In this document: one piece after another, positions 1-3,141 of the stretch | How the letters are laid out: every line of letters starts with the position of its first letter | Position numbering within the stretch: position 1 is the first letter of the stretch | DNA from: a virus | Lineage: Duplodnaviria > Heunggongvirae > Uroviricota > Caudoviricetes | Length of the DNA: 3,141 bases | Reading direction: 5' to 3' (one strand) | IMG/VR virus record: IMGVR_UViG_2563366894_000005 | Translations under genes and position numbers: made by a program | Notes under the pieces: model-generated | Told to the model about the DNA's origin: nothing | The model's input: only the letters and a program-made list of their open reading frames with translations | Database searches by the model: none

Positions 1-282
1 ATGAAAGATTTAACACTCAAATTTGCCGACAGGGCCGACTTTTCGGCCTTTATGGATAGCACTGGCTATTATGATGACGAGTCGATGCAGGATGATATTC
101 TTATTGACGTGATAGGTAACGTGTACAAAGAAACCGGAGAACTGACTGAAGATGGCGAACCGGTATGTGTTAAGGAAGACGGATATTTTGTAAACGTGCG
201 CATCATTAATGATTCGCAAATATCGTCATTATTCGATGAATACGTGGTTGCTGTTGAGCATCAACTTCGTGGCTGGATGTGA
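1..282 (+). CDS. Hypothetical small acidic protein (93 aa), first gene of a tail-fibre operon
   Basis: Complete ORF from ATG at 1 to TGA at 280-282. Its stop overlaps a GAGGA Shine-Dalgarno (281-285) placed 6 nt before the ATG of the next gene at 292, which implies translational coupling. Composition by my count is 13 Asp + 8 Glu against 7 Lys/Arg, so net charge is strongly negative. I recognise no family motif. The upstream promoter and RBS lie outside the window. Confidence 0.6.
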   Translation: MKDLTLKFADRADFSAFMDSTGYYDDESMQDDILIDVIGNVYKETGELTEDGEPVCVKEDGYFVNVRIINDSQISSLFDEYVVAVEHQLRGWM

Positions 283-291
283 GGAAGAAAA

Positions 292-1332
292 ATGGCTACA
301 TCGACAGTAATTCCTGATGACATCAAAACGCAAAAATCCGACGTTAGCAAATTAAAAAACGATCAAGGAAGCTACGCAACAAAATTATATGTAGACAGCA
401 AAGATGAAATCGTTGGTGACTGGTCTGCTTCATGGTATCAGCAGGTATTGCCAACTAGCGGAGCTATATTTGGGAGAAAACTCCGCTCAACTCACAGGAC
501 GGCAGGTGTTGAGGATGCGTATTGCGAACTATACCTCAAAAAATGGATAGACAGTCCAGGTAACGCAATGGCGCGCCTTAACCTGAACGATAACGGGACA
601 AACATTTGCTGGGACTTTACCAACCTTTATGGCGGTACGATGATTTTTCCCGGTGACAGCGGATACCTCAAAATGGGTAACTGCCTTATGTCATACAGCA
701 AGCGTGGAAGTAACGCGCTTATTAAATTTGATTACACCGACACATTACAGATCAAATATGCCAATCATGGGTCAACCATGACATTAAACACACAGGGAAC
801 CGCTTATGCTGGTGTTACTGCTCAATTGTGGGGCAACACCAGCCGTCCTGTTGTTTATGAAGTCGGTGTTGATGGTGGCGCTTATATGTTCTATGCGCAG
901 AAAAATACCGATAACACCTATATGTTAAGCGTTAATGGTGCATGTCATGCCACCGCATTTAACCAGCATTCCGACCGGGATCTGAAAGACAACATTCAGG
1001 TGATCGATAATGCAACCGACCGCATCCGTAAAATGAACGGCTATACATACACGCTTAAAGAAAACGGTATGCCCTATGCTGGTGTCATTGCACAGGAAGC
1101 TCTGGAAGCAATCCCAGAAGTTGTAGGTTCCGCAATGAAATATCAGGACGGTGCAAGCGGATCGGAAGGTGAAGAAGGTGAACGTTATTACACAGTAGAT
1201 TATTCTGGTGTTACTGGCTTGCTTGTTCAGGTAGCCAGAGAGTCAGACGACAGAATAACAGCACTGGAAGAAGAAAACGCAGAATTAAGACAAAGATTAT
1301 CTGCAATTGAGGCGGCGCTTGCGTCTAAATAA
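292..1332 (+). CDS. Phage tail fibre / receptor-binding protein with C-terminal peptidase-S74-type intramolecular chaperone (autoproteolytic) domain
   Basis: 346-aa ORF with SD GAGGA 6 nt upstream. Residues ~227-346 carry the hallmarks of the endosialidase / T5 L-shaped-fibre chaperone domain as I know them: 'SDRDLKDNI' (candidate nucleophile Ser227 at nt 970-972, general-base Lys232), 'GVIAQEALEAIPEVV', 'YTVDYSGVTGLLVQ', then a coiled-coil tail 'ITALEEENAELRQRLSAIEAALASK'. Residues 1-226 are Gly/Asn/Thr/Tyr-rich, as expected for a receptor-binding region. Family assignment is by motif recognition, not search. Confidence 0.85.
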   Translation: MATSTVIPDDIKTQKSDVSKLKNDQGSYATKLYVDSKDEIVGDWSASWYQQVLPTSGAIFGRKLRSTHRTAGVEDAYCELYLKKWIDSPGNAMARLNLNDNGTNICWDFTNLYGGTMIFPGDSGYLKMGNCLMSYSKRGSNALIKFDYTDTLQIKYANHGSTMTLNTQGTAYAGVTAQLWGNTSRPVVYEVGVDGGAYMFYAQKNTDNTYMLSVNGACHATAFNQHSDRDLKDNIQVIDNATDRIRKMNGYTYTLKENGMPYAGVIAQEALEAIPEVVGSAMKYQDGASGSEGEEGERYYTVDYSGVTGLLVQVARESDDRITALEEENAELRQRLSAIEAALASK

Positions 1333-1338
1333 TATTAA

Positions 1339-1361
1339 GGGGCCGAGCGCCCCGTTTTATT
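1339..1361 (+). terminator. Putative weak rho-independent terminator / attenuator after the tail-fibre gene
   Basis: GGGGC (1339-1343) pairs with GCCCC (1349-1353) around a 5-nt loop, followed directly by GTTTTATT (1354-1361). It starts 7 nt after the fibre stop codon. The stem is only 5 bp, so read-through into the next gene is likely. Confidence 0.35.
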
Positions 1362-1374
1362 GGGTAGGATGAAA

Positions 1375-1668
1375 ATGGATATAACACCTTTCCTTCATGC
1401 GCTTTGTGCTGTGGCTGCGCAGCTACTGATTGGTCTTTTTACCGGGAACTGGGCTTACGGGGCGATAGCCGGTTGTACGTTCTTCATTGCGCGTGAACAC
1501 ACCCAGGCAGAATATCGCTGGATTGAAATGTTCGGGCATGGCAAGCGAATGAATATGCCGTGGTGGGGCGGTTTTGATCCGCGCGCGTGGGATGTGGCAA
1601 GCCTGATGGATTTTGCTGTGCCGGTGGTGGCGTGTCTGCTGGTCTGGCTGTTGGTTAATCGTGGGTGA
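1375..1668 (+). CDS. Small hydrophobic membrane protein (~97 aa, two predicted transmembrane helices), unknown function
   Basis: The track ORF (1360-1668) begins at TTG. I place the start at ATG 1375 because AGGA (1366-1369) sits 5 nt upstream; ATG 1369 is the alternative. Hydrophobic segments are 'FLHALCAVAAQLLIGLFTG...AYGAIAGCTFFIA' and 'VASLMDFAVPVVACLLVWLLV', separated by an aromatic/basic loop 'REHTQAEYRWIEMFGHGKRMNMPWWGGFDPRAWD'. Local GC is about 47-60% in the stretches I counted. Confidence 0.6.
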   Translation: MDITPFLHALCAVAAQLLIGLFTGNWAYGAIAGCTFFIAREHTQAEYRWIEMFGHGKRMNMPWWGGFDPRAWDVASLMDFAVPVVACLLVWLLVNRG

Positions 1669-1678
1669 AAAAAGGTGA

Positions 1679-1807
1679 GCTGTATATGCAACGGAGGAAG
1701 AAACTCCGTTGCTGGAAGCCTGGAAGAAGTATCGGGTGTTGCTGAACCGTGTTGATACATCAACTGCACCTGATATTGAGTGGCCTACGAACCCTGTCAG
1801 GGAGTAA
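1679..1807 (+). pseudogene. C-terminal remnant of a lambda-Tfa-like tail fibre assembly gene (no start codon, ~42 codons)
   Basis: The frame is open only from the TGA at 1676-1678 to TAA at 1805-1807 and translates to '[42 protein letters not shown]'. This closely matches the C-terminus of phage lambda Tfa as I recall it (...[32 protein letters not shown]). There is no in-frame ATG and the N-terminal ~150 codons are absent. By position it corresponds to the tfaD relic of K-12 DLP12 (recalled synteny, not verified). Confidence 0.75.
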
Positions 1808-1820
1808 TCATTGGGATTAT

Positions 1821-1855
1821 GCCGCAGCACGTCTTAAGCAAGAACGTGCTGCGGT
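1821..1855. terminator. Conserved hairpin between convergent genes (candidate bidirectional terminator / RNA stabiliser)
   Basis: Perfect 11-bp inverted repeat: CCGCAGCACGT (1822-1832) and ACGTGCTGCGG (1844-1854) around an 11-nt loop that itself contains the palindrome CTTAAG. It lies between the Tfa-remnant stop (1807) and the minus-strand methyltransferase stop (1862-1864). The T-run at 1865-1870 is 10 nt from the stem, so this is not a canonical intrinsic terminator on either strand. Confidence 0.4.
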
Positions 1856-1861
1856 TGGATG

Positions 1862-2530
1862 CTATTTTTTCCCTGAAGCGGAAAACATTACTACAGTACC
1901 TTGAACCTTGGTTTTAACATTCTCGAAATGCTCTGAGAGTATATGTGTTAAGCCTTCTTCGGAATCTTTTGTGTTTGAAAAGATGCCTTTCTGATTGTAA
2001 ATGCGCATCAGTTTTTGACCGAAGCTATTGTGCACAACTCCATCGCCAAGAATTGTGGCTCCGTATAGAGTTCCATCGTCAGTTAAGGCCTGCGCCGCAT
2101 TGCGTATTACACAGCTTTTTGTAGATATATTTCCAGGCAGGCAGTGAAGAAGGTAAAACATGGAAATGGAATCAAATTGACCATGTAACGCCGCGGGATA
2201 AGGTTCAAAAACATCATGGCTAATTTTATGTTTAATTTTTGATTCCCCAGCCCTTGTAGATGCCGCGTTCAGGCTAGCTTCGTTCAAATCCATTAAAGAT
2301 ATCAGACTACTCTCAGGTACGTGAGTAAGGTAAAACCCAGTTCCAACACCAATATCCAGATGGTTGTTACCTACATGTTCCAGAAAGTGTGGAAGAAGGT
2401 GTTCCTTTGTAGGACATCCCCATGCAAGCCGATTTGATACTCCCAAAACCCACCAGTCATAAAGCTTTAGGGTAAGTGGTGTGTAAATTTTAGCCCCATC
2501 ATCTGTGTTTTTTTTCATTGATTTCACCAT
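1862..2530 (-). CDS. ybcY: Class I SAM-dependent methyltransferase (small-molecule/protein type, not a DNA methyltransferase); prophage cargo gene
   Basis: 222-aa minus-strand ORF. Motif I 'LDIGVGTG' (Gly-rich SAM loop), an acidic residue ending the next strand ('LMDLNE'), and a hydrophobic motif-II-like 'DSISMFYLLHCL'. No DPPY/NPPY or PCQ DNA-methyltransferase motifs. Sampled GC is about 37-40%, against about 47-60% in the neighbouring fibre and membrane genes. The maximal ORF starts at ATG 2530-2528, but the in-frame ATG at 2518-2516 has a GGTGA SD 5 nt upstream and is the more likely start (218 aa). The symbol is given because position between two tfa relics matches my recollection of ybcY in K-12 DLP12. 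Confidence 0.85.
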   Translation of the reverse strand: MVKSMKKNTDDGAKIYTPLTLKLYDWWVLGVSNRLAWGCPTKEHLLPHFLEHVGNNHLDIGVGTGFYLTHVPESSLISLMDLNEASLNAASTRAGESKIKHKISHDVFEPYPAALHGQFDSISMFYLLHCLPGNISTKSCVIRNAAQALTDDGTLYGATILGDGVVHNSFGQKLMRIYNQKGIFSNTKDSEEGLTHILSEHFENVKTKVQGTVVMFSASGKK

Positions 2531-2559
2531 GTTATAGTTTTATTTGTGAATTAAATCAA
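2531..2559 (-). promoter_or_regulatory. Putative sigma-70 promoter for the methyltransferase gene
   Basis: On the minus strand: -35-like TTGATT (complement of 2554-2559), a 17-nt spacer, and -10-like TATAAC (complement of 2531-2536), all in the AT-rich 56-bp divergent gap between the methyltransferase and the truncated tfa gene. Called by eye against consensus only. The predicted transcript start would fall inside the first ATG, which fits use of the second ATG (2518). Confidence 0.25.
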
Positions 2560-2586
2560 TTATGGCGATGAATTACAAGGGGTTAA

Positions 2587-2856
2587 ATGCTGCCGCAGCA
2601 TAGCGATATTGAAATAGCCTGGTATGCTTCGATACAGCAGGAGCCGAATGGCTGGAAGACCGTCACCACACAGTTCTACATCCAGGAATTCAGTGAGTAT
2701 ATTGCGCCACTGCAGGATGCTGTAGATCTGGAAATCGCAACGGAGGAAGAAAGATCGTTGCTGGAGGCATGGAATAAATATCGGGTATTGTTGAATCGTG
2801 TTGATACATCAACTGTACCTGATATTGAGTGGCCTGCAAATCCTGTCAGGGAGTAA
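2587..2856 (+). CDS. tfaX: Truncated tail fibre assembly protein (Tfa family, 89 aa), tfaX-like
   Basis: ATG at 2587 with AAGGGG SD (2577-2582) 4 nt upstream. The C-terminal half '[54 protein letters not shown]' matches the lambda Tfa C-terminus from memory. The N-terminal ~40 aa are unrelated to lambda Tfa, and the protein is under half the ~194-aa lambda length. Position downstream of the methyltransferase matches tfaX of DLP12 as I recall it. Confidence 0.8.
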
Positions 2857-2906
2857 TCATTGGGATTATGCCGCAGACACGTCGTATGCAGGAACGTGCT
2901 GCGGTT
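2728..2906. repeat. Direct repeat copy B (tfa 3' end + hairpin), ~180 bp
   Basis: Partner of 1679-1856 in the same orientation. Together they bracket the methyltransferase gene, its promoter region and the unique 5' part of the tfaX-like gene. Confidence 0.8.
2871..2904. terminator. Second copy of the conserved hairpin, 3' of the tfaX-like gene (putative terminator)
   Basis: Left arm CCGCAGACACGT (2871-2882, one extra A as a bulge) and right arm ACGTGCTGCGG (2894-2904). The loop (CGTATGCAGGA) differs from copy 1 while the stem is kept. It is followed by a T-rich stretch, TTAGTTTGTGAGCTTT. Confidence 0.35.
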
Positions 2907-2970
2907 AGTTTGTGAGCTTTCGATAGTGGTTGTTATTTTTGCCCTTATTTGTTCCGGAGGCCATGGTTCA

Positions 2971-3141
2971 ATGGTCCGTCTGCCCCCTGTGGTGATGTCA
3001 GCAAAATCAGCCACTGCGCGAACCACAATAGCCCGGGAAGATGCTGAAGATCACCAGGTAAAGCTGTCAGCGCAGAAACTGGAAGAACTGCTCGCATCAA
3101 TGGTTAAGGATGAGGTTGATCGCAATGATGGGATTTATTGA
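2971..3141 (+). CDS. Hypothetical small protein (56 aa from ATG 2971; maximal ORF from TTG 2860 is 93 aa)
   Basis: Open frame ending at TGA 3139-3141. The first in-frame ATG is at 2971, with GGAGG (2956-2960) 10 nt upstream; another in-frame ATG is at 2995. The C-terminal part, 'EDAEDHQVKLSAQKLEELLASMVKDEVDRNDGIY', is charged and probably helical. I recognise no family. The TTG-start extension would overlap the hairpin at 2871-2904, so I disfavour it. Confidence 0.35.
   Translation: MVRLPPVVMSAKSATARTTIAREDAEDHQVKLSAQKLEELLASMVKDEVDRNDGIY

Follow-up and report, generated by a model that had tools for sequence, protein, structure and literature searches.

A short S74-type tail fiber gene in a portable lateral-fiber cassette of lambdoid phages

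In phage DT57C, a distal fiber protein that carries an S74 domain, LtfB, docks on a proximal fiber protein, LtfA (PMC4728585, PMC10713586), and in the T-shaped fibers of the BASEL collection a distal fiber with an S74 chaperone sits on a proximal fiber (10.1101/2024.09.12.612763). In the endosialidase endoNF, S911 and K916 of the S74 domain are both essential, and cleavage takes place N-terminal to the serine (PMC3828593). Here we analyze a 3,141-nt stretch of phage DNA (the window) that encodes a short S74 fiber. As with LtfA and LtfB of DT57C and DT571/2, a separate gene for an S74-bearing distal fiber lies downstream of a gene for a proximal fiber, and the DT57C pair is further matched in the short conserved N terminus, the variable receptor-binding regions, and the exchange of modules between phage groups. 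An extra lectin-like (galectin-like) domain is found on the proximal fiber, as on that of the BASEL phages. Unlike DT57C, the phage that hosts the present locus is lambdoid and temperate. LtfA and LtfB both carry an S74 domain, whereas the 794-aa proximal protein here has none and ends in a domain that resembles the GTA head spike fiber. Moreover, a 92- to 93-aa protein is encoded between the two fiber genes, and the distal fiber, at 346 aa, is much shorter.

The distal gene occupies nt 292 to 1332 on the + strand, exactly where a model's reading of the sequence (the first-pass annotation) had placed it. Its ATG follows a Shine-Dalgarno-like GGAAG motif by 5 nt, and its 346-aa product (WP_001615176.1) matches phrog_4563, "tail fiber protein" in PHROGs, over its full length. 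A 99.7% identical protein, with the annotation "tail fiber protein," is encoded by the infectious phage Tritos (PMC9928086). The Tritos paper is silent on the fibers of this phage (PMC9928086), and our literature search found no characterization of the 346-aa fiber. Tritos forms plaques on rough K-12 (PMC9928086), where the fiber may be dispensable.

A C-terminal S74 domain in which Ser227 acts with Lys232 had been proposed at the outset, and the Pfam search bears this out. Peptidase_S74 (PF13884) matches residues 227 to 278 over profile positions 1 to 57 of 58, with an E value of 5.8e-14 and a score of 52.6 bits against a gathering threshold of 22 bits; no NCBIfam model matched the protein. 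Profile position 1 falls on Ser227, which marks the start of the domain (residues 227 to 346; nt 970 to 1329, + strand). Ser227 (codon TCC, nt 970 to 972) stands in the motif SDRDLKDNI and Lys232 (nt 985 to 987) follows it at the S-x4-K spacing of endoNF S911 and K916. Across 84 homologues, conservation is at least 90% at S227, D228, and K232, and many other positions of the chaperone domain do not vary at all. In sequence and profile searches of the PDB, the domain matched the gp37 chain of phage S16 (structure 6F45); apart from this chain only T4 gp34 was recovered for the protein, and no chain named T5 pb1 or endosialidase. As in other S74 tail fiber proteins, the domain lies C-terminal to a fiber segment and ends in a predicted helix (residues 304 to 344, AF2 pLDDT of 83 to 91). 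At the level of sequence, these data confirm that the 346-aa product is a tail fiber protein carrying a C-terminal S74 chaperone with a correctly placed dyad.

This layout recalls the L-shaped fiber protein pb1 of T5 and the K1F endosialidase, with which the 346-aa protein has in common the C-terminal S74 domain, the S-x4-K motif, the predicted cleavage N-terminal to the serine, and the long C-terminal helix; as in pb1, the domain follows the fiber segment of a siphovirus lateral fiber. In contrast to pb1, the mature part comprises only 226 residues and has no counterpart of the pb1 tail-attachment domain, and in contrast to the K1F enzyme there is no sialidase domain. Outside the Pfam profile, PDB sequence searches detected no match of the protein to pb1 or endoNF. 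By homology, the chaperone domain (the last 120 residues) would drive trimer folding of the fiber that precedes it and would then cut itself off between His226 and Ser227, with Ser227 predicted to serve as the nucleophile and to become the new N terminus and with Lys232 predicted to be the general base. A mature fiber subunit of ~25 kDa would be left: the predicted masses are 24.9 kDa for residues 1 to 226 and 13.2 kDa for residues 227 to 346, in agreement with the ~24 and ~13 kDa estimated earlier.

Comparison of alleles and homologues divided the fiber part into conserved and variable regions. Residues 1 to 37 (nt 292 to 402, + strand) show little variability among 346-aa alleles and are conserved even in homologues of ~40% identity. 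They read M-[AV]-T-x-T-[VI]-I-P-x-D-I, followed by LKSDVS-type repeats whose copy number varies between homologues, and a helix is predicted at residues 12 to 27 (AF2 secondary structure). By analogy with the N-terminal 45 aa of LtfB (PMC4728585), we infer that this segment serves in docking, and it would also be the trimerization segment. Variable block 1 (residues 38 to 140; nt 403 to 711, + strand) exists in two allele classes that are ~20 to 60% identical per 10-residue block and are swapped as a unit; allele P0004 differs from the window protein in this block only. Variable block 2 (residues 175 to 226; nt 814 to 969, + strand) ends directly N-terminal to the predicted cleavage site and probably forms the distal tip of the fiber once mature. 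The differences of allele P0002 from the window protein fall mainly in this second block and in the chaperone-domain loop at residues 280 to 290. Judged by these alleles, the short fiber is a mosaic with two independently exchanged variable blocks.

No family had been recognized for residues ~50 to 226 in the first-pass annotation, but two relationships emerged. With a profile built from homologues, residues ~157 to 219, which overlap variable block 2, match a motif that is repeated in T4 gp34 (4UXE and 5NXF in the PDB; E = 9e-9), and residues ~130 to 226 are common to many other S74 tail fibers in PHROGs. Structure prediction added less. The AF2 monomer model was mediocre overall (pLDDT of 65, and below 50 for chaperone-domain residues 241 to 278) and gave no interpretable fold match in the PDB; within it, variable block 1 is beta-rich, with a pLDDT of ~75 to 85 for residues 50 to 110, and variable block 2 reaches 87 to 93. 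A model made from the single sequence (pLDDT of 35.6) was unusable. A Foldseek search of BFVD retrieved only other tail fibers, DT57C LtfA included, at TM scores of 0.2 to 0.4 that are driven by sequence.

The block-wise hypervariability, typical of receptor-binding proteins, and the gp34-like motifs in residues 1 to 226 also bear on what the protein does. Homologues in HMD-P4, KurtStettler, and ESCO3 are named "putative lateral tail fiber chaperone" or "endosialidase chaperone," and a short protein encoded downstream of a big fiber gene occupies the usual position of tfa. The 346-aa protein could on these grounds be an assembly chaperone that acts in trans on the upstream lectin-type fiber and never enters the virion. 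However, the database names go back to the title of the Pfam entry, "Chaperone of endosialidase," the S74 domain of characterized members works in cis, on its own polypeptide, before it is removed (PMC3828593, PMC4728585), and the big fiber works without an S74 protein in cassettes of the phage 21 type. With the features of residues 1 to 226 pointing the same way, we consider a role in trans highly improbable.

According to the first-pass annotation, the S74 fiber had taken the place of a lambda-type Stf. This is contradicted by an intact 794-aa Stf-like ORF that adjoins the window on its upstream side and ends at window nt 1. Since this gene is intact, the S74 protein is an additional, second fiber, and a short one. 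The 794-aa protein consists of a phage_tail_N domain (PF08400), Ala-rich repeats, and a C-domain of ~430 aa that matches NCBIfam GTA_spike_fiber and the RcGTA head spike fiber structure 6TB9; PF13884 did not match it. We also considered whether the 346-aa protein is itself a lambda-type Stf. This was ruled out, as the Pfam search did not find PF08400, the Stf tail-attachment domain, in the 346-aa protein and found it instead in the 794-aa ORF. Between the two fiber genes lies a gene for a 93-aa acidic companion protein (nt 1 to 282, + strand; pI 4.05; phrog_1361) whose ATG overlaps the stop codon of the Stf-like gene. The companion has no Pfam, NCBIfam, or PDB match, even by profile, and its homologues are encoded directly 3' of genes for fibers that share the lectin-like C-domain; these occur in lambdoid, T1-like, T5-like, Queuovirinae, and rV5-like phages.

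The three genes form a portable lateral-fiber cassette, made up of a proximal fiber with a lectin-like C-domain of ~430 aa, a 92- to 93-aa companion, and, optionally, a short S74 fiber. Its order is conserved in lambdoid, T5-like, and Nonagvirus phages and apparently in T1-like phages as well. The same gene order and spacing (large fiber, 92-aa protein, and S74 fiber of ~335 to 348 aa) recur in Tritos, Tequintavirus HMD-P4, and Nonagvirus JenP2, and also in two T1-like metagenomic contigs. With two-component fibers of the LtfA/LtfB type, the locus has in common an adjacent distal gene, a conserved N terminus, and variable distal parts (here two blocks), with synteny across four lineages. The S74 gene is the optional member because it is missing from phage 21, ev207, 1H12, Lambda_4C10, and Lambda_ev110, where the genes for the 92-aa and 97-aa proteins adjoin. 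When the flanks of the S74 insertion site were compared with the S74-less cassette, no repeats informative for insertion versus deletion were found.

Synteny also bears on where the short fiber is attached. The 93-aa gene always lies immediately 5' of the S74 gene, with a gap of 9 to 12 nt in four phage lineages, an arrangement that would suit a short fiber mounted on the tail tip or baseplate, either directly or through the 93-aa protein as an adaptor, so that it forms an independent second fiber set and not a branch of Stf. The allele of the Stf C-domain, moreover, does not track the presence or absence of the S74 gene, and docking on that domain therefore draws no support from co-variation. 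Set against this are three observations. The 93-aa protein also occurs in many S74-less cassettes and so is not dedicated to the short fiber; the same short fiber is found in lambdoid, T5-like, and Nonagvirus phages, whose tail tips are unrelated; and all of these lineages have only two partners in common, the lectin-type C-domain and the 93-aa protein. We regard attachment to the tail tip or baseplate as unlikely. From its sequence and neighbors, the short fiber is instead likely to be a distal or branch subunit of a multiprotein side fiber, in which it would be the optional third member of the cassette.

The cassette lies in the genomic slot of lambda Stf/Tfa (J, lom, stf...), and the PF08400 domain of the upstream protein and the remnants of tfa add to the likeness. 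In place of the receptor-binding C terminus of Stf and of Tfa, however, the present locus has the lectin-like domain, the 93-aa protein, the S74 fiber, and a 97-aa protein. The 97-aa gene (nt 1375 to 1668, + strand; phrog_1443) stands on the right of the cassette in its lambdoid version; its product has two strongly hydrophobic segments and is annotated in phage 21 as a putative membrane protein with two transmembrane domains. Between it and the fiber gene, directly 3' of the latter, is a terminator-like hairpin (nt 1339 to 1363, + strand) that reads GGGGC-CGAGC-GCCCC followed by GTTTTATT; phage 21, with its 92-aa and 97-aa genes side by side, lacks this hairpin.

Two Tfa remnants downstream of the fiber, as reported in the first-pass annotation, are real, although Tfa homology begins slightly inside the coordinates first given (1679 to 1807 and 2587 to 2856), at nt 1688 and ~nt 2680. 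Fragment 1 (nt 1688 to 1807, + strand) corresponds to the 39 codons at the 3' end of a gene for a 194-aa Tfa and marks the right edge of the cassette; within it, nt 1709 to 1804 match positions 103 to 130 of the 131-position Caudo_TAP profile (E = 5e-14). Fragment 2 is part of an 89-aa tfaX-like ORF (nt 2587 to 2856, + strand), of which only residues 32 to 89 (~nt 2680 to 2856), the last 58 residues of the 194-aa Tfa, are derived from Tfa; the ORF matches Caudo_TAP positions 75 to 130 of 131 (E = 1.7e-24). Neither stretch approaches a full-length Caudo_TAP protein (~131 positions, ~190 aa), and no intact tfa (Caudo_TAP) gene is present. Separating the two, on the - strand at nt 1862 to 2530, is an ORF for a class I SAM-dependent methyltransferase, identified by its domain match and by comparison with K-12 as the intact counterpart of the pseudogene ybcY. 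The window from nt 1688 to 2833 is colinear with tfaD-ybcY-tfaX of the K-12 prophage DLP12 (NC_000913), at 96.9% identity over 1,146 nt, and the two agree in gene order and in the truncation of the second tfa. They differ in that K-12 has a full-length tfaD (187 aa) and a ybcY pseudogene, while the window retains the last 39 tfa codons and an intact methyltransferase ORF. A literature search returned nothing informative on ybcY or tfaX. Farther right, a remnant ORF (nt 2860 to 3141, + strand) overlaps a DUF4376-type fragment that PGAP calls a pseudogene from nt 2953 on; it lies near the right end of the prophage, beside a truncated ompW.

The remnants had been explained by a module swap in which the S74 fiber replaced a lambda-type Stf/Tfa pair and the tfa genes, no longer needed, decayed in place. 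An S74 domain does give independence from Tfa in principle, no intact tfa is left, and fragment 1 represents the 3' end of a gene that related prophages have at full length, yet most of the evidence runs the other way. Beyond the intact Stf upstream, the junction of the 97-aa gene with the tfa 3' end is base-for-base identical in phage 21, a phage without an S74 gene, and is identical in Tritos too. Among 5,426 complete E. coli genomes, this junction is present in 1,865 (roughly a third) and the S74 fiber gene in 512 (roughly 10%), so that the junction is ~3.6 times as common as the gene to which the decay had been tied. The breakpoints are sharp, with fragment 1 starting exactly where the 97% identity to DLP12 starts, which is unlike gradual decay. 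The second fragment had been read as leftover decay, but it belongs to the tfa'-methyltransferase-tfa' module, found in 3,832 of the 5,426 genomes, and is equally truncated in O121 RM8352 and FG31-1, where the same module follows a classical Stf and includes a full 194-aa tfa. 

We conclude that the swap as first formulated is largely refuted, and we consider it quite improbable for this locus. One part of it stands, in that a module was exchanged at fragment 1; the loss of Stf and the decay of tfa for lack of need do not. Because related prophages carry the full 194-aa tfa in the same module after a classical Stf, sequence comparison identifies fragment 1 as a recombination scar, the point at which a foreign cassette recombined into the tfa gene and took the place of its 5' four-fifths. 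Fragment 2, by the same comparison, is part of the widespread tfaD-ybcY-tfaX module and not a product of decay after a swap. As phage 21 and the infectious phage Tritos carry them too, the tfa fragments are fixed scars and not genes decaying in situ.

In the arrangement that we favor, the short fiber as a branch of the side fiber, the first cassette member is the ~430-aa lectin-like C-domain of the 794-aa protein, which is anchored to the tail through its Stf N-terminal domain, the second is the acidic 92- to 93-aa companion, and the third is the short S74 fiber; in lambdoid phages the 97-aa membrane protein comes next. The short fiber would dock onto the Stf-like proximal fiber through its conserved first ~37 residues, in the manner of LtfB on LtfA in DT57C, and would so provide a second element for receptor binding, whose ligand would most likely be a surface glycan, for example the O-antigen. 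The specificity of the short fiber would be set by the two independently exchanged variable blocks. In the source strain, the portal gene of the prophage is split by ISEc10; therefore, this prophage on its own probably makes no virions that contain the fiber.

The 346-aa gene encodes an ordinary, already catalogued phage tail fiber protein, the tfa scars beside it are common to many E. coli prophages, and no new mechanism is revealed. The value of the analysis is mainly corrective: the S74 assignment was right, and the link between a self-chaperoning fiber and decaying tfa genes was wrong. As a by-product, it defines a portable lateral-fiber cassette found both in lambdoid prophages, which are temperate, and in several groups of virulent siphoviruses. 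The result is relevant to efforts to predict or engineer host range in lambda-like phages and in phage-derived delivery particles, and it singles out two small conserved proteins, of 93 and 97 aa, that are easy to test. More tentatively, with the odds somewhat against it, the 346-aa protein may be a universal plug-in branch fiber of lambdoid, T1-like, T5-like, and Queuovirinae phages, whose N-terminal 37 residues, perhaps jointly with the 93-aa protein, dock on the lectin-type C-domain. If so, temperate lambdoid phages would have branched side fibers with up to three independently swappable specificity determinants (the Stf lectin domain and the two variable blocks), and virulent and temperate phages would exchange the cassette with each other.

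The 346-amino-acid protein encoded at nucleotides 292 to 1332 (+) does carry the C-terminal S74 domain that the first-pass annotation had predicted: a Pfam HMM search placed Peptidase_S74 at residues 227 to 278, starting from profile position 1 (E = 5.8e-14). The residues proposed to act in self-cleavage, Ser227 (codon 970 to 972) and Lys232 (codon 985 to 987), both lie within SDRDLKDNI, and in alignments of 19 and 84 homologs, S227, D228, and K232 are at least 90% conserved, with much of the chaperone-domain core invariant. Their S-x4-K spacing is that of the S911/K916 dyad of endoNF (PMC3828593), and the predicted cleavage products have computed masses of 24.9 and 13.2 kDa, in agreement with the ~24 and ~13 kDa anticipated. 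The chaperone domain also matches the gp37 chain of phage S16 (structure 6F45). Databases already list this protein (RefSeq WP_001615176.1, "tail fiber domain-containing protein"), which belongs to a well-known class, the S74-chaperoned lateral tail fibers found in mosaic cassettes. Along its entire length it matches phrog_4563 ("tail fiber protein"), its relatives bear names that include "peptidase S74" and "chaperone of endosialidase," and phages Tritos, PhiR63_1, 2G7b, and HannyBb encode proteins 98 to 99.7% identical to it. The lambda-like phage Tritos, of AIEC strain LF82, is infectious and forms plaques on MG1655 (PMC9928086). At a coverage threshold of at least 80%, the S74 gene is present in 512 of 5426 complete Escherichia coli genomes. 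A strong terminator-like hairpin (1339 to 1363) lies directly 3' of the gene. Phage 21 has neither this hairpin nor the S74 gene, and the two appear to move together; the hairpin would set the S74 gene transcriptionally apart from the downstream gene for a 97-amino-acid protein.

The genomic surroundings bear on the claim that this fiber had replaced an Stf/Tfa pair. Several E. coli chromosomes contain the 3141-base window at 100% identity; in strain Ecol_316 it sits at the right end of a lambdoid prophage whose insertion site is ompW, next to the trp operon. There, gpJ, lom, and an Stf-like gene precede the window, which contains, in order, the 93-amino-acid ORF (1 to 282), the 346-amino-acid ORF, the 97-amino-acid ORF (1375 to 1668), a tfa fragment, a methyltransferase gene in reverse orientation, another tfa fragment, and a DUF4376 fragment; truncated ompW follows. 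The Ecol_316 prophage is probably defective, since its portal gene is interrupted by the IS21-family element ISEc10 (1 to 4563 of the prophage locus, L001). The fiber-cassette ORFs are intact despite this interruption. Directly upstream, an intact 794-amino-acid ORF (L001 17617 to 20001), whose stop codon overlaps nucleotide 1 of the window, encodes a protein with the Stf N-terminal domain (PF08400) and Ala-rich repeats that matches phrog_1419 end to end. Because this Stf-like ORF is still in place, the S74 protein is an additional fiber protein and no replacement for Stf. PGAP splits the gene into two pseudogene pieces 1 kb apart, yet the ORF is continuous; the SETNAK-type Ala-rich repeats probably broke the pipeline's alignment. 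The ~430-residue C-domain of the Stf-like protein (L001 18700 to 19998) matches NCBIfam GTA_spike_fiber (E = 2e-15) and, weakly, the head spike fiber of the Rhodobacter capsulatus gene transfer agent (PDB 6TB9; E = 3e-4), to which these profile matches relate it distantly. From phage to phage, the C-domain is 33% to 92% identical, suggesting that it is itself a variable glycan-binding module.

The two decayed Tfa-type fragments reported downstream are real: both match Caudo_TAP and correspond to the last 39 (fragment 1, 1688 to 1807) and last 58 (fragment 2, within 2587 to 2856) residues of a 194-amino-acid Tfa. Nucleotides 1688 to 2833 are 96.9% identical to K-12 DLP12 from the tfaD 3' end through ybcY to tfaX. 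In O121 strain RM8352 and in FG31-1, a classical Stf and a full-length Tfa of 194 amino acids precede the same tfa-methyltransferase-tfa module, and there too the annotation shows the downstream tfa as a fragment without its N terminus. Since that gene is truncated even beside a complete Stf/Tfa pair, fragment 2 is uninformative about the S74 fiber. Fragment 1 is a genuine scar, in which a cassette took the place of the Stf C terminus and the first ~155 tfa codons, and to this extent the replacement scenario stands. The S74 fiber is not its cause. The window, Tritos, and phage 21 share an identical junction sequence (…GTGGGTGAAAAAAGGTGAGCTGTATATGCAACGGAGGAAGAAAC…), although phage 21 has no S74 gene, and the combination of the 97-amino-acid gene and this junction was counted in 1865 genomes, ~3.6 times the S74-gene count. 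The scar is therefore tied to the cassette of lectin-type Stf and the 93- and 97-amino-acid proteins rather than to a self-chaperoning fiber, and functional phages carry it as a fixed feature, in contrast to the in situ decay originally envisaged.

The methyltransferase segment is present in 3832 of the 5426 genomes, placing this ybcY-type gene among the most widespread E. coli prophage cargo genes. The class I SAM methyltransferase gene (1862 to 2530, -) is an intact ORF of 222 amino acids here and in most genomes and a pseudogene in K-12. A 45-amino-acid ORF (1780 to 1917), annotated here and in other genomes as hypothetical protein WP_001309429.1, overlaps the ends of fragment 1 and the methyltransferase gene (3' end) and is probably an annotation artifact of the conserved module. 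Just past each tfa stop codon (1822 to 1870 and 2871 to 2928; also L002 10252 to 10310) lies a ~50-nucleotide segment with an inverted repeat (GCCGCAGCACG...CGTGCTGCGG), likewise present in Tritos; a conserved terminator at tfa 3' ends is one possible role for it, a recombination site another. The tfa/ybcY junction is also a cargo-insertion hotspot, as shown by O157:H7 strain E32511, whose prophage (L008 1790 to 4003) holds a manganese catalase gene and yciE/yciF/yciG-like genes between a full-length tfa and a ybcY-like methyltransferase gene. The yci-like genes are annotated as two ferritin-like domain proteins and a general stress protein, as are yciE, yciF, and yciG in L001.

Within the 346-amino-acid protein, residues 1 to 37 are conserved even at ~40% identity and comprise MATxTVIPxDI followed by LKSDVS-type repeats of variable copy number, with a predicted helix at 12 to 27. 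Variable block 1 (38 to 140) is followed by a conserved stretch (141 to 174) and by variable block 2 (175 to 230 plus the chaperone-domain loop at 280 to 290); residues ~157 to 219 match a motif that recurs in T4 gp34 (profile E = 9e-9). Relative to the window protein, homologous allele P0004 differs in block 1 alone, P0002 mainly in block 2, including the 280 to 290 loop, and P0023 in both, a pattern of sequence differences indicating that the blocks are exchanged independently. We propose that the S74 domain would aid trimerization and then release itself by cutting at His226/Ser227, and that the 25-kDa mature trimer would enter the virion as a distal or branch element of a multiprotein side fiber. 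By analogy, the conserved N terminus may anchor the short fiber to the lectin-type Stf protein and the variable blocks may bind a variable surface glycan. These proposed roles are supported by the docking of LtfB on LtfA in DT57C (PMC4728585, PMC10713586) and by BASEL T5-like fibers, in which an S74-chaperone distal fiber sits on a proximal fiber with a lectin-like domain (10.1101/2024.09.12.612763). No covariation between Stf C-domain alleles and S74 presence was found that would favor this docking partner.

The Stf-like C-domain is joined to lineage-specific N termini and followed by an acidic protein of 92 to 93 amino acids, whose start overlaps the fiber-gene stop; this pair occurs in lambdoid, T1-like, Dhillonvirus, T5-like, Queuovirinae, and rV5-like phages. 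In a subset (Tritos, Tequintavirus HMD-P4, Nonagvirus JenP2, and two T1-like metagenomic contigs, with proteins just ~40 to 50% identical to their window counterparts), a gene for an S74 fiber of 333 to 348 amino acids lies 9 to 12 nucleotides farther on. Since only this subset carries it, and since the 92- and 97-amino-acid genes directly adjoin each other, without an intervening S74 gene, in phage 21, ev207, 1H12, Lambda_4C10, and Lambda_ev110, the short S74 fiber is an optional part of a conserved cassette. The 97-amino-acid membrane protein (phrog_1443) is ~94 to 100% identical in most of the lambdoid coliphages listed, while neighboring fiber genes vary widely; its gene is always joined downstream to the same tfa 3' scar, and distant homologs adjoin tail-fiber genes in Aeromonas and Halomonas phages. 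As a guess, it might act in lysogenic conversion or exclusion. The 93-amino-acid family (phrog_1361), for which no relative was found in Pfam, NCBIfam, or PDB, is invariably located 3' of fiber genes with the lectin-like C-domain across five or more phage groups, rV5-like myoviruses among them, and could be a dedicated chaperone or tip subunit. The interest of the locus lies mainly in this cross-lineage cassette and its two small proteins.

What the first reader, a model, noticed from the sequence alone, without database searches (positions are those of the whole stretch)
1375..1668. Small two-helix membrane protein directly after the receptor-binding gene: candidate superinfection-exclusion or receptor-masking factor
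Genes placed immediately after phage receptor-binding genes often protect the lysogen from related phages (for example T5 Llp and phi80/N15 Cor blocking FhuA; T4 Imm is a small membrane protein blocking DNA entry). This ~97-aa protein has two strong hydrophobic helices and a Trp/Arg-rich loop ('MPWWGGFDPRAWD'). It is separated from the fibre gene only by a weak hairpin, so it is probably co-transcribed, and its local GC resembles the fibre gene rather than the low-GC cargo gene. Its stop codon also marks the exact start of homology to tfa (about 1676-1679), so it lies at a recombination junction. I do not recognise its family; the proposed function is inference from position and topology.
Basis: inference. 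Interest (0 to 1): 0.55.

Follow-up and report, generated by a model that had tools for sequence, protein, structure and literature searches.

The report
Conserved small membrane protein behind tail-fibre genes
This is a real, very widespread but uncharacterised 97-residue inner-membrane protein that temperate phages carry directly behind their receptor-binding genes; it cannot be an outer-membrane receptor mask, it may still protect the cell at the inner membrane, and its function is untested.

Summary
The ORF at 1375-1668 is a genuine gene (RBS AGGA at 1366-1369; dN/dS 0.11-0.31). It encodes a 97-aa member of PHROG 1443 ('unknown function'; UniRef name 'Ybl63'). It occurs in 1906 of 5426 complete E. 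coli genomes, with a median of 2 copies.

AlphaFold gives three helices (pLDDT 92), not two, plus a nearly invariant ~35-residue mini-domain outside the membrane (RE-x-x-QAEYRWI...R-x-NMPWWGGFD...W...D...P).

In lambdoid, P22-like, P2/VP882-like and phage-plasmid genomes the gene sits directly 3' of the receptor-binding genes.

Receptor masking is not supported:
- The protein is an integral inner-membrane protein.
- It stays 57-96% identical behind unrelated fibres and spikes.
- It has chromosomal orthologues in housekeeping synteny (ligA-X-prmA) in Sphingomonadales.
- It matches no known exclusion, holin, Gtr or defence family.

Two virulent phages keep only decayed remnants behind their spike genes. 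In a P22-like phage the gene is a separate unit after the tailspike terminator, in the gtrABC slot. It therefore behaves like an accessory (moron-type) gene.

Best reading: it acts on a conserved host inner-membrane component. Exclusion at the inner membrane remains possible but untested.

The parts
1..282 (+). 93-aa acidic protein (PHROG 1361, unknown function). In lambdoid relatives it always lies between the side tail fibre gene and the next gene.
292..1332 (+). 346-aa tail fibre with a C-terminal Peptidase_S74 intramolecular chaperone domain. It is an optional module, absent in ev243 and 1H12, where the 97-aa gene follows the 93-aa gene directly.
1339..1353 (+). Weak GC hairpin (5 bp) followed by GTTTTATT, between the fibre gene and the target gene.
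   Evidence: -12 kcal/mol, z -0.9
1366..1369 (+). Shine-Dalgarno-like AGGA, 5 nt before ATG 1375.
   Evidence: read directly
1375..1668 (+). CDS of the 97-aa three-helix inner-membrane protein (PHROG 1443 / 'Ybl63').
   Evidence: (E 5.8e-59, full length)
1384..1443 (+). Helix 1 / TM1 (residues 4-23), with near-invariant His8 and Gln16.
1450..1533 (+). Helix 2 (residues 26-53). The first half is hydrophobic (TM2). The second half is the polar motif R40-E41-H42-T-Q44-A45-E46-Y47-R48-W49-I50.
1492..1590 (+). Nearly invariant extramembrane mini-domain (residues 40-72): REHTQAEYRWI..FG.GKR.NMPWWGGFDPRAW.
   Evidence: conserved also in the chromosomal Sphingomonad clade
1594..1662 (+). Helix 3 / TM3 (residues 74-96) with conserved Asp79 and Pro83. 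Its C-terminal part varies between alleles, and homology breakpoints fall here.
1679..1807 (+). Remnant of a tfa (tail fibre assembly) 3' end. It is a direct repeat of 2728-2856.
1812..1870 (+). Strong hairpin followed by U6. It is the likely terminator of the unit that contains the 97-aa gene, and it faces the convergent methyltransferase gene.
   Evidence: -28.3 kcal/mol, z -5.2
1862..2530 (-). Class I SAM-dependent methyltransferase (cargo, PHROG 2132), bracketed by the two tfa 3' copies.

Best explanation
The ORF encodes a 97-aa inner-membrane protein. It has a TM1-TM2 hairpin, then a conserved ~35-residue Trp/Arg/Glu-rich mini-domain outside the bilayer, then TM3. It belongs to a large uncharacterised family.

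In temperate phages of Proteobacteria it is the first accessory (moron-type) gene behind the receptor-binding genes, whatever the type of fibre or spike. It marks the border with a variable cargo region.

It does not mask an outer-membrane receptor. Most likely it works in the inner membrane on something conserved across Proteobacteria, such as a lipid or lipid-linked precursor, an ion, or a conserved membrane machine. The working parts would be the invariant mini-domain and a polar cluster at the membrane boundary. That cluster comprises His8, Arg40/Glu41 and Asp79, which lie at the same depth according to helix register.

The pay-off for the phage is probably a receptor-independent change of the envelope or entry route of the lysogen or infected cell. 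That change may include exclusion of incoming phages.

Shown: that the gene is real, its fold, the conservation pattern, the genomic position, the decay in virulent phages, and the cellular orthologues. Inferred: the inner-membrane location, the common depth of the polar cluster, the host target, and the benefit.
For: - Real and constrained: 575 clusters at 90% identity and 445 at 50% identity, all stand-alone proteins of about 90-130 aa. dN/dS is 0.11-0.31.
- Fold: three helices, pLDDT 92.3.
- Conservation: H8, R40, E41, Q44, A45, E46, W72 and P83 are invariant or nearly so across 29-55%-identical members. The chromosomal Sphingomonad clade keeps the same motif.
- Position behind unrelated receptor-binding proteins: phage_tail_N Stf, P22 Head_binding tailspike, TSP1/beta-helix spike, pectate-lyase spikes, a Laminin_G_3 fibre, an Mtd-like DGR target. 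Identity to the window protein stays at 96% (1H12), 80% (Gally) and 57-61%.
- Accessory character: in Gally the gene follows a strong tailspike terminator and a 190-nt AT-rich spacer with its own AAGGAG, in the gtrABC slot. Variable cargo follows it: sitABCD, a methyltransferase, RT-SLATT, or the prophage end.
- Decay: Escherichia phage 6947 and a Kuttervirus keep only frameshifted, stop-containing remnants behind their spike genes.
- Cellular orthologues in conserved housekeeping synteny...creD-DLH-ligA-X-prmA..., with X starting 3 nt after ligA.
Against: - No experiment, and no homologue with a known function.
- Topology is unresolved. The raw K+R count puts the loop in the cytoplasm for the phage clade. 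The basic turn and C-tail of the Sphingomonad clade suggest the opposite.
- In lambdoid, phiHAP-1 and Aeromonas phages the gene is tightly coupled to late tail genes (gaps of -4 to +12 nt), and no promoter was found. Expression may therefore be late rather than lysogenic.
- Adjacency to receptor-binding genes may only reflect that these genes end the late operon, a favoured site for morons.
- Aeromonas jumbo phages keep an intact diverged copy.
Confidence: 0.4

Rival explanations
1. Classical superinfection exclusion at the DNA-entry step, like T4 Imm, P22 SieA or HK97 gp15. The inner-membrane protein would bind the ejection or tape-measure proteins, or the entry channel, of incoming phages and stop genome injection.
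For: - It is a small polytopic inner-membrane protein in an accessory slot next to receptor-binding genes.
- P22 SieA is likewise a three-TM inner-membrane protein (PMC10883804).
- The gene decays in virulent phages.
- It is very common in prophages.
Against: - The same protein is carried by siphoviruses, podoviruses and myoviruses. Their injection machineries are unrelated, whereas SieA and gp15 are specific for one type.
- Its mini-domain is invariant also in chromosomal Sphingomonad orthologues with no phage context.
- There is no similarity to SieA, to PHROG exclusion families or to PADLOC models.
Confidence: 0.2
2. Receptor masking or modification at the cell surface, matched to the adjacent fibre.
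For: Position directly behind receptor-binding genes, as for cor, llp, gtrABC and oac.
Against: - There is no signal peptide or lipobox, and Cys11 is not conserved.
- There are three membrane helices and at most a ~35-residue exposed loop.
- The protein is 57-96% identical behind unrelated receptor-binding proteins, so it cannot be matched to a particular receptor.
- Orthologues exist in Sphingomonadales, an order that by general knowledge lacks LPS.
- There is no similarity to GtrA.
Confidence: 0.04
3. A late lytic-cycle function tied to the tail genes, such as a membrane-bound helper for fibre or spike maturation, for virion release or for lysis timing.
For: - Gaps of -4 to +14 nt to upstream tail genes in lambdoid, phiHAP-1, Aeromonas and other loci.
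- The gene lies between a fibre and a DUF4376 chaperone-like gene in L030, between an Mtd-like gene and Avd in L036, and between a tailspike and the holin genes in L083.
- An intact copy exists in Aeromonas jumbo phages.
Against: - The upstream receptor-binding proteins are unrelated.
- Virulent phages whose spikes share N- or C-terminal segments (36-64% identity) with prophage spikes carry only dead remnants.
- In Gally the gene lies behind the late terminator.
- Cellular orthologues have no tail genes nearby.
Confidence: 0.1
4. No protein function: a conserved DNA 'joint' that merely serves as a recombination linker between fibre modules and cargo.
For: Homology breakpoints cluster at both ends of the gene.
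Against: - Protein-level conservation reaches Alpha-, Beta- and Deltaproteobacteria where synonymous sites are saturated.
- dN/dS is 0.11-0.31.
- The AlphaFold model is confident.
Confidence: 0.02

Closest known systems
P22 SieA (inner-membrane superinfection exclusion protein)
   Same: Prophage-encoded inner-membrane protein with three predicted TM helices, encoded near the tailspike region (PMC10883804).
   Different: SieA has 162-164 aa and shows no sequence relation (hhalign probability 0.3%). It is specific for P22-like ejection proteins. The present family occurs in all three tail morphotypes and also in bacterial chromosomes.
T4 Imm and HK97 gp15 (small membrane proteins that block DNA entry)
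   Same: Small size, membrane location and accessory character (my own knowledge, and for gp15).
   Different: No PHROG, Pfam or structure match. By my own knowledge Imm has two TM helices and gp15 one. Neither has a conserved polar mini-domain or cellular orthologues.
Cor (phi80/N15/T1) and T5 Llp
   Same: Gene placed next to the receptor-binding genes.
   Different: Those are secreted outer-membrane lipoproteins that bind FhuA. This protein has no signal peptide or lipobox, is polytopic, and does not vary with the receptor-binding protein.
gtrABC / oac O-antigen conversion cassettes of P22-like phages
   Same: Same genomic slot (tailspike - X - attP/int) in the P22-like phage Gally, and a separate transcription unit. 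Gtr proteins also have cellular relatives.
   Different: This is a single 95-97-aa gene with no glycosyl- or acyltransferase partner. It shows no similarity to GtrA.
DgkA-type miniature membrane enzymes (121 aa, three TM helices, trimer)
   Same: This is a conceptual precedent only. A protein of about 100 aa with three TM helices and invariant acidic, basic and His residues at the membrane boundary can be an enzyme when it oligomerises (my own knowledge).

Membership tests
PHROG 1443 (unknown function; UniRef 'Ybl63') | Full-length match to the family profile | tested here: met
   E 5.8e-59, residues 1-96 against profile positions 1-96 of 97. UniRef name.
Cor / Llp receptor-blocking lipoproteins | N-terminal signal peptide with a lipobox cysteine, and outer-membrane location | tested here: not met
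   The N-terminus is MDITPF with no basic n-region. Leu precedes Cys11, and Cys11 is not conserved (C in 45% of close homologues, L or I elsewhere). Three hydrophobic helices are present.
Cor / Llp receptor-blocking lipoproteins | Specificity matched to the phage's own receptor | tested here: not met
   The protein is 57-96% identical behind unrelated fibres and spikes.
P22 SieA family | Sequence or profile similarity to SieA | tested here: not met
   hhalign probability 0.3%. No PHROG exclusion family was hit.
P22 SieA family | Blocks DNA injection of a defined phage group | not testable with these tools
   This needs plating-efficiency, potassium-efflux or DNA-entry assays.
T4 Imm | Sequence similarity to the ~83-aa, two-TM Imm protein | tested here: not met
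   Only PHROG 1443, 34165 and 9191 matched. The model has three helices.
GtrA flippase-like conversion proteins | Similarity to GtrA (four TM helices, PF04138) and partner gtrB/gtrC genes | tested here: not met
   hhalign probability 0.2%. There is no Pfam hit. Downstream genes vary and include no glycosyltransferase.
Holins / pinholins | Match to a holin family, and placement in the lysis cassette as the only holin | tested here: not met
   There are no holin hits in Pfam or PHROGs. In L083 two separate holin genes, an endolysin and a spanin follow it.
Known anti-phage defence systems (PADLOC) | Match to any PADLOC-DB model | tested here: not met
   0 families at E <= 1.
Heme-handling WWD-domain proteins (CcmC/CcmF) | Profile similarity across the Trp-rich WWD loop | tested here: not met
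   hhalign probabilities 0.4% and 0.3%. One Pfam hit in 36 members, at E 0.14.

The most novel reading that the evidence does not exclude
The family could be a so far unrecognised pan-proteobacterial miniature membrane enzyme or ligand-binding module of about 95 aa. On this reading its active site is formed by His8, Arg40/Glu41, Asp79 and the invariant Trp-rich loop. Temperate phages of all three tail morphotypes would have captured it as a generic, receptor-independent way to remodel the envelope or close the inner-membrane entry route of their host.
Probability: 0.25. Interest if true: 0.75.

Novelty: new variant of a known kind. Interest (0 to 1): 0.5.

Why it matters
About one third of complete E. 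coli genomes carry this gene, usually in two or more prophages, and nobody knows what it does.

It is one of the most conserved small proteins in the otherwise highly mosaic tail-fibre region. It is shared by lambdoid, P22-like and P2/VP882-like phages and by phage-plasmids. Free-living Sphingomonads have chromosomal orthologues.

If it excludes phages independently of the receptor, it would affect host-range prediction and phage therapy against ExPEC lineages. If it is a tiny membrane enzyme or lipid-binding module, it would add a new fold and function to envelope biology.

It is also a practical landmark. It marks the 3' border of exchangeable receptor-binding modules and the start of a cargo hot spot (sitABCD, a methyltransferase, RT-SLATT, ompT).

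Tried and rejected
- Homology to known families: Pfam, NCBIfam, PADLOC and PDB sequence searches, with the single protein and with a 36-member profile. Only weak PhoR N-terminal hits appeared (4 of 36 members, best E 0.0035), which I judged to be similarity between two-helix hairpins.
- WWD heme-handling idea, prompted by 'PWWGGFD..W.D': hhalign against E. coli CcmC and CcmF was negative.
- SieA and GtrA relationship: negative.
- A conserved operon partner: all-against-all clustering of neighbours in 71 loci found no gene that travels with it outside the lambdoid Stf-93aa module.
- Promoter in front of the lambdoid copies: none found by the consensus scan.
- Topology from charge bias: contradictory between clades.
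- Literature: no paper for FIG00639861, phrog_1443 or Ybl63. The papers on SNIPE and on P22 SieA do not treat this gene.
The scan with A1 worked.

Full report
**Where the window comes from.** The window is 98.6% identical to Escherichia phage 2G7b, a lambdoid Nesevirus. It holds these features:
- a 93-aa gene (1-282, PHROG 1361);
- a 346-aa tail fibre with a Peptidase_S74 chaperone domain (292-1332);
- the 97-aa ORF under study (1375-1668);
- a remnant of a tfa 3' end (1679-1807);
- a convergent class I SAM methyltransferase (1862-2530, minus strand);
- a short tfa gene (2587-2856);
- a fibre-like fragment (2860-3141).

**Observation.** The ORF is intact, with AGGA 5 nt before ATG 1375.
- The family alignment fixes the start at 'MD(I/L)(T/S)P'. 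The 2G7b record uses an in-frame ATG two codons upstream.
- The spacer to the fibre gene holds only a weak hairpin (-12 kcal/mol, z -0.9). A strong hairpin followed by U6 lies 150 nt downstream, at 1812-1870 (-28.3 kcal/mol, z -5.2). In this phage the gene is therefore most simply read as the last coding unit of the fibre transcript.
- Two details of the finding do not hold. The protein has three helices rather than two (4-23, 26-53 and 74-96; pLDDT 92.3). Its GC content (54.4%) is about ten points above that of the fibre gene (44.5%) and of the methyltransferase (41.1%).
- The tfa homology begins 10-20 nt after the stop codon. Homology breakpoints with other phages cluster at both ends of the gene. 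The junction remark is therefore right.

**The family.**
- The protein matches PHROG 1443 ('unknown function') over its full length (E 5.8e-59). It matches nothing in Pfam, NCBIfam, PADLOC or PDB.
- It has 575 relatives at the 90% clustering level and 445 at the 50% level. All are stand-alone proteins of about 90-130 aa and all are labelled 'hypothetical'. One UniRef entry calls it Ybl63.
- It is present in 1906 of 5426 complete E. coli genomes, with a median of 2 and a maximum of 7 copies.
- dN/dS against E. coli and other alleles is 0.11-0.31.
- Conservation is concentrated in the polar second half of helix 2 and in the following loop: R40-E41-(H42)-x-Q44-A45-E46-Y47-R48-W49-I50, G-x-G-x-R58-x-N-M-P-W-W-G-G-F-D68, and W72. 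His8 and Gln16 in helix 1, and Asp79 and Pro83 in helix 3, are also conserved.
- In an antiparallel hairpin with its turn at residues 24-25, residue 8 faces residue 41, and Asp79 lies a few residues into helix 3. The polar residues therefore sit at one depth beneath the conserved loop. This is an inference from helix register.
- No solved or predicted viral structure resembles the model beyond generic helical bundles.

| Phage or locus | Position of the gene |
|---|---|
| Lambdoid phages and E. coli prophages | J-(lom)-Stf-93aa-[optional S74 fibre]-X, with 9-12-nt gaps |
| P22-like Gally | After the tailspike and before int, where P22 has gtrCBA |
| phiHAP-1 (a myovirus) | Overlaps the tail fibre assembly gene by 4 nt and precedes the sheath gene |
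| A 39.7-kb phage contig (L083) | Pectate-lyase tailspike-X-holins-endolysin-spanin-int |
| A Citrobacter prophage (L086) | J-tailspike-X-end of prophage |
| Comamonas and Pigmentiphaga (L036, L037) | Between an Mtd-like gene and the Avd gene of a diversity-generating retroelement |
| Desulfovibrio, Halomonas and Leclercia prophages | Follows spikes or fibres of other kinds |

The receptor-binding proteins upstream are unrelated to each other. X stays 96% identical (1H12), 80% (Gally) or 57-61% identical to the window protein.

**What this excludes.** A blocker matched to the neighbouring fibre's receptor should vary with that fibre, and this protein does not. It also has no signal peptide or lipobox, and it is built almost entirely of membrane helices. 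The Cor/Llp model is therefore not supported.

**Accessory character.**
- In Gally the tailspike gene ends with a strong terminator (-16 kcal/mol). A 190-nt AT-rich spacer and an AAGGAG site then precede X. This is a separate unit in a classical conversion slot.
- Behind X the content varies: sitABCD, a methyltransferase, RT-SLATT, or host DNA.
- Two virulent phages, Escherichia phage 6947 and a Kuttervirus, carry only frameshifted, stop-containing remnants of X directly behind their spike genes. Segments of the 6947 spike resemble prophage spikes: its N-terminal 130 aa at 64% identity, and its C-terminal ~180 aa at 36%. Those prophage spikes are followed by intact copies of X.
- X therefore travels with receptor-binding modules but is not needed to make them. 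This argues against a chaperone role.
- Against a purely lysogenic role, most non-P22 contexts show tight coupling to late genes and no detectable promoter. Aeromonas jumbo phages also keep an intact diverged copy.

**Cellular relatives.** A second large clade (552 clusters at 90% identity) is chromosomal in Sphingomonadales. It lies in the conserved synteny mutY-nudC-...-creD-DLH-ligA-X-prmA(-)-...-sdhCDA-recN, with X starting 3 nt after ligA.
- Other alphaproteobacterial copies lie next to a DAHP-synthase-like gene, an FtsK-like gene or a cyclopropane-fatty-acid synthase gene.
- This clade keeps the same invariant mini-domain.
- Whatever X binds or does is therefore common to Sphingomonads and enterobacteria. 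By general knowledge Sphingomonads have no LPS. That speaks against a phage-protein target and against an O-antigen-specific function.

**Mechanism.** I commit, at about 0.4, to the following. X is an accessory inner-membrane protein that acts on a conserved host membrane component through the invariant mini-domain and the boundary polar cluster.
- The benefit would be a receptor-independent change of the envelope or entry route.
- A classical Imm/SieA-like injection block is the main rival (0.2).
- A late tail-related function (0.1), receptor masking (0.04) and a pure recombination linker (0.02) follow.
- Topology could not be settled from charge bias. In either orientation nothing reaches the outer membrane.

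**Novelty and score.** The kind of thing is familiar: an accessory membrane gene behind receptor-binding genes. This family differs in several ways:
- it has no relative of known function;
- it does not vary with the type of fibre;
- it spans all three tail morphotypes;
- it has cellular orthologues.

I found no paper on it. I rate it a new variant of a known kind, with interest 0.5. It is abundant and cleanly testable, but nothing here demonstrates a function.

Noticed in passing
window 1679-1856 and 2728-2906: The 3' end of tfa and its terminator hairpin occur twice as a ~90% identical direct repeat. The two copies bracket the minus-strand SAM methyltransferase (1862-2530). The cargo gene looks inserted, together with a new tfa copy, by recombination inside tfa.
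   Followed up: partly
window 1-282: A 93-aa acidic protein (PHROG 1361, no Pfam match) always lies between the side tail fibre gene and the next gene in lambdoid relatives, with a constant ~10-nt gap. A ~95-aa gene occupies the same place in Comamonas (L014). Its function is unknown.
   Followed up: partly
window 292-1332: The 346-aa S74 fibre and its weak hairpin form an optional insertion between the 93-aa and 97-aa genes. It is present in 2G7b, Tritos and some E. coli prophages, and absent in ev243, 1H12 and IHE3034.
   Followed up: yes
L079 ~4001-4159 (Escherichia phage 6947); L081 ~4001-4156 (Kuttervirus KFSST3): These virulent phages carry unannotated, frameshifted and stop-containing remnants of the 97-aa gene directly behind their spike genes. 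This suggests that receptor-binding modules are exchanged together with part of this gene.
   Followed up: partly
L036 and L037, 5947-6691: In Comamonas nitrativorans and Pigmentiphaga the homologue lies between an Mtd-like gene (PHROG 2889) and a bAvd gene, inside what looks like a diversity-generating retroelement cassette.
   Followed up: no
L075, L076, L078 (gene at 8001-8306, 4807-5112, 8001-8279): In Sphingomonas genomes and metagenome contigs the chromosomal orthologue lies 3 nt behind ligA and is convergent with prmA, in a housekeeping neighbourhood with no phage genes.
   Followed up: partly
L087-L090; L001-L003: The DNA directly 3' of the 97-aa gene is a cargo hot spot. It holds sitABCD, a SAM methyltransferase, a reverse transcriptase with a SLATT protein, and, further along, an alpha/beta hydrolase and ompT.
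   Followed up: partly
window 2587-2856 and 2860-3141: The 89-aa tfa product matches only the C-terminal part of the Caudo_TAP profile (positions 75-130 of 131). The following ORF, whose predicted start is a TTG codon, matches tail-fibre PHROGs 7703 and 1141 only over residues 34-93. Both look like rearranged fragments.
   Followed up: no
L089 3501-3788: In a decayed E. coli prophage with portal and tail pseudogenes, the 97-aa gene itself carries an internal stop.
   Followed up: no

Follow-up and report, generated by a model that had tools for sequence, protein, structure and literature searches.

The analysed sequence, hereafter the window (3,141 nt), forms the right-hand end of a lambdoid prophage that occupies the ompW/trp site in Escherichia coli. 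Its layout matches the tfaD-ybcY-tfaX arrangement already annotated in the K-12 prophage DLP12, and is therefore a case of ordinary phage mosaicism. The locus itself is already known, and the initial annotation's interpretation of it is supported by our analysis; searches of the literature around tfaX/ybcY, CssrB and the ea47 terminators turned up no account of the repeat, or of a function for the hairpin, discussed below.

The genes and features are listed in Table 1. The tail fibre protein, being of the Peptidase_S74 type, does not need Tfa. ORF97/102 always leads into one identical junction to the tfa remnant, and the same ORF and junction occur in PhiR49_2, ev243, Tritos and many viral contigs. 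At the other end, the DUF4376 remnant continues into an ompW attachment-site fragment, and sequence like it is found upstream of tfa in other prophages.

Table 1 Features of the window (positions in window numbering)
Feature	Position	Strand	Basis
ORF93, conserved phage protein without known function, 3′ of stf	1..282	+	phrog_1361, E 7e-46; annotated hypothetical protein
Tail fibre protein, C-terminal intramolecular chaperone Peptidase_S74	292..1332	+	Pfam PF13884, E 5.8e-14; phrog_4563, E 5e-219
ORF97/102, small hydrophobic protein without known function	1375..1668	+	phrog_1443, E 6e-59
Repeat copy A, coding: last 39 codons and stop of a tfaD-type tfa; no N-terminus, pseudogene remnant	1688..1807	+	identity to full-length tfa 3′ ends
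Hairpin A, 11-bp stem CCGCAGCACGT / ACGTGCTGCGG, loop CTTAAGCAAGA	1822..1854	.	folding
Class I SAM-dependent methyltransferase, ybcY homologue	1862..2530	-	Pfam Methyltransf_12/23/25/11; phrog_2132
Divergent predicted promoter spacer, methyltransferase/tfaX	2531..2586	.	sequence and promoter scan
tfaX-like ORF, 89 aa	2587..2856	+	Caudo_TAP E 1.7e-24, profile positions 75-130 of 131; phrog_2341 full length
Repeat copy B, coding: last 39 codons and stop of tfaX	2737..2856	+	repeat search, alignment
Hairpin B, same stem, bulged A at 2877, loop CGTATGCAGGA	2871..2904	.	folding, lambda comparison
Short conserved flank 3′ of hairpin B (..GTGAGCTTTCGATAGTG)	2907..2928	.	sequence comparison
Remnant of DUF4376 / other tail-fibre gene, pseudogene	2953..3141	+	PGAP note; phrog_7703, phrog_1141 'tail fiber protein'

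The methyltransferase, which probably starts at Met5 (2518), is present in 3,836 of 5,426 complete E. coli genomes. It has no PDB match and no NCBIfam equivalog, and its reading as a DNA methyltransferase or as part of a restriction-modification system was rejected because only generic class I SAM domains (Methyltransf_12/23/25/11) were matched. Accessory genes that lie between phage genes with their own promoter and terminator are known as morons, a concept drawn from comparisons of HK97 and HK022. In keeping with this description, the methyltransferase has its own predicted promoter 5′ of the gene, with an RpoD-bound counterpart in K-12, and three pairs of genomes, alike in the flanking genes, differ in whether they carry it. 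The minus-strand hexamers are TTGATT-17-TATAAC (2559-2554 / 2536-2531), reported as the ybcY promoter bound by the RpoD holoenzyme in K-12 (PMC3946193); a second minus-strand pair, TTAACC-16-CATAAT, lies in the same spacer. Downstream, the hairpin lies 7 nt past the stop codon. In the window this hairpin lacks a U-tract on the strand of the gene; the PhiR68_2 copy of the gene is followed by the hairpin and UUUUU.

Residues 1-30 of tfaX are unrelated to Tfa and residues 31-86 correspond to the Tfa C-terminal part, with DNA homology to full-length tfa beginning at 2680; one illegitimate join at the 5′ end is needed to account for tfaX. Both copy A and tfaX match the C-terminal part of Caudo_TAP (PF02413), and neither is a complete Tfa gene with its N-terminal domain: copy A comprises 39 codons without a start codon, and tfaX lacks profile positions 1-74. 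Both are fragments of Tfa genes. An intact 89-aa ORF with a Shine-Dalgarno-like AAGGGG before the ATG, a PHROG family of its own and of equal length, the company of the methyltransferase in hundreds of genomes and the annotation of TfaX as a protein in K-12 would all suit a working small protein kept with the methyltransferase, the second copy being maintained by selection and not a recombination scar. We regard this as unlikely, given that the N-terminal half of Tfa (Pfam positions 1-74) is missing, that PGAP calls tfaX a partial pseudogene and that its 3′ end is replaced in most phages; it is in any event compatible with the main explanation, exchange of the cassette by homologous recombination, and not a replacement for it. 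The early end of the second copy, at window position 2811 or 2834, leaves a repeat of only 75-100 bp in most phages; 816 of the 5,426 complete genomes carry that copy at full length together with its right flank.

Two diverged copies of the tfa 3′ end

A repeat search paired 1688-1827 with 2737-2876 (140 nt, 90%) and 1828-1856 with 2878-2906 (29 nt, 90%); the copy spacing of 1049 and then 1050 thus reflects a single 1-nt indel. BLAST aligned 1688-1856 to 2737-2906 at 89.4% identity over 170 columns with an E value of about 1e-60, so that the resemblance of the copies is not a matter of chance, and the longest perfect block is 35 nt (1793-1827). The initial annotation had placed repeats of about 90% identity at 1679-1856 and 2728-2906. 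The pairwise comparison it proposed returned an identity not much below that estimate, and only the left limit needs correction, lying 9 nt too far left in this register. Positions 1679-1686 (GCTGTATA) are similar to GCTGTAGA at 2719-2726, and the homology may extend further to the left if copy A has lost 9 nt.

Copy A is 98% identical to the full-length tfa 3′ end in PhiR26_1 and 97% identical to that of K-12 tfaD; PGAP labels it 'tail fiber assembly protein, missing N-terminus'. Copy B is a distinct allele, linked to a hairpin type and a right flank of its own. The copies share 34 of 39 residues, and their 120 coding nucleotides differ at 14 positions, nine of them third codon positions, amounting to seven synonymous codons and five amino-acid changes. 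The resulting rates (NG86; dN 0.064, dS 0.40) look like the outcome of purifying selection, and agree with the earlier remark that the differences are mostly silent; the codon example quoted there (CTGAACCGT against TTGAATCGT, both Leu-Asn-Arg) is correct.

These alignments bear directly on the origin of the repeat. Direct repeats of equal length that immediately bracket a cassette could have arisen by a recent local duplication when the methyltransferase inserted, in the manner of a target-site duplication, with the copies diverging in place. We give this history almost no credence. The copies differ by about 10.6% with a dS of 0.40, whereas no E. coli genome that matched the enclosed methyltransferase falls below 95% identity to it, and most reach 99% or more. 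Copy A matches full-length genes of the tfaD type (98%), while copy B corresponds to the allele that accompanies the B hairpin and the DUF4376 flank. The synonymous bias, moreover, requires that both copies diverged within working genes, and copy A is untranslatable here. A recent duplication was rejected on the divergence and the separate allele matches, and the view of the initial annotation, that these are diverged tfa alleles, holds.

The hairpin and its neighbours

Each copy is followed by a G+C-rich stem-loop, with eight G:C pairs in the 11-bp stem. The arms of hairpin A lie at 1822-1832/1844-1854 within an extended helix (1812-1864, dG -27.7) that is followed on the plus strand by T6 at 1865-1870; those of hairpin B lie at 2871-2876 plus 2878-2882/2894-2904, and this hairpin is identical to the second lambda hairpin (lambda 24162-24195). 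Contexts of about 80 nt fold at dG -34 (A) and -30 (B) kcal/mol, and both hairpins are far more stable than shuffled sequence (z -3.9 and -3.3, respectively). As previously described, the stems are conserved and the loops (CTTAAGCAAGA and CGTATGCAGGA) differ, the bulged A at 2877 having gone unmentioned: three of 11 loop positions and none of 22 stem positions distinguish A from B. Taken alone, this two-copy contrast is suggestive at best. The proposal that the hairpin is under selection draws its support chiefly from the wider family, in which 26 variants have a diversity of 0.076 in the stem and 0.34 in the loop, the stem conservation being partly imposed by the search pattern (ascertainment bias). 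Pairs counted by script include 13 non-canonical cells out of 286, and the variants contain several G.U changes and one C:G to A:T double change; covariation in the stem is thin, this double change probably being a single event.

The family motif CCGCAG...CTGCGG also occurs in lambda (two copies flanking ea47), HK97 and mEp460. The hairpin is a separate unit whose left and right neighbours have been reassorted: at least five upstream and at least five downstream contexts occur in mixed combinations, and for two left and two right contexts all four combinations were seen. Its neighbours are tfa and sib in HK97, a fibre gene and dinI in mEp460, and ynaE and ybcY in PhiR68_2. The flank 3′ of hairpin B is common to the second lambda hairpin, Tritos, PhiR49_2 and HK97-type contexts, and homology stops at 2928.

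The hairpin is most likely a two-way, factor-independent terminator stem serving both convergent units, which also supplies homology for recombination. Its terminator activity is inferred. It occupies the site at which distant enterobacterial tfa homologues carry textbook terminators, some 20 nt or less from the stop codon. U-tracts trail the hairpin on either strand in some contexts, as in PhiR68_2 and ETEC4069, where UUUUU directly follows the minus-strand hairpin. In the window, copy A has U6 only past the extended helix (1865-1870) and none on the methyltransferase strand, and copy B is without a clean U-tract (UUAGUUUGUGAG). The 11-nt loop and the bulge kept a consensus terminator scanner from recognising the main hairpins, of which it called only a sub-stem of B, and the hairpins were assessed by folding instead. 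Hairpin A and the stem-loop at the 3′ terminus of the Rfam CssrB consensus (RF02799) are identical; CssrB is a Shigella sRNA with a Northern band of ~180 nt whose 3′ end was assigned by terminator prediction. Membership of the window in CssrB (score 32.6 against a gathering score of 76) or in IS009 (RF02111; 112.5 and 68.3 against 117) was rejected; the homology is real, but the scores are below threshold.

Cassette-bearing and cassette-less genomes

Three independent pairs of genomes with and without the cassette were found, and in each the cassette-less genome has one tfa copy, joined inside the shared tfa end or hairpin. The first pair sets the window lineage against ECL27977/ECL27829, both at the ompW site, where the single copy is a hybrid, A-like to about 1790 and thereafter continuing with the B hairpin and flank. 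In the second, FORC_069 / O104:H4 stands against NMBU-W13E19 and three other genomes, the cassette-less ones carrying a full-length hybrid tfa. The third compares ETEC4069 with PhiR49_2, and the switch falls within about 15 nt of the 3′ arm of the hairpin. Natural recombinant products thus exist, the single copy being an A/B-type hybrid in two pairs and, in the third (PhiR49_2), a single copy with a flank switch just past the hairpin. Both configurations of the locus that the initial annotation envisaged, with and without the cassette, therefore occur in related genomes, and its claim of gain or loss at repeat-defined breakpoints is supported.

Cassette-less genomes were sought with a synthetic deletion-product query. 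Those with the ORF102-type left flank could be counted; for the full-tfa type, in which pieces of the query were joined across cassette-bearing genomes, only the four top single-piece matches were counted. In a scan of contigs, many non-enteric matches were lambda contamination and were ignored. The single-copy form was found in at least six strains, compared with hundreds that have the cassette, so loss through the repeats is either infrequent or selected against. The single-copy genomes could be ancestral empty sites or deletions; they are 94-97% identical to the window lineage and not near-identical.

Across 129 loci, breakpoints cluster in the repeated segment. Homology to the window begins at 1688, 1710 or 1822, and ends at 1785/1788, 1861, 2811, 2834 or 2906/2928, or reaches 3141; some breakpoints lie inside the hairpin alone. 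RecA and Red require about 25-30 bp or more of uninterrupted identity. The window offers a 170-bp substrate that is 89% identical, its longest uninterrupted stretch being 35 bp, and other lineages have 62-99 bp of near-identity. Ayreon-type genomes have lost 1898-2556 at a 3-of-4-nt microhomology outside the repeats, so the cassette can also be lost by other routes.

The breakpoint positions also weigh on whether the cassette is a site-specific mobile unit (an integron cassette, transposon or invertible segment) with the hairpins as recombinase targets. Hairpin-to-hairpin units do recur (ybcY-tfaX here, ea47 in lambda), some breakpoints fall within a hairpin arm, and Pin-type invertases lie near tfa in related phages. 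Such a unit nevertheless appears highly improbable: the window and its 6-kb flanks hold no recombinase except the prophage's distant integrase, breakpoints occur at no fixed ends but are scattered over no fewer than six positions, across the tfa coding repeat and the hairpin alike, and the hairpin also occurs without any cassette. An invertible segment in particular was rejected, since the window has direct rather than inverted repeats and no invertase.

Homologous recombination between a repeat made of the tfa 3′ end and its hairpin, which renders the cassette mobile, is in our judgement the likely explanation overall. The 170-bp repeat is the conserved 3′ end of a lambda-family tfa together with the hairpin closing the tail-fibre operon, a segment kept among otherwise unrelated lambdoid phages and so providing a stretch of homology where the fibre genes meet the accessory 'b region'. 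The cassette consists of a hairpin, the opposite-strand ybcY methyltransferase with its putative sigma-70 promoter, and tfaX, and would behave as a moron. We infer the order of events and the recombination pathway as follows. tfaX would have a single origin, in an illegitimate join between the promoter region of the methyltransferase and the middle of a second tfa gene. The cassette would then have moved between phages, gained or lost through homologous recombination, on the left within the tfa end or hairpin and on the right within tfaX or its hairpin, with either RecA or a phage Red-type system as the possible agent. Copy A would be the scar of a separate event, in which a fibre with a built-in chaperone took the place of a Tfa-dependent stf-tfa module and just the last 39 codons and the hairpin were spared.

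A broader reading of the hairpin is more tentative. The 34-nt CCGCAG...CTGCGG element could be portable punctuation in E. coli lambdoid phages, both two-way terminator and preferred crossover point, which we think possible, if rather doubtful. Were it so, b-region accessory genes would be exchanged hairpin to hairpin and the tfa coding repeat would be secondary; candidate units are ybcY-tfaX here, ea47 in lambda, and units bordered by dinI or pin-ynaE elsewhere.

The locus is a clean and well-populated case of lambdoid prophages shuffling fibre modules and accessory genes via short conserved gene ends, with cassette-bearing and cassette-less natural forms at one chromosomal site open to study. 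Beyond bookkeeping its significance is slight. It also shows the partial 'tail fiber assembly' pseudogenes, a 45-aa hypothetical CDS and the near-threshold Rfam IS009 matches to be by-products of this mosaic joint and not independent genes. The sole part that might repay work is the hairpin, which reappears at the boundaries of modules in lambda, HK97 and many prophages.

Comparison with known systems

The closest known arrangement is K-12 DLP12 (b0561-b0563), which has the tfaD-ybcY-tfaX order and orientation, 97% identity over window 1688-2833, an A-type hairpin between tfaD and ybcY and the same ybcY promoter hexamers. It differs in having a nearly full-length tfaD on the left, a ybcY pseudogene and one mutated base in the hairpin stem. 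K-12 tfaX diverges at 2833 without a second hairpin, so that the direct repeat there is only about 100 bp, and the right-hand neighbours are appY and ompT, whereas the window has the DUF4376 remnant and ompW.

In lambda, the last ~120 nt of tfa (orf-194) are 84-87% identical to both window copies, and two direct hairpins of the same family, at 22573-22606 (the tfa end) and 24162-24195, bracket the opposite-strand accessory gene ea47. Lambda, in contrast, has neither methyltransferase nor tfaX, repeats the 34-nt hairpin alone and not the tfa coding end, and carries the compensatory C:G to A:T change in its tfa-proximal hairpin.

The Pin/Gin/Cin systems likewise place two tfa-related copies close to where the fibre operon ends, and Pin genes lie beside tfa in related phages; their copies are inverted and accompanied by an invertase, whereas the window has direct copies and no invertase. 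CssrB shares the hairpin alone with the window. IS009 has an alignment to the coding DNA of tfaX and a partial one to copy A, overlapping a protein-coding remnant in the window.

With morons the cassette shares a non-essential opposite-strand gene with its own predicted sigma-70 promoter and a 3′ hairpin, present or absent among similar phages. It departs from them in carrying tfaX, a fragment of the neighbouring gene, and for that reason is flanked by direct repeats. Experimental exchange by De Paepe et al. 2014 (PMC3945230), in which lambda recombined with Rac/Qin at about 2e-6 in a Red-beta-driven reaction, took place in stf-tfa homology of 88-96% identity, with junctions inside tfa included. 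The repeat in the window is a substrate of this kind, and recombination there would be feasible. Those of the experiment were 650-700 bp long and recombined between molecules, whereas that of the window is 170 bp and could act within or between molecules.

Two tfa alleles at the prophage end

The window, matched at 100% identity by E. coli Ecol_316 and ten more complete genomes, makes up the right-hand end of a lambdoid prophage integrated at ompW, adjoining yciE and trp, in the order J, lom, broken stf, window and ompW fragment. Two direct repeats of the tfa (tail fibre assembly chaperone) 3′ end, copies A and B, are each followed by a hairpin and bracket a cassette of methyltransferase and tfaX.

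Features of the window, in window positions
Feature	Coordinates	Strand	Description
ORF93			First gene of the window
Tail fibre			After ORF93; Peptidase_S74 intramolecular chaperone
Small hydrophobic ORF	1375-1668		phrog_1443
Copy A			39-codon tfa remnant, then hairpin A
Coding part of the repeat	1688-1807 (copy A), 2737-2856 (copy B)	+	39 codons and TAA
Class I SAM methyltransferase	1862-2530	−	ybcY homologue
Spacer			56 bp, divergent promoters; between methyltransferase and tfaX-like ORF
tfaX-like ORF			89 aa, last 56 residues matching Caudo_TAP (Pfam family of Tfa); 3′ end is copy B, then hairpin B
Fibre or DUF4376 gene remnant	2953-3141		phrog_1141; right flank

The small ORF has no match in Pfam or NCBIfam; it is found with several different fibre modules, and an identical junction to the tfa remnant always comes next. 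Sequences 71-74% identical to the right-flank remnant lie upstream of tfa in prophages L022, L042, L089 and L111. This remnant is the third tail-fibre-related one, and scars of fibre modules have accumulated at the prophage end. The stf gene just left of the window (L001 3623-6001) is annotated as two partial pseudogenes with ~1 kb unannotated between them, and this prophage may have a broken side tail fibre. A RefSeq CDS for a 45-aa hypothetical protein (WP_001309429.1, 1780-1917) spans the tfa stop codon, hairpin A and, on the opposite strand, the methyltransferase 3′ end, and is probably not a real gene.

BLAST recovered the repeats described in the initial annotation at 1688-1856 and 2737-2906, with 89.4% identity over 170 columns (E ~1e-60) and a longest perfect block of 35 bp. 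The left limit first assigned (1679/2728) is 9 nt too far left in register, homology to 1679 being possible given a 9-nt deletion in copy A. A repeat search returned two blocks, 1688-1827 against 2737-2876 (140 nt, 90%) and 1828-1856 against 2878-2906 (29 nt, 90%), whose spacings of 1049 and 1050 imply one 1-nt indel between the copies. The silent bias first noted holds, with 9 of 14 coding differences at third codon positions; seven changed codons are synonymous and five alter the amino acid (dN 0.064, dS 0.40, NG86).

This synonymous-biased divergence, together with the allele matches, supports the proposal of two diverged tfa alleles rather than a recent duplication. Copy A matches the 3′ end of full-length PhiR26_1 tfa at 98% identity and K-12 tfaD at 97%. 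Copy B is another allele, always paired with a B-type hairpin and the TTAGTTTGTGAGC flank. Recent duplication followed by divergence in place is ruled out by ~10% synonymous-biased divergence lying beside a methyltransferase whose conservation reaches 99% or more in most genomes. In ETEC4069 (L131, ~4188-4290 and 5237-5340), the left parts of both copies agree at 98 of 99 positions, and the 3′ end and spacer of copy B come from a third tfa allele, a pattern that suggests gene conversion or later exchange between A and B.

The tfaX coding DNA (2610-2813, 112.5 bits) and copy A (1666-1764, 68.3 bits) also match Rfam IS009 (RF02111, typed only 'Gene'), both below its gathering score of 117; this family appears to model tfa-derived prophage DNA of the window type.

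Mosaic joints and cassette-less variants

Homology ends were mapped along the window for 129 loci in phages, genomes and viral contigs. Homology starts at 1 or 1366/1374 (the same left module), 1688, 1710 or 1822 (the hairpin alone), and ends at 1785/1788, 1861, 2811, 2834 or 2906/2928 or continues to 3141. Most phages have tfaX cut at 2811 or 2834, followed by unrelated sequence, so their direct repeat is only 75-100 bp. Because the first 30 codons of tfaX and the promoter spacer are unrelated to tfa, one illegitimate join is needed for tfaX. Copy A is a second, separate scar; the junction from small ORF to tfa remnant is common to PhiR49_2, ev243, Tritos and other phages, whose fibre has a built-in chaperone and no need for Tfa.

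Variants lacking the cassette at repeat-defined breakpoints, as initially predicted, were found in three cases, so that the check which could have refuted the initial annotation came out in its favour. In ECL27977 and ECL27829 the prophage at this same ompW site lacks the methyltransferase and has a single tfa remnant; this copy is A-like to ~1790, then continues into the B hairpin, B flank and DUF4376 remnant. NMBU-W13E19 and three more genomes have stf, full-length tfa and the DUF4376 remnant at ompW, where FORC_069 and O104:H4 strains have stf, tfa, methyltransferase, tfaX and DUF4376. In the NMBU-W13E19 group the left part of the single tfa resembles A, apart from a small patch that resembles B, and from the hairpin onward the sequence is B-like. 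In PhiR49_2 and many E. coli prophages the small ORF leads into an A-type copy whose loop is also A-type, and then comes the flank found after ETEC4069 copy B; the switch relative to ETEC4069 falls no more than ~15 nt from the hairpin 3′ arm. Identity between the single-copy genomes and the window lineage is 94-97%, short of near-identity. An A-by-B crossover could have produced these genomes, or they could represent ancestral sites that the cassette entered by recombination.

Ayreon (L005 3007-3342) and some E. coli, including CH4797 (H112), lack 1898-2556 by another route. They retain hairpin A and 36 nt from the methyltransferase 3′ end (1862-1897), joined to 2557-2673 with a 3-of-4-nt microhomology (cagt/caat). 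Here the loss or empty site is not repeat-defined.

A hairpin recurring at module borders

The stems are conserved and the loops differ, as the initial annotation stated; the bulged A of copy B at 2877 was missed. Both hairpins are much more stable than shuffled sequence (z -3.9 and -3.3). Among 26 variants, diversity is 0.076 in stem columns and 0.34 in the loop, 4.5 times lower in the stem, where the lower six pairs are partly fixed by the search pattern and only the upper five are unbiased. Non-canonical pairs occupy 13/286 cells, and several single stem changes keep G.U pairing. A double change, C:G to A:T, occurs at one pair (lambda type); an intermediate exists, likely a recombinant.

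Lambda (L132) carries the hairpin exactly twice, both times in one orientation, at 22573-22606, right behind tfa, and at 24162-24195, with ea47 between the two; the second is identical to hairpin B and has the same ..CGATAGTG flank. The hairpin lies between tfa and sib in HK97, between a fibre gene and dinI in mEp460, and between ynaE and ybcY in PhiR68_2. At least five upstream and at least five downstream contexts are mixed, two left and two right ones being found in all four pairings, so exchange occurs at or in the hairpin. By these contexts the hairpin is a unit of its own, and its recurrence at module borders is the one loose end here.

Lambda-type tfa was also seen in Vibrio, Bradyrhizobium, Pseudomonas (48.4-kb contigs), Streptomyces, Veillonella and other assemblies (L143-L153, L156-L158, L161, L164, L180, L202), and in MW057783.1, named Campylobacter phage CJLB-4, with a hairpin close to the lambda position. 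These look like lambda contamination or mislabelling.

Other E. coli tfa alleles have different hairpins in the same place, and distant homologues (Pantoea, Providencia, Enterobacter, Photorhabdus, Pseudescherichia) have textbook terminators ~20 nt or less from the stop codon. In copy A the extended helix (1812-1864, dG -27.7) gives way to U6 at 1865-1870, bases that double as the last two lysine codons of the methyltransferase. With an A-tract ahead of the hairpin, as in PhiR68_2 and ETEC4069 copy B, minus-strand RNA leaving ybcY or dinI runs straight into the hairpin, followed by UUUUU. In the match at window 1791-1853, the A-type hairpin is identical to the stem-loop that ends the Rfam CssrB consensus; CssrB, a Shigella RNA of ~180 nt, was detected by Northern blotting, and its 3′ end was assigned to a predicted Rho-independent terminator (PMC3071730). 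Because of the allele hairpins, distant terminators, U-tracts and CssrB together, the hairpin is probably a terminator stem common to convergent transcription units, whose termination efficiency would vary with its flanks. The Shigella CssrB copies have another upstream context (AAAGGAAACCG), also present in E. coli loci such as L141.

The methyltransferase and the K-12 arrangement

The methyltransferase occurs in 3,836 of 5,426 complete E. coli genomes at 95% identity or higher throughout; active temperate phages that carry it include PhiR26_1, 2G7b and ev243. The stretch that begins at its start (2450), takes in tfaX, copy B and hairpin B and reaches the DUF4376 flank is covered to at least 80% in 816 genomes, so the full 170-bp repeat architecture is common; the particular left side of the window is rare (11-12 genomes). 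The promoter hexamers, TTGATT-17-TATAAC, have been reported in K-12 as an RpoD-bound, H-NS-associated ybcY promoter (PMC3946193), and with its own promoter the cassette fits the moron concept. The -10 element (minus strand, 2536-2531) abuts the annotated ATG at 2530. The PHROG alignment begins at residue 5, with GGTGA just ahead of Met5, and translation probably begins at the ATG at 2518-2516.

The initial observation stands, and its interpretation is supported with these refinements. Recombination through the repeat is plausible; lambda is reported to exchange with Rac and Qin prophages via stf-tfa homology of 88-96% identity at ~2e-6, mainly in a Red-beta-dependent manner and with some junctions inside tfa (PMC3945230). 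The K-12 prophage DLP12 (MG1655) has the same order, tfaD, ybcY, tfaX, at 97% identity to window 1688-2833, with ybcY a pseudogene. The locus represents an allelic form of the K-12-annotated arrangement found in most E. coli, and the process is textbook lambdoid mosaicism.

Follow-up and report, generated by a model that had tools for sequence, protein, structure and literature searches.

The closest described counterpart of the gene considered here is ybcY (b0562) of E. coli K-12, which is located in the cryptic prophage DLP12. The lambdoid phages 2G7b, ev243, Turner, Kati and the PhiR series encode a protein (WP_000240999.1, PHROG 2132) that is identical or at least 99% identical to the one described below, at the same site between the tail-fibre genes and the ompT/int end and without material difference. 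A methyltransferase of the same family is encoded next to rmpA on the Klebsiella pneumoniae hypervirulence plasmid (pK2044 BAH65943.1, equated by synteny with WP_011251259.1; ~65% identity over the full length). This Klebsiella gene is reported only as a marker tied to liver-abscess or hvKp strains (PMC5126061, PMC9372168). The literature searched gave no functional study of ybcY/b0562 or of the DLP12, pEA29 or pLVPK methyltransferase, and no substrate, phenotype or expression data for ybcY or close homologues.

The copy described here lies in a window of 3,141 nt, which is the whole stretch of DNA that was analysed. The best explanation, to which we assign a probability of roughly 0.7, is that the gene is a moron of lambdoid prophages, host-benefiting cargo that encodes a class I SAM-dependent methyltransferase of the YbcY family. 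It represents no new kind of element; it is an already known and ordinary moron. What is clarified here is which start codon is the true one, what the flanking repeats are and that the gene is cargo at a hotspot of recombination. The annotated features of the window are as follows.

292-1332, plus strand: tail fibre whose C-terminus carries an intramolecular chaperone domain (Pfam Peptidase_S74, aa 227-278; PHROG 4563, tail fiber)
1375-1668, plus strand: hydrophobic protein of 97 aa that accompanies the fibre gene (PHROG 1443, function unknown)
1688-1856, plus strand: left direct repeat, in which the final 40 codons of a tfa gene (remnant CDS 1688-1807) are followed by a hairpin (repeat families D1 and D5)
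1821-1854, unstranded: strong hairpin, rich in GC, that separates the tfa remnant from the methyltransferase gene at the 3' end of the latter
1862-2518, minus strand: methyltransferase CDS of the YbcY family, 218 aa from the conserved second ATG (ORF list, Pfam, PHROG, RefSeq, AF2)
2519-2586, minus strand: AT-rich 5' region of the methyltransferase gene with a putative Shine-Dalgarno sequence and two sigma-70-like promoters (GC content, promoter scan, K-12 SELEX)
2587-2856, plus strand: tfaX-like ORF of 89 aa, a 5'-truncated tail-fibre-assembly paralogue that is divergent from the methyltransferase gene
2737-2906, plus strand: right direct repeat, comprising the 3' end of the tfaX-like ORF and a degenerate copy of the hairpin

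Gene structure and comparison with K-12 ybcY

The minus-strand ORF at 1862-2530 is unbroken and encodes 222 aa from its first ATG (ORF list). Every neighbouring ORF is located on the other strand, in agreement with an earlier reading made from the sequence alone (hereafter the sequence-only reading). The in-frame ATG at 2530 gives rise to the annotated 222-aa form. Judged from the alignments, the second ATG at 2518 is almost certainly the true start, since PHROG 2132 and most homologues begin there: the match to this profile spans aa 5-222 of the long form and positions 1-218 of 218 (E 4e-157). The allele next to ompT, which is widespread, has ACG at the position of the first ATG. A putative Shine-Dalgarno sequence, GGTGA at 2528-2524, lies 5 nt ahead of the ATG at 2518.

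Membership in the YbcY family follows from this full-length profile match and from 99% nucleotide identity to b0562. The signature residues Y20, D21, W33, C35, H125, C126 and D185 are all present, and the RefSeq entry WP_000240999.1 is annotated as a class I SAM-dependent methyltransferase. As had been proposed, the frame is full and motif I is intact (LDIGVGTGF, with GVGTG at aa 57-61). These comparisons identify the gene as an intact ybcY, which is very common in E. coli prophages and has been annotated before.

The identity of 99% to the K-12 locus extends from the upstream spacer through the CDS to the downstream hairpin, and the order tfa - ybcY(-) - tfaX is common to both. The two differ at the start of the coding sequence, where a 2-bp deletion at the ATG/A-run removes the conserved start in K-12, whereas the copy described here is intact. 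The K-12 frame from the first, upstream ATG stops after nine codons. The statement in the sequence-only reading that K-12 ybcY is a pseudogene thus agrees with its annotation as well as with the deletion seen in the alignment. Because the K-12 copy is a pseudogene, standard genetics missed the gene.

Flanking repeats and composition

Direct repeats of about 180 bp had been described on both sides of the gene, and two segments of ~170 nt were indeed found (1688-1856 and 2737-2906), with ~90% identity and a single 1-nt indel, far beyond chance. The left one was aligned with the 3' end of K-12 tfaD, and the tfa remnant that it contains is labelled in RefSeq as 'tail fiber assembly protein, incomplete, missing N-terminus'. 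Unlike in K-12, most of this upstream tfa has been replaced by the S74 chaperone-containing fibre module, which leaves 40 codons. The right one overlaps the tfaX-like ORF, whose aa 31-86 match positions 75-130 of the 131-position Pfam profile Caudo_TAP; this ORF also matches PHROG 2341, and its K-12 counterpart is tfaX. The RNA fold of the right-hand hairpin copy is not significant (z -1.2). Rfam gave only sub-threshold matches, to IS009 and CssrB, and these coincide with the hairpin and the 3' ends of tfa. The repeats are not transposon ends or a target-site duplication, since they are made up of a hairpin and the 3' coding sequence of tfa paralogues. From their alignment, the repeats are recombination scars of tail-fibre module swapping and not the ends of a mobile cassette.

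The trio of orf93, fibre gene and membrane-protein gene is also found in the Rac prophage of BL21 and in strain S1bESBLb. The methyltransferase gene had been placed inside the tail-fibre module; this had to be revised, as it lies at the distal end of the module, near attR. Only tail-fibre, tfa, DUF4376 and ompW fragments are found in its neighbourhood, with no restriction endonuclease or specificity gene nearby. A restriction-modification system, which had already been regarded as not obvious for want of an adjacent nuclease, is therefore ruled out.

The gene has a GC content of ~41% and a GC3 of 35.6%, the lowest of any CDS in the prophage. The comparison with the whole prophage that had been suggested as a check places it ~15 points below the head and tail backbone CDSs (53-60%). 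A deficit of 10-20 points relative to its neighbours, in contrast, holds for the membrane-protein gene (54.4%, 13 points higher) but not for the adjacent fibre gene (44.5%, only 3 points higher). Where other prophages carry the same fibre module, the methyltransferase slot is taken by pinR or a GGDEF gene. The slot is exchangeable, which bears out the view of the gene as cargo. The conserved unit comprises positions 1816-2811 and its flanks are variable; the window as a whole is common to only 37 genomes, the methyltransferase gene to 3799. Both foreign composition and presence or absence among otherwise related phages, as expected of a moron, were found. The prophage of strain Ecol_316 is itself defective: its portal gene carries ISEc10 and its stf gene is split.

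Phages would have acquired the gene from an enterobacterial chromosomal or plasmid gene, and its present movement between phages may proceed by recombination at the conserved flanking tfa 3' ends.

Putative promoter region and terminator-like hairpin

The spacer upstream of the long ORF (2531-2586) comprises 56 bp with a GC content of 26.8%. It contains two overlapping sigma-70-like candidates, TTAACC-16-CATAAT (2586-2559) and TTGATT-17-TATAAC (2559-2531). The AT-rich upstream region and the plausible promoter hexamers of the sequence-only reading are thus present; a simple scan by itself adds nothing to them, as promoter-like matches were no commoner than in shuffled sequence. For K-12 ybcY, genomic SELEX, an in vitro method, lists TTGATT-17-TATAAC as a constitutive RpoD promoter and places an H-NS site between ybcY and tfaX (PMC3946193). 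The K-12 spacer and the one described here are the same except for a single base.

At the other end, the hairpin at 1821-1854 has a predicted folding energy of -28.6 kcal/mol with z -3.7 when read as plus-strand RNA and a z of -5.8 for the minus strand, and a T-run follows at 1866-1871. It is probably the terminator of the rightward late operon, as far as the fold suggests, and it marks the 3' boundary of the methyltransferase unit. In O157:H7 genomes, it coincides with the left breakpoint of the conserved module (about 1816-1822).

The features of an autonomous unit are found together, namely the opposite strand, the AT-rich spacer upstream, the hairpin at the 3' end and the K-12 SELEX promoter. 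From the orientation against the late operon and the RpoD promoter detected in vitro at the K-12 spacer, we infer that the methyltransferase unit is transcribed independently of the late operon, as had been suggested before. In a lysogen, leftward transcription would start at its own sigma-70 promoter within the AT-rich, H-NS-bound spacer and would not depend on late transcription.

This organization resembles that of lambda lom and bor and of the DLP12-type ompT, which are likewise stand-alone genes of foreign composition with their own promoter and terminator-like hairpin. Like the methyltransferase gene, they are located at the tail-fibre/att end and are dispensable for the phage, and the methyltransferase gene is co-retained with ompT in remnants. 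In contrast to lom, bor and ompT, which encode outer-membrane proteins with known phenotypes, YbcY is a predicted cytoplasmic enzyme.

Distribution, prophage remnants and selection

At a threshold of at least 80% of the gene and at least 95% identity, the gene was found in 3799 of 5426 complete E. coli genomes (~70%), which places it among the most widespread E. coli prophage cargo genes. The methyltransferase-ompT junction occurs in 1137 genomes. The gene is intact in argU-int'-tfa'-MT-ompT remnants and beside yciG in O157, where all virion genes have been lost, and the decayed remnants keep the promoter region up to about position 2616. Stand-alone homologues with 56-67% identity are found on the chromosomes of Salmonella, Enterobacter and Yersinia, at sites outside prophages. 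Plasmid homologues are found in Klebsiella and Erwinia (53-66% identity) and in Prescottella equi (~41%). No conserved partner gene was found across the Salmonella, Enterobacter, Yersinia, Aeromonas, Klebsiella, Erwinia and Prescottella contexts. The Klebsiella gene next to rmpA is likewise a single gene without a partner on a mobile element of a host-associated enterobacterium; it differs from the copy described here in being plasmid-borne and in having IS elements and the locus of rmp and peg-344 on its flanks instead of tail-fibre genes.

Within E. coli, the dN/dS ratio ranges from 0.09 to 0.29, with 2-11 substitutions per pair, and it is ~0.11 in comparison with Enterobacter. These ratios show that the coding sequence is under purifying selection. 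An intact-looking but functionless passenger, kept by its linkage to ompT and to the tail-fibre recombination hotspot, is accordingly quite improbable. Such a relic would fit the K-12 copy, inactivated without known consequence, the IS1-truncated copy in strain PSS-11, the literature searched, in which no phenotype is reported, and the strong linkage to ompT; it would not explain why dN/dS is well below 1 at short and long distances, why full-length ORFs predominate among thousands of copies (6589 member sequences in the 100%-identical cluster), why the promoter region is retained in remnants, or why catalytic-site residues of the family are invariant across fungi and bacteria. The wide distribution could nevertheless be due in part to hitchhiking with ompT or with the recombination hotspot.

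A second alternative is an enzyme that serves the phage, for instance by methylating a protein of the virion or tail fibre, or else a receptor or factor of the host, in lytic growth, or by counteracting host defence. The gene directly follows the tail-fibre and tfa genes and is carried by the plaque-forming lambdoid phages named above, and there is a weak, sub-threshold match to the protein/RNA methyltransferase family MTS. We nevertheless regard a phage-serving role as unlikely, as the gene is oriented against the late operon and lies beyond its terminator-like hairpin, is kept intact where all phage genes are gone, has homologues at chromosomal sites outside prophages, and is replaced by unrelated genes in other phages with the same fibre module.

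The variable slot at the prophage end with its alternative genes, an orientation that suits expression in the lysogen and the wide spread on mobile elements would also fit a single-gene anti-phage defence or superinfection-exclusion factor in a defence hotspot. This appears very unlikely: no PADLOC defence model matched significantly (the best was mad2, E 0.009, 12.9 bits, with no stretch that passed alone), no partner effector gene is present, the stand-alone chromosomal homologues lie in ordinary metabolic neighbourhoods, and no defence architecture is known that consists of a small-molecule methyltransferase alone.

The moron explanation implies that the benefit falls to the host and not to the virion, and that it would be modest and dispensable. 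Since K-12 does without a functional copy and IS1 has truncated another, any benefit must be conditional. Lysogenic conversion, already suggested by the sequence-only reading, is plausible on this genomic evidence, and it is made more so by the survival of the gene in decayed remnants together with the purifying selection.

Predicted enzyme and active site

The protein scores 37.5 bits against Pfam Methyltransf_12 (cutoff 30), and Methyltransf_23, _25 and _11 are likewise above their cutoffs. The AF2 model (pLDDT 91.5) displays the seven-stranded alpha/beta fold of class I (Rossmann-fold) methyltransferases. Among 90 family representatives, the motif I glycines G57, G59 and G61 are at least 90% conserved and D77 is invariant. 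In a profile alignment, D77 and HD(102)VF line up with the SAM ribose- and adenine-binding aspartates of CysG, which are numbered Asp77 and Asp102 (PMC11408123). Motif IV reads DSIS.

The top of the list of structural neighbours of the AF2 model consists entirely of small-molecule or lipid methyltransferases, and the best PDB matches of the family profile are CysG/BelI, NodS and XrdM. These sequence and profile matches in the PDB, as well as those to JHAMT and UbiG, span the SAM-binding core only. The gene product is therefore predicted to be a soluble class I SAM-dependent methyltransferase of the small-molecule type, and the family, model and profile evidence supports a small molecule or lipid, not DNA, as its acceptor. 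Assignments to PmtA (phospholipid N-methyltransferase), RquA (rhodoquinone) and CpaM are rejected, as the scores are far below the NCBIfam equivalog cutoffs.

The sequence-only reading had preferred a small-molecule or protein methyltransferase to a DNA methyltransferase and had proposed a search for conserved DNA-methyltransferase motifs. The motif scan detected neither (D/N/S)PP(Y/F/W) nor PCQ in the protein; a lone ENV is present at aa 199, without PCQ. The DNA-methyltransferase families of Pfam and NCBIfam gave no match, and the 218 aa contain no target-recognition domain. Together with the neighbouring genes and the structural matches, this leads us to reject a DNA methyltransferase and upholds the small-molecule type. 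The broader proposal of an orphan DNA or RNA methyltransferase for epigenetic control or anti-restriction is highly improbable for the same reasons; the top structural and profile matches are small-molecule enzymes. The Rossmann fold is common to nucleic-acid methyltransferases, and the tRNA/rRNA enzymes CmoA, Trm9, METTL6 and RsmC do appear in the structural and profile lists, few in number and lower down.

For a comparison of the active site, the published CysG and BelI sequences (PMC11408123) were aligned. The metal site of these carboxyl O-methyltransferases (PDB 9FCD, 9FCE) is formed by His-His-Asp, and Arg22 binds the carboxylate (PMC11408123). hhalign matched the family to CysG with a probability of 96.7%. 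H125 aligns with the first metal-binding His of CysG and C126 is located at the second, so that YbcY has a Cys where CysG and BelI have a His. The invariant D185 was placed on an Asp other than the third ligand Asp191, in a region of low confidence, and the N-terminal Arg region of CysG is outside the hhalign coverage; neither Asp191 nor Arg22 is alignable in YbcY. The identity is ~21% and restricted to the Rossmann core, and no beta-lactone biosynthetic cluster surrounds the ybcY gene. For all these reasons, the substrate of CysG/BelI cannot be transferred to YbcY.

In the proposed mechanism, the acceptor pocket would be formed by the N-terminal helices (YDWWV...SN...W.C motif) and the invariant H125, C126 and D185, of which H125/C126 may bind a metal in the manner of the His-His pair of CysG/BelI. 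The enzyme would transfer the methyl group to an O, N, S or C atom of a metabolite that is either hydrophobic or acidic.

The YbcY family occurs as single-gene cargo in prophages of E. coli and Salmonella, in ompT-side remnants and on virulence or ubiquitous plasmids, namely Klebsiella hvKp plasmids (next to rmpA), pEA29-type plasmids of Erwinia and pVAPN of Prescottella equi. A more specific and speculative proposal, which we consider doubtful at present, is that the family represents a mobile host-adaptation methyltransferase with an invariant His-Cys...Asp site, possibly metal-dependent. Its acceptor would be a metabolite, for instance a carboxylic acid or lipid head group, that comes from the host or is associated with the envelope, and the methylation would measurably affect colonisation or stress tolerance. 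If a host metabolite or lipid were in fact modified, this would be a common and overlooked lysogenic-conversion function.

Fusions of the methyltransferase to P450 or RCC1 repeats are rare and were seen in a few distant family representatives only, at least one of them fungal; their architecture may hint at small-molecule chemistry.

Genomic context of the methyltransferase gene

All 3141 bp of the window match, at 100% identity, part of a defective lambdoid prophage found in E. coli Ecol_316 and in five other listed genomes. The Ecol_316 prophage (L001) is inserted at ompW/yciE-trp and ends about 300 bp past the window. Its portal gene is split by the IS21-family element ISEc10, and the annotation gives its N-terminal-domain side tail-fibre gene as two incomplete parts separated by about 1 kb (loci of both lesions: L001 425-2676 and 17623-20001). 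The methyltransferase ORF is uninterrupted and is the sole leftward gene in the ORF list of the window, as the sequence-only reading had claimed in describing a full open frame opposite to all its neighbours.

Features of the window (position, strand, description)
1-282, +, 93-aa ORF, function unknown
292-1332, +, 346-aa tail fibre with C-terminal Peptidase_S74 intramolecular chaperone domain
1375-1668, +, 97-aa hydrophobic protein, PHROG 1443 (function unknown); also in BL21(DE3) Rac (L022 2512-2805) and strain S1bESBLb (L023 2543-2836)
1688-1807, +, tfa remnant (tfa'), last 40 codons
1821-1854, strong hairpin
1862-2530, -, methyltransferase ORF
2531-2586, AT-rich spacer
2587-2856, +, 89-aa 5'-truncated tfa paralogue, equivalent of K-12 tfaX
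Right end, after the tfaX equivalent, DUF4376 pseudogene, start only

The gene of the 97-aa hydrophobic protein is always found directly 3' of an S74-type tail-fibre gene, in three different prophages, and has a GC content of 54% versus 44% for the fibre gene. Encoded right behind the receptor-binding protein, this membrane protein could be a superinfection-exclusion factor. RefSeq lists a 45-aa hypothetical protein, WP_001309429.1, at 1780-1917 (+), which looks like a spurious call since it extends across the hairpin into the methyltransferase gene's 3' end.

Start codon, composition and upstream region

PHROG 2132 aligns with residues 5-222 of the ORF, and most homologues are 218 aa long. 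The ompT-adjacent allele, which is very common, has ACG in the position of the first ATG and retains the second ATG together with its GGTGA Shine-Dalgarno sequence. These features argue for a corrected start, with the CDS best read as 1862-2518 (second ATG).

The K-12 counterpart ybcY (b0562) is 99% identical and a pseudogene by annotation; it lies in DLP12 in the order tfaD - ybcY(-) - tfaX - appY - ompT. The contrast drawn earlier between a K-12 pseudogene and an intact window copy was correct. In K-12, 2 bp are missing at the second ATG and a run of eight A's (window 2503-2518, about 4650-4667 in the K-12 locus L002), by which the conserved start is lost; the frame from the first ATG stops after nine codons. 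The homopolymer lies directly at the start codon, so slippage at this A-run could recur in other lineages.

The gene has a GC content of 41.1% (GC3 35.6-35.9%), the lowest of all CDSs of the prophage and about 15 points under its head and tail backbone (GC 53-60%, GC3 56-70%). The low GC noted previously therefore holds against the backbone and the membrane-protein gene (54.4%), but hardly against the fibre gene, which itself reaches only 44.5%. The proposed AT-rich upstream region is present as well: the spacer has 26.8% GC and contains two overlapping sigma-70-like promoters, although in a simple scan promoter-like matches in it were no more frequent than in shuffled sequence. By genomic SELEX, a constitutive RpoD promoter (TTGATT-17-TATAAC) for ybcY and an H-NS site were located in the K-12 ybcY/tfaX spacer (PMC3946193), from which the window spacer differs by one base. 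These in-vitro K-12 data suggest that the gene would be expressed leftward from its own promoter in the lysogen.

Flanking repeats

The direct repeats previously reported around the gene are confirmed (1688-1856 and 2737-2906, about 170 nt, ~90% identical, one 1-nt indel). They consist of the hairpin together with the conserved 3' ends of two paralogous tfa genes, and a reading as ends of a mobile cassette was rejected. The repeats are substrate and scar of tail-fibre module exchange. The left tfa was plausibly cut to 40 codons because the S74-type fibre replacing the upstream module brings its own chaperone domain.

The Rfam 'sRNA candidate' IS009 (RF02111, gathering score 117) matches both tfa 3' ends with 112.5 bits (2610-2813) and 68.3 bits (1666-1764), so what the family describes is apparently the 3' coding portion of tfa/tfaX, not a separate RNA gene. 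A weak CssrB match (32.6 bits, 1791-1853) covers the hairpin.

Predicted protein and family

The protein has a predicted class I fold with its SAM-site residues, and is assigned by Pfam to generic class I SAM-dependent methyltransferase families (Methyltransf_12, 37.5 bits, cutoff 30; three related families also above threshold). No NCBIfam equivalog came near its cutoff. The protein contains no (D/N/S)PP(Y/F/W) motif, PCQ motif or target-recognition domain, and no nuclease gene adjoins its gene. This supports the earlier assignment as a small-molecule rather than a DNA methyltransferase. Methylation of nucleic acids is accordingly highly improbable, and a role in defence is very unlikely.

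An exhaustive search of 1.84 billion representatives yielded 1326 relatives at E<=1e-3, of which 197 reach E<=1e-30; none has a functional name. They include proteins from fungi (Aspergillus wentii, 45% identity), Acidobacteria and other phyla, with rare fusions to cytochrome P450 or RCC1 repeats. Across 90 aligned representatives (33-56% identity), D77, H125, G153 and D185 are invariant, and Y20, D21, W33, C35, S117, C126, P128, G129, F180 and N182 are conserved in at least 90%. The family signature reads YD..V...SN...W.CP / LDxGxGTG / DLN / FDS...YLLHCLPG / YN.KGIF.N..D.

By family profile, the solved proteins that match best are CysG and BelI, two carboxyl O-methyltransferases that depend on Ca2+ (E 7e-7, hhalign probability 96.7%). 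These enzymes bind the metal through a His-His-Asp site (PMC11408123), the His pair of which aligns with H125 and C126, whereas no aligned counterpart was obtained for the Asp of that site and for the Arg that binds the substrate. A mechanism assisted by a metal is thus no more than a lead. A pocket of aromatic N-terminal helices with H125, C126 and D185 may bind and activate a hydrophobic or acidic acceptor. Naming any particular acceptor would be no more than a guess.

Cargo slot and retention in E. coli

The gene (>=80% of length, >=95% identity) is found in 3799 of 5426 complete E. coli genomes, in up to four copies per genome; its annotation reads "class I SAM-dependent methyltransferase" in nearly all cases. 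Cultured lambdoid phages carry it too, 14 in all (among them 2G7b, ev243, Turner, Kati and the PhiR series); in 2G7b, tail-fibre genes lie on one side of it and, on the other, hydrolase, ompT and int form a leftward block. The whole window is common to only 37 genomes. By breakpoint mapping, the unit conserved across contexts comprises hairpin, methyltransferase gene, spacer and tfaX (~1816-2811; most reduced form 1691-2616).

Other prophages hold a different leftward gene in exactly the same slot after the orf93-fibre-membrane-tfa' module, namely the invertase-family recombinase gene pinR in BL21(DE3) Rac (L022 3033-3623) and a GGDEF-domain gene in S1bESBLb (L023 3049-4380). These arrangements identify the slot, at the late operon's distal end, as a cargo hotspot.

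In many strains the prophage at the DLP12 site has decayed to argU - int fragment - tfa fragment - intact methyltransferase gene - ompT, as in 23AR0806 and MS20659, where ybcH follows ompT. In O157:H7 EC4115 (yciG - methyltransferase gene - tfa' - IS66), the intact gene stands alone beside yciG. Such decayed loci are L018 2501-4354, L020 2672-4525 and L019 2548-3216. The junction with ompT occurs in 1137 of the 5426 genomes. Given this retention, a role in the phage cycle is unlikely. Purifying selection is seen between E. coli alleles (dN/dS 0.09-0.29, based on few substitutions) and against an Enterobacter homologue (~0.11, with dS near saturation), and a functionless passenger is quite unlikely. 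One strain carries an IS1-truncated copy, which, like the lack of a working copy in K-12, argues against a strong requirement.

The gene is thus probably (about 0.7) a moron, that is, a leftward, independently transcribed accessory gene expressed in the lysogen, whose product is a predicted cytoplasmic SAM-dependent methyltransferase acting on a small molecule or lipid. The host would be the beneficiary.

Homologues in other genera

Stand-alone homologues (56-67% identity) occupy chromosomal sites outside prophages in Salmonella, Enterobacter and Yersinia; another lies between IS elements in Aeromonas, and one in a Salmonella prophage near the integrase. On plasmids, homologues of 41-66% identity are single-gene cargo (761 plasmids, 603 of them from Klebsiella). 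On the Klebsiella hypervirulence plasmid, a 65%-identical gene adjoins rmpC, rmpD and peg-344 (pWSCRKP-1 of K. pneumoniae, L024 6995-7648); publications report this gene only as a marker of hvKp and liver abscess (PMC5126061, PMC9372168). Further examples are found on pEA29-type plasmids of Erwinia amylovora (L025 6001-6660) and on pVAPN of Prescottella equi (L026 5968-6654). A conserved partner gene was found in none of the contexts in these seven genera.

Public annotation already covers the gene, the family to which it belongs and its pseudogene state in K-12, and the element is not of a new kind. Added here are the correction of the start codon, the nature of the flanking repeats, the recognition of the slot as a hotspot for cargo, figures for the retention beside ompT and a connection to homologues on plasmids of other pathogens.

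In the Salmonella prophage at mutS (L014 6794-7315), the 67%-identical gene lies ~1 kb downstream of the integrase gene with a small DUF3950 ORF between them. It is directly followed by a ricin-B-lectin-domain gene, possibly another conversion gene.
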